DNA from: Octopus vulgaris
Taxonomy: Eukaryota
NCBI GenBank assembly: GCA_951406725.2
Contig: OX597833.1
Span: 37,758,001-37,822,000 of the forward strand
Length of the DNA: 64,000 nt
Direction of reading: 5' to 3'
The notes under the pieces were generated by a model, which did not search any database, was not told the origin of the DNA, and worked only from the letters and a program-made list of their open reading frames with translations. Numbering within the stretch: position 1 is the first letter of the stretch; each line of letters starts with the position of its first letter. Both the position numbers and the translations under genes were made by a program. This document shows positions 1-64,000 of this stretch, piece after piece.

Positions 1-104
1 CAGTACTTAATTTTTTTTTAAGCCTGGTACTACTTATTCTATCGGTTTTAATTTGCTGAACTGCTACATAACAGTACATAAGCAAAGCAACGCCATATGT
101 CCAC

Positions 105-173
105 GGGCACATGGTGTAGTGGTTAAGAGTGCGGGCTACTAACCCCAAGATTCCGAGTTTGATTCCAGGCAGT

Positions 174-175
<2 letters not shown>
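105..175 (+). mobile_element. tRNA-derived SINE head with Pol III A and B boxes
   Basis: A box TGGTGTAGTGG and B-like box GAGTTTGATTCC. No paired acceptor stem, so not a tRNA gene. Confidence 0.65.
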
Positions 176-205
<30 letters not shown>

Positions 206-381
206 TGATGAGGAAGAGGAGGAGGAGGAAGATGATGATGAGGAGGAGGAGGAGGAGGAGGAAGATGATGATGAGGAGGAGGAGGAGGAGGAGGAAGATG
301 ATGATGAGGAGGAGGAAGAGGAGGAGGAGGAGGAGGAGGAGAAGAAGAAGAAGAAGAAGAAGAAGAAGAAAAAGAAGAAGA
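174..381 (+). repeat. Compound (GAG/GAT)n-(AAG)n trinucleotide microsatellite
   Basis: Directly visible. It produces the spurious poly-E/K, poly-R, poly-P and poly-L ORFs. Confidence 0.95.
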
Positions 382-582
382 AACCAACACCAGTTATCAA
401 GCAGTGTTGGGGAACAACTATTCATATCTCTAGTTCTTACTGTCTTCCTGTTTCCTTACTACTACTACTACTACTTTTTGCCTCATCCATATAAAGTTCT
501 CAGAACCATAGGATCCAGGAAACAAAAGGACCCTCAAGTATTATTATAAGCTGGTAATGGAAGAACATTCTAGAGAACTCAC

Positions 583-748
583 ACTTAATCAAGTTGTTGT
601 AGCTGTCATCTTCACTGCTTGATTCCAAGGTATCATCAAGACCATTATCATAATCATCATCAACATTATCAATATCTGTGTTCAGTTCCAAGTCCAAAGC
701 AGGGTCAAAAGTCACAGGCCTTGAACCATTGGCATACTTCAAATATGG
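583..748 (-). CDS. CEP164: CEP164-like exon (PYLKYANGSRPVTFDPALDLEL...SSSEDDSYNNLIK), phase 0-1; gene continues out of window
   Basis: Poly-T plus ccacag acceptor, GTGAGT donor, 166 nt. 'VTFD' followed by an acidic/Ser tract recalls CEP164 'KAVTFDLSD' (from memory). Confidence 0.82.
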
Positions 749-1067
749 CTGTGGAAAAAAAAAAAAAAGAGCATATATAGTAAAGATACATAGGTACAGG
801 CATGGCTGTGTGGTAAGAAGCTTGCTTCCCAATTTCATGGTTCTGGGTTCAATCCCACTGCATGGCACCCTGGGTGAGTGTCTTCTACTATAGCCTCAGG
901 CCAGCCTTATGAGCCGATTTGGTAGATGGAAACTGAAAGCCCATCATATGTATATATATATTTTAAAGAAGCCATAGGCCAACAGGTCTTAGGGTCTGAA
1001 GATATACCATAAAGGTATCCTTTATGGTAAGAAACCCAAGGTAACCCTGTAAACTGGCCTTCACCAG

Positions 1068-1102
<35 letters not shown>

Positions 1103-2252
1103 TGTGTGTGTGTGTGTGCGTATGTGTGTCTTTGTTTGTCCCACCACCGCCACCACCACCACCACCACCATCAAGCAGTTTGGCAAAAGAGACTGATAGA
1201 ATAAGTATTAAGCTTACAAAGAATAAGTCCTGGGGGTCAATTTCTTCAACTAAAAAAAACCGTTTGTGGTGCTGCAGCATGGCTGTAGTCATATGATTGA
1301 AACAAGTAAAAAAATAAAAGAATTATTTGAAGAATGGGGATTTCTTTGTCATGAACATAGATGTAAAATATCAAACAGAATCATTAACATGCTGGTCAAA
1401 TTGTTTAGAGGCATTTCGTGCACTTTTATGTTCTGAGTTCAAATTCCACAAAGATAGACTTTAGCCGTTCATCCTTTCGGGATCAATAAAATAAGTTCTA
1501 GTTGAGCACTAGAATCAACCGAATCAACCATCATTGATTGGTTGAAATTACCGAAATACAAGAACTTTAACGTGAAATAACTTTGTAAATATAAGTTTTT
1601 CTCAAAAATGCTGAGAGTAAAAGCCGTTTTATATGATACATTCTACCAGTGTCCAAAGTTTGAAAGTGTTTAGTTACAAAAAATTATTTTTTAAATCTGT
1701 AGGTCAAAAGGTAAAGATCCCAGAACAAATTAACTCATATATCGAAGCATTACAGTGCTATACATGTTGACATTTCACAGGTTTACACTACAGCAGGTAT
1801 ACTTTAACAGCCTTCTCTGCTAAAGTTCAAAGGTCACTTTCAAATTTGCTTTCCATTTTGAAGATACATGCACTTTTACAGTGTACTTTAATCAGCAATT
1901 ATAAATCTAACTGAACTCTTCTGTTTGTATATATCATAATACTAAAGAGAAAAAAAAGCACTATGTATTATTAAGAGAGATGGTTTTTCTGGGATCTCAT
2001 AGGTTATAATCAGAGGTGGGGGTTATACAATGGGGTGTAATATATACAAATAAGGTATACATTCTTACTAATACATTAAATCTCTCTGCAATTAGAACAG
2101 TTAGAACACAAATAGGCACACATGCACACAGAAGTACAACCATCACTATTTCCATTACCATCATCACTTCCACCATTACTACCACTACTTTGTCTCTTTA
2201 GACAGTAAGGGGAACTATAAAAGCAGAAAATACTGGAGTTACACAACTACAC

Positions 2253-2351
2253 AAGACAAGACAGACTCTTCAGACTCTTCTTCTCCAATGTGAACAAGAA
2301 TTCATCTTCACTTTGCAAATTTTCATTCTTCATGAATTCTGTCGCTACATT
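2253..2351 (-). CDS. CEP164: Probable CEP164-like exon (NVATEFMKNENLQSEDEFLFTLEKKSLK...); donor unresolved
   Basis: ttacag acceptor, open only in phase 0, helical-looking peptide in the expected position. Only weak donors are present (GTCTGT, GTGTAG), so the 3' boundary is uncertain. Confidence 0.5.
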
Positions 2352-3424
2352 CTGTAACATGCACATCATCATCATCATCATCTCATACATGACAAGCACA
2401 CATACACAGACATTACACTTACATGCAACCAAATACACACTCACACTCTTGGCATTAGGAAGGGCATCCAGCTGTTGAAACTCTGCCAGATCAGGTTGGA
2501 GTCTGGTGCAGCCATCTGGTTCGCCAGACCTCAGTCAAATCGTCCAACCCATGCTAGCATGGAAAGCGGACATTAAACGATATGATGATGATGATGATGA
2601 TGATGATGACAAAAGCACTATTCTTTCTTTCTTTGTCAATATAAAAATGTATTGGTGAATAATCTAAGCATTAATTGTTCTAGGGTCATATTAATTGTTC
2701 TGGGGGGTCATATAACTATACAAAACCTTTTGTCACTCACTACATCCACCCCTATGTGCCTCTGAACTCCAGCTCTGTCACTATGCATCTTCTCTCTTCT
2801 CCACACTTCACATCATCTCCCTATTTCTCATTTACCTATGATACTGCTGCTCTCCCCTCCCCCACATTTTATGTATTGCCATCTATCATCTTCTCTTCCC
2901 CAGCCCATTCCTATTTTTCTTTACCTTCCCCCAAACTAAGCTTCACCATTGACCATGCCTCCACACACGTCCCCTAGTCATTGCATTCCCCTTCTTTCTC
3001 CCATCTCTAACCATCTGCTACTCTCCTTTTATACTCTCACCCACCCTCAATTTTCAATCCTTATTCTCACTGTATCTACCTTCTTGTACCCCGAGGATAC
3101 ACCCTGACTCCTCCTCTCCACTATCCCTACTCCCTTTCCTATTTGTGTAGCCATGTATTTCTTCTACAGCAAGACACTTGTTCCTAACCCTCTATCATAC
3201 TTTAGACTCTCAACACCAAGCACAAAGCCACCGCCTTTAATACTGCACTCTCACTTGCCAAGAAGTTTAGTCTTGTAAGTTACTTGGCGACCTCACTAGT
3301 GTCAGTTCCAGGAAAAAAAGTACAAAGTACTCTCAGTAAAATGGTTGGCATTAGAAAGGGCATTCATTCATAGAAAATATGCCAAGACAGACACTGGAGT
3401 TCAATGCAGTCCTCTAGCTAGTCA

Positions 3425-3746
3425 GATCTTGTCAAACTGTCCAACCCGATCTTGTCAAACTGTCCAACTCAATCTTGTCAAACTGTCCAACCTGATCTTG
3501 TCAAACTGTCCAACCTGATCTTGTCAAACTGTCTAACCCGATCTTGTCAAACTGTCCAACCCGATCTTGTCAAACTGTCCAACCTGATCTTGTCAAACTG
3601 TCCAACCTGATCTTGTCAAACTGTCCAACCTGATCTTGTCAAACTGTCCAACCTGATCTTGTCAAACTGTCTAACCCGATCTTGTCAAACTGTCCAACCC
3701 GATCTTGTCAAACTGTCCAACCTGATCTTGTCAAACTGTCCAACCC
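3425..3746 (+). repeat. 23-bp minisatellite, 14 copies (gatcttgtcaaactgtccaaccY)
   Basis: Counted directly. It lies inside the 3' part of a SINE. Confidence 0.95.
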
Positions 3747-3856
3747 TTACCAGCATGGAATACAGATGTTAAATAATGATGATGATAATGGCTGGAGTTA
3801 CACAGCTATACAAAACATTGAGATCACACAGAAGCAGAAAACAATAGTGTCCTTAC

Positions 3857-4012
3857 AGTTTCTTTGCTGTCAGCTATTCTTGTCACCTGTTTTGGCCAGG
3901 TAGATCTGATCTGTTGTTCAGGGTGTATATAGTTCTGAAGTAGCTTAAATTTGTCATTGATGTTCTCTAAATTGACTCGTAACTCCTCAAATATCACTGA
4001 AGACAGAGCAAC
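3857..4012 (-). CDS. CEP164: CEP164-like exon (VALSSVIFEELRVNLENINDKF...DSKET), phase 0-0; alternative in-frame donor at 3887
   Basis: tttcatcag acceptor, GTAAGG donor (or CAG|GTGACA at 3887). 156 nt, open in phase 0. Confidence 0.82.
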
Positions 4013-5175
4013 CTGATGAAAGAAAGGAAGGTATTCAGGACTAGAACAACAACAACAACAACAACATTAAAAACATGTTTTTATAACTGAAGTAGCATGA
4101 TGGCTACGAGATTAATCTGCTTGACCACAAGGTCAAAACTTTTAGATCTTACTACAATTTGTGTTGTAACCATGGCTAAAATATCTAGTTATGCTTGCTT
4201 TAGTTTCTCTAAGTTCAGTGAAAGTCAAGTTCCACTTAACTTCACAGATGTGTGGTTAATGGTAGGGAGAGCATTCAGCTGTATTAACCCTTTAGTATTC
4301 AAACAGGCCATATCCAGCCCAAATATTCTACCTGTTTTATGTTCAAACCAGCCAGATGAGGCCTCTCACATCTACCCTACAATGTCATTCTAAATATATA
4401 GAATCACAAAACCTCAGAGCTAAGAGATAAGGCATGATTAATGGAAAACAATGTGAATAAATCTGAATAATAAAGAACTAAATTGTTCCTCCAACAAATA
4501 AACCACCACCCACTTATGCAAGAATAGAAAAAGGGATAGAGCATTAAGTATTTTATAAAAAAAACATTGTTTTTGTTAAGTCTTGGATACACAAGATCAA
4601 CTTTTGTAGTGAAACAGAATTCACTAGTACTTATTTTAAAAACCTTAACTAGATAGGACATACTTGACTATGGTAGGGTTTGAACCCAGAGTTTAGAGGT
4701 TATTATACTAAAATACTATATACATTTAGTTTGGTGCACTTACTATTGGTGATATCTATATACTCTAAAACAGGCTACGAGAGAATTTGAATCCAGCCCT
4801 CAAAGACAACAAAACACTTATCTTCATTAGTTAGGCAATTAACACTTGTTAATTAACTGAGATATGTCTCTTTATAGTATCTGTTTACAGATGGGTTGAT
4901 CTCACCCAGCCATTGCCTAATATTATTTGACACAGATACAACGCAATATTGGTGAGGGGATAAGAAACAGTATCCAAACACCTAACAACCAAGGAATTGA
5001 GTTCTCATATTGAGGAGAATGAGGTAGTATAGAACCAACACAACTAAATACAAAAGAAGTCCATGTCATAACAAAAAAAAATGTGACTCAAATCTAAGTT
5101 GAAATAATTTAGAACTTTAGGCATCCAATGTAAGATATACAAATATAGTTTAGTATGAGTAAATCATACACTAAC

Positions 5176-5198
5176 CTTTTCATCCGCTGGTGATATAT
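5176..5198 (-). CDS. CEP164: 23-nt microexon (D-ISPADEK), phase 1-0
   Basis: tcttgcag acceptor, AAG|GTTAGT donor. It is needed to bridge the phase-1 donor at 5733 to the phase-0 exon starting at 4012. Confidence 0.65.
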
Positions 5199-5732
5199 CT
5201 GCAAGATTTCATTTGTTCCATTGTTTTTATTTTTTCATTGATAAAGAGAATAGAATTAATCATGATTATTAGATAAAATACAAAACATAATGCAGCATAA
5301 CCAAAACGAACAAACTAAATTAGAAGATGAATATATAAATAGTAATCAATTCAAATTACACACAAATACACACACACGCACACACACACACATGCATACA
5401 CACATGCACATGCATACACACACACACAAAATGTCATTTGACAGTGGCCATGCTGGAGCCGTTAATAAAAATGCTCGTCAAATGCATGTGTCTAATATAT
5501 ATATGTGTGTGTGATTATATAAACTTATGTAAATATATATCTGTGTATGTGTGTTTGTGTATAACAGCATGTTCAGTTGCATCCTTTTATATCAAAATGT
5601 AACTTATAACAGAACAGAAGAATACACTTGAGTCACTTCAATATACTATACTTCTTCTTTAATAATTTGATACATTGGTCCAGTATAGGGACTATCCATT
5701 GTTAGTATCTAGAGAAATTTTTGATAACTCAC

Positions 5733-5941
5733 CTGACTTCGGTAGATGTGTATTTGTAATTTTGGTCCTAGGTGATTTTTGTGCATTTTCAACAGGAGTA
5801 TTTGGTTTTGAACCAAGTGACGAACTGTTTTGATTTTCCTTAAAACTTGACAGAGCTCTTGGCATTGGTTGAGAGCCAAAGGTTCCTTCTGCACAATCAT
5901 CAATGTGAACGTCTTCAATATTTCCCAGACCATTAAAGAAA
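5733..5941 (-). CDS. CEP164: CEP164-like exon (FFNGLGNIEDVHIDD...THLPKS), phase 2-1
   Basis: ctttttcag acceptor, CAG|GTGAGT donor, 209 nt. 'EDVHIDD' recalls CEP164 'DLHIED' (from memory). Confidence 0.85.
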
Positions 5942-7561
5942 CTGAAAAAGAAAAACCCCACAAAAAACACTAAATAAATCATATATATTTTTTTCTGATT
6001 TCTCAAAGAAAATATGTTTAGAACCGCTGCACACACACACACACACATGCAAATACACACACACACGAAAAGACACACACAAACACACATGCACATACGC
6101 ACACATCATCATCATCATTGTTCAATGTCTGTTTTCATGCTGGCATGGGTTGGACGGTTTGACTGAGGACTGGCAAGCCAGAAGGCTGCACCAGGCTCCA
6201 GTCTGATCTGGCAGTTTCTACAGCTGGATGCCCTTCCTAACGCCAACCACTCCGAGAGTGTAGTGGGTGCTTTTACGTGCCACTGGTATGAGGGCCAATC
6301 AGGCAGTACTGGCAATACCCATGCTCAAAAGGTGTTTTTTACATGCCACCAGCACGGAAGCCAGGTAGCAGCCCTGGCAACAATCACACTAAGATGGTAC
6401 TTTTTAACATTCAACTGGCATGAGTGCCAATCAGGTGGTACTGTCATCGGCCATGTCAGTGATTTTGATTTCACTTGCCTCAACAGGTCTTCGCAAGAAA
6501 AGTTTATAGTCCAATGAATGAAGGGTACTCTGAAGTGGGCAGGTTATACACCACTGGCATAGGCTACACCTGCTGCATTCAGCTACTCTGCATTGATAAA
6601 GGGCAAATACTCTGAAACATGTCTGCAGATGCCTGACCAGCAAGGGGAAGCAGCTGACCTCCCCTGTTCGAAGGTTATAATGAACACAGGTTTGTGTGTC
6701 ATATAGCTAGCCAGAGGCGATGGCCTCTTGGAGCTAATCAATGGCAGCTTTCCTCCTATATTTATGGACTGCCATATTAGCTTTGCAATAACTATTAATA
6801 TATATATACACACACACACACACACATTTATGTGTGTATGTGTTTAGAATGGGGCTTGAGTTTTTTTCAACAAAGGTTCCAGTTGTTCCAATAAGCTACA
6901 TATTCATTATATGTGTCATAGAGTAAGCGGTTAAGCATTCAACAAACACTTGTATCCTTGACATTATTCTCATACAGAATCAATGTTTAACTGAGTGTTA
7001 CCAAGTTGTACCCTTGGTTTCTAACATTGGAACAAGGTCACAAATCACAAGGCAGAAGAACAGTGAAGCAAGCAAATTGACCCAATGCCTTATCAACTCT
7101 AGAATGACAAAACGGTGAAGTTGACTATAAAGGCCCATATCTAAATACTGCAATGGCATCATAAACAACAAAATATAATCTTCTAATGATTCTGCCAATT
7201 TACTGCCCATGCCAATCTAACCCAAAGCATAAAAACGTAAAAGAAAATACTATACGGTATTTACAAAATCAACCCTGTACCATTTCTGACACCTTACCAC
7301 AATTACAAGAAATCTGCAGAATAACAAGTCAATAAGGGAGCATTTCTTAATGCAATCACACAGTTCTATGATACAAATTTTGTGTTTCCAAATTATCTAA
7401 ATTAAAGCTTTCTATCAGAATTTCATGTTAATTTAGGTTCCAAAGACCAGCTTAATCATAGCGATAAATTCTTCATTATTTTCAAAATTAATTGAAAGAA
7501 AGACAGTGCATTCCATCAGAAAAATAGTAACAAAAAGAGTTAAAGGTTAAAATTGTTTTAC

Positions 7562-7698
7562 CTATCGTTGCCATTCACAAGATCTGCTGATCCCAACCGA
7601 AGAGAAGAAGGAGAAGGAGAAAGTTTCTCTTTGTCTTGATTTGCTATTTTTGAATTACTGCCATTTTCAGAGGGTAGAGAATGGTTAACATCAGCTTT
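7562..7698 (-). CDS. CEP164: CEP164-like exon (KADVNHSLPSENG...LVNGND), phase 0-2
   Basis: tttcag acceptor, AG|GTAAAA donor, 137 nt. Confidence 0.82.
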
Positions 7699-8189
7699 CT
7701 GAAACAGATCACAGGAAATAAAAATACTAAATAAATGAGATTTGCTTGGTTGAAATTCATAACATACTCCAATATCAACATATTCTGACAAAATTTTTAA
7801 AAAAAGAAGAAAAAACCCCAGAAATTTATTCTATGTGGCATGACAACAGTTAAAGTAAAACTTGGAGGAAAATAACAGATGCAAGAATCTAGCAAATTAA
7901 AACACAGAGATCCCTGAAACGAGGAAAAATAAAGTCCCATTGCTGCCAACATTACAAACACCACAAATGTAAAATCATAAACAAGTGCTCAAGACTACTA
8001 CACCTACTTCTACACACCCGCAAACCAAGACAAAGAAGGAGTCTACTCCCAGTTGCCAGAGAAAAGCAAGTTTATCCTGAATGCTCTTCCTCCCAAACCA
8101 ACATCAACTGCAGTGACATGGAGAAAGAAGAGCTGAACAATCAATGGATCACAGTGACAAAAGAGGGTAGTGACAGGAGCAAACTTAAT

Positions 8190-9725
8190 TTCGTACCTAG
8201 GCAGCTTACAAGGCTCTTGGTGACAGATATGAGATACTGCGAAAAGCCAACCACAGCCTCTGAAATACAGGAGGCGATGAGCGATTGCACAAGTCGCAAA
8301 TCACTCAGTTTGGATGGTTTGCCCTGTGAATTCTATGTTTTCATGCCAGATTTGTTTGGCAATCTCTTGGCAGATGTCTACAGTAACTGGCAGCAGAACG
8401 GGAGAATTTCTACCGCTGTTAGGTAGGGTGTGGTAACACTGCTGAGAAAGGATGCTGACAATGGGGATGTGCTACAGGCCATAACTCTGCTAAACACAGA
8501 GTTTAAGATTTTGATCAAGGTGTTAGCACAAAGGTCAGTGCTTGTTGTTGGTAGTCTGGTCAGGGATGAACAAACGTGCGCAATGCCAACTAGGTCTATC
8601 AACAACAACCTCTACCTAATGCGATACATCATAGAGAGGGTTGGGACTAAAGCAAGCTACGGTGGGGCCCTGATCAATTTAGATCAGTCGGAAGCTTTTG
8701 ATGGGGTAGACCATTGCTACTTGGAAGCTGTCCTTAAAGTGACTGGTTTTGGACCTGTTTTCAGAGGCTGGATTGCTGCAATGCACAACAGCACCTGCTC
8801 GGTGGTCAAAGTAAATGGCCATCTATTGGAACTGTTTAGTATTGCACATTCAGTCCATCAGGGCTGCCCGCAGTCACCTCTCCTGTATGTGCTGGTTCTC
8901 GAGCCACTACTATGGACATTGGAACAGTTAAGAGGCTTCTTTTGAAATTGAACTTGGGAGGGCAGTGTCTGCATATGCAGACAATATCACCATCATAGTG
9001 TTGGATGCCTCCAAAGTGGAGATGGTCAGCCCCATTGCAAAGGAATATGAGTCTCTTGCAGGGGCTAAAACCAATGCCAACAAGTTGGTGGGTTTGTGAC
9101 TGGGCACCTGAAGAGGCAGATTGATGTTGTCGGACACTGGACTGGCAGACCAGTTTAACAGTTCAGGGTCTGGTTTGGTCCCGACCTCCAGGTGGATAGG
9201 ACTTGGGAAGTGATGATGAACAGGGTGACCTCTCTTACACAGAAATAGGTAGAGGGGAAGTTGTCCCTAAAGGTCGAGCAGAATGGCAAATGCCTACACT
9301 GCCTCTGTCATTATTTATCATCTGACCGTCATGCCTTGCCCTAATTACTGCTCGATTAGATTGGAGTGTATCTTGTTTATTTTCTTGTAGAAGGGACATG
9401 TTCCAATGGTCAGGCGGTTGGTCTGCTGCCAACTTCCTTTGCATGGCAGCTTAGTAATACCATGGCTTTTAATGCGCAGACACACACTCAGGTTGCACCA
9501 CCTACATTGATTTTTAGAAGGTGAACATGTGTGGGCACCATTTGTGAGACACGCTTTTCTGCAGCTCGTCTCCTTGACGAAGTTGCAGTCCTGGGTAGAG
9601 GATAGGCCAACACTGGGCACCTGGCACTTAGAATGTCATCAGGTGCTCACTGTCCTCTACAAGTTGGGCAATAGGATGGGTGGATGTTCCACTTTAGATA
9701 TTTACAGAGGATTAGTAGTGGAGAA
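8190..9725 (+). mobile_element. Decayed L1/Tx1-clade LINE ORF2 (reverse transcriptase) fragment
   Basis: Motifs SLDGLPCEFY, ITLLNTEFKIL, LDQSEAFDGVDH, QGCPQSPLLY and AYADNIT (YADD). Stops and frameshifts throughout. Confidence 0.9.
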
Positions 9726-10151
9726 CTTTATATTTAGCAATGGGTCAACTCCAAGTAAAAGTAAAAGTATGAAAACAACTATACTTCAAAAAGGATTGTC
9801 CTTTTGCCTGAGGAATTTATCCCAGAAAGAGATTGCAGTGATAGGAATAGAGATAAGAAAGGAGTTGGAAACCACCAAGGCAGGAACAAATATAAAAAAG
9901 AGCCTCTTAAGAACAACACATATGCTACAGAGGGTGGGAGAAGCAAAGTTAAACACAGCAGACTTTGAATTAAGCACATGGAGAGATGAGACTAGATGCT
10001 TAGAGCATTTAGTCTGGTGCTCTGTCAACTTACCACTTTTGTAAAATTGCTCTTTTTTTTTTAACAAGTTTGGAATGGTGTTATTAACAGAAAAATAAGC
10101 TTCTGCAAAAAAAAAATAATAAATAAATAAAACAGAAATTTAAAAAAGTAC

Positions 10152-10220
10152 CTTAAACTCTTCAAAAAATACTTTGTGATTTTTTAAGAATTTAGCCCTT
10201 CTTTCTTCAAAATCTTTTTC
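10152..10220 (-). CDS. CEP164: CEP164-like exon (EKDFEERRAKFLKNHKVFFEEFK), phase 0-0
   Basis: ttttgtag acceptor, AAG|GTACTT donor, 69 nt. Confidence 0.82.
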
Positions 10221-10986
10221 CTACAAAAGAATGAACAGGGAAATCATAAAATGAATAAAAAAGGAGGCATATGTCATTCTTTCTATCTTTCATCTTTTAC
10301 TTGTTTCAGTAATTTGACTGCAGCCATGCTGGGGCACTGCCTTGAATTGTCTTTTAGTTGTACAAATTGACTTCAGGACTTTTTTTTTTTAAGCTTATTG
10401 ATATCTTTTTGCCAAACTGCTAAACTACAGGGATGTAAACACAACAACACTGGTAATCAAGCAGTGGTGGGGGCTGAAAACAGACACAAAGACACACACA
10501 CACACACACATATATGTGCTATTATGTTAAACTGTTGTATGTCTAAATTTGGCCAAATACGTTTTTTTCAATATTTATTTTTGCTTGCAAAAGCTGCTTT
10601 TTTTTCTTTTATGGTCAAACTATCGTATCTCCATCTGCATCGGATCCCAAGATATCAAAAATTGTCAAAATGTAGTGCAACGGTTTTGCTATGGAATGGG
10701 GAAACTATTTTTTCGCTTTCTGAAAAAAGCAACATTTTGGACTTATGACACTTTTGCATAATAGCAATGATATATATATATGACGGGTTTCTTTCAATTT
10801 CCGGCTACCAGATCCACTCACAAGGTTTTTGTTAGTCCAAGGCTATAGTAGAAGACACTTGTCCAAGGTACTATGCAGTGAGACTAAATCCCAAACCATG
10901 TGGATGGGAAACAAGCTTCTTACCACACAGCTATGCATTTTATGTCAGCCCAAATATTTCTTGAGTAGAATCAAAATGATACCGAC

Positions 10987-11070
10987 CTTTCTGGCTAATT
11001 CCTCTGTAGACTGCTCCAGTTCCTCTCTTTGCTTTTGAAGATTAACAAGCTTTTCTCTTAAAGACGCATT
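10987..11070 (-). CDS. CEP164: CEP164-like exon (NASLREKLVNLQKQREELEQSTEELARK), phase 0-0
   Basis: tttcag acceptor, AAG|GTCGGT donor, 84 nt. Confidence 0.88.
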
Positions 11071-11340
11071 CTGAAATGTAAAACACAAAAAAATTAGTAA
11101 GGCATTCAACAAAAGTTTAAAAGACATTAAATGTAATATAAAATACATCCTTGGGTAATAGCACTAAAAAAGCAATTTTTATCACAAGACATGAAAATAT
11201 AGGGTAAATTAAATATCTTGTCTAAGAATTACAATGAGCTGAGAGTGAAATACTATCAAGTTAAGGTATGGGAGTCATGTGTCTGACAACTCTATCCAAC
11301 ATAATTGAAAATAATAATACAATTTGGCAGATTTGCATAT

Positions 11341-11830
11341 CATCATCATCATCATCATCATTTAGCGTCCGCTTTCCATGCTAGCATGGGTTGGACGGGT
11401 CAACTGGGGTCTGTGAAGCTGGAAGGCTTCGTCAGGCCCAGTCAGATCTGGCAGTGTTTCTACGGCTGGATGCCCTTCCTAACGCCAACCACTCCGCGAG
11501 TGTAGTGGGTGTTTTTTACGTGCCACCTACACAGGTGCCAGACAGAGCTGGCGAACGGCCACGAACGGATGGTGCTTTTACGTGTCACCGGCACGGGGCC
11601 AGGCGATGCTGGCAACGGACACGAACGGATGGTGCTTTTACGTGCCACTGACACGGGGCCAGACAGAGCTGGCAAACGGCCACGAACGGACGGTGCTTTT
11701 ATGTGTCACCGGCACGGGGGCCAGCCAAGGCTGACAACGAACACGAACGGATGGTGCTTTTACGTGCCACCGACATGGGGCCAGACAGAGCTGGCAAACG
11801 GCCACGAACGGACGGTGCTTTTACGTGTCT
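11341..11830 (-). mobile_element. SINE with ggcgttaggaagggcatccagc (Meta-domain-like) core and (GAT)n tail, with an internal ~60-bp tandem array
   Basis: Same family at ~2450-2610, 3280-3790, 6105-6560, 12920-13115, 41455-41790, 50398-50565 and 55190-55650. Confidence 0.75.
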
Positions 11831-11844
11831 CTTAAAATGGGTGG

Positions 11845-12135
11845 AGGCACATGGTCTACTGGTTAGTGTAGTGGACTCGTGGTTGAGGGATCGCAGGTTC
11901 GAATCTCAGACTGGGCAATGTGTGTGTTTATGGGCGAAACACCTAAGCTCCACACAGATCCGGCAGAAGGTAATGGCAAACTTCTGCTGACTCTTTTGCC
12001 ACAACTTTCTCTCACTCTTTCCTCCTGTATCTTGCAGCTCACCTGTGATGGACTGGCGTCCTGTACAGGTGGGGAACCTATACGCCAAGGAAACCAGGAA
12101 ACCAGCCCTTATGAGCCTGGCATGGCTCAAGAAGG
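11845..12135 (+). mobile_element. tRNA-derived SINE
   Basis: A-box-like tggtctactgg and B box ggttcgaatc. Related copies at ~14535-14770, 31700-31992(-) and 34880-35030. Confidence 0.7.
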
Positions 12136-12524
12136 AGCAAATATCTTAAAATAGAAGGACACATAGGAGAATATAGTCCTAACTACACTATGTTTGAGAA
12201 AAGAGATTAGCCTGTCTTTGACCTTAGACCTGCTTGATCTAGATTAACCTGGAGTTAATAAAAAGCGAATAACTATATAAGAGTCAAGGTGGCAAGCTGG
12301 CAGAATCATTATTGAGAAGGGCAAAATGCGTCGTAGCATTTTGTCCATCTTTATGTTCTGAGTTTAAATTCTGCCAAGGTCATTTTTGTCTTTCATCCTT
12401 TTGTGGGGTCAATAAAATAAGTACCAGCTGAACACTTGAGTCGATGTAAGTCCTAAATTGCTGGCCTTGTGCCAAAATTTGAAACCAATAATTATATAGG
12501 TATCATGATTGTAATAAAACCAAC

Positions 12525-12668
12525 TTCTAATGCATTCTGTTTTTCTATTTTCTCTCTTTCTGCTGTTAGTTCCTTCTTCAGACTTGCCATTTTCTGCTGC
12601 ATTTCTTCTCTCATCTCTTTTTGTTTGGCACTAAGTTTCTCAGCAAAGTTTTTTCTCTCCTGTTTCTC
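12525..12668 (-). CDS. CEP164: CEP164-like coiled-coil exon (EKQERKNFAEKL...EKQNALE), phase 0-0
   Basis: tttcttag acceptor, GTTGGT donor, 144 nt. Confidence 0.85.
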
Positions 12669-13848
12669 CTAAGAAAGAAAAAGAGAAAACATGATATACA
12701 AATGAAAATGAACCATTGAGAAACTCTACCACTCTACATAGGCACAGGTTTGACTGTGTGGTAAGAATTTTGCTTCCCAACCAAATAGGTCTGGGTTCAG
12801 TCCTACTGCATGGCACCTTGGGCAATTGTCTTCTAACTATAGCCTTGGGTCGACCAAAGCCTTGTGAGTGGATTTGGTAGATAGAAACTGAAAGAAACTC
12901 ATCATATATATGCCAAAGCTAACCCTACCTGTGCTAGTGCCATGTAAAAAGTACTGAGTCCACTCTGTAGAGTGGTTGGTGTTAGGAAGAGCGTCTAGCC
13001 ATAAAAGTTCTTCTAAAACAGACACAGCATCCTGGGGTAGTCTTCTACCTTGCAAGCTCCTGTCAACTGTCCTACCCATGAATGCATGGAAAACAAACGT
13101 TAAACAGTGATGATGATACACACACACACACACACACACACATACATATGTGTGTGTGTGTGTGTCTGTCTGTTTGTCCCCTACATTGCTTGGCAAGTGG
13201 TGCTGGTGTGTTTACATCCCGTAATTTAGTGGTTCTACTAAAGCAATTGATAGAATAAGTACCAGGTTTTAAAAAATCAAAAGTACTAGGATTGATGCAA
13301 TTGACTAAAATTTCTCCAAGACAGTGCCCCCATATGGCCACAGTCAAGTAACTGAAACAAGTAAAAGATAAAACTAATTCTACATATGGCATGGAAGCAA
13401 ATAACCAAATATTTGAACATACCAAATATGTTGAACATACCAAAGTTTGCTTTCTTCTGAATATTAACTGTTAATATCACAACTTAATGAAACAAAATTA
13501 ACTTCATTCTTCTCCATTTCCATTAAATGTACACTCACTGTCTCTATTTCACACTTCATACATAACCCACATGTAGTCTGTGTTCTAAATAAATAAATTT
13601 TACATAATTTTTGTTCTACATATATAAGACCTACATAGATTATGTTCTACACACACACACACACATAAATATATGAAGTGTACAGTATTATATCTCCATT
13701 ATATAAGGCTGATTTTATCAATTGGTTTTGCACAAGGTGTTAAACTAAATGTTAAATAACAGTTCAACTGTGTAACCCTACACTCATCAGAGCTGGCAAT
13801 TATGGAGAAAATATGGTGACCGTTATATATGTATATGTGATGTGGTGT

Positions 13849-13880
<32 letters not shown>

Positions 13881-14288
13881 GAGTAGTTGACTAAATAATC
13901 TCCAATGATTTGTGAACTGTATATATAAACTTTATATAGTCTATATTCTACATATAAAATTTCATACTGACTGTGTTCTACATATAAAGCTAGAAATAGC
14001 AGCAGTTATAGTAATAACAGAGTAGCAGGGAAACTGATTTCTGACAAGGTCAGTCATTTTGGAAGGAAGGTATAGTCAATTAGATGAACCCTAGTATTTA
14101 TCTGGTACTTATTTCATCAAACCCAGAAGCAAGGAAAGCAAAGTTAACATCATGATGGGATTTGACATAGTGTTAACAAAAAACAAAATTTGATTATGAA
14201 TTTAAATTCATTACAACAGCTACATGGGCCACATGTAGCTTTTACAAGATTCTGAAGAGTAAGATTTAGTTTCAAATCTTTAGTTTAC

Positions 14289-14411
14289 CTTCTCTTTAAA
14301 GTCCTCTTTGAGCTTTTCAAGAAGTTTTTCATGTTTTGCCTCAATTTCTTTGGTTTCTGCTTGATGTTTCTCTTTCAGACTTTGGCGACGTTGTTGAAGA
14401 ATATCTTCAAG
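14289..14411 (-). CDS. CEP164: CEP164-like coiled-coil exon (LEDILQQRRQSLKEKHQ...KLKEDFKEK), phase 0-0
   Basis: cctacag acceptor, AAG|GTAAAC donor, 123 nt. 'ELEDILQQRRQ..EKH..H..LKEDFKEKE' resembles my recollection of human CEP164 'ELSSLLREKRQEVEGEH..EH..AREQYEAEE'. This comparison is from memory and needs BLAST. Confidence 0.9.
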
Positions 14412-15382
14412 CTGTAGGAGCAATGGAAGATTTCATAAGGTGAAAAATTGAACATATGTATGAATATATATGTACACATACACATGTGTGTGTGTATGTG
14501 CTTTTGCGTCTGTGCTTGTCCCCATATATACTGAGTGGAGGCGCATGTCTTAGTGGTTAGGATATCGGACTCATGAATGTAAGATTGTAGTTTCGATTTC
14601 CCAACTGGGCAACACATTGTCTTCTTGAGCTTCATTTCACATTGCGGCAGTCTATTCAGCTGTTGAAAATGAGTAATACTGTGATAGACTGGCGTCCCAT
14701 TCAGGTTGGGAATATATATGCTGTGAAACCGGGAAACTGGCCTTTATAAGTTGGCATGACTTGAGAGGGTAACTAGCTTTACCATACATACTGAGAGGTT
14801 GACTCAGTTCTACATTACCTACTATCATAGATACAGATGCATAGAGTCAGACTCTGACTCCATACATGTGAAGACATGCCAACAAAACTTTGAGTAATGA
14901 GCTGAATGAACCTGTAATTAAATACTTAAACTCTAACTACACATGTTGAGTGCTACTTTCTTTCATGTATATAAATTTATTTATTTAGATAGAAAAATAA
15001 TTATACAAATAAGGATACACATCACAGAATGACAAAATGGAACAAGCAGAACAAGAAGAATCACATGGGATAAAGTCATTGAATAAATCACAGAATGTGT
15101 AGTGAAAGAACTTTGACAAAGAAGCGAAAATAATAGTAATAAAGCTGAAGGGAAGAACAAATATATAATATATAATGCATGTGTTTAATTGACAAAGTGT
15201 GACCTTCGCCAAGTATAACAATATCTGTTTCAATACACTATTTTACATCAAGAATTTTACAACACAAATACATTAACATATATGTGTGTGTGTGTGTGTA
15301 TACACACACATACATATATAAATATATATATATACACATACATTTACTGATATATATATACACACATACATACATTTATATG

Positions 15383-15413
<31 letters not shown>

Positions 15414-15562
15414 CTGGAGTAAACACATAAATGTGAAACAAGGTGGAAAAAAGAGAACTCAAATACCAGAGGTAGAGTAATATGCTTTATTTAAAAGCAG
15501 CAGAAATTTAACAAAAGCTGTTACTCGGAGTTTCACGTTCCCGTTCGTCGGACAGTTTTTAA

Positions 15563-15606
<44 letters not shown>

Positions 15607-15768
15607 TTTATTGATAAGCTGCAAAAACATCACAAAAACTGTTTTTCAGAGCTTCATGTTCCCGAGTGCGATGTTTTTAAAGCTTTATTAATAAAGCATA
15701 TTACTCTACCTCTGGTATTCGAGTACTATTTTTTTACAACTTGTTTCACATTTATGTGCTTACTCTGG
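15414..15768. mobile_element. Small inverted element carrying the hammerhead (Penelope pLTR or retrozyme-like), embedded in (TA)n
   Basis: Arms 15414-15491 and 15690-15768 are reverse complements. 15606-15664 is a degenerate direct copy of 15485-15543. AATAAA follows the ribozyme. (TA)n lies on both flanks and in the centre. Confidence 0.6.
15513..15560 (-). ncRNA. Minimal type I hammerhead ribozyme motif (U4C core variant)
   Basis: Minus strand reads AAAAACTGT-CCGACGA-ACG GGAA CGT-GAA-ACTC C GAGT-A-ACAGCTTTT. This gives stem I (8/9 bp), core C(C)GANGA, a 3-bp stem II with tetraloop, GAAA, a near-palindromic stem III and a GUA cleavage triplet. Confidence 0.75.
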
Positions 15769-15858
15769 TATATATATATATAAGCACACACACACACATA
15801 CAGATATGGTATATAGAACAATAAATGGTATACACATAGAAACTGAAGTGTCACAAAC

Positions 15859-15978
15859 CTCACGGTTAAGATGTTCAACAGCATTTTGTTGTATTTTAGA
15901 CATTTTTATTTTCTCTGTTTCCATTATGCTACTTTCTTCATGCAAACTTTCTTGAGAATTTAGTGACTGCATTAACTC
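15859..15978 (-). CDS. CEP164: CEP164-like exon (ELMQSLNSQ...AVEHLNRE), phase 0-0
   Basis: ctgtag acceptor, GAG|GTTTGT donor, 120 nt. Confidence 0.85.
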
Positions 15979-17937
15979 CTACAGTTAAGTAGTAATAAAG
16001 TAGAAATAATTAACTTTTACAGTTCTCCACTCACTGACTCTATTCTGTTGGATGGATGTATGTATCTGTATACTGACTCAGCTCTATGTTCGCTAAGCTG
16101 CTTATTGTCCTCTGTGTATTTGTATATGATACAGCTAACATGATTTTTGCCAAAACATGTGTCAGACACCAAAAGTATATTTGGTCTTTTTAGTCCAAAC
16201 AATAACAGACTGAAATCCAATCTGTTGGATGGTAGAATTGGAAGAGTACTAGACAAAATACTTTGTGATATTTGGCTGCGTCTCTTTACATTCTGATTTC
16301 AGATCTTGCTTTCACTTTTCAGAGATCAATAAAAAATAAAGCAGTCAGGCTCACAATCATGAGGTAGTGAGTTTGATTCCTGAACCAGGCAGTGTGTTGT
16401 GTTCTTCAGCAAGACACTTTATTTCATATTGCTTCAGTTCTCTCAGTTGTAGAAATGAGCTGCAACATCACTGGTGCCAAGCTGTATGGGCCTTTGCCTT
16501 TCCCTTGGATAAGATCAGTGATGTGGAGAGGGTAGGCTGATATGCAAGGGTAACTGCTGGTCTTCCATAAACAAACTTGCCTGGACTTGTGCCTCAGAGA
16601 GGAACATTTTTGGTGTCATCCCATGTTCAGTCATGATTGAAGGGGGTCTTAACGCTTTACCCTAATTGATAAAATAAGCACTGGGATTAGTATAATTGAT
16701 TATACCCTAGAAGGGTGTGCCTCAGCTAGGCCACTGTCCAATGAATGAAACTATTTAAGAATAAAAATATATTGCATATTGCAGTTAAACTCTTGAGGTG
16801 ATCAGCCTTAACCGTCTTCCCTTTCTAGGACAAAAACATTGGGCTAACAGATTAGCTTAGTTATCTTGTAAGGGTCAAAAATTTAAGAAGCATAGAGTGG
16901 AGTAACTGTAAAATATTTTGTTAGTGTGCCTACATGACATTTACTTATTTCTGATTTGTTGAGTAACAAAACCCACTTTCCATTATTCCATTGTGTGGAG
17001 CTCATTAACAATAGGTTCCAATCAAAAACTTATCTAAACATGCCCATTGCTAAGGTAGGACACTACCCCTCACTATTCAATGGTGCACTCTCAAATTTAG
17101 AAAGTACAGTTTACAAAAATATTCCTGCAATATAAATTAGTGCCCACCCAGAATATTCTGAAGCACCCCCAGGCACCAAAGTCAGATAATGGGCCTGTAT
17201 CTAAAGCTTCAATGTCATTTCCATATATGGACATATTAGAATGTACAAATTTGAGTTAGTTGAGTAAAATTACTCATGAAACCTCATTTTCTTTGCCTAA
17301 ATAAATACATTATATTCATAGCTAAATCAGAAGGACATGCCCATAACATTTTCCTAAAAATCTGAGACTGATGGGAGAAAGTTAACTCCACAACTAGTGG
17401 TCTGGCTCAAATGCTCACAACAGAATGGCCTTTGTTAAATGTACCCAAAGGTTAGGTGGAAATGTTAAACTGGGCAATAGATCAAATATAATCCAATAAC
17501 AGAAACCCTCCTTCTGACAGACATCCATATGCCTTCATTCACAAGACTTTAATTTTATCCAAGTCTGTAACACAAGACACTTGCCCCCAAAGTGCTGTGC
17601 AGAAAAACTAAACCTGCCACTATTTAAATGCAAAATAGATTTTTTTAACCACATGGTTTTGCTTGCATCCATATACAGACATATTAAAGTGTACAAATTT
17701 GTGTTAATTGGGTAAGATTTGCAAGATTTCTATTTGCTTAGTTCTAGGAGGAGGTTTCCTATTCTCTATTTTAGGTTAGAATAACTGGTCATTTCTGTAA
17801 TAGTTGGTTTGAGTGAATTGGCTTGTAATTCATCTAACTGGACAATTATTACAACTGGTCACAATAACAAGGTTAGTTTCTTTTAATCCTAAGAAGCCAA
17901 CAAATGTGTCACTAAACCAACCAAACTCCAATCTTAC

Positions 17938-18043
17938 CTTTTGATTTAAGGTCTGCATAATTTTTTCTTTCTCTTTTTCATAAACATTTTGGTTTTCAGA
18001 TTTTAACTTGGACAGTTGGTCTTCAAGTTCCTCTTGTGCTGAT
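17938..18043 (-). CDS. CEP164: CEP164-like coiled-coil exon (SAQEELEDQLSK...MQTLNQK), phase 2-0
   Basis: ttgttaaag acceptor, AAG|GTAAGA donor, 106 nt. Confidence 0.88.
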
Positions 18044-19466
18044 CTTTAACAAACAATGACAAAAGAGAAATAAATTGATAAAATATAATGGTGTGTGTGT
18101 GTGCATGTGTGTGTGGTTAGTTATTTCAAGGAAGTTAAGTCCTCATTAGGGGTTATATAATCCAAAGTATTCCACTGGTTCAATCCATATCATATAATGG
18201 TAAAATCATTGCTGACATCCAGTTCACCTCATCTCCATATTTTCCTTTTATTCTTCTGGTATCAATAAAATGAGTACCAGTTGTATACTGGGTCAATATA
18301 ATTGACTATATCTCTTCTCTGGAATGAGTGGCGTTGTGCCTACATTAGAAATCAAAATTTGTGAAGCGAACATAGCAGGAACAAGTACTCCTCAATGAAA
18401 TGTCAGTTAGAAAGAAAGACTGGCTGTAAACAAGAAGAGCCACTGAACAGATAATGAGAGACAGAGAAAATACAGAGATCAAGTTTGATAGAATAAATAG
18501 AGGATGAAGAAAAAATTAAGTGACAATTATATTTGAAAATACTATACTGTATTGTAACTGTAAGTTACTAATAATAAGTTACAAACTGTAAGCTAGTAAG
18601 ATTGTCATTTTTTGAGGTCATTAAATTCCTCATTAAAAATAAAAAAGACTTTTCAATATTAGCACTAACTAAGGCAGTGAACTGACAAAATCGTTAGCAT
18701 GGCAGGCAAAATGCTTAGTGGTACTTCATCCGTTATTACATTCTGAGTTCAAATTCCACCAGGGTCGAGTTTACTTTTCATCCTTCCAAGTTTGATAAAA
18801 TAAGTACCAGTTGAGCACCGGGGTTTATGTGACTGAGTAACATGCTCCCCTGAAATTGCTGGCTTTGTACCAAAATTTGAAACCAATATTAGCACTAACT
18901 TTTGATTAGCAAGATTTCTAATCATTATCTGATATCCTATGGCAGGATCTGTAGATAGTACCAAACTGTAACCTTTATTTCTAAACTAAGAGTAATAATG
19001 TTTTTACTTCCATCAGTAGAAATGATAATTAGAGATGAAACCATCTGATATTTAGCATTTATACTAAAAATGGAAAGACAAAAAGATGTAAAACTTTTAA
19101 TATTTAAAGAGGTGAGGGCAGCAAGCTGGCTGAATCATTACTGCGCCAGGAAAAATGCTTACCAGCATTTAGTATGGCTTTATGTTCTGAATTCATATTC
19201 TGCCAAGGTGACTTTGCTTTCATCCATTTGGGGTCGATAAAATAGGTACCAGTTGAGCACAGAGTTTGATGAAATTGACTTTCTCCCTTCCCCAAAATTG
19301 TTGGCCTTGTGCCAAAATTTGAAACTAGTATTTAAAGAGGTGATTAATAGTCTAAAAATTATAATTTCATTAACGACTCATCCTAAACATTTAGAGATTC
19401 AATTAATTTAAAAGTTATGAAAACCAATTATAAGACATTAAATTACAACAAAAACTGAAGTCATAC

Positions 19467-19564
19467 TTGATCCTGTCTTCTTTATCTTGTTCAATTTTCT
19501 CAATTTCTTTAAGTTCTTCTTTCAGAAAGATTGCTTTGAGTTCCTTAACTTTGGTCTCTTTATT
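19467..19564 (-). CDS. CEP164: CEP164-like coiled-coil exon (NKETKVKELK...DKEDRIK), phase 0-2
   Basis: ttctag acceptor, GTATGA donor, 98 nt open frame. Confidence 0.88.
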
Positions 19565-20939
19565 CTAGAATGTAAACATGAACAGACATTACAATCTCAA
19601 CCACCATTCCATCTATTTCTACCATCAATACAAACTAGATTTCCCACTATTCCCCTGGGACCATACATATGTTAATTGATAATAGCCACAGCCTCCTGGC
19701 AGCCAACACTGGAAAATGGAAAATACTTAGACTAAAACATAATGTATAAAGACAAGCATTTAATATTTATCATATAAACAAATGATTGATCCTTCGTTGG
19801 TTTTAATGATAAGTAGTCAGTTGTTTCATCAACTGAACTACCTACTCACTGAATTAGCCAACTGACTATTCCAGAGGCACATGTACTTGTAATGTAATTT
19901 TCAGGATGAATCAAGGTGATACAACGGGACAAGGCTGCAATCCATCTACTGAATGATCAGATCACATATGTCTGCACATACATGAGAAGATACCAAGGAG
20001 ATGCATGAATCATAAAACTGCGATAATTTATACACATATCCAGACTTAGCTATAGTTGATATTCATTCCACGCAAGTCTGGCTAAATGACAAATGTTTTG
20101 ACTCCAGTCTTATGAGAAATTGATCATTTCCAAATCTGAAAATATCATCTTGCTCAAAACCAGCATGAAAGCTGAGGTTGAGTGTAATAATAAAAAAAAT
20201 AATATAATGGAAGCTGGTAATAATGATCACTTTAACAATAACATGAAGCAAAGGTTATAATATCTTGAGAAAGTTTGGAACCCACTAATTACACTGGGTA
20301 ACAAAATTTTAATTTTTGGTCAGTAAGTGTTAATTCCTATTTGCTTCTATCAAGAAATCAAAGGAAACGACAACTATTCTCTTTGAACTTTACTTTTGTG
20401 ACCTGGACATCAATGTGTTGAAACTGACCTATTTTCCATTACATTTCAGACAGATTCAGTACTGAGTTGCTGAAGTAGAAATATCGTTATAGCAAATATT
20501 CTGCTCAATACCACAAATTTCTCAGTCTGCTGCTTAACCATAACTACCTGAGCATGTCCCTTACTGGCTGACAATATGTGTATCTCTCATCATGAGCAGG
20601 AGTAGTGGAGAAGCATAATAGTCAAGTGTGGAGAAGGATTCTTTGGGTTTGAATAAATGTAACAAAAGCAAAGTTTGAAGGAAATATTAGCCATTTTTCA
20701 TACTTTCTAGGGGTAAGCAAATAGAAAATAACCATTGCCATCCAAGGACAAAAATCGTGTTACACAGTGTAATTATAACATTATTCATGATTATAATATG
20801 TGGTTTCCACTGCATTATGAAAAATATGATGTTGAACTAAAGTCCAACAACCGTGTTGAACAGTTTTAGTTTACATAAACACAAACATCTGGGCATCCAG
20901 ATAGGGACTTCATTGCAATTAGAACTTTCCCATTAATCT

Positions 20940-21710
20940 AAAACTCTTGTAGAATCCTCCTTCACATGTCCTGCAGTACACAGTCATATGTCTTTTCAAG
21001 GTCTACAAAGCAAATATGCACCTCTTGGCAATATTCCCACAATTTCTCAAAGACATTAGTGAACATCACTGAGGTAAGTGGAGAAGTTTAAGTATCTTTG
21101 GGTTGTGGGAGGCAGGAGGCTGAATTGGAGGCTAGAATGGCAAATGCTAGCACATTGCTGGGCCAGCTTCAGCATTTGATCGTCAAAAGAGGAGAGAGTG
21201 GCAAAATAGCCAAACTTGCCATCTTCAATTCGGTTTTCATGCCTATCCTCACTTGGGGTCATGAATGTTAGGTTTTTAGTTGAGATGTGTCAAATTTGTT
21301 GAAGCAACATGACTTGCAAGAAATAACAATTCTGTTTTTTTGGTCGATATTTAACATCATTGCTGGAATAAGCATGGAATTTAATTTTACAGTTAAAGTG
21401 TTAACAAGGATATCGTCATTGAAAGAGTGTGATCATGTACACAAGCAGATGAAATAGGGCTCCTTCAAAAGATTGCTGGAGCAATAATACTCAGTAGAGT
21501 TGGTAGCTTCAAGATCTGAGGATCAAGGACTCTTTTCAGGTTGAACCACTATTTTTCTCCATTGAGAGGTCACAGCTCTGGTACTATAGACATGTGGTCA
21601 GAATGTCACAGGAAAGGATTGCAGACAGATTCTTCAAGCTGAGCTAAGTAGCAGGAGATCTAGGGGTACAGCAAGAGCAAGATGGTTGGATGATATCCAT
21701 AGTCTAAGTT
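20940..21710. mobile_element. RTE-like LINE fragments in opposite orientations
   Basis: Minus-strand 'EKLWEYCQEVHICFVDLEKTYD' at 20985-21050 abuts plus-strand 'VEKFKYL' at ~21078 and later 3' remnants. Confidence 0.5.
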
Positions 21711-22353
21711 GGTCGGACTTAAGAATCCACCAGGAAAATGTAATGACAATAGCTTCTGATAGGACCCTGTGAAGGAGGTGCCGAATGACTCTATCCCAAT
21801 GACCCTCCCTGGAATAGTTAGTGGCCCAAATGGATGGATGGATTGATGGATATCGTTTAGTCCAAGGCCAAAACAACTGATTAGAGCTGTGATTAAAGGT
21901 ATTCCAGTCTTGACCATCATGTCTATTTTTCAGTTGTTGTGTATTTTGAATTACTTTATCTAATGTGTACTTCCTTTTGTAAGATGGTAAGGTAGAATTT
22001 GAGGAACATTTGGTTATTTTTAACAGGTCAAGCAAACATGTAGAGGGTCCCTCATTGATTTATTATAAAAAATAGTTATTTAGCCTCAAGTCAGATCTGA
22101 TCAACTGACCTTGACATTCCAGCCATGACCAATTCATCACTTTTATCAAACATAGTACACATTTGATTACATTATTTGATATGAAGGTGAATCAGAAAGT
22201 AATGCAAACAAAAATTGCATTACTTTCTAACTTACCCTTGTATGTCCTTTTTTAAAGATAGTGGAGCAGGGTTAAAGAAGAATTTTGGCTAAACAAGCAT
22301 TTAGATGCTCCGTAGTTGGCTCGTTATAAAAGTAATAATCAAAGCTGGTATAC

Positions 22354-22540
22354 CTCTCTTATTTCTTCTTTGGCTTTCTCAAGTTCTTTTTCATATTTTT
22401 CTCTGAGTTCTTTCAGTGATTTCTCATGTTTCTCTGCTATTTCTTGCTTCTTTGATTCTAAATCGGTTTCTGAACATTCCTCTGTTGTTTTCTTCATTTC
22501 TTCTGGAAGACTCATTTTTGAAGCTTCTTCAGAAGATAAC
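22354..22540 (-). CDS. CEP164: CEP164-like coiled-coil exon (LSSEEASK...EKELEKAKEEIRE), phase 2-0
   Basis: cctatag acceptor, GAG|GTATAC donor, 187 nt. E/K-rich heptad-like sequence. Confidence 0.9.
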
Positions 22541-23120
22541 CTATAGGAAGATGTAGCAGGTTGTTTAATTAAATATACTTAGGGAAAAAATGAGTGCAAG
22601 TGCAGAAATATTGCAACTACTGCAACAACCAATCGTAACAATGGATTCAAATTTTGGCCCAAGGCCAGTAATTTTAGGGGTTGGGGTGAGCCAAACAGAT
22701 TGACACCCCCCACCCGAGTTCAACTGGTAGTTATTTTATCAACCCTGAAAGGATGAAAGGCAAAGTTGACCCCAGTGGCATTTGAACTCAATGTAAAGAC
22801 AGACAAAATGCCACTAAGCATTTTATCCAACATGTGAACAATTCAGCCACCCTGCAACCTTTCAAACAATTATAATAATAATAAAAATACAAATCATAAC
22901 ACTAACTTTGGGCTCCTTTAATGAATTCTTCTCCTAAACTACCTTACCCTCTCATTCTCTCTTTTCCTTTCTTTTCCATTTATATACAACTGGCTTTTAT
23001 TTTTAAGGGTTCTCAACATACTAGGTCAAAGATACCTCAGTTAAAACTACATCTTGTCATGCCTTGTTTCTTCACTGCTCCCCTATAAGTGACACCTCTT
23101 CTGTTTTTTCATTAATATTC

Positions 23121-23393
23121 AGAGGTAGTATTTATCCCCCACAGTATAGTTTGTTGTGTTAAAACAAGCTATACTGCAGTAGATACAATGAGAGAAACTC
23201 TCATAAAAGCTTTTGGTGCAAAACGCATTCTTGTTTATATTGCTAGCAGGGATTTATCTCCCTCTACTAGTGATATAAAGAAGAGTGCATTTTGCACCAA
23301 AAGCTAATATAAGAGTTTCTCTCAAGGTATTTACTGCAGTATAGCTTATTCTAACAGAACATCCATGCTTAAGTGGGAATAAATATTACCTCT
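23121..23393. repeat. Fold-back palindrome (~130-bp arms, tiny loop), probable MITE
   Basis: Inverted pairs: agaggtagtatttat/ataaatattacctct, aagctatactgcagta/tactgcagtatagctt, gcttttggtgcaaaa/ttttgcaccaaaagc. Confidence 0.85.
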
Positions 23394-24550
23394 TGGTCTT
23401 AATACTGCCTCTGTTGTTAATAAATATTAATATTTAGATTTATTTGTATAGTTATTCTTGTTATTTAATCTCAAGTTAACCCTGAACCAGCAGACTTGTG
23501 ATCAAAATTGTTCTTATTCTGACCAACCCACCTATTTTTTTTATCAGAAGTAGTGTATCTAGTAGTATACTGTCCAATGTGCCCTTCCTTTATTTAACCC
23601 TTTTACTGCAGAAGTCAGATATGTCCACCCAAAATTTCATTACCTTTAACTGCAGAAAGCAGTTATATATACCATTCTATCTTTTGTTGAGGACTGTCAT
23701 GTTTGAAACTAAATAAATCAAATTTATTGAAGCAATGAGATTTGCAGAAAATAACAATTCTGTTTATTGGTAGATATTAAACATCATTACTAGAAGAAAC
23801 ATGAAATAAATTTCACAGTTAAAGAGGGTGTTGTTGTTGTTTAACCCCCAGATCAGCACAGACCTTTGAATGCATCGCAGCTGATCTTCCAACTGAATCA
23901 AAGTAACTATGTTTCCACTGGTTTGTCAATTGCTGGTACTATTTGTAGGTCACAATGCATGACAAGAAATGACATTATTATTATTTATTTTTCAATTCTG
24001 GTGACAAGATGCAGGACAGATACCACAAATCTTTGCCTTTGACACTGAAAATCAATTCTACCAAACCACTGCCTACACAGGCTCAAAAGGATGAAAAGCA
24101 AACATGATCTTGGTGGGGGAATTTTAACTCAGAGCCCACATAGTTAAAACAAATACCACAAGCCATTGTCTCTGACATACTAACATCTCTACCAGTTCCC
24201 CACTAAATCAAGCCAAGACCAAGCAGACCTAGGATTAGAACCGTTCCAGTCATGAGCATCCCATTTATATCTTCTCAGAGTGAGTGTATTTCGGACTACG
24301 TACATTATTCAATCTTCTTTTTTTATGATAGGAAATTGTGGTTTGAGGAAGATTTGGCTGCTATTTCTAGCAGGTTGAGTCACAATGTAGAGGTTTGTGC
24401 CACTGCTATAGCATGTTGTAATCTACTTGCCATACAATATATTTTTGCTTATTCAGATATAATTGTATTAACAGCATTTTTGAGAGGAAGCACAACACAT
24501 GTGACCCTTCACAGGGTCCTTGAGATTGATGGGAGGAAGGGAAGAATTTA

Positions 24551-25028
24551 TTGGCAGAATTCTACTTGAAACAAGCAATATATCCACTCATAACTTATTT
24601 ATTTTTTGCAATTTTCAGAAAACTTTTGCAAATGTGTTCTATACAAAAGAATTCGTATGACTATACAAAAAAAATATTTTTTTGCATGATTTAAGTTATT
24701 TAGTGTTATTTTTAGCACATCTCATGACTACCTCATACCACCCTTGTTTGTTTGTTACTCTGATGTACTGATGTTTTTCAATATCTTTCTCCCCATGAAC
24801 ACATTGAATGGCCCATTGTTCGGATTTAAGTCAAAAATTCAAACTGTCCTTTTTTTAAACTGTGATCTAAAAAAAAAAAAATCGAAAAATTAAAAATATA
24901 ATTGTTTTTTTTTTTTTTCATAGTCTATGAATTTCTATTTGTAGAACACAAATTTACAGGAATCTCCTGAAAATACAAAAATAAAAAAATTGGGGTTATA
25001 TCATGTGCTTGAAGTAGAATTCTGCCAA
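24551..25028. mobile_element. MITE with long (~130 bp) imperfect TIRs
   Basis: ttggcagaattctactt ... aagtagaattctgccaa. Internal inverted similarity continues (tgtgttcta / tagaacaca). Confidence 0.75.
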
Positions 25029-25619
25029 TTTATCCTCAAACCAAAGACTTGATCATCAAACTAAAGACCTGCTTGCAACACATTAGACACCATTAAATAC
25101 AACCAAGTGCCAAGCAGTGGTTTTACATTAAGCAACAGATGAATCCTAATACCCAAGAACAGGGACAGCCCCTTCAGTAAACTTCTAAACAGTTTCCATC
25201 TACCAAATCTTAGTCACAAGGCTTTGGTCAATCTGTGACTGTAGTAGGAAACACTTGTACAATGTGCCATTTAACAATGGGATCAAACCTGAAATCATGT
25301 AGTTGTGAAACTAATTTCTTAACCACAAAGCCACATTTGTCTCCAGCAGAACTGTGTCCACAGGCAAAATATGTTTCTTCTTCACCCAATCAATCTAGCT
25401 ATATACAGGTTCTATAGGTATGTACACCATATAGCCGAAATGATTGGGAGCATGGTATAATTATTTACTGTTTCATTAGCTTGTATTGTTAATTTCAGGT
25501 TTTGTAATGAGATTGTGAGCCTGGACCATGACAGAAGAACACCCACCACACTCATGGTGCAATAAATTCAATCACACTCTTATGAATTGTAAGGAGCATA
25601 GATCTACTCAATCAAGGTT

Positions 25620-25788
25620 GGGTGGAGTGGCTGTGTGGTAAGTAGCCTGCTTAGCAACCACATGGTTCCGGGTTCAGTTCCACTGCATGGCACCTTGGGC
25701 AAGTGTCTTCTACTATAGCCTCAGGCTGACCAAAGCCTTGTGAGTGGATTTGGTAGACGGAAACTGAAAGAAGCCTGTCGTATATATG

Positions 25789-25821
<33 letters not shown>

Positions 25822-26030
25822 ATGTTTGTGTGTCTGTGTTTGTCCCCCCAACATCACTTGACAACCAATACTGGTGTGTTTACGTCCCCGTAATCTAGCG
25901 GTTCAGCAAAAGAGACCGATACAATAAGTACTAGGCTTACAAAGAATAAGTCCTGGGGTCGATTTGCTCGACTAAAGGTGGTGCTCCAGCATGGCCACAG
26001 TCAAATGACTGAAACAAGTAAAAGAGTAAA
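25620..26030 (+). mobile_element. Bipartite tRNA/CORE-type octopus SINE (representative copy)
   Basis: tggctgtgtggtaag...ggttcagttcc...accttgggcaagtg, then a microsatellite, then ...gactgaaacaagtaaaag. Other copies at ~797-1320(+), 10285-10935(-), 12740-13370(+), 29395-29800(+), 32160-32550(+), 36955-37540(+), 48915-49530(-), 54255-54635(-) and 60735-61110(-). Confidence 0.85.
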
Positions 26031-27920
26031 TGCATAGAATAAGCTGAATAGTGATGCACACACACACACACATATAATGTCAAATATAAAATTGACACAC
26101 ATGCACACATACATATCATTAATATGGAGTAAAACAATGGCATAAATAATGTGAAGTATGACGATAACATTCTCAAATATCAATAATGTAACGTGTAACA
26201 GTAACACACACAAAAATAATGCATTGCACCAAATGTTTAACATTCAGAATTTTCTCCATTCAGAGAATTTGCTCTCCAGTGTCTCCAGAGGTTTAAAAAA
26301 AATCTATTGCTGTAACAACTTTCACTGGTCTTTCACTGGTTCTTAACCCTCTTATCCCATGATTTTTTGATTCCAGCCTTACAAGATTCTCTATGCGCAA
26401 GGAAAAAAAATATCTACCTCATAGATACATCCTCAAGTCACTGACACACTGCTGGGCTGAGTCAATCCAGTCTTCTTAACTATAACAAGCTTCTAAGAAT
26501 TTATTCTATCTGACCTTTCACAATTGTATCTTACTTCTGAAAACATTTACTAAATTAACCTTTTAGCATTTAAGCTGGCCAATCCAACCAAAATATTCTA
26601 CCTGTTTTATCTTCAGACTGGCCAGATCTGGCCTTTTACACTTACCCTACAATATTATTCTGAAAATAAACAATCACGTCACTGAAATCTCAAAGCTACA
26701 AAGTAATGCATGACTAATTCATATCAATGAGAATAAATAAGTATTACATTTGACAGAGAAATCTGAATGCTAAAGGGTCAGTCATATTTCATCATGATGC
26801 ATAGATATTTAATGTATAGGTTTATTTAATACCACATACACAGAAGAAATAGTAAATATTTTTTTTTCTGGTTTGCCTGAAGAGAGTGCCTGCATCCATG
26901 ACAGAGGGGAGGAAGGGCAGAAGTTATTTTCAGACAAGAGACAAAGACTCAAACGCTTGCAGCAGAGAAGGCTCTGTTAAAGGTACTCAAGGACAAGATG
27001 GTGGTGTTAAACTGAGCAATGATAAGGTCTACCACCTACCTTCTGCCAAATTTCACTCATGAGGCCTTGATTGGACTGGAGAAGACACTTGTATAAGATG
27101 CCACACAGAGGAATTGAACTCTAAACTATATAGTTATGAAACAAGCTTCTTAATCATACAGCTATGCTTTCTTATGTCATCAGATGTTGGGTGACCAACT
27201 GAGAAGTGAGTGGTTCATATCATGTCATTAGTCTTGAGATGTATCTATGACCAGATGTAAATATGACACAGTTGATAGAAACTAATGTAAGCAGAAACAT
27301 TACTTATAATAATTAATGGGTATTTCCTTTTATTAACATGCATTGCTGAGTTCAATTCTTCTTGTGAAAAGAGCTTTGAAAAAAGGGGAATGCTACCAAA
27401 CTGACTTAGCCAAGATACACTCCATAATGTCAATGTCTTCAGCAGTGACACTATAACATAAAGGCTTATAGAACTTACCACTGCCATATAAACCCAATGT
27501 CATCAGTTCATCTGACAGAGACAACAGCCAAGTCTTCCTCAAATCATATCCAACTGGCTCAAGAAAGGAAAAAACACACCAGATAATATAGTTATAAACA
27601 TACTTTCAAAAAATACACAGTCTGGTCATAGTTAGAATTGGTTTAATCATAGTTCAGCTCAACCAATTATTACTCGGAACTAAATAACAACAACTGAAAC
27701 AACAACAACAGCATACAAATATAAATAATTCACCTGCTCGAAAAAGTAACCAAATATCTCTGATAATACTCTACTACCTTAAAGAGGGTAGTCAAACTGG
27801 ATAATATAGCATGTTTGAAAGAAAGACACCCAGAAATAGAGACCACTGAAATACCTTTCATCAAAACAGCAATATAACATAAATTTATAATTAATTCAGC
27901 CAATTTTTTTTTTTATGTAC

Positions 27921-28120
27921 CTGTTAGCTGTTGCTGTTGATACTACCACAACTGGGGTTTTTGCTGCAACTACAGCACCTAGTGATGGTGATGTTGGTGT
28001 TGGTGTTGGTGACGGCGTTAAGATCTCTTGGATTCTTTTGTTTTCACCTCCAGCAACATCAAGAAAAGATGGGCTGACTTTCTCTCCAGTAGATTTCAAA
28101 GACAAAGTGCCATCAAAGTC
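27921..28120 (-). CDS. CEP164: CEP164-like exon (DFDGTLSLKSTGEK...TPSPTPTPTSPS...STATANR), phase 0-2
   Basis: tttgtag acceptor, AG|GTACAT donor, 200 nt. Phase matches both neighbours. Confidence 0.85.
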
Positions 28121-28231
28121 CTACAAACAAAAAGTAAATGAAATTATTCAATTTAGAAGTAAAGATTCCTAGATCAAATCCAGTCTAAGTACCATGAAAG
28201 AAAACAAGATGATAATCAGACACAAAACATA

Positions 28232-28650
28232 TGAGGTGGTATCAAAAAGTTCTTGAACTAGTCCTGTAGCACATCAACAGATGGTAGCACATGGTTGCAT
28301 GTGAGTGAGAACTGGCAGTGACCTTCATGAGGCAGTGTGCCAAATGACATTGTTGTGTTTACTTTGCAAGTTGTGAAATTTGTGTTTGGGTGATCACATG
28401 TAAGCTGTAATCTGCAATTTTTGTCATGGACAGGAAGTGGGGATAAAGGGTGACCGTGAAATTTCGCATTATACTTGGGAAGTCTGCTACAGAGTGATTG
28501 AGCATGCTTCAGCAAGCTTACAGTAACGAGACACTGGGTTGTACACTATGTTCTGAGTGGCAAGGGTGCTTCAAAAGTGGAAGAACATCCCTGGAAGACA
28601 AGGAGTGATCTGGCAGACCTGCCACAACCATCACCCTGGAAATGTGGAGA
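28232..28650 (+). mobile_element. 5' fragment of an older, different mariner
   Basis: TA followed by a tgaggtggtatcaaaaagttc TIR-like end. Degenerate HTH peptide 'W..CFKSGRTSLEDKE*SGRP'. Confidence 0.6.
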
Positions 28651-28927
28651 AAAAAAAAAAAATATATATATATATCATCATATATATATATCATCGTGAT
28701 CATCATGTATATTTATATACATACACTCATACACATATAAATAAATAGTAATTTACAAAATAATAAAAAAAATCATATTTTAGCATCACAGACCCACATG
28801 ATAACAGATTAAACAGGTTGAAGTTAGAATGAATAATCAAATAGAACAAATTTCTTCAGCAACAACTTTCCAGTCTCTTTTTCACTAAAGAAACATATTT
28901 ACAATTAAGCCATTTTTTTTTACTTAC

Positions 28928-29011
28928 CTTTTCTAAGAAATCTCGAAATGCAAAGTCAAAATTCTCAATATCCATAATTTTTTCAGACAGACCTTTGTCA
29001 ATGCCGAAATC
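28928..29011 (-). CDS. CEP164: CEP164-like exon (DFGIDKGLSEKIMDIENFDFAFRDFLEK), phase 0-0
   Basis: ttcttag acceptor, GTAAGT donor, 84 nt open frame. Confidence 0.85.
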
Positions 29012-29801
29012 CTAAGAAGTAAACAACAACAAATATATATATATATATATGTATATATGTGTATATGATAAAATAGTATAAATAAAATCTTAACATTAGA
29101 AACCAGTAAAGGAATGAAAAATAGTTGGAAAGGAACTTAAGTCTGTGCATCAGAGAAAATGTTATCACTTCCAATTTATCTTAATAAAAAAAAGACTAAA
29201 AACTACTTCTATCAGAATCACTGTACTTAAAGCTACAAGACTGGTTTTATCTCTCTTCAGTTTCTTTGGTATTAAGAAGATCAAAGGTAAATTGCTTTCC
29301 TAGAGAGTAGTCATTTTATGATATATAAATATCATAAAATTATGATATATAAATATATATGATATATATTATGATATATAAATATATATAAATAGGTACA
29401 GGCATGGCTGAGTGATAAAAAGCTTGCTTCCCAATTACATGATTCCGGGTTCAGTTCCACTGCATGGCACCTTACAGAAGTGACTTCTACTATAGCTTCG
29501 GGCTGACCGGAGCCTTTTGAGTGGATTTGGTAGATAGAAACTGAAAAAAGCTCATCGTATGTGTGTGTGTGTGTATATTTATGTGTCTGTCTTTGTTTGG
29601 CCCCCACCACTGCTTGACAACCAGTGTCGGTGTGTTTGTGTCCCTGTAACTTAGTGGTTTGGCAAATGAGACTGACAGAAGAAGTGCCACTTCTTAAAAA
29701 ATAAAAAAAGAAGTACTGGGGTTGATTTATTCAACTAAAAATTCAAGGCAGTGCCCCAGTATGGCCACAGTCTAGTGACTAAAACCAGTAAAAGAATAAA
29801 A

Positions 29802-29840
<39 letters not shown>

Positions 29841-29942
29841 GTTGTGACTGTGTTTGCCAACCATATCGTTTGGGGTTCAGTTCCATTGCATGCCATCTTG
29901 CCAAGCAGTGTCTTTTCTGTGGCCCCAGGTCAACGAAAGTTT

Positions 29943-29994
<52 letters not shown>

Positions 29995-32900
29995 GTATGT
30001 ATGTATATATATATATACATACACACACGTATATATGCATACACACTAACAGCATGTATGTGTGTATGTGTATATATATATATATATATGCATACATACA
30101 TACACATGCATATGCATAAACACTCAAACATATGTACATACTTAAACGCACACACACACATGTACATACTTAATTACACACAAAAAATTTAATCACTTTA
30201 TCATGCTGCTTCTGTATAAATCTCTCTTAGAGATTTAGAAATGTATTATTTCCACTTATTTCTTATTTAACAAATTCAGCAACCATACTGGTTAGCTATT
30301 GTTCTTATGAAATCTCTCTCACCCATCTAAGTTCTCCAGGACTGGCGGCCAAATCAAATATTATGTTGAATGAGGAAACTATCAACCAAAGAATTTATGG
30401 TTCTTAACCCATTAAAGACTTTGGTTAAGGCTGGTAACTCTGGACAGTAGATTCCGCTTAGATTTAAATAGGCTGATGCTGTTGTTTAGCCCTAGGTCAG
30501 TTCTGACTCAAGCTGACCTATAATCAAAAGTCCTGACCACCCCATTTTCAAACATAATGTACCATGAATTGCATTGTCCAATGTACGCTTCTTTTAAAAA
30601 AAAGATTGCTATTTCTTATAGGATGAGTTACCATGCAGAGGATCCCTCATTGACCAGTAAGTGCACCATTTAGGAAAATAATACATGTACTAGAATTTTG
30701 CAGTGCTGAGTTCAAAATTGCATATGAGTTTACAGAAAATATTTCTGTAGTTGGTATCATGAAAATTCCCTCGAAGCGCCTTTGACAAAAGTCTCTCGCA
30801 ATAAACTATGACCCAATATTAACAGGACAATAAAGTGACAGAATCCCTGGAAGGGAGACAACTGTGACTTAATAGTGGTTGGTTACATCTAAATGACAGC
30901 ATCTCTAAGACACAAGGCCAGTGCTACGAAGTATGGGGCCCTCTACTCTACAAAAGCTGAAGATTGATGCTTTATGCTTCATGTAGTACACCAGTCTCAG
31001 CCAAAAAGCGTTGAGGGCTTGAGGTTCCACCATCAGCCACAATGAAATACTAAAAATTCATCATAACATCCTCTGCTGGAGCATGAGCATAGGGTCCTCT
31101 CTTGGCACGAGGCCCTCTTTTGGTGTGGGGCCCTCTGTTGACAAGGGGCCTACTCTTGGCACAAGGCCTAATTTGAATAAATCTGTCTAATTGGCTTAAA
31201 ACTGGTTCCATATTACATAACAGTGATATGCACCTTTAAGCAACATATTCAAGTGAAAATTCTGGGTGAAGGAATTATCTGATGTAACAGTGACGGGTAC
31301 TTGGGAAGGAGTGATTTGTGATTCAATAGTGACTTGTTACAACATATAAATGACAGGATCCCACGAAAATTTTCATCTATGCCTCAAAAGTGAGCTCTTA
31401 TGTAGAAGTGACAGAGTATCAAATGTACTTTGAAACTCTTAACCATATTTCTATTCAAATACATTGACTTTTTTTATATTAATTTTGAAAATAACAAAGA
31501 ATTTAGTAAACTAACTTTGTTAATATTAAGCTGGTGTTTGGACCATAAGTTAATGTGAAATTTTGATGGAAGGTTTTAATTTAAGTAATTTTTAAATAGA
31601 AAGTGTTTTTAATCATAGAACCAGGGGCAGTTTCAGGCAGTTGACATCAAAAGGATAAAATAACAGCTTAACTCTTTAGCATTTTTTATTTCTATTTATG
31701 CACCCTTTTCAAGCCTAGCCAGGCTCATGGGCCCAGTTTCTGTGGCATATGTGTTCCCCCAGCTGGATGGGACGCCAGTCCATCGCAGCATTACTCAAAA
31801 AACAGGAAGAAAGAGTGAGAGAAAGTTGGGTCGAAAGAGTACAACAGGGGTCGCCACCACCCCCTGCCAGAGCCTCATGGAGCTTTAGGTGATTTCATTC
31901 AATAAACACACACAACGCCCGGTTTGGGAATCGAAACCATGATCCACCGACCACGAGTCTGCTGCCCTAACCACTGGGCCGTTCCGCCTCCACTCTTTAG
32001 CATTTAAATCAGTTATATCCAATCCAAATATACTGCCCGTTTTATGTTCAAACTAGCCAGGTCCAGCTTCTCACACCTACTCTTCAATCACATCATTGAA
32101 ATCTCGATGCTACGAGAAAATGCATGATTAATTCAAAATAACGTAAATAAACAAGCTTTACAGGCGCAAGCGTGGTTGTATGGTAAGAAGCTTGCTTACA
32201 AGCCACAAGGTTTCGGATTCAGGCCCACTGCATGACAACTTGGGGAAGTGTCTTTTACTATAGCTTCGGGCCAACCAAAGCCTTGTGAGTGGATTTGATA
32301 GGCAGAAACTGAAAGAAGCCCATCATATATATATGTATATGTTTGTGTGTGTGACTATGTTTGTCACTCCACTATCGCTTGACAACTGATGCTGGTGTGT
32401 TTACATCCCCGTAACTTAGCGGTTCGGCAAAAGAAACCTAGTAGAATGAGTACTAGGTTTAAAACGAATAAATCCTTGGGTCGATTTGTTCAATTAAATG
32501 TGGTGCTCCAGCATGGCCACAATCAAATGACTGAAACAAGTAAAAGAATAAAAACAAGCTTTATATTTGACAGAGTAATCTGAATCCTTATGGGTTAATT
32601 CATGAAAAACACTCTAGTAAACTACATCAAATCTTGATTTTGTTTTTCATCTCAGGACTAGGTTGTAAATCTGTAAAAAAGAGGTGCACAGCGGATTTGA
32701 TGCCAGCATAGACACAAGTAGTATTTATTTTATTGACTCTAGAAAGAGGAAAAGAAAAGTCATCTCCACCCTTAGGTTTAATATTGATTTCAAATCCAGA
32801 CATTTGGAGGAAGGGGTAAGATGATTATGTCAACCCCAGCACTCGACCAGTATTTATTTTATCGACCCCAGAAGGATGAAAGGTAAAATCAACCTTGGCA

Positions 32901-33779
32901 GAATTCGAACTCAGAACATAAAGATGGACAAACTGCTGATAAGCATTTTGCCTGGTGTGCTAATCTGCCAGCTCACCACCTTAACCTTAACTTTAATACT
33001 CACTTCTAACTTTGGTCACAAGTCCAAATATTCATAGGGATAAAATTAAGCAAATCAACCTCAATATATAACTGTATATTTATTTATTTTATTTTATCAA
33101 CACCAGCAAGGTTTTAACTCAGATTGCAGAGGGACATAATTAACCCTTAAACAGCGAAAAAAGGGTTGCATGAATGTGTATGCCAAAGAGGCAAAAAACA
33201 AAAGTATTTCTTTTACTTAAAGGTAATTCTTACACTTAATTTCACTTTAAATAAGTACAAAACCTATAATAATTGTCTGCCTCTCACACAATAAATTTTA
33301 GTTTCAATATCAAAAAGTGCCATAAAATATTCCCTTTCCTTTGCATATCTATCATGAGCATAAATCATTTGAAATTCCCACTTTGTTGTTGACAAACAAA
33401 TGTACAAATGGAGAAAAATCAGTGAAATAAATTTTTCCACCCTGTACTAGTTAAAGCATTACTTTCTGTGCTACCTAGAGCATCATCATCATCATCAACA
33501 TCATCTGCCTCAACTGATGATGAAGGAATGTCAGAAAAAAACCTTCTTCATTGCTTATAAATATTTCATTTACAACTTTATTTCTCTCAAAGACAAAGGC
33601 CACTTGCACTAAGATGCATTTGACAAAGTAGGCATTTGGGCATCAAGTGTTGATGGCTGTATCTATGTAAAATTTTTTAAACATCAATTGATGATGTCTA
33701 CTGTTCCCTAATGATACATAAATTGACACTACTCACCATTTAAGGGCCAAACATCTAAAGGTTTAAAGCAGCCATCATC

Positions 33780-35190
33780 ATCACCGTCATCTGATCAAGC
33801 TTGCTCAGACATTTTCAAACTACACATGCCATTCATCTCATTTTTGAACTGCACATGCCATCCAGCCTGCATTAGTTGAAGGAGATCTTCAGGGAGGCAG
33901 CCTGAGTCTCTGGCGAGTTGATCTACATACATTGTGCTCAGATGACCAGCTCAAGTACAGCCATGCTTTGGCATCCATAGCAATAGGTCACTTGCCACCT
34001 CCTGTTTAGCTCGCCAGCAATGTCTCACAAAGTGCAAGGCCTTTCCCTTACAATGTTGGAAACAGGTAAGAGATCTTCATACAATGTTTGCCAGCAGATA
34101 CTGACTTTAAAATATTCAAGCTGGACACACACTGTATTAGTTTCACCAATCTTAGAAGGCCTTAGAAGGTCATGATACAGTCTTACTCTCCTCCAGCCAT
34201 TGAGAAAGAGCCCTATGAAAGTAAACAATGAACCTATCGTTGAATATTAAATCAATTATCTCTTATTTAACAAGTAAATAAGCTACCAGGCATGCCAAAC
34301 TGAACCAGCAACATTGTTCAAAAATGTTCACACATGTTGTTTAACCCCTATTTTTATCATATTAACATGTATAGACTATCAAATTTGAAGATTGATCGAT
34401 CACTTCTTTTAGCTGGAAAAAAGAAACAGCTGATCTCTTCAGATGTCTGTGTGTGTGTGTGTGTGTGCGCACGCAGGTGTACTTGTGCTTGAGTTTTTGA
34501 TGAAAGAATATGTTACAGATGACTAAGTTTAGTTCTGAGCAAGCAGCTTTCAACCATTAGCATTCACTGAACCAATGCCATGGCAGCCAAATGCATCCCA
34601 TGTCTCATAGTCTGTATCAACTTGTGCATTTGAAATCACCAAGGACAATCAGTTTTTCATCAACCAGCAGTTTTAGTGGTACAACCAGTGTATTACCAGT
34701 ACAAAGATTTTCAAGGAATGTCATGATAGTTTCTTCATTGACTTGGAGAGTTGGAGCATAAATTGACGAGATTGTCACATATCATCCAAATGAAAGGGGA
34801 AAGCAAAGCTTCATTATGTGATCAGTGATATTGCAGAACCGACACCATCTTCTCATAATCCACATGCCCAGAAGAGTATGGGGAGGCACGTGGCTTAGTG
34901 GCTACGGTGTCAGCATCATGATCGTAAAATTGTGGTTTCGATTCCAGGACTGGGCGACGCGTTGTGATCTTGAGCAAAACACTTCATTTCACGTTGCTCC
35001 AGTCCACTCAGCTGGCAAAAATGAGTAATGCTGAGAAATGCCTAAATGGCAAATTATATGAAATAATGGAAAAACCCAGAAGAGTATGTAGCCTGATGAT
35101 ACTTCAGTAAGCTGATCTTCCTCAGAGAGATGCGTTTCAGACAAAACTACAATCTCTATGTGCAGTCTTTGAAGTTCTTTGGTCACTTTG
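33780..35190 (-). mobile_element. Heavily deleted RTE-like LINE (endonuclease and 3' remnants), interrupted by a SINE at ~34880-35030
   Basis: ELQRLHIEIVVLSETHLSEEDQLTEVSSGYILFW (APE N-terminus), a TISSIYAPT-like motif at ~34760 and a (GAT)n tail at ~33775. Confidence 0.6.
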
Positions 35191-37045
35191 GAAAGAGCAG
35201 TGTTGTGTACTATATAATTAACAAGAATCTGTTGTTAATTTTCAGTGATGAGGTTCAAATCATCTACTGGGTCTGGAGTTGGCAATAGGAGATAACTCCA
35301 AGGAATTCTTCCCACAGAGATTTTAAAATTAGTAAGATAATCAGAAATTCAACTTTGCCATCTCATTTTTTGTGGTACAAACTAGCATAAAAACAGCAGT
35401 AGCAGCCACAGTAACAAAAACAGATTTGAACTGACAATAACAGTTTCCACTCAGTATAGTGTGATAAGCATACTAAATACAAGTAATACATAAAATAGTG
35501 AGCTAAAAAACTTTGATTAATAACATTATTCCAGTAATAAGTACCCAAAAAAAACTCCCTCTAAGGATGTTTAAAATCTAAAAGCAAGAATCAAAGGAAA
35601 CAAACTCCAATAATATCAGTCAAAAGAAATTTTTGGCAAAGTTGATAAAGAAAATAGTGGATCTTATCTGTAAAGCCAATTGGTGAAAGCAATAGACTTA
35701 TTTTCAATCTTAGATCTCTCCAGCAAAACATATTCTACACATTTGATAAAACTTAGAAGTGATCAGCATACCAGAAAGGAAATGAGTTGATGTTAAATTG
35801 GCCACTTCTTCTAGTAGTTTACCAATGGTCTAATGTTGACCACTTACCAAAACAAGTAATATCTATCTAGCAATTTTTCCAAAGATCCTTGGGAAATTTA
35901 AGGATCAACATTTAGCTGATTTTTGTGGTAGAAATGGGACAAGATGCCTGTCTATTACAGGTAACATTCTTAGACGATCTAGTATCATTTTTTTTTTTTT
36001 GTCAGATGAGTGAATTGAGACAACATATAATAAAGTGTTCCACATATAATAGAGTGTTCCACTTGCAGTGGATTTGAACTCATGACCTAAAAATAAGGCA
36101 ACCAAGGGCTTATCTACTTTCATAATTTCTCCAATGGTACAAAATGACAAGATTTGACTTTAGCATTAGCTATCTAGCATTCTGACCATTGAAGCACCCA
36201 ACTACTAATTAGAGAAAAAAACAAAAAAAAAAGAAACACCAGACTCTTGTACTATTATAATTATTATTATTATTACATTAATGTTGGGGTATTTTGTTGC
36301 TTTTTTTAAAAATTTAGTCAGAGAAGGAAGGGAAGCACCTACGAACCATTTATTTTGTTAGAGCCTCTGAAATTGATATGAGAAGAAGGAAGGAGGTTGT
36401 CTTCAGACCAGAGGTCTGGTCTGAATGCTTGCAACAGAGAGAATTCTACTAAAGGTAGACCAGGACCATGTGGAACAAATACTGTAAGTCATCCTGTCCA
36501 CTACATTACAAATTCTGCTGATCAACAACTCTACCTTCATACTTTATTTTATCAACTCAGAAAGGTGAAGAAGACTGCAATAAGATCTGGAGTGCAGAGA
36601 GTAAAGTTTTTTTTTTTAAACACAAAGTCGACATCTTGAGGAAAATTTGGTTGTTATTTCTAGCAAGTGATGAGACATAAAAAAGTAGCTTTTTAATTGA
36701 TTTACTGAAGCTTCATTAAATCAATTGAAAAACTACTTTTTGATGTTCATGCAGTTGCTTCAATAAATCAGAACAGAACAAGGATTTCTTTGAACTTTTT
36801 ATTTACAAAAAAAGTGTGCTAAAAAAGAGCAGTACATTGTGATGACGATGATGATGATGACATTAACAATAATAATAATAGTTGTTTCTAATTTTGGGCA
36901 AAAGACAAGCAGTTTTGAAGGAAGAAGGATAGTCAGTGCCATCAACCCCAGTACTTGTCTTCTACTATAGCCTCAGGCTAAGTGGTCAACTATAGTAGAA
37001 GTTTGGTAGATGGAAACTGAAAGAAGCCCATCATGTATGTGTGCG

Positions 37046-37080
<35 letters not shown>

Positions 37081-37756
37081 GTGGAGTAGATGAAAGAGGG
37101 ACAACTGAAGAAGGGGAATATTCTTTATGTTGTATGTCTCGTTCCTATGTTTTTGTTTTTGTTTCTCATTGTATTCAACGTTTTTTGATGTCCTATACCC
37201 ATATATGCATGTATATATACATATATATATGTAGGTATGTAAATATGTGTATGTATAAATGCATATATTTATATATTATTTATATTATTATATATATATA
37301 TATACACTTGTGTGTGTGTGTGTGTGTGTGCATGTGTTTGTCCTGCATCACCACTTGACAGCTGACGTTGGGTTGTTTATGTCTCTGTAACTAAACAGTT
37401 CGGCAAAAGAGACCAACAGAATAAGTACCAGATATTAAAAAAAAAAATAGTACTGGGGTTAATTTGTTCAACTAAATCCTTCAGAATACTGCACTAGCAT
37501 GACCACAGTCTAATGACTGAAACCAGTAAAAAGATGAGAAGATGAAAACCATATAAGAGTGCAATCCATTTAGTCAACTCCAGTAATTGACAAGTACATA
37601 TTTTTTTTTCAACCCCAGGAGGATTAAAAAGCATAGTCTCAGCCTCACAATAATTTGAGCTCTGTATGCAAATATCAAGTTCAAGGAAATAAAAGTCAGT
37701 TTGTTCAGTTATTTCTTCTTGGTCTAAGTCCGTGAGCTACTGTGAGAAATCTTTCA

Positions 37757-37962
37757 CGGCAGAATCATTAGAGTGTCAGAGAAAATACTTTGTTGTATTT
37801 ATTCTGGCTCTTTATACCCTGGGTTCAAATGCTGCTACAGTCAAGTTTGTTTTTCATCCCTCCAAGAGTCAATAAAAGGAGATATGAGTCAAGTACTGGA
37901 GATCAAAGATATCAACTAACGTTCTCCCTATCAAAATTGGTAGCTTTGAGCCTAAGTCAGAA

Positions 37963-37994
<32 letters not shown>

Positions 37995-38521
37995 TGAGCA
38001 AGGAGGTGAGCGGGTAGAATCATTACCACACAAGGGAAAACGCTTAGTGGCATACGTTCCAGTATTACATTCCAACTTTACCTTTCATTGTTTTGGGGGG
38101 GTCAACAAAATAAGTAGCATTTGAACACTGGGGTCAATGTAATCAACTAACCTCATCCCCTAAAATTGCTGCCCTTGAGCCAAAATTTGAAATCATCATC
38201 ATTATTATGAGTTCAAATTCCACCGAGGTGACTTTGCCTTTCATCCTTTCGGGGTTGACTAAATAAGTACCAGTTACGCACTAGGGTTGATTTAATCAAC
38301 TTAATCCCTTTGCCCAAATTTGAAGCCTTGTGCTTCCAGTAGAAAGGATTATTGTTATTATTACCATTATTATTATTATTATTATTATTATCACCATTAT
38401 TATTGTTGTTGTTATTATTATTATTACCATTATTATTATTATTATTATCATCATTATTATTATTATTACCATTATTATTATAATTATTATTACCAGTAGA
38501 AAGGATTATTGTTATTATTAC

Positions 38522-38560
<39 letters not shown>

Positions 38561-38596
38561 CACCATTATTATTGTTGTTGTTATTATTATTATTAC

Positions 38597-38632
<36 letters not shown>

Positions 38633-38905
38633 TATTATTATAATTATTATAATTATAATTATTATTATTATTATTATTAAGGTGGTGAGCTGTCAAAGGC
38701 AGCAAGTTGGCAGAATTGTTAGCACACCAAGCAAAATAATTTTAGGCATTTCTTCTGCCTTTACATCTTGAGTTCAAATTCCATAAAGGTCAACTTTACC
38801 TTTCATCCTTTTGGGGTCAATGAAACAAGTACCAGTTGAGCATTGAGGTCAATTTCATTGACTTGCCCACTACCCAAAATTTCTGGCTTTGTGCCTATAG
38901 TAGAA
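37757..38905 (+). mobile_element. Cluster of ~4 Nin/Deu-domain-like SINEs with (TTA)n tails
   Basis: Repeated gagttcaaattcc...tttcatcctttcggggt(c/t)ga...aagtaccagtt. Confidence 0.8.
38345..38678 (+). repeat. (TTA)n microsatellite with a ~157-bp internal duplication
   Basis: ccagtagaaaggattattgttattattacc occurs at ~38336 and ~38493. Confidence 0.9.
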
Positions 38906-39691
38906 ATTATTATTATAATTATTAATGAGTGAGAGAGCAGTGCATGCCATCAAAGTGACACTGGGGTACAAATATACAAATCCCAATATACCCATCGTGA
39001 CTACCCATCTGACAAGGGTACACCAGACACATGCATCACATCCATATGTGCATGACATAGTGATTTCATTTCAAGATGAACAGTGTGTGACTTTGCAAGT
39101 GGGGCCCAGTTGCAATCCCACTCAAAAGGTCCCTGAATAAGTTTTGTTTAAGGATGTTGAATGAAACACCCATGTTTCCAGGTGTGAATTATTCAAACCC
39201 TAAAGAGTTCCTCTCAACACATGGCTATGATGCTCCCCCACTACCTCTGCTCATGATCAGAGATGCACATATCGTCAGCCATAAAGGGACATGCTAAACT
39301 GGTTAAGGTCAAACATCTGACAAGCAAATCTGTGGTACTGAGCAGAATATTTACTGTAGCCCATCTTTTACACCAAGACAAAACACGTATTTGATAACAC
39401 TTCTAATCAGTTAAGCTCAAAAGCCATGAGAGCCAGTTCCTGGCATTATTATTTAGTATAGTGGATGACAAAATTGATAGTGTGCTTGATAAATTATATA
39501 ACTTGTATAATTACAATTATATTTTGTAAGCGGGAGCTGAATAAGATCAAAGATCCACATGATATAATTCAGGTGGAAAATTCAGTAAGCCCAATGCTGA
39601 CATCAGCTTGATATGACTGCCTTTGGTAAAAGAAAATATAAACATAAAATGTCCCATTGAATTAGTGGCATAGAGCATTAGTAGTCATAAA

Positions 39692-40067
39692 TCTCTCTAT
39701 ATATAAACGGCAGTTTGTCTGTGTGTGTTTCTGTGTGTCTGTTTGGTTGTACCCTCACTCTGACCACGGCTTTCAACTGATTCTGATGAAACTTGACACA
39801 CACATAGCCCAATGTCATAATTCAAAACTAACGCAGCGAAAATTTTGAAAAGTTCCCCCAGTTCTGAAAAAGATCGATAAATTCGACATGGGGTCGACAA
39901 TCAGAAACACAAACCACAGATGGTCTAGGGGACGCAACTCGATCTTTTTAACTATCAAAAAAAAATTTACCATCATTTTTTTCCCCATTTTTTGGCTATT
40001 TTTTGGCTATAACTCTCTAAAAATGCTTTATAGTTATTTCCCTTACAAACCCGGGCGATACTGCTAG
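39692..40067 (+). mobile_element. Non-autonomous Helitron
   Basis: A|TC 5' end (tctctctatatataaa) and 3' end ...cccgggcgatactgCTAG|T. AT target, no TSD, internal (GTCT/GT)n. Confidence 0.75.
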
Positions 40068-41326
40068 TAAGAAATAAAACGGATTCTAGTTGTTCTCACC
40101 CAGTCTGATATTCTGCAAAGAATAAAAACTGATGATAAACAAAGACCAAACTGATTGAAATGTAGGCTAGCTGTAAATATTAAAATTGTTTACTTCACTC
40201 TGAAGATGAGGTGAATAATGAAAAAAAAAATCATAATTGTATTAATAATTCATCTTCAGCATTTAAACTGGCCATATCAGACTGACATATACTACTAATT
40301 ACATGTTCAAACTGACCAGATCCAGCCTCTCACATTTACCTTACAATGCCATTCGAAAATTAAACTATCACATCATTGAAATCTCAAAGCTTGAGATAAT
40401 GCATGATTCATTCAAAACAATATGAATAAAAGAGCACTACATTTGACAGAGTAATCTGAATGCTAAACGATTAATCAACTTGAGTTTCTCTCACACACAC
40501 ATACACACAAATAATGAAATATACTAAGGTTTACCATCATATAAGTCTAAATTCAATGTTAATGATTTTATCAGTTATAAAATTATTCTCAAGACCATTT
40601 TCAACTTAATACAGAACACACACAGACTACATGCTATTACAACAGTTCATTTTGAATATGAAATTGTTGAAGTCTCCAAATGCCAGACTAATAAATTTAT
40701 TCCAAACCAAACATATAGGACCAATAATGAAATAAGAAAAACCCTTAATAAAAGAGATTAAGAATGAACATAGTAATGTCTTTCATATAACATTTGAAAG
40801 GAAAGCTGTTTTCTTTTTACACCATTAATACCAAAGTGTCATTCATACTTTGAATTCTGGTTGAAAAGATGCTAATATTGGTTAGTAGCAAACGTTTGTT
40901 ACTAGGGAAATAATGAAAATTCTATCAAAAGTGAATTGATTGTATACCTTTCCGCATTTGGGTACACATTCTTTCAGTTCATTTCTAGTGAGAGAGAGAG
41001 AGAGAAAGAAAGAGAGAGAAGGGGGAGAGAGAGAGTGAGTGTGTGTGTGTATGTGTTGGGTTTGTTACCTCCACATGCTAAAAGAAACTAGATTTCTTAT
41101 ACCAAGGGATGATAAACAATCTGAAAAGCATGACTGTGGAATTAATGGTAGCCCACATGATAAGTTAACATAATCTATAGTAATGGTAAAAGGATTTTTG
41201 ACTCACCCTGTATACATAATATAATATAAGTGTTTGTGTATTTGATGGAACATGGGAGAAATAGAACTCACTACATGAGTATATATACTTTTTTCATTTA
41301 AGTGTGTTAATGTGTGTGTGTGTGTG

Positions 41327-41372
<46 letters not shown>

Positions 41373-41799
41373 TGTATGTATACGTATGGTGAGTGTGGGT
41401 GTATTTGTGCAGTTATATAAACTTTGTGATTCTATTTATTCTGCCGTTAACTATTCTCATCATCATCATCATCATCCACATTTAACATCTGTTATTCCAT
41501 GTTGGTATGGGTTGTATGGCTTGACAAAAACTGGCATAATCTGTTTTGGCTTGGTTCCTGTGGCTGGATGCCCTTCCTAATGCCAACAACTTTACAGAGT
41601 GTACTTGGTGTTTTTTTTACATGGCACCATCACCAGTGCTTTTTACATGGCACCAGCACCAGTGTTTTTTATGTGGCACCAGCACCCACACCAATGCTTT
41701 TTACATGGCACATTGGTTTTAGGATCTCAATTCTGTTGTGGTGGGCAGATCTTCTTGAGTACAGCAATGCGTCACGTATCTCAGTCAATTTCTAACATA

Positions 41800-44500
41800 A
41801 GCATAGAGACAGAAAATTTATTGTGGGGCAAGGGAACAACTGATTATAGTCACTTCAGTAATTAATATTACCTGGCACTTAATATTACCAACTCCAGAAG
41901 AATGTAAAGCAAAAATCAACTCTGGTGAAATGTTTTCCAGGACTCTACTCATTTTGCTGCCACACTCAATAATAATTACTTTTAACAAGGCCAGAAATTT
42001 AGGGAAAAAATTACTTGATTAAATCAACCTTGTAAAGGAACAGTAATTAACTAATGAAAGGCATTTGGTCAGATACTCTAACATTTCTGCCAATCCACTG
42101 CCCTTAATCATAACAATTGGAAAAATTGGAAAATTTATTTCTAACTTTGGCACAAGATCACAAATGTCAACCTAATCAACTTCAGTAACTGGTATTTATT
42201 TTATCAACCTTAAGAGAAATGTCCAATAAAGTTGACTTTGGTGAGATTTTAACTCCTAACAAAAAGGGATGTAACTCAATAACCCACACCATGTACTCCT
42301 TGTAATATTCAGCTTCACTGCCTTAATAATGATAATGATGTGTGTGTGTGTGTGTGTTTTCTAACAATTCTGCTAGCCTACTATAATAACAATAATAACC
42401 CTTTCTGCTATGGGAACAAGCCCTGAAATTTGGGGGAGGGGATAGTCAATTACATCAACCCCAGTAGTGAACTGGTACTTATTTCATCAACCCTGAAAGG
42501 ATGAAAGGGAAAGGCGACCTTGGTGGAATTTGAACTTAGAATATAGCAGACAAAATACCGCTAAGCATTTCATCCAGCACACTAATGATTCTGTTTGCTC
42601 GCCACCTAGTAACAACAATAATAATAATCCTTTCTACTATAGACACAAGACCTGAAATTTGGGGGAGGGCTATAATTGATTACATAAATCCCAATACTTG
42701 ACTGGTACTTAATTTATCAACCCTGAAAGGATGCAAGGCAAAATCGACCTCGGTGGATTTGAACTCAGAATGTACAGAAAACTTGTTTACTTAGATCAGC
42801 AAGAAATACTTGAAGAGTCCTCAGTACAAAGTAAGGATAGATATGAATAACATGAAAGGGCCTTAATACAAGTAGGAATAAAAACCCTTCTCATCCAAAA
42901 CCACCAAGTGTGGTCTGAGAGGAAGTGTAATTAAATTAGTTACAACATTAAGAGGATATAATAATAAAAAAAATAATAATGATTGTTTCTAGCATGGGTA
43001 CAAGGTTTCAATTTTGAGTGAGGGGTTTAGTCAATATTATAGGGCTCAGTACTTGACTGGTACTTTATTTTATTGACTTGGGAGGGATGAAAGGCAAAGT
43101 TGACCTCAGAGGGTGTTGAACTCAGAATGTAAAGTGTTGGGAATATTAATAAGCGCTTCATTTATTTGCTGCCAGGACCCATTCATATATACAATATACT
43201 AGTTACAAAGAGGATACAAAAAACATGGGTGGGGATGTACAACAAAATTATAAAGGGAAAGAAATGTTACACAATATATTGGGACATATTGAAAATTTTA
43301 AAATAATACATATAAATTACACAAAATAATTTGATGATTATATAATACAAAGATAAATTTTTTAAAATTGAAACAATTATTTTTAACTGAGGTACAAAGC
43401 CATGAAGTTTTGAACAGAAGTATATCAAATGAACTTTCAAGGATGAAAGGCAATGTTGACTCTACAGGATTCGAATGGAGATAACTAAGTGCCACACAGC
43501 ATTTTATCTGCTGCTCAACCTATCCTGCTTTAACAGTAAAAGCAACAATAATAATTGTTTCTAACATAGGCACAAGGCCTGAAATTTGAGGGGAAGAGGG
43601 TTAGCTGATTAAACTGAGCCCAGTACTAGATTGATACTTTATTCTGTCAAAACCTGAAGGACAAAAGGCAAAGCTGAACTTGACAGGTGATTTGAACTCA
43701 GAATGAAAAGAGCTAGTAACAAATACCACAAAGCATTTTAATCAATGCTTTAATGATTCTGGGAATCCATTGCCAAAACATAAAATAATATTAATTCTTT
43801 CTAATTATAATGATAGTTTCAAATTTTGGCACAAGACCAGCAAGTTTAGGAGATGGGACGGGACTAGTCAATTACATCAACCCCAGTGCTCAACTGGTAC
43901 ATATTTTATCGACCCTGAAAAGATGAAAAGCAAAGTCAACCTTGGCAGAATTTGAACTCAGAATATGAAGACAAACAAAATGCTACTAAGCATTTTACCC
44001 GGCATGCTAATGATTCTGCTAACTCACCGCCTAATAATTAAAAAAATAATAACTCTTTCTAATTTTGGTACAAAGCCAGCAATTTTAGGAGGAGAGGGTT
44101 AGTTCATTACATCAACTCCAGTTCTCAATTGGTACTTTATTTTATCGACCCCAAAATGATGAAAGGCAAACTTGGCCTTGGCAGGATTTGAACTCAGAAT
44201 GAAAAGAACCAAAAGAAAGGTCATTAAACATCTTTTGCAACACACTAACGATCCTGCCAGCTAGCTGCCATAATAATAATAATCCTTCCTACTATAGGAA
44301 CAAGGCCTGGAATTTTGGTGGGAGGAGCTAGTTGATTACATTGGTCCTACTGCTTAACCGATACTTATTTTATTGACCCCTCAAAGGATGAAAGACAATG
44401 TCCACCTCAATGGAATTTGAACTCAGAACATAAAAGCCAGAAAAAATGCCACTAAGCATTTTGTTCAGCACAGTAACAATTTTTCCAGCTTAATAATAAC
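41800..44500 (-). mobile_element. Head-to-tail array of ~10 Nin/Deu-domain-like SINEs separated by (AAT)n
   Basis: actggtact...gaaaggatgaaaggcaaa...gaatttgaactcagaa repeats roughly every 230 bp. Confidence 0.8.
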
Positions 44501-46439
44501 ATCAGCAACAGTAATGATAAATTCTCTATTCAGTTCTAGAAACTTTGATAAATTTTTTTTTGTTTTTGTAAATTAACAATTGTTTTCTTACATAAGTAAC
44601 AACTGTTTCAGTAGTATAATTATTTTAAAGTATTTCAATACTAAATTAGATTGTTTCTTTAACTTCATATTATCAATGGTAAAGCAAGTCAGTGACCAGA
44701 GTGATCTATAGAAACACTGCTAGCGAGCAGCCTAAATTTAGATTTAACAAGTTTTAGAGTAAGAACTTTTGTTATCTCATATGCCTCTCTTCTTAACACT
44801 TTTTAGCCTTGTTGTCTGCACATCTTGGTTATACTTATAAGAGGCACAGCTATACATTTTCATCAAGTCCACTCACATCAGACTTTCTTCTACACACATA
44901 GTGATAAACTTTGACTAAGATATGAGCTCAAAGACAATTTATCAAATCCTAGCAACTGAAGAAAAATTGTATGAACCATAAAGTAGTATTTTCAGTACTC
45001 TGAAGTACTGTTCATTCACTATATTTTACATCTGAAGAGCTCACAGATTAAAATACTGGGTCAAAAAACTTGAAATTATTTTTTTAAGACACCTTTTAAG
45101 CCACACAGGAGCTTCTGTATTCCTTTGCCTAACATCTTGTGCTGATCACCAAGGTTTGCTGGTGATAGACACTTTTAGGACTACTTTTGACCCGACATCA
45201 TACATTGGTAATATTCACGACAAATGGAAACTAATACTTTTCAAGCAAATAATCTTTTCATATTCCCCACTCACAATGCATAGCTGTCTACTTGAAGATT
45301 TTTAATCCGGAGTTCAGGTTTCAGAGTTGGCTGTACCTAAATGAACTTTTGATCTAGGGAAGTCAACTCTGAGCAACTACTTGTAATAACCATTTTTCTA
45401 TCATAGCCAAAATTATTTTCTAGATGAAGTACAACTGCCAAATGGCAGCAAATTTTAGATATGAAGGTGTTTACTATATCAGCCCCAAAAAGGGAGGGAT
45501 CTTTTGGATTATTGGATATTATATACAAATATTTAAACAATTCTTGTCTTCATCCATTCACCTTCCATAAAAAAAAACATCCATGAAAAAATATTAATAA
45601 ATAGAAAATACAAAAATTTTTTTAATTGTATTTTTTCTTTGCATTATTTTGTTATTTGTGTCTTTTGAAATTTTGCTTTACATTGGTGTTTGCAAGACAC
45701 AGTTGTTACATGGAATGATAATTTAAGAAACATGAGGGTTATAGTATTGTAGTAAAAGTCATATTGCAAGTTGACTAGAATATTCATAAGAAAAAACTGA
45801 ACATGCTGGGGGTTTTTTTGTTTTTGTTTTATAAACAAAACTTCATTAAAAGGAAAATATTAATAAGTCAGTCATTAATAATGGCTGTATCTACTTTTGA
45901 TCTTCTCACCACATAGATTGTTTTTTTTTTCCAGAAATAAATTAATGGTTTTTGATATTTTATTAATAGTGTTAGAACTTATGTTTTCAAGACAAATACG
46001 CTTGTTCAAATTTGAGAACTTTATTTTATTGATAAATACAATAATATATGAATATGTGCAATGTTTTAAAGATGGTGTGAAAAAATGATTGCATAGAAAT
46101 GAAAAGAACACAGTATTGCAACGTTAATGTTTTAATGTCTTGTTCTAAAAATTACAACTGAGATTGGTGTTACTTCACTGTTATTTATATATATACTCTC
46201 TTGGAAGAAATCCTTGTTAATATTATTAGACATTTCTCTGTTATCTTTTATCAACAGCTTCACCCTCATTCCAATTTTTGATATTTTTATTTTCATTTAT
46301 TTTGAATTTTTTTTATCTATTTTGATAGATTAATTAGTTTTACAGCTGGACGGCCTTCCTGTGAGTGTACCATAAGGTAAGGGTGAGATTTGATGTCAGT
46401 CAGTCAGTCAGAGTTGAGTAAGCAAATAAAACCAGAATT

Positions 46440-46945
46440 TAACCCTTTGGCATTCAAATTATTCTATCAAAAATAAATAAATAAGTGCTCCAGCATGGCC
46501 ACAGTCAAATGACTGAAACCAGTAAAATGAATAAAAGAATTCACATTGTTTTGAATTTATCCTGCATCATCTTGTAGCATTGAGATTTCAATTATGGGAC
46601 TGCATATTTTTTAGACTAACACTGGAGGTTAGGTGTGAGAAGCTGGATCTGGCCACTCTAAACATAAAGCAGGAAAAATATTTTGGCCAGATATGGCTAG
46701 TTTAAATGCTAAAAGGTTAACCTTTTGGCATTCAGATTTCTCTGTCAAATGTAAAGCTTATTTATTCACATTGTTTTGAATTAATCATGCATAATCTCAA
46801 AGCTTCAAAATTATAATGATAGGATTGTTTATTTTTAGAATAATATATTGTAGGGTAGGTGTGAGAAGCCAGATCTGGCCAGTTTGAGCATAGAACAAAT
46901 AGAATATTTTGGCCAGATATGGTCAGTTTAAATGCTAAAGGGTTA
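46440..46945 (+). mobile_element. Two tandem piggyBac-type MITEs (family B) sharing a TTAA
   Basis: ttaaccct(t)ttggcatt ... aatgctaaa(a/g)ggttaa occurs twice. Other copies at ~4285-4470, 26556-26780, 31670-32600 and 40255-40472. Confidence 0.75.
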
Positions 46946-48025
46946 AAGAAGCTACAGATGGTCAACATTGGTAAAGAAAAAAGAAGGTTGATGGAGTTCA
47001 CTAATATGAACAAGTTTGTATCTTTTAGGAAGACATGAGTTCTAACACTTGGAACATGGCCCCTTTTTTTAGAGAGAAAAATGAAACTGTACTGCTCCCT
47101 ACAACTAAATGAGCTAAAACTGATGTAAAATTTCAACAGATCTTCCTTGATAAATTTTGTTTGGCACTGTAATATGTCCTAGTTATGTCAATATTAGAGC
47201 GTCTATTTTTTATTGGGTTCAAAACCTAGAATAGCAGTCTCAAGCAAAATCATCTGGAAATAACTGTACACACTTACATACACACAGACACACATATGAG
47301 AGAGAGAGAAGTTTCTTCATTGGTCAAATGGACACAATTTGTCTATAGACACATTTTGATCAACAAGGAAGCAATTATGTGGTCAATCAGCCTTCTAGAA
47401 ATAGTAGCCAATTCTCCCTCAAACCACTCCTACCACCTTAAGAAGAGACATATTAGATGATGTAGTCCAGAATACACTATACCTGAACAAAAGACAGGAT
47501 GGTCATGGAAGGAATACCTCTGACCATAAGTCTGCTCAATCAGAACCATTTAGGGACTGATCAACAACAGCAACAATAGATTTAATACATACATAGAAAG
47601 ATCAATATAACAGCTAATATTTGTTTCAAATCCCAAGAAATCGTGTGACCCAAAACTGAAATATTGTTTGAAACCCAACCCACAATTGAGAAGATTTCTG
47701 TAAACTTAATCAAATGTAAGATCTTTGTGTCTAAAAAAAGACACAAATCAGAATAAAAAGAATATTTTACAACTGAAAATAAAAATTTCATAAATACATA
47801 TCAAAAATAAGAATTTTCTTTTACACATAACATAAGGAGACTGTTTCCCTTGAAAAGGACCTTAATAAATTAAGGTTCCTTTCAAACACAACCCATGACA
47901 GGCAGCTATTTTGGATAAAACCCAAGTAGAAAAGTTACTTTAAAGACCCCAAGTTCTTTTCAAAAACTCAATGCATATATAAAAGTTCTCACTAGATACA
48001 ACCAAAATAAAGAAGTTCCCTTTAA

Positions 48026-48246
48026 CCCTTTCGTTACCAACCCGGCTGAAACCGGCTCTGGCTCTTTAGTACAAATGTCTTGTTTTCATAAGTTTTGAAT
48101 TCAAATCTTCCACCAAACCTTAGTCACAATTTATGTTCCTAATACTAGCTTAATGATAACGAAGTTAATTCACTAAATTCTTTGTTATATTTAAAATAAT
48201 TGAAAGAAACACAGAGCATCTCAAAATAAATACAGTAACGAAAGGG
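48026..48246 (+). mobile_element. piggyBac-type MITE (family A)
   Basis: TIR ccctttcgttac...gtaacgaaaggg with TTAA on both sides. Near-identical copy at 52728-52949; degenerate copies at ~7390-7540 and ~31440-31660. Confidence 0.88.
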
Positions 48247-50564
48247 TTAAGTAAAATCCAAATTAGAAATAAGAGGGTTCTTTAAGAATATTAAACCTAA
48301 TTTCTATATTTGATAATTGTCATGACATTGTCTCATTCTTTATATATTGAAACACTGCATGACAATGGATGGATTTTTCATTTTGGAGACCAGACAATAC
48401 TTCAGCTATAAATTATAAATTTTTACAAAGCTTAAATATCACATTGTATATCTCCCTTGCCTCTGCTTCTCTCTCCCTAATCACATACACAAGTAAGCTT
48501 TCAACCACAATTTACAAACTATTTCTCCCATAACTGAACTCACTCTCTCTCTCTCTCCCATCTGATCCTCCATTTCACTAAAACTACAAAATCTGATCCT
48601 CTGTTTAATTAAAACTACAAAATTTATAAGCTCCCCACTCTTCATCGCTCATCTAAAGTTAATCAATGCACTCACCTACCAAACCTACATGAACACTTCT
48701 GAGTTGCCCCAACATCCACATTCTGTAACCATTCAGTTGTAGTGTCATTAATTCAGTTTGCAGGGGTCACATCACTTTATCCCACTTTGGTGACCACGAT
48801 TACAGAAAACACAACAAATTGTGATTTTAACAAAACATTTACAAAGAGAGAGAGAGAGAAAACAGCTTATTTATAAATGCTTTATTTTCCTTAATCATAT
48901 TTATCAAATACTTTTAATCTTTTGCTTGTTTCAGTCATTTGACTGCGGCCATGCCGGAGCACTGACTTTAGTTGAACAAATCAACTCCAGGGCTTATTCT
49001 TTGTAAGCCTAGTATTTATTCTATCATTCTCTTTTACCAAACTGCTAGTAAATACACCAACATTGGTTGTCAAGCAATGGTGAGGAGACAAACACGGACA
49101 CACAAATACATGCACACACACACATATACAATGGGCTATTTTCAGTTTCTTATTTCTTTACTGCCCACAAGGAGCTACACACAGAGGGGACAAACAAGGA
49201 CAGACACACGGATTAAGTCAATTAGATCCCCCCCCCCCCCCCCCAGTGCGTAACTGGTACTTAATTTATCAACCCCAAAAGGATGAAAGGCAAAGCTGAC
49301 CTTGGCAGAATTTGAACTCAGAACGCAATGGCAGACGAAATACCGCTAAGCATTTCGCCTGGCGTGCTAACGTTTCTGCCAGTTCACTGCCATTTTCAGT
49401 TTCTGTCACTGAAATCCACTCTCACAGGGCTTTGGTTGGCCCAGAGCTAAGGTAGAATACACTTGCCCAAGGTTCCACACAGTGGAGCTGAACCCAGAAC
49501 CATGTGGTTGGGAAGCAAACTTCTTACCAGACAGCTGCTCCTTTACTTTTCATTTCAAAGTTTCATCATGTGTCCAGACAAGTGCACAGCAACCAAAGTC
49601 TACCGATACCAACAACATTCTTGCAATTCCTTCCTTACCACATGTTTTAGTTTTCTTTCAGTCATCAACTTAGAACAGTTTTAGCTGAACATTAGTTGAA
49701 CTGATTCCAGCCAGTTTTATCCTCTTCAGTGTTAGTTGACCAAAAGTGGAGGAGGTGGGGAGCTGTTTTCCTTTCTTAGTTAAATAAACAAGAGTACAAC
49801 TAGTAAAATTTCCTACAAGAGTAAACTACATTCTATGTAAACTGGTTTCGAATATTGACACAAGACCAGCAATTTCAGTGAAGGGGCTAAGTTGATTATA
49901 TCAACCCCAGTGTTCAACTGGTACTTATTTTATTGACCCTGAAAGGATGAAAGGCAAGGTCGACCCTGGTGGAATGTGAACTCAGAATGTTAAAGATGGA
50001 CAAAATGTCACTAAGCATTCTGCCTGGTGTGCTAACAATTCTGACAGCGTGCTGCCTTGCATTCTATGTATATTATAAGCATGAACATATGATTTTATCG
50101 TGAACATTTTAACATATATGAGTGAGTGTTTATAAATATGTGTTCAACTATGTATGTGTACATGTACACAGATACAGATGCATATGTACATACACATGCA
50201 GACAAATGTATGTATTTATTTACCTATTCAAAGACACATCTTTGAATAACTGAATGAAATCTACCATTCATACAGAGTACTTTTTTCTCATTTCTAAATC
50301 CAAATATGTCTATACACACATACATATACACATGCACACACACATATGTATATTATATATATATACATATATTATATTTATGTATGTGAGTGTGTATCAT
50401 CATCATCATCATCATCATCATCATTTAGCGTCCGCTTTCCATGCTAGCATGGGTTGGACGGTTCAACTAGGGTCTGTGAAGCCAGAAGGCTGCATCAGGC
50501 CCAGTCTGATCTGGCAGTGTTTCTACGGCTGGATGCCCTTCCTAATGCCAGGATGCCCTTCCTA

Positions 50565-50595
<31 letters not shown>

Positions 50596-51789
50596 CACAC
50601 ATTTATACACACACACATATATATATATACACATATATACACACACACACACACATATGCAGACACATCTACACACACACACTCATACATATATCCTTTT
50701 TTAATCACTACTCAAATATGAAATAATGATTTGTAGTAATTTTCAGTTTGCCTCAATGCCATAAAATGGTTGTGTTAATTATTTTAAGCTGTACACTATT
50801 TGAAGCAAACAGTTGAAAAGAGCTGCTAAAATTATATAAAATATATTGTTGGCTGTGTGATAAAAAAACAAATTTTTTTAACGTAGCTGTTCAACTCTTG
50901 CAAAATAAAAAAAATGTGAAGAGTGTGTGATTAAAATATTTGTGCAAGTATTTTTTAGCAACTATATTTATGAATGTTCCCTCTTATTTGGATTTATTTA
51001 TTTTTTTAATATTTGCAATTTTGGACAATGATAAATTTTATCTTATTTTAGTGATTTTGCATTGTCAGAAAATATCTTCTGAAATATATGTGATAATAGG
51101 TTAAGACAAAATTGTCTGGTAACCAACAAGAGGTAAAAGAGAAAAATAAAAAAAAAATGCCTCAAAGCAATCATTGCATGAGTTAGGTAGAAATATTTGA
51201 TTGATCTCAGTGGAGATATATTCTAAAAGAAATATAGTAGAGGAAATGGAAAGGTGACAGCAGCTAAATAGGAGAGAAGACAAGAAAAGCAAAGTTACAA
51301 AAGAGGATTAATGTTAAGGAGATTCTTTTCTTTTCCAGTTCAGTCTCACACTTGACTTCCATATTTCCCTTTGTCTCTCTGGAAGAGATGCTGGCTGCCA
51401 GCTCTCATTTTCTTGAACAAATTACTTGTAAAGCGTGAAATGACAAATTTCAGGCCTTTTCTTAGAATGACAAAAGAACCGCAATCCCTTTTCTGCATTT
51501 TGGACCTGGAGCCAGTGGACTGCAAAAAGAATTGCAGTCTTAATGAGCAGACATTTGAATAAGCAGAAAAGGAAAGTAGCATTAATAGTAAATTCATAAG
51601 AATAGACAGAAAAGAAAATCTCAAAATGTGGTGAAGAAAACGAGTGGTGGCAAATGAGACAGTCACAGAAAATTCTGTAAACTTGAAGGAAGTGAATTTA
51701 TATACAGAAAATATATTTAAATCTGTTTTCTTCAGAGTGGGTACAATGCAAGCCATATAACTACAGCACGATTTATAGCAGCGTAGCCA

Positions 51790-52520
51790 GAAGATAAAAT
51801 ATAGGCATATAGCAGAGTAATTGGGTTAAGAGGTTGGGTAGTGTAAGTTGAACATGGGGCTGTTAATACTGGACATCAGTATAAGCTGAGTAATTCAAAT
51901 ATGATGTATAGTTCAGTGAATTAATACAAGGTGTATAACTGTCTAAGCTGGAAATGGTATAATAGATGTGTAAATTGTGTAAGTTTCACACAGAGTATAA
52001 CAGTGTAAGCTGGATACTGTGAATAGCTATATAAGTTGGACATGGTGTGTAGTAGTGCTAGTTGGACCTGATGCGTAGCTGGGTAAATCAGGACATGGTA
52101 CATAACTAAGTAAAATGAGCATGGTGTATAATTGTGCAAATTAGGACATGGTGTATAACTATGTAAGTCAGGTATGGTATACAGCTGTGTAAATTTAGGC
52201 ATGATGTATAGTTGTGTAAACAAGGCATGATGTGTAACTGTGTAAAAGGAGACAGTGTATAGTTGTGTAAATTAGGACATGGTATATAGCTGTACATTGA
52301 GAGATGGTGTATAATTGTGCAAGTTGGACATGGTGTATAGCTGGGTAAGCTGTTGCAGTGGTGTAATCCAAACAACACATATAGCAATGATGAAGGTTGA
52401 ACAATATATAACATCTGTGTATCTAAAGACAACACATATAGCAGGGCAGCTAAGTTAGAAAACATGTTGCAGCAGTGTAACTTGGAGTAACACATCTAGC
52501 AAGTGTGTAAGTTTATTAAA
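51790..52520. repeat. Old, diverged ~26-bp tandem repeat (consensus ~GTGTAAGTTGGACATGGTGTATAGCT)
   Basis: gtaa...ggacatggtgtata(g/a)(c/t)t recurs with a period of about 26 nt. Confidence 0.8.
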
Positions 52521-52727
52521 ACATGTAAGCAGCCACGGTAGGCATATTGAAGAATAGTTGAATAAGCAGGAGAAAACAAACAAAAAATCAACTGTACAAC
52601 ATTTATGAACATTCTGGAATAGTAGTTTGCAAATATTTTTTTTTTTACTCATAGCACACTTTGACCCTTTAGCATTCAGGTTACTCTGTCAAATTTAATG
52701 CTAATTTATTCACATTGTTTGAATTAA

Positions 52728-52949
52728 CCCCTTTGTTACTAACCAGGCTGAAATCGGCTCTGGCTCTGAGTATAAATGTCTTGTTTTTCATAAGTTTTGA
52801 ATTAAAATCTTCTACCAAACCTTAGTCACAATTTATGTTCCTAGCACTAGCAGAATGATAGATAAATTTAATTTACTAAATTCTTTGTTATATTTAAAGT
52901 AATTGAAAGAAACACAGAACATCTCAAAATAAATACAGTAACGAAAGGG
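52728..52949 (+). mobile_element. piggyBac-type MITE (family A) nested in a family B MITE (~52664-53186)
   Basis: TTAA-flanked, and it interrupts the ccctttagcattcag...tgctaaaggg element. Confidence 0.82.
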
Positions 52950-54036
52950 TTAATCATGATTCAAGATTTCAATGATATGATTGTTTATTTTTTAGAATCA
53001 CATTATTGGTGTGAGGGACCGGATCTCACATTATAGTATGCGGGGCCAAATCTGGCTAGTTTGAACATAACTCGTTTGACATTTGTACATTACTGCATAT
53101 GCTTTATACACACTTTTGACAAGTTGTGGTGCACCTGAGCACTGTATACAATAATTTCATTATTATTATTATAGATGCTAAAGGGTTAAAGCAAATAAAA
53201 ACATGCTGGCACACTTTGTAAATAAAGTTTTAAAAAAGAGTATTTATGCTTTAGCCTACAAATATAAATAATCTAAACAGCAAAAAAATAATTATTTATT
53301 TTTTTATTTAATAAATGTAATGTTATCAATGAGATTTCCTTTTTTTATTTTTTTCAGCCATAGGTTTTCTATATTTAGGAATATTTAGGATAAATATATC
53401 CTCTTTCCATCTTCGGTGCAGTGCCAAATTTAGATTTTATATCTCTAAAATCCCTTATTAAAAAGTTGTACCAAAAGGTTACACAAAACTTGAAAATGTA
53501 TATGCCTCATAAATATATGCAACCCTCTGTGGACTGTAAAACCCTAAGTTTCAGTTTGTTATGGTTGGGTCTAAATTCTTTATTGCTTCAATGCAGTGAA
53601 GTATCTTATTTTATCTGTATTTGATGTTAGTGAAAAAAACCTTCTATTCATATAAATATGATGTAGAAAGCTGAATGAAAATGGAAATTCTTCTCTGATA
53701 GAAATCCAACTCTGTATGCTTGACTATAAATCTACATTTGCTGGATACAGAAACCAGTTCTGATAATTTCAAACCAACATCGGATGAAATTTTTATAAAT
53801 AGCTTTCAAATAAAATTATAATGCTCTATATTTATTGACAGTCATATATGGTAGATAGCTGCTAGAATGACGTTATATTCTGTAATGAAACAAGCTTTCC
53901 ATTTTGCAACACTGACGAAAGAAAATAGGTGGAGAGAAAAGAAAATTTTAGGTTTAAACCTGAATCTTGCAACTTTACCAAACAGAGTGGGGCAAGAAAA
54001 ATATTTAGCTGGAGTTGTATCATTTTAAGGTGTTCA

Positions 54037-54072
<36 letters not shown>

Positions 54073-55875
54073 ATGAACTTCTTCAGTTTCCTTCTACCAA
54101 ATATTACTGACAAGATATTGGTCAACCCATCACTTTAGAACAGGACACCAGCCAATGTGTCCATGCTATGGAAACAAACCCCTAACTATGAGATTCTGAA
54201 GCAAACTTCTTAACCACAAAGCCATGCCTAAATGTACATACTCTTTTTCTCTCTCTTTTTTACTTGTTTCAGTCATTTGACTGTGGCCATGCTGGAGCAC
54301 CACCGTTAGTCGAGCAAATTGACCCCAGGACTTATTCTTTGTAAGCCTAGTACTTATTCTATTGGTCTCTTTTGCCAAACCGCTAAGTTACGGGGACGCA
54401 AACACACCAACATCGGTTGTCAAGCGATGTTGGGGGGACAAACACAGACACACATATATATACACAACGGGCTTCTTTCAGTTTCCGTCTACCAAATCTA
54501 CTCACAAGACTTTGGCTATAGCACACTTCTGCCCGAGGTTATAGCAGAAAACACTTGCCCAAGGTGCCATGCAGTGGGACTGAACCCGGAACCATGTGGT
54601 TGGTAAGCAAACTACTTACCACACAGCCACTCCTGTGACATATTCATAACACTTTTGTGATCTGGATACTTACAAACTTCACACCAACTGCTAAAACTCA
54701 GTTATACAAAAGTGTTTTCTTTATTTTTCTTAACTTTTGGACATACAGGCCAAGTACATGATTGTTGTCTGACTTCTTTCAGGTTCAATTCCTATGTTTT
54801 CTTTCTCTATCTCTATTATAAGTTTAGTTATACATTTCATTGCAGCTATTTCTTTTCTTTATATTTCTTATTGACATTATTTTCCTCATGGGTGCTTGTT
54901 TTGAATGTATGGAAATGCTGTTTGCTATATAAAGTATGGATATGCAATTCCCTGACCCCCACCACCTCCCACCCATCCATTTCAACCCACCTAAGCTCTT
55001 TGGGGGACACCTTATCTCCAGTATCTATCCCTTCACAGCTCCTATTGATCATTCTCTCCCCCTCCTGTTAAATGTGAGTAATCATGCAGCTCTAATACCA
55101 CAACCTACTCTGCACCCTTCCTCCTACCTCATACTGTATCCCCTTAATCCCCAGTATAAAGCCAACACCTCCTCCCTCGAAGTTGGTAGTCTTGCAAACT
55201 GCATGATGGCATCAATAGTGCCAGTGGTACAAAGAAAGCACCAAGTACACACCATAAATTGGTGGGTATTAGGAAGGGTATTATAAGGCGGTGAGCTGGC
55301 AAAAAACGCTAGCACACCGGGCAAAATGCTAAGTGGTATTTCGTCTGCTGTTACATTTTGAGTTCAAATTCCGCCGAGGTCGACTTTGTGTTTCATCCTT
55401 TCGGGGTTGATAAATTAAGTACCAGTTACATAGTGGAGACTATATAATTGACTTAATCCGTTTCTCTGTCCTTGTTTGTCCTCTCTGTGTTTAGCCCCTT
55501 GTGGGTAGTAAAGAAATAGGAAGGGTATCCCACTGTAGAAACCATGCCAAAGCAGACACTGGAGCATGAGACAGTCCTTGGACTCATTAGATCCTGGTCA
55601 ACCCATTCAACCCATGCCAACATTTAACATGGACATAAAATGATGATGATATTAAATACCTACTTATTTATACAAATCTATTGAAATTATATTTTTAAGT
55701 TGATGTGTTTAACCACATTCATTTGCTTTCTATGACTGCTTTTACATGTTTGCTTGGCTTAAGATGTGTTTTACAGCCAAATTCCCTCCTTGTCATATCT
55801 TTTTTAAGTCCTCCCAAGACATACAGCTATAAGATGTATTGTTTATGGGCAACATAAACATGACATCACCATACA

Positions 55876-55947
<72 letters not shown>

Positions 55948-56534
55948 ATAGTTTTATATCCTGTTGCTCCCTGTACACTCATGTTTCACCACTCACGGCA
56001 TTCCCCATTTCCTGTCTTTCCTCCTTTATGCTCTTGTGAACTCCTTGCTCATGGACCCTGTCTAATCTTCTAACCACTCCATTTACATTCACCTTCTTGT
56101 ACCTTCAGGTACATCACCACCCTCTCTCTCTTGCTTTCTCTCTCTCTCTCTCTGACTGGAATAACCATGTATCTCTTCTACAGCAAGACACTTGTTTCTG
56201 TCTTTCTATCATACTTTAACCTCTCATCACCTGGCACAAAGCCATTTTACTCAGTAATCATTCTCCCTCTCAGTTGAAGGATCTTTATCTTGCAAGGTAA
56301 TTGGTGACCTTGCCAGAGCTGGTGCCATGTAAAACGAACTCAGTACACTCTGCAAAGTGGTTGATGTTAAGAAAGGCAGACAAAACTTGATGCAGTCCTT
56401 GGGCTGCCAGTCCTGTCAAACAAACCAACCAATGCAGACATTAAACAATGATTTGATGAAGATGTACTTTCATTTATGTCTATATATCTTTTATGTTTTA
56501 TCTTTTACTTGTTTCAGTTATTGGACTGTGGCCA

Positions 56535-56599
56535 TGATGAAACAATTGTAAATTAATGTAATATAAGGACTTGCTCACACCATTGTTCTTGGTTGTAAT

Positions 56600-56640
<41 letters not shown>

Positions 56641-56727
56641 TTATAATTATAACCAAGGAGGATGGAGTGAGCAAGTCCTTTTATTACATTAATTTACAAT
56701 TGTTTCATCAAAAATTGATCTCATGGC
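56535..56727. mobile_element. Inverted ~67-bp arms around (TG)n with a hammerhead 3'-half remnant
   Basis: 56535-56602 and 56645-56710 are reverse complements. Both arms contain GAAACAATTGTA. The right arm extends into an ATCAA/TTGAT hairpin. Confidence 0.5.
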
Positions 56728-57104
56728 TATTTCTATATTGTGCAATACTATACACAGCTATTGATTCATGAGGAATCATTGACACAAATTGAAATTCAAC
56801 TCTTCAGTATCATGCATAAAAGTTATTCACTATAGATACTTGAATTATTGATAATTTATACCGACATTTGGTATAAATGTGTATTTACATGATTACATTT
56901 ACCTGTTACAGGCAGACCAAAATAAACCCTGACTTGAAGTGAACAGTCAAGAAGAAGGATGACTTTAAAAGATGGATAGAAAAATAAAAACCAGAAAAGA
57001 GAAAGGAAAGTTTTTGTTTTCAGACAATATAATAAATTAGAATTTTATTAGCAGTTTCTGTTCCAATTAAGCTATCGACTGGATTACCACAAATGCATTA
57101 AGGG

Positions 57105-57987
57105 AGTTCCCCAGTATCACTGTTAGTCACAACTTTTCCGTCAAGGATCTAGACTACACAGATGACATTGCGATACTTGGAGAAACATTTGCTGACGTCC
57201 AGTTTGCTATCAATGAGCTCCAGCATGTTGCATCGCAGATTGGTATGAAAGTCAATGCCTCGAAGACCAAAATCCTCACAGCCTGCTTTGCCCCACCAGA
57301 CAAAACACCCATTGTCCTCAATGGTGATATTCTTGAAGAGGTTGAGAGTTTCAAATACCTTGGCGCCATCATTACAGCTATAGGTCAAGGTGAGGCTGAC
57401 ATTAAAACACGAATCGACCTCGCTCACCAAGCCTTCAACCGACTTAGTGCACAACTCTGGTCAAGATCTGAGATCCAACGCACAACCAAAGTACGGATCT
57501 ACCAAGCACTAGTGCGAACGATTCTCCTTTATGGCAGCGAGTCATGGCCAATGAGGGTGGAAGATATTAAGCGACTAGAATCCTTCAATCACCTCTGTCT
57601 ATGTCGCATCCTTCATGTCTGATGGCATCACTTTGTCTCCAACAATTCGGTGCGACACCAGTGCAGAATCACCTCCCTCCGACAAGTCATCCTAACGAGA
57701 CGTCTGCATTGGCTGGGTCATGCCCTCCATCATCAACCAGGAGAATTCATCTACGAAGCAATTGCCCCAGCTCCCCTTCAGGGTTGGCAAAAGCGATGTG
57801 GTGGACAACGAGAAACCTGGCTGATGAGAGTCAAGGCTGCTCTGGAACCCAACCTAGGCCCCCATATCTACAGCGTTCGCTGCTGGAATAAGGAGTTTGG
57901 TCAGCGTTTGTGAGAGATGCAGCATTGAGGATGAATGAAGCCAGCTCAACCCACCCCGGGTGAATGCTGTCAAGTCAAGTCAAGTCC
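57105..57987 (+). mobile_element. 5'-truncated RTE-clade LINE 3' end
   Basis: Motifs DLDYTDDI, GMKVNASKTK, VESFKYLG, YQALVRTILLYGSESW and RRLHWLGH. (CAAGT)n tail at ~57969-57987. Confidence 0.9.
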
Positions 57988-58305
57988 CAAAAAGTACTTT
58001 ATAAATAATGTTCTTCAAAGATTCTTTAGTGCTCTTGGGGTATATTTATTTCATCTGCCATCCAGACAAGTAAATGCAGACATACCTTTGTAGTTTTATC
58101 ATAGTGAAATCTTTTGTGTCTGCCACATTATAGTGGTTTAACCAGATATTGACACCACAGAGGTCAGATGTAATTTATGGAGAATCCATCAGTCACACGC
58201 GCGCGCACACACAAACACACATACACACACAGAGCCATATGCACAAACATGCCCACATGTGCAGACAGACAGAGAAGATACAGATGTCACTGATGCTTAA
58301 TGGTA

Positions 58306-59598
58306 CGAGGGACGTTCAATAAGTAATGCCTCTGACCCACTTGCAGTTGTTTGATCTAGCTGAAATTTTGCATGTGCAATCATTTATATCTCTATAGAGT
58401 AAGTGACAAATTACAGCTCTGAATTAATTGTGGTTTCTGATTTACAGGTGTTTGAACCGAGTCAAGTGTGAAATGGAGCCTGTTGAGTGTCGAGCAGTGA
58501 TCCGGTTTTTGTATTTGAAAGGACGCACACCACGGGAGACTTTTGATGAAATGAAAGTAACTTATGGTGATGATACCCCATCATATGACCTTGTAAAACG
58601 CTGACATCGTGAATTCAAACATGGTCGGAACTCTGTGGAAACAGCTCCCAGATCTGGTCGCCCCCTTCTGCCATTGATGAGGCATCTGTCCGTCAAGTTG
58701 AGGCTGCCATTTTGGAAGATTGACGCATAACTATTCGCCAAATAGCCCATGAGATCAAGATTAGTACCGGGTCTGTGGAAACTATCATTCATGACCATTT
58801 GCATATGCAAAAGGTGTCTGCCAGATGGATTCCCAGGTTGCTCACGCCTTTCCAGAAGCAAGAACGCGTTGAGTGCTCGAGGGGGGAATTTGGAGATGTG
58901 CCAAGAAGATGAGTCAAAATTTTTCAAAAGACTGATTACACAGGATGAAACCTGGGTCCATCACGATGATCCAGAGACCAAAGCCCAGTCAATGCAGTGG
59001 AAGCACCGTGACTCACCCCCTCCAAAAAAGGCAAGGGCGCAGCCCTCTGCTGGCAAGGTCATGCTCACAGTCTTCTGGGACCAGGACGGAGTAGTGATGA
59101 CAGATTTCCTGGCAAAGGGTACCACAATTGCAGGAGCCTATTATGCTTCACTTTTGAGGAAATTAAGAGAAGTTATCAAAATCAAGATGCGGGGCAAGAT
59201 CAGCAAAGGCATCCTCCTCCTGCAGGACAACGTTCCGGTCCACAACTCGCTTGTCGCCAGATCAGAAGCACAGGCGTATGGCTATGAACTCCTCCCCCAT
59301 CCCCCCTACTTTCCTGACCTTGCACGCTCTGATTTTCACCTCTTCCCAGTCATGAAGTTGTTTTTGAAAGGAAAGCGTTTCCCAGATGATGCAGCCTTGA
59401 TTTCTGAAGTCGCGTTCAGGTTGGAGGACCAAGCTGGGGTCTTCTACAAAAACGGTCTCCAGAGCTGCATCAAACAATGGGAGAAATGCGTAACTCTGGG
59501 TGGTTCATATGTAGAAAAAGACTAATAACTGTGCCAAGTTTCGTTGCTCTACTGCTATGGGAAGTGGGTCAGGGGCATTACTTATTGAACGCCCCTCG
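58306..59598 (+). mobile_element. Full-length mariner (DD34D) transposon, 1293 bp, inactivated
   Basis: 37-bp TIRs (cgagggacgttcaataagtaatgcctctgacccactt, 2 mismatches) and TA target duplication on both sides. Confidence 0.95.
58473..59525 (+). pseudogene. Mariner transposase pseudogene
   Basis: ATG at 58473 (MEPVECRAVIRFL). Motifs WIPRLL, TQDETW, QDN and YFPDLARSD with 34 aa between the last two Asp. Stops at 58602 and 58721. Compensating frameshifts at ~58665 and ~58885. Confidence 0.92.
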
Positions 59599-62445
59599 TA
59601 CATCCTACTTACCAACAAGAAAAAAATTAAGTAAATAAACCTACATGTGGACAGACTTAAACAATATACTTTTATACAGAGATGAAAATTACAAAAAGAA
59701 AATTTCTTTTCCCTCATTTCATACATTTATTCTAATTAACTCAATCAAATGTTCAAACACAAAGAACGCTGCATTATAAATAAATAGATGTAGATATCAT
59801 GGCACCCCAGCAGACACTTCCATAAAGATACTGAAATTTAAAAGTTCATATTGTTGCAAGAAAAATCCTTCTAAGCACAAGATATATGTACTTCTGATAT
59901 ATTGAGGTCCATTTAGAAATCTTCGCAAAATCACTTTTAGATAGTAATAGGAATAATTAGTAATTTTCTAATAAATATTTTGTTTTTTATTTCTTGAAAG
60001 TTTTTCTGAATTTATGGCAGCATCTCAGAGTAAATCTGAAAATATACATATGTATTTACAAACATTCACAAATGTACTATTATGAACAGTTTTACACACA
60101 TATATGTTTGTGTATGTATGTATATACATGTGTACATAGAGGTATGTGTAGATATGTGGCTATATACAACTGTGTGTATATACAAACATGTATGTATGTG
60201 TGATTTCATCTGTTGTATAATTTCTAAATTATTGACAATTCGTTATTATTGCGAGAAGTTTAACAGTTAAATACAGCTTAGCAAGAATCTAATTTAAATA
60301 TATTTGTACTAGTAAGCAGGAATCTAATTTAAATAGATTTGTACTAGTAAGCAGATATCTTTCAACATACTTTATATAGACATAGCGAATAACACTGATA
60401 TTCTATATATATCCAAAACTAGAGTCCCTGCAAAAAAACTGAAATGAAAAACAGGAAAAAACACACTTCTACAGTAGAATCAGAGGTCTGAAAATTCAGC
60501 AACATAAAAAAGTAAATATGCTCTAAGGCCTATAAAATTCTGATTATCAGCAGTTGCTGTAGGACAAAAATTCTGACACTTCTCAAAAATAAATGTAAAG
60601 TAAATGCAACAGTTTTTGTGTGTTCTGAGAACATTCTTCCAAAATGTAATTTCAACAGTTTCAAATCAAGTCCCCTGCTAAACAAGTACAACTCCAAAGA
60701 TATATATATATATATATATATGTACACACACACACACATTTTACTGGTGTCAATCATTGAACTACAACCATGCTGGGACACTCTTTTAAAGAGTCTGGTT
60801 GAAAAATTGATCCAAGTACTTATTTTTTAAGAGTGGTGCTTATTTATCAGTCATTTGTGCCAAACCACTAAGTTATGGGGACATAAACAAACCAACACCA
60901 GTTAAGCAGTGGTGAGGGAAAACATATAGATATACACACATACATGAGAGGGTTCCAGACAATTTCTATCAACTACATTCACTCCCAAAGCATTGGTCAG
61001 CCCTGGGCTATAGTAGAAGATACTTGACTAAGGTGTCACACAGTGGAACTGAACTCAAAACCACATTTTTGCAAATTCAGCTTCTTAACCACACAGCCAT
61101 GCCTGTGCCTTTATATATAACTACCAAATAGTTATCCTAAAGAAACAATTACAAACACTAAAAACTATTTAATATAAATATATTTTATGCAAAACACATA
61201 GGTTCAGATGATGCTTTAGAGAAATACATGTTGTCCTAAACAACATATATCTATAGACTATCCTTCAGAAATATATAATATTATTCCAAACATTATACTT
61301 TAGAAATACATGTTGAACTGTTTATTCTAATAGACACTACATGTGCAGTCTTAATGTGCATTAAAGACAGAGCACAAATGAGCACATGGAAAAATTAGGT
61401 ATAAGAGAAATCATATACAATGTGAAAGGAAACTGTGCTGGTATGAATAGAGAGGGTGACAGTTTGGTAAAAAAAGTGGCAAGCAATCCAAGTGAAAGAC
61501 ATGGGAAGAAGTAGTGAAAGTTGAATCCGACAAAGGAAATGACAAAGAACTGCAACAAATGGAGAGGCACTGTACTGAGAAAAACTCATCTAACTGATGC
61601 ATGCATAGAAAAAACAGATGTAAAAATGATAACAATATGGATTTTATTGAAGCAATGGCTTTATCACCAAATGATCTGCCCCACATCATTTCCCCCAAAA
61701 TGAAGAAATATGTTTGATTTTGAAGTCTGTTTATCTCTTTACCTTTGGTCTGTTATTTAAACATTGTTCAGGTAACATTGTTCAATTTGCAACAACACAC
61801 TTTATATTAAACATTCAACTCAGTCAATACTCAATGTCTGAGTCTCCTTCTTTTTTGGGTAAAGTGGCAGCTATTTTGTAACTATGGAGAATTGAACATC
61901 AAGGCTAAGTCAACCAGGCAAGAATTTGAATTGAAAACCAAAGCTTCTTGCAGAAAAATATTGATTTCTAACATTGGCACAAGGCCACAAATTTTCTTTA
62001 TTTGATGAGATAAGAGTAAAGTCACTTAAATTGAAACAGTATTTTACTGGTACTTTATTAACTCCAGAAAGATAAAATGCATAGATGACCTAGGCAGGAT
62101 TTGAACTCAGAATGTAAAAGATTGTAACTAAAATCTACAAAGCATTTTATCTAATGTTCTAACAATTCTACTGATCCATAAACATATTAATTATGATGCT
62201 TTTTCTCAGCACCAACTTCATCATCACACTGCAAATTACTTACAAACAATCTTAATTGTTACACACTTTACACCAAAAGATCTACACAAATAATTATTCT
62301 AGCACTTATGAATACATCAGCAGACCAAACCCACTTGTTCTTCTCTCTCTCTCTCTGCATATAATTTATTCTGCTATCTAATTGCTAAAAACTGAGATGG
62401 TGCATCGAAAGGAAAATTAGAATCATGCAAAGCTTCACAACTCAC

Positions 62446-62526
62446 CACATCTTTGCCATAATCTTCACTTTCACTTTCACTGTCACTGTCTCCCTGAATA
62501 TTGATTTGCTTCTTTTCTTCTTTGCC
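62446..62526 (-). CDS. CEP164: CEP164-like gene, first exon seen in window (GKEEKKQINIQGDSDSESESEDYGKDV), phase 0-0
   Basis: Pyrimidine tract plus ctgcag acceptor and GTGAG donor. 81 nt, open frame. Joins in frame to 28928-29011 across a ~33.4-kb intron. Confidence 0.75.
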
Positions 62527-62999
62527 CTGCAGAGAAAAGGAAATAACAAGTTTGGAAGAAAGAAATTAGTTTTAACATATTGATTTCAAATTTTGGCACA
62601 AGGCCAGCAATTTCAAGGGAGTGGGTAAGTCGATTACATTGACCCCAAAACTCAACTGGTATTTATTGTATCAATGCCAAAAGGAAGAAAGGCAAAATCA
62701 GCCTCAGCAGAAATTGAATTTAGAATATGAAGACAAATGAAATGCTGTTAATCATATCACTCAGCATGCAAACAATTCTGCCTGCTTGCAGTCTTAATTA
62801 GTTTTAACATACCGATTTCAAATTTTAGCAAAAGGCCAGCAATTTCAGGGGCAGGAGTAAGTTGATTATATCGACCCCAGAACTCAACTGGTACTTATTT
62901 TATCAACCTCCCCAAAAGGATGAAAGGTAAAGTCAGCCTCAGCGAAATTTGAACTTAGAACATGAAAAGAGAGAAAATGTTGCTAAGCAAAACTGTGCA

Positions 63000-64000
63000 G
63001 TTGAAGGAAACAAGATTGGAGGCCATTTGAGGGTTCTGTTCATGGAGCTAGTACAGGCTAAATGTGAATGGTGCCTGTGTGTGTAAGCTTAGGGAGGAAT
63101 GAAGAGTGGTATCATCTGTATGGGAATGAGCATTGTTGGAGATGACAGAAAGTAGGTTACTAATGAACAGAAAGTAAAGTATGATATAACTTGGCCTTGG
63201 GACATACCACAATTGATAAAGAGTGGGTCAGATAAAGCTCCAGCAATTGCACAAGGCAATGATATAATCTAACAGAAAGCTTCCAGTCTAGGAGATGAGA
63301 GCTGGATGAGGTTCTTAGAGGGAAACCTAGCAAGAAAATCTCCATCAGAGACATGGTCAATTGCGTTGCTGATGTTAAGTACAACAACATTAGTTTTTCA
63401 AGGGTAAGGACTAACAGAAGACTATGTTTGTAATTATTACAAATAACATCATTATTACTGTAGTCAGAAGCATGCAAACCTGCATGGTTCTTGGCAGATC
63501 TATGAAAGACAATCTCCCTTTCTTACAACATTATATAGGAAGTGGATAATAAGCATGGCTTCAGAGTAGTCCTGATCCATGTAATCAGTTTTAAGCCTCC
63601 AAAAACAAAAAGGTTAACCATCAGTATTTGGTACAGCAGTCCTCAGAGCATCTGCATTTAGTTCCATTTTCTTGAGGTGGATCAATTTAAAATACAGTGA
63701 CAGATGCTAGGTGGTCTGACTAAATAGCCTCTTCATAGAGCCATTTCAAATTACATGTTTGGTTAATCTCTCCTGTATGTTTTAGCTCTTAGAACATTGC
63801 TGTGGAAAATAGAGATATTGAAGAGCATCCTGCTTGAACAGGGAATGGGAAAGTCATATCAGAATATGGGGACAATGTAACCATGATGGTGTTAGTTACC
63901 ACAGAAATCAAAGTGGTCAGTACTACACGTAGAGAGTATGAACTGGTACCAGGAAATGCATAAACTGAATCAAGTTGGTGGACTTGAACATAACACTTGT
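63000..64000 (-). mobile_element. Possible decayed LINE remnant (clade uncertain)
   Basis: Higher GC, coding-like but stop-ridden segment. No diagnostic motif was clearly recognised. Confidence 0.3.

Follow-up and report, generated by a model that had tools for sequence, protein, structure and literature searches.

Hammerhead-bearing, 5'-truncated repeat copies in a TA microsatellite of Octopus vulgaris, probably derived from a Hydra-type Penelope-like element

RESULTS

A TA-rich tract interrupted by three pieces of one repeat

The window analyzed here is a 64,000-nucleotide stretch of the Octopus vulgaris genome (assembly GCA_951406725.2, contig OX597833.1, positions 37,758,001 to 37,822,000). 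Within it, a TA-rich tract at 15310-15782 is interrupted by three pieces of a single repeat, designated L, R1, and R2 (Table 1). Read 5' to 3' on the minus strand, unit L consists of five A residues, stem I, the core, stem II, GAAA, stem III, and a cleavage A, followed by ACAG, a bulged base, TTTT, a spacer, AATAAA, and a 72-nt tail that extends to 15414 and there meets TA repeats. A preliminary description, made from the letters of this DNA, had proposed a unit running from a hammerhead through AATAAA and a tail of about 75 nt into (TA)n, and this unit is present on the minus strand at 15414-15563, with a tail of 72 nt. The absence of an ORF, also part of that description, was borne out by a tblastn search with 120 Hydra-type proteins, which gave no match in the window; the same search found in the window no reverse transcriptase (RT) or GIY-YIG ORF of a Penelope-like element (PLE) linked to the terminus. 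Beyond L, R1, and R2, there are no further copies of the repeat in the 64 kb. Other features of the window, including SINE-like repeats on either side of the locus, are listed in Table 1.

Table 1. Coordinates of the TA tract, the repeat pieces, and neighboring features in the window
Feature	Position	Strand	Basis or remark
Left target, TA-rich microsatellite	15310..15413	.	TRF; target-site duplication unreadable within (TA)n
Unit L, 5'-truncated copy resembling a pseudo-LTR (pLTR), subfamily 1, long 3' end	15414..15563	-	Starts 5-8 nt upstream of stem I
Optional 72-nt tail, the interval from short to long 3' end	15414..15485	-	Small bulged hairpin at 15478-15457
AATAAA (15491-15486) and short 3' end of the family (about 15480-15485)	15480..15491	-	26 X7 contigs enter TA repeats at 15480; R1 ends equivalently
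Stem I extension: bulge at 15517, then TTTT, predicted to pair with AAAA at 15559-15556	15513..15517	-	Other copies seem to pair further
Type I hammerhead motif, Hydra-PLE type	15518..15555	-	Descriptor match and comparison with File S2 of PMC8557442
(TA)21, separating the two insertions	15564..15605	.	TRF
R1, decayed half-hammerhead, subfamily 2, short 3' end	15606..15664	-	AATAAA at 15612-15607 directly into (TA)n
R2, inverted 5'-truncated copy, head-to-head with R1, long 3' end	15665..15768	+	AATAAA at 15690-15695; tail hairpin at 15703-15724
Right target, (TA)7	15769..15782	.	
Minisatellite arrays	3425-3746, 11514-11829, 41614-41711, 52019-52348		TRF periods 23 nt, 61/122, 26, and 26-27, respectively
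Decayed non-LTR retrotransposon, presumably of L1/Tx1 type	7893-8945 and 9511-10044	+	RVT_1, E 1.5e-10 for 8427-8942
SINE-like repeats flanking the locus	about 14535-14770 and 16330-16740		By eye
Reverse transcriptase fragment, which we take to be RTE-like	57071-57622	+	RVT_1, E 4e-07
Mariner transposase fragment	58746-59525	+	Transposase_1, E 3.9e-23; 88% identical to P0121

A type I hammerhead motif with C at core position 4

Stem I of the hammerhead in L has 4 bp, in which CTGT (15555-15552) pairs with ACAG (15521-15518). The core strand is CCGACGA (15551-15545), stem II comprises 3 bp closed by a GGAA loop (15544-15535), and GAAA occupies 15534-15531. The stem III strand (15531-15523) is 9 nt long and self-complementary, a 4-bp palindrome with a 1-nt loop at 15527; a GUA site places the predicted cut at 15522/15521, with A at the cleavage position, 15522. 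Position 4 of the core (15550) is C rather than U, a change (U4C) that the preliminary description had not recorded. All other elements of a type I hammerhead (three stems, core, GAAA, and UH) are present, above chance: a descriptor that admits C or U at position 4 gave one match in the window and one in total across 200 doublet-shuffled windows. A search of Rfam at the gathering score returned no match, and at E ≤ 10 it returned low-complexity matches and no hammerhead family. Free folding of 15563-15500 gave z = +1.3, so energy alone lends no support.

The hammerhead fold of the monomer is predicted at -2.7 kcal/mol, compared with -5.5 kcal/mol for the minimum-free-energy fold, and a self-duplex of the stem III strand is predicted at -7.8 kcal/mol, values as for a motif of the dimer type. 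By these models, the hammerhead of L should fold well only as a dimer, joined through its palindromic stem III. The U4C change is described as lowering activity considerably in vitro while still allowing viroid infectivity (PMC3088659); because it is known to lower activity, we predict a slow ribozyme, one likely slowed by U4C itself.

R1 and R2 form a head-to-head pair

R1 has the same orientation as L, as the preliminary description had it for a tandem partial hammerhead at 15606-15664, but it is only 78% identical to L (46 of 59 nt), belongs to another subfamily, and is catalytically dead; a tandem pLTR pair finds no support. R1 lacks the CUGANGA half of the core, reads GAAG for GAAA (15655-15652), and has a broken stem III and a changed U16.1; with these defects, it offers no working partner. 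We considered R1 as a dimer or permuted partner of L and rejected it on the changed GAAA, stem III, and U16.1. The pairing described earlier for a stem I strand does exist, in that ACAGTTTTT of R1 (15642-15634) is complementary to AAAAACTGT, but the letter at 15517 merely varies among copies.

R2 matches the tail of L in inverted orientation, with 89% identity over 84 nt. The inverted repeat of the tail placed at 15690-15768 is thus real, but it starts near 15665-15667 and not at 15690. Aligned with R1, R2 matches at 25 of 30 letters, and it begins inside the region of the stem I 3' strand. The two pieces constitute an inverted 5'-truncated copy joined head-to-head, with a tail on one arm only, and the likeliest reading of R1 is as the arm with the short end in a head-to-head insertion separate from L.

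The repeat is abundant and ends in TA repeats

Contigs matching the unit numbered 11,009 in sequencing run X1, 5,635 in X7, 638 in X14, and 175 in X16. The unit was found in 23 of the 24 runs listed, 18 of them with half of its words or more, and these runs come from five coded organisms (A to E); matches from an insect metagenome had a low share (0.2) and were given no weight. Summed depth divided by the median depth of single contigs put the copies at about 26,000 to 63,000 (X1) and 32,000 (X7), figures to be read as orders of magnitude and not as true copy numbers. With thousands of contigs in each large run, the repeat is multicopy, as had been proposed, and a single-copy sequence is excluded.

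Differences reaching 5% or more occur at 15 places across X1, X7, X14, and X16. Those in the hammerhead fall at the stem III loop base (15527), at a stem I position where the change is compatible with a wobble pair (15519), and, in one run, at the cleavage base (15522). The core, including 15550, shows none at this level in the four runs, which makes a repeat lacking a ribozyme core unlikely. A separate record likewise carries C at position 4. C4 therefore looks like the family-wide state in these sequences, with the qualification that mismatches close to contig ends are unlisted and that free positions such as N7 are as invariant as the core, so that the invariance is no proof of selection. 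In X16, T>C changes on the plus strand (A>G on the hammerhead strand) reach 16% of depth at 15522, the cleavage base, and 33% at 15473; the same changes stand at about 0.2% in X1 and X7, with none of note in X14. A-to-I editing could explain them, as could a small number of expressed variant loci from another species. The RNA status of X14 and X16 is a guess, and expression read from them is putative. In these two runs the depth of the tail exceeds that of the hammerhead, an observation that we left unused since contig depth cannot rank parts.

The family has two 3' ends. At the long one, loose ends at 15416-15417 enter TA repeats in all four runs (among 24 of the 426 loose ends); the short one is that of the 26 X7 contigs in Table 1. 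The proposed targeting of (TA)n holds, in that 3' ends run into TA repeats in four of four runs. Loose ends at 15491 (68 X7 and 10 X14 contigs) match R1, which identifies R1 as a member of a second subfamily. The arrangement is one by which PLEs are recognized, a pLTR with a hammerhead and an optional 3' tail at one end: the short end occurs in R1 and in X7, and the long end in L, in R2, and in the four runs.

Upstream of stem I, there are at least three sequence variants. Their initial letters complement the variants seen on the 3' side of stem I, which suggests that pairing of an extended stem I is kept across them. Beyond the extended stem, the copies have 20 to 30 nt of loosely common T-rich sequence (agreement, 0.48 to 0.73). 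Since copies continue upstream of stem I, L itself is 5' truncated. The joints between pieces (15 of 20) comprised 11 strand inversions, 4 skips, and no head-to-tail junction, and the break points of the inversions varied, from 15483-15516 to 15548-15562.

Comparison with Hydra-clade Penelope-like elements

According to File S2 of PMC8557442, stem III has 4 bp and a 1-nt loop in 16 of 25 Hydra families, 5 of the 25 having ACTC-N-GAGT; a (TA)n target is given for 26 of 27 Hydra families in the same source, and its Hydra-2_aJap motif has 19 consecutive letters in common with that of the window. The window repeat, too, combines a (TA)n target with a Hydra-type hammerhead, two marks of the Hydra clade. 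Position 4 sets it apart, being U in 25 of 25 published Hydra motifs (PMC8557442) and in 142 of 142 motifs of a comparison set that we assembled from at least 120 metagenome loci and 3 loci of a genome collection (L001 to L123). The scan pattern for this set was built from the common motif, so that the hammerhead match between it and the window is partly circular. By eye, one of its two main families matches the published end of Hydra-2_Amil (PMC8557442).

The comparison loci, taken as listed, share the layout of the window repeat. Their 3' ends are bimodal, 69 of 98 lying 20 to 40 nt and 26 of 98 at least 90 nt past the motif (distinct flanks); the long 3' end in the window lies 104 nt past it. 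Ninety of 115 pieces start within -12 to +1 of stem I, with a gap further upstream, where the 115 are taken from 162 pieces by omitting those at contig ends and those reaching beyond the 57-nt reference, which undercounts long copies. None of the 115 starts at the cut site, a weak observation in loci chosen for an intact hammerhead. The pile-up of 5' ends could reflect a stop in copying, the start of a transcript, or AT microhomology. Neighboring pieces are head-to-head in 38 cases and tandem in 1, and where both motifs of a pair are intact, one end is mostly short and the other long. The loci include two oddities. L020 has a head-to-head hammerhead pair around which the two strands are identical, as are the ORFs in the two directions, and it is probably a fold-back assembly artifact. 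L121 to L123 are contigs filed in a bacterial metagenome-assembled genome that carry animal-type PLEs, among them a Hydra-type ORF, and are likely host DNA in a bacterial bin; L123:1-1347 holds a second PLE-like ORF, with RT and nuclease, of another type.

A Hydra-type ORF end precedes 11 of the 84 motifs that have at least 250 nt of upstream sequence (loci as listed) and is missing from the other 73. The ORF of one locus has relatives of about 700 amino acids; of 120, 117 have DKT, 117 have CxCX5C, and 72 have RWK, counts that describe relatives of the comparison loci and not the window family. The match of this ORF to GIY-YIG is weak (E 0.001, below the cut-off). An ORF-bearing Hydra family thus leaves mostly ORF-less stubs, and the step taken earlier from the lack of an ORF to a nonautonomous family does not follow. 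The relation to Penelope suggested in the preliminary description is upheld by the Hydra-type stem III, the (TA)n target, the inverted truncated copy, and the two 3' ends.

Outside the hammerhead, BLASTN found no significant similarity between the window and the comparison loci. The window motifs had no match in the searched supplements of PMC8557442 and PMC13282606, the tail pattern none in metagenome contigs, and the hammerhead patterns none in viral contigs. Hydra-1_Obim of Octopus bimaculoides was considered as a partner and rejected, its hammerhead and 3' end (PMC8557442) being different by eye.

The window tail, at 72 nt, is longer than the 30 to 40 nt quoted for PLEs and equals the tail of the comparison loci. 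Its hairpin resembles the Hydra comparison tails by eye, a likeness that is suggestive only of homology. Built from 11 hairpins of the comparison tails, a covariance model missed the window tails, which scored 10.0 and 2.3 bits locally. In a position-weight model designed post hoc, they ranked second and third of 12,264 scored sites, below one unrelated site. That top site (63912-63935, minus strand) has no hammerhead nearby and is taken as chance. A regular expression fitted to the tail matched twice in the window and never in 200 shuffles, a result not counted as a test.

DISCUSSION

Two probable insertions of a Hydra-type element

With moderate confidence, we read the locus as two separate 5'-truncated insertions of the 3' end (pLTR) of a Hydra-type PLE into one TA microsatellite, the repeat being one of very high copy number. 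The full RNA of the element probably served as template; a dedicated short RNA is a distinctly weaker candidate for that role. By analogy with published PLE biochemistry (PMC11167929), cutting of TA-rich DNA would be the work of a PLE protein with RT and GIY-YIG nuclease, and reverse transcription of the element RNA may be primed at one or the other of two internal positions, yielding a short or a long (tailed) 3' end. Copying would mostly stop at or just beyond the hammerhead, and where both ends of the target are used, a head-to-head pair with a tail on a single arm would result, as at 15606-15768. R would then represent a single head-to-head insertion, one arm short and the other long, of sufficient age for the two to have diverged, and L a second, separate event, of the other subfamily (78% identical), in the same tract.

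Heavy 5' truncation is described for PLE insertions, frequently beside an inverted copy, and so is a tail confined to one end (PMC8557442, PMC3846280). The Poseidon protein cuts AT-rich DNA in vitro and starts reverse transcription at two internal sites, the interval between which is the tail (PMC11167929). In the same work, hammerhead mutants leave insertion in vitro unblocked, and cleavage needs help from protein. We predict that the hammerhead is needless for insertion here, and the lone L copy beside the dead R1 is probably inert and silent. What speaks against the two insertions being stubs of a full element is that no ORF-bearing copy of the window family was seen in the window or in the short contigs.

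That point leads to the nearest competitor, which we consider possible but clearly less probable: a dedicated nonautonomous mini-element, a SINE-like PLE derivative somewhat longer than 150 nt, with its own transcript and a Hydra-type enzyme acting in trans, the chemistry of insertion being the same as for a full element. In its favor are a copy number on the order of 10^4 and the published octopus Hydra-1, whose hammerhead and 3' end are not those of the window repeat. The common T-rich sequence upstream of stem I is short (about 20 to 30 nt; agreement, 0.48 to 0.73), U4C and the 3-bp stem II suggest a relaxed ribozyme, and both nonautonomous PLE derivatives and trans-mobilization by pLTRs are on record (PMC8557442, PMC3846280, bioRxiv 10.64898/2026.07.22.740005). 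However, an ORF-bearing Hydra family yields the same stubs (73 of 84 comparison motifs), the consensus of the loose ends spans at most 30 letters, so that a longer common body is possible, and O. vulgaris has 190 PLE consensus families making up 6.83% of the genome (PMC13282606), any of which is a possible source.

A bolder version, to which we assign a low probability, would make the family a noncoding parasite of Hydra PLEs, spread through several related species in copy numbers of tens of thousands, with U4C fixed and an extended stem I kept paired across subfamilies. Its ribozyme fold would be kept as a stop or handle for RT and not as scissors; the pile-up of 5' ends at stem I rather than at the cut site is what would suggest this role.

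A retrozyme, which the preliminary description named as one of two candidates, is very unlikely. In a non-LTR retrozyme, tandem hammerhead repeats give unit-length RNAs that are circularized and reinserted, and the type I hammerhead, the short unit, the lack of an ORF, and the contigs of the two putative RNA runs that cover the unit would all suit it; retrozyme families can also consist mainly of monomers and derive from PLE pLTRs (bioRxiv 10.64898/2026.07.22.740005). Yet the defining feature of retrozymes is tandem units that each have a complete hammerhead (bioRxiv 10.64898/2026.07.22.740005, PMC7229834), and the window contains one complete motif, whose core has U4C, beside a second copy that is dead and belongs to a different subfamily. 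In four of four runs the 3' ends lie directly against TA, and the joints from these short contigs (15 of 20) include 11 inversions and none that is head-to-tail.

That 15414-15768 is a MITE-like DNA transposon, with the tails as terminal inverted repeats of about 85 nt and a TA duplication, is the least likely reading: its outer ends are indeed inverted (89% over 84 nt) and flanked by TA, but the inversion break points vary between copies, a tail-less short end exists, four runs show no change of the hammerhead core at the 5% level, a known PLE family (the comparison loci) gives rise to the same pseudo-MITE form, and fixed inverted repeats with a fixed target duplication were not found, the duplication being unreadable in (TA)n.

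The locus itself is an ordinary repeat, probably inert. Hammerheads are near universal in canonical PLEs, weak in vitro, and dispensable for insertion in one reconstituted system (PMC8557442, PMC4209133, PMC11167929). A U4C family of about 10^4 copies would offer a cheap natural test of their role in PLEs, C4 against U4 and monomer against dimer; if the noncoding parasite were real, the family would be a natural test of why PLEs carry hammerheads at all. The clustering of 5' starts just ahead of stem I, measured in the related family, suggests that copying is limited either by the hammerhead fold or by where the transcript starts. Annotation may mislabel stubs of this sort, which look like MITEs or retrozymes.

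Relation to known systems

An inverted, pLTR-type architecture is already published (PMC8557442, PMC3846280, PMC4209133), and 235 hammerhead 1 loci are reported for the giant squid (PMC6962438); the available text of PMC7229834 mentions neither octopus nor cephalopods. Our literature search found no account of the window family or of a U4C PLE hammerhead, with the reservation that Repbase, Dfam, the O. vulgaris library (Zenodo 10.5281/zenodo.19138903), or Lunse et al. 2017 may list either. Novelty thus extends at most to the family and its C4 core, the arrangement being known.

Animal non-LTR retrozymes (PMC7229834; bioRxiv 10.64898/2026.07.22.740005) resemble the window repeat in being short, noncoding, and PLE related, with a type I hammerhead. 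They differ from it in that neither the window nor the joints have tandem intact units, and in its microsatellite ends and head-to-head inversions. The hammerheads described in PMC4209133 and attributed there to truncated PLEs resemble it too: they occur as thousands of dispersed single motifs and as opposite-strand pairs, have a palindromic stem III, and combine predicted activity as dimers with low cleavage. In contrast to those motifs, the window motif has a stem III of 4 bp, not a minimal one, and a short stem II, and the core variant described there is U3-A8, not U4C. Poseidon of the green anole, studied in vitro (Frangieh et al. 2024, PMC11167929), has two 3' ends with the tail between them, AT-rich targets, and a pLTR hammerhead, as in the window; it belongs to another clade, its pLTR overlaps the start of the ORF, and its tail measures 30 to 40 nt, so the mechanism is carried over from it by analogy.

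The Hydra PLEs described in 2021 (PMC8557442), especially Hydra-2_Amil and Hydra-2_Ajap, are a further close match. The window repeat differs from these PLEs in C4, in the 3-bp stem II, and in having AATAAA at its short end; ORF-bearing copies were not observed on its side, and similarity outside the hammerhead is not significant. The window family is also distinct from Hydra-1_Obim. What it has in common with the Hydra PLEs is a hammerhead near the 3' end, ACTC-N-GAGT, a CTGT/ACAG stem I, a (TA)n target, and an inverted 5'-truncated copy, and with the motif-bearing comparison loci it shares short and long ends at similar distances and 5' starts at stem I.

Follow-up and report, generated by a model that had tools for sequence, protein, structure and literature searches.

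The DNA analyzed here is a 64-kb stretch of the Octopus vulgaris genome (hereafter the window; positions are counted from its first base), and the feature under study lies in an intron of CEP164. The host gene was recognized from an exon peptide with matches to CEP164 of O. bimaculoides (91%) and to a protein of O. vulgaris (95%). In tblastn alignments the gene occupies the minus strand, and the intron, delimited from the protein alignment only, has its GT at 15858 and its AG at 14412. Elsewhere in the gene, the consecutive exons at 62529-62446 and 29011-28928 (tblastn; window 28928-62529) are separated by 33 kb, and a different intron contains, at 7893-9099 on the plus strand and antisense to the gene, broken fragments of a LINE-type reverse transcriptase that were recognized by eye. 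A motif search of the 64-kb window for the CEP164 WW domain found none, and tblastn places the WW-domain exons beyond the window. Another high-copy repeat, with very high depth in DNA contigs, occupies 15075-15260 of the intron that holds the motif. The features of this intron and its flanks are as follows.

15859..15975, minus strand: upstream CEP164 exon (tblastn)
14412..15858, minus strand: host CEP164 intron, GT-AG, 1,447 nt (tblastn protein alignment)
14289..14411, minus strand: downstream CEP164 exon (tblastn)
15667..15770, plus strand: inverted long-tail piece of an older S0-type insertion (a 5' inversion typical of Penelope-like elements [PLEs])
15606..15666, minus strand: S0-type fragment from an older insertion of the lineage, with the short 3' end (only the decayed 3' half of the hammerhead)
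15564..15605, no strand: (TA)21 microsatellite, the target tract between both insertions (repeat scan)
15414..15562, minus strand: 3' end (pLTR) of a 5'-truncated PLE, subfamily S1 (up to 99% identity to other genomic copies)
15513..15560, minus strand: minimal type I hammerhead-like motif (pattern match, folding, and Hydra-clade layout in the available part of PMC8557442 File S2)
15550, minus strand: C4 (canonical U4), the subfamily consensus, forming a CpG with G5 (genome-wide copy counts)
15521..15522, minus strand: predicted scissile bond A17/A1.1 (from hammerhead numbering)
15414..15484, minus strand: optional 3' tail (copies end just before the tail or at its end, each on (TA)n)

The original prediction placed a minimal hammerhead on the minus strand from 15560 to 15513, about 300 nt downstream of the donor and sense to the CEP164 pre-mRNA, with a cut between 15522 and 15521. 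The sequence confirms this reading: the motif starts 298 nt past the donor in the tblastn alignment, in sense orientation, and hammerhead numbering puts the predicted bond at the same place. Its parts follow the type I order, with stem I, the core C3-C4-G5-A6-C7-G8-A9 (C3 at 15551 and C4 at 15550), a 3-bp stem II with a GGAA loop, G12-A13-A14, a palindromic stem III with a 1-nt loop, and a GUA triplet. Ten of the 11 conserved core nucleotides are present, the exception being the C at position 4, as against 11 of 11 in the youngest subfamily. U4C had been given as the single departure from the canonical core, and the change is indeed there, but it is not the only one, since the stem II pair 10.1-11.1 is A-U in place of the G10.1-C11.1 that the available parts of two papers call highly conserved in hammerheads (PMC4209133, PMC3088659). 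Stem I is likewise present, but in longer family members (locus L035) it consists of 4 bp, a bulged C, and 6 bp, relative to which the window copy is truncated distally.

The motif pattern matches once in the 64-kb window and in none of 100 shuffles, and a chance origin was rejected. Neither the window motif nor a canonical U4 relative matched the Rfam hammerhead models (E ≤ 10), the remaining Rfam matches being TA-repeat noise, and folding of the isolated monomer shows no advantage over shuffled sequences (z = +1.0). The hammerhead assignment is thus based on the pattern match and on a close resemblance to the published hammerheads of the Hydra clade, whose layout it shares, which agrees with the Penelope-like affinity first proposed.

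The motif is carried by a stub comprising the 3' 150 nt of an element, without an ORF, inserted in a (TA)n tract and bounded by TA runs on both sides. The (TA)21 microsatellite parts this S1 stub (15562-15414) from an older insertion with a 5' inversion (15770-15606), which lacks the 5' half of the hammerhead core and retains a decayed 3' half; besides these two, no family fragments were found in the 64-kb window. The optional tail would match the PLE signature of two RT start sites described in the accessible text of PMC11167929. The tails of the two insertions face in opposite directions (15406-15498 and 15680-15776), and they are predicted to pair as a hairpin of ~90 bp, ~89% complementary, 80-450 nt from the CEP164 splice donor. 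Octopus is known for heavy A-to-I editing, and a ~90-bp hairpin in the pre-mRNA would be a plausible editing substrate. Among DNA contigs over 14900-16200 from four DNA-sized runs, the repeat was found in organisms A, E, and F, and none of the contigs spanned the insertion.

A first look with the 143 nt around the motif yielded 1,122 genomic candidates, the best 40 full-length matches lying at 97-100%. Exact patterns recovered 1,554 copies with a GGAA loop (positions 4 and 7 and loop III being left free) and 5,389 with a GCAA loop, as opposed to 0 for the reversed-pattern controls; because exact patterns miss older copies, these counts do not give comparable subfamily sizes. A loose canonical hammerhead pattern gave 7,453 matches genome-wide versus 484 for its reversed control, and the matches listed include several other hammerhead families with different stems. 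Copies of the family have fixed 3' ends at two sites ~70 nt apart, on (TA)n (most of the 30 loci listed end in a TA run), and variable 5' ends, and their 5' region often carries an inverted piece. Most are short and non-coding, and the longer ones extend upstream on the same strand via a 3' UTR into EN and RT coding sequence.

A protein search located many long open frames in the genome, and a frame of 727 aa is present in 18 of 20 regions around such frames (the other two measure 725 and 735 aa), and most of those regions have a hammerhead motif before and after the frame, ~3.35 kb apart. The ORF encodes RT followed by a C-terminal EN region and, as judged by eye at loci L090 and L093, contains RWK, DKT, YRDD, CxCX5C, CxxC..E, and N..CxH motifs and no CCHH. 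A Pfam search with the 727-aa ORF gave no match, its homologue P0004 matches GIY-YIG (PF01541), and a PDB sequence search with the ORF returned nothing of note; 1,074 homologues of the protein, nearly all unnamed, were found among 7,999 scored candidates. ORF fragments of more distant Penelope-like families lie beside copies at L019:2025-2795 and L072:6473-6964. The pLTR or partial tandem arrangement, 5' truncation, inversion, and optional tail all occur in copies of the family, and these hallmarks, along with the protein motifs and a by-eye comparison with published sequences, identify the window copy as a stub of a PLE, probably of the Hydra clade. It would have been inserted through target-primed reverse transcription that began on the downstream side of the hammerhead, a start point that would leave the motif in even the shortest copies. 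The loci L093-L112 (e.g., G000:C12:36371000-36378500) form a very young subfamily with canonical cores and many near-identical intact 727-aa frames; this subfamily is likely to have been active recently, or to be active still.

Earlier work has already described hammerheads in PLE pLTRs, dispersed truncated copies, and the Hydra clade, which is known to occur in octopus. As described in the accessible portions of Craig et al. 2021 (PMC8557442), Hydra-clade PLEs similarly have a single ORF with RT and then a C-terminal GIY-YIG; the motifs RWK, DKT, CxCX5C, CxxC, and CxH; (TA)n targets; and a sense hammerhead near the 3' end. Among the Hydra rows available there, stem III is ACUC-N-GAGU, as here, in 5 of 26, and 10.1-11.1 is often not G-C. 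Two differences are apparent: all 26 of those rows in File S2 have U4 (which the search descriptor required), whereas in the octopus lineage C4 prevailed through most of the subfamily series, and the octopus unit of ~3.35 kb, with a ~1-kb 3' UTR, exceeds the <3 kb described for Hydra PLEs. The same source lists an octopus family, Hydra-1_Obim, but its hammerhead sequence differs, so the lineage examined here is another family.

The minimal PLE hammerheads of Cervera and de la Peña 2014 (PMC4209133, consulted in part) resemble the octopus motif in being type I with a tiny palindromic stem III and a predicted dimer, and in occurring mostly as dispersed single copies of truncated PLEs, with nearby pairs on opposite strands. 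They differ in that stem II of the octopus motif has only 2-3 bp, closed by a GNRA loop, and is thereby shorter, without G10.1-C11.1 and without an extra nucleotide after A9, and the core variant reported in that part of the paper is U3-A8 rather than C4. The U4C change itself has a precedent in a viroid hammerhead, where it is reported to be tolerated in vivo (cited in Perreault et al. 2011, PMC3088659), but there it varies the sequence of a complete ribozyme that has tertiary contacts, unlike the octopus C4, which is the majority state of successive retrotransposon subfamilies with a minimal motif. The PAc element of the anole, a Poseidon element (Frangieh et al. 2024, PMC11167929), shares the two RT start sites past the hammerhead, the optional tail, and AT-rich targets; however, it belongs to another clade, with a hammerhead that overlaps the start of the ORF and a tail of 30-40 nt as opposed to ~70 nt in octopus. 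Amniote intronic hammerheads, such as that in RECK, are also type I and intronic, but according to the accessible text (PMC6155905) they are single-copy, conserved across species, and canonical, in contrast to the octopus motif, which belongs to a repeat copy close to its consensus and shows no sign of domestication.

The suggestion that U4C is a lesion that made the motif tolerable in CEP164 did not survive comparison with other copies, and a local lesion was rejected: genome-wide, C4 is the majority state in S1, the subfamily of the window copy, and in older subfamilies. Only 111 of the 1,554 GGAA-loop copies have U4, about what CpG decay gives; among the first 100 of these copies listed, 87 have C4, 10 U4, and 3 G4, and position 7, a neutral CpG site, is U in 7. 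In a set of 30 copies chosen by upstream sequence, blind to the core, 27 have C4. Within the oldest subfamily (29 copies), 16 copies have C4 and 11 have U4 (C4>T), and G5>A occurs in 6 (Fisher exact test for decay, P = 0.003 for C4>T and P = 0.07 for G5>A). Decay on both strands, by C4>T and by G5>A, is the CpG signature of an ancestral C4.

The subfamilies form a diagnostic ladder: S0 has U in loop III, S1 (the window copy) has C, and S2 has A; S3 has U7, a GCAA loop, and G11.1; and S4 has U4, U7, and A11.1. Exact S3-type copies with C4-U7 number 1,206, and in the GCAA group U4 occurs in 62 of the first 100 copies listed. The identity of EN DNA to the youngest copy rises from 69-71% in S0 through 76-82% in S1 and 81-89% in S3 to 90-100% in S4. 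Over 185 upstream nucleotides, 27 S1 copies diverge from their own majority by 5.8% and 38 S4 copies by 0.8%; in the tail, divergence is 1.5% among 7 S3 copies and 0.4% among 23 S4 copies, the tail values resting on 2-23 copies per group and on an S1 set picked by similarity to the window copy. With the repeat-age calibration given for O. vulgaris in the available text of PMC13282606 (0.065 = 18 My), S1 would date back roughly 16 My. The window copy departs from the majority sequence of S1 at only 2 of ~140 places and may be younger.

DNA trees and outgroup-rooted protein trees (with 12 of 29 S4 rows kept and one duplicate S0 row dropped) nest S4 in S3, above S1 and S0. In the rooted protein tree the U4 copies sit inside the C4 copies, with at least four C4 subfamilies below the youngest. 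A single clade of all C4 copies was rejected with moderate strength by an AU test on 16 of 41 rows (P = 0.038), for which the tested group was chosen once the initial tree had been seen and S0 consisted of two long-branch rows. The rooted tree points to a long spread with C4 followed by a likely reversion, and together with the U4 of all 26 published Hydra rows, which their descriptor required, it makes U4, then C4 before S0, then U4 in S4 the likely order. C4 would have arisen before the oldest sampled subfamily and lasted through successive ones, and U4 was likely regained, through a CpG transition, in S4, the youngest subfamily and the one with intact frames.

Of the 38 motif positions, 33 are the same in S1 and S4 and 5 differ, compared with 37 differences in 171 positions upstream, and three of the five differences fall on the five positions that are free in the hammerhead model (P = 0.011, uncorrected for CpG). 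Alignments of the motif across subfamilies contained misplaced rows and were used for viewing only. A survey of genomic copies had been proposed as a check on both core conservation and compensatory stem changes. The core is largely fixed; no paired position varies within the lineage, so there is no compensatory covariation. Position 11.1 runs U, C, G, and then A over the subfamilies, and in the younger ones an A opposite C, G, or A breaks the 10.1-11.1 pair.

Two readings of this history have to be weighed. The first holds that C4 was kept through amplifying subfamilies, over ~30% divergence of EN DNA, that U4 was then regained and the 10.1-11.1 pair given up, and that these steps altered the cleavage rate and were selected; we put it forward tentatively, as possible but somewhat doubtful. 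The second, a serious contender although short of an even chance, holds that the motif of the lineage is no longer a catalyst and is kept as a folded element for RT binding or priming, C4 and the return of U4 being neutral CpG drift. Thousands of copies were made with C4, the changes at 11.1 abolish a stem II pair, and catalytic mutants of the anole element insert unimpaired in vitro, according to the available text of PMC11167929, all of which fits a motif that need not cleave. The 40 nt downstream of the motif are about as conserved as the motif itself (36 of 40 kept between S1 and S4), so the constraint need not be catalytic and conservation does not prove catalysis. Less easily accommodated by drift are the fixation of G5, A6, G8, A9, G12-A14, A15.1, and U16.1 while EN DNA diverged by ~30%, the concentration of S1-S4 differences on model-free positions, and the fact that the motif has three further CpG cytosines, of which position 7 alone became fixed as U. 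A loss of catalysis would be a property of the family and would fit with an inert copy in CEP164. In full elements, the two pLTR hammerheads that flank the ORF ~3.35 kb apart, or those of two RNAs, would dimerize through the palindromic stem III, folding of the dimer probably being aided by the protein of the element and cleavage being weak.

Predicted folding energies agree with the expectation that these hammerheads have to dimerize. The hammerhead dimer lies within 1.0 kcal/mol of the dimer MFE for an S1 copy and within 0.4 kcal/mol for an S4 copy, in contrast to 2.8 and 4.9 kcal/mol for the respective monomers above their own MFE; the window copy, being truncated, shows a gap of 2.6 kcal/mol as a dimer and of 3.6 kcal/mol as a monomer. 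In a 381-nt pre-mRNA context, stems I, II, and III are predicted to pair with probabilities of 0.003, 0.07, and 0.05 in an equilibrium model, which ignores co-transcriptional order; as the hammerhead is transcribed before the second arm of the hairpin, brief folding would be possible. For the minimal hammerheads of PLEs, published work describes no cleavage by monomers and weak cleavage by dimers (PMC4209133). Because there is no intact partner in the window, the stems are predicted to pair poorly in context, and the published PLE hammerheads are weak, the window copy is very probably an inert passenger that would cause no meaningful cutting of the CEP164 pre-mRNA.

The competing view, that the copy is weakly active and cuts some CEP164 pre-mRNA through a dimer formed in trans or with the aid of a protein, altering splicing or the transcript level, is improbable. 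It draws on the sense orientation of the motif 298 nt past the donor, on a core intact at 10 of its 11 positions and on intact proximal stems, and on thousands of relatives that could supply a partner; in trans, the partner would be RNA of the young subfamily, taken to be abundant. The U4C change reportedly reduces activity in vitro and yet permits viroid infectivity (PMC3088659, citing primary work), and the hammerhead of the anole element cleaves only with its protein, so a PLE protein can switch cleavage on (PMC11167929, accessible text). However, the window contains no intact second copy, the stems would seldom form in the intron, and PLE minimal hammerheads behave as noted above. For the anole element, no reads ending at the cut site were found (PMC11167929), and single changes in the CUGA turn led to low activity in a mutational scan (PMC9901934). 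The affinity to retrozymes that had also been suggested, with the copy derived from a non-autonomous retrozyme instead of being the stub of an autonomous element, fits the short, non-coding majority of copies but is very improbable and was rejected, given the absence of a tandem array of hammerhead units at the locus, the variable 5' ends, and longer copies that run into the RT/EN ORF, including ORF-linked copies with C4 (L062, L066, L068, and L070).

The locus itself is ordinary, an inert passenger in all probability, and the modestly interesting part is the history of the lineage. Literature searches turned up neither a PLE lineage with C4 nor one that had gone back to U4, although Lünse et al. 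2016 and the supplements of PMC4209133 and PMC3088659 may hold C4 cases; the accessible text of the O. vulgaris repeat paper (PMC13282606) contains neither "ribozyme" nor "Hydra". One consequence is practical, in that searches based on CUGA miss large families, here 1,206 exact C4-U7 copies and ~1,400 non-U4 copies of the GGAA group. The history also bears on the role of hammerheads in PLEs: thousands of copies with a core change that lowers activity suggest that fast cleavage is dispensable or is rescued by protein. The thousands of young copies with a canonical core allow the intronic strand bias of U4 and C4 copies to be compared as a readout of cleavage in vivo. If the steps did alter the cleavage rate and were selected, the series of subfamilies would be a natural experiment on the weight of hammerhead cleavage in PLE mobilization.
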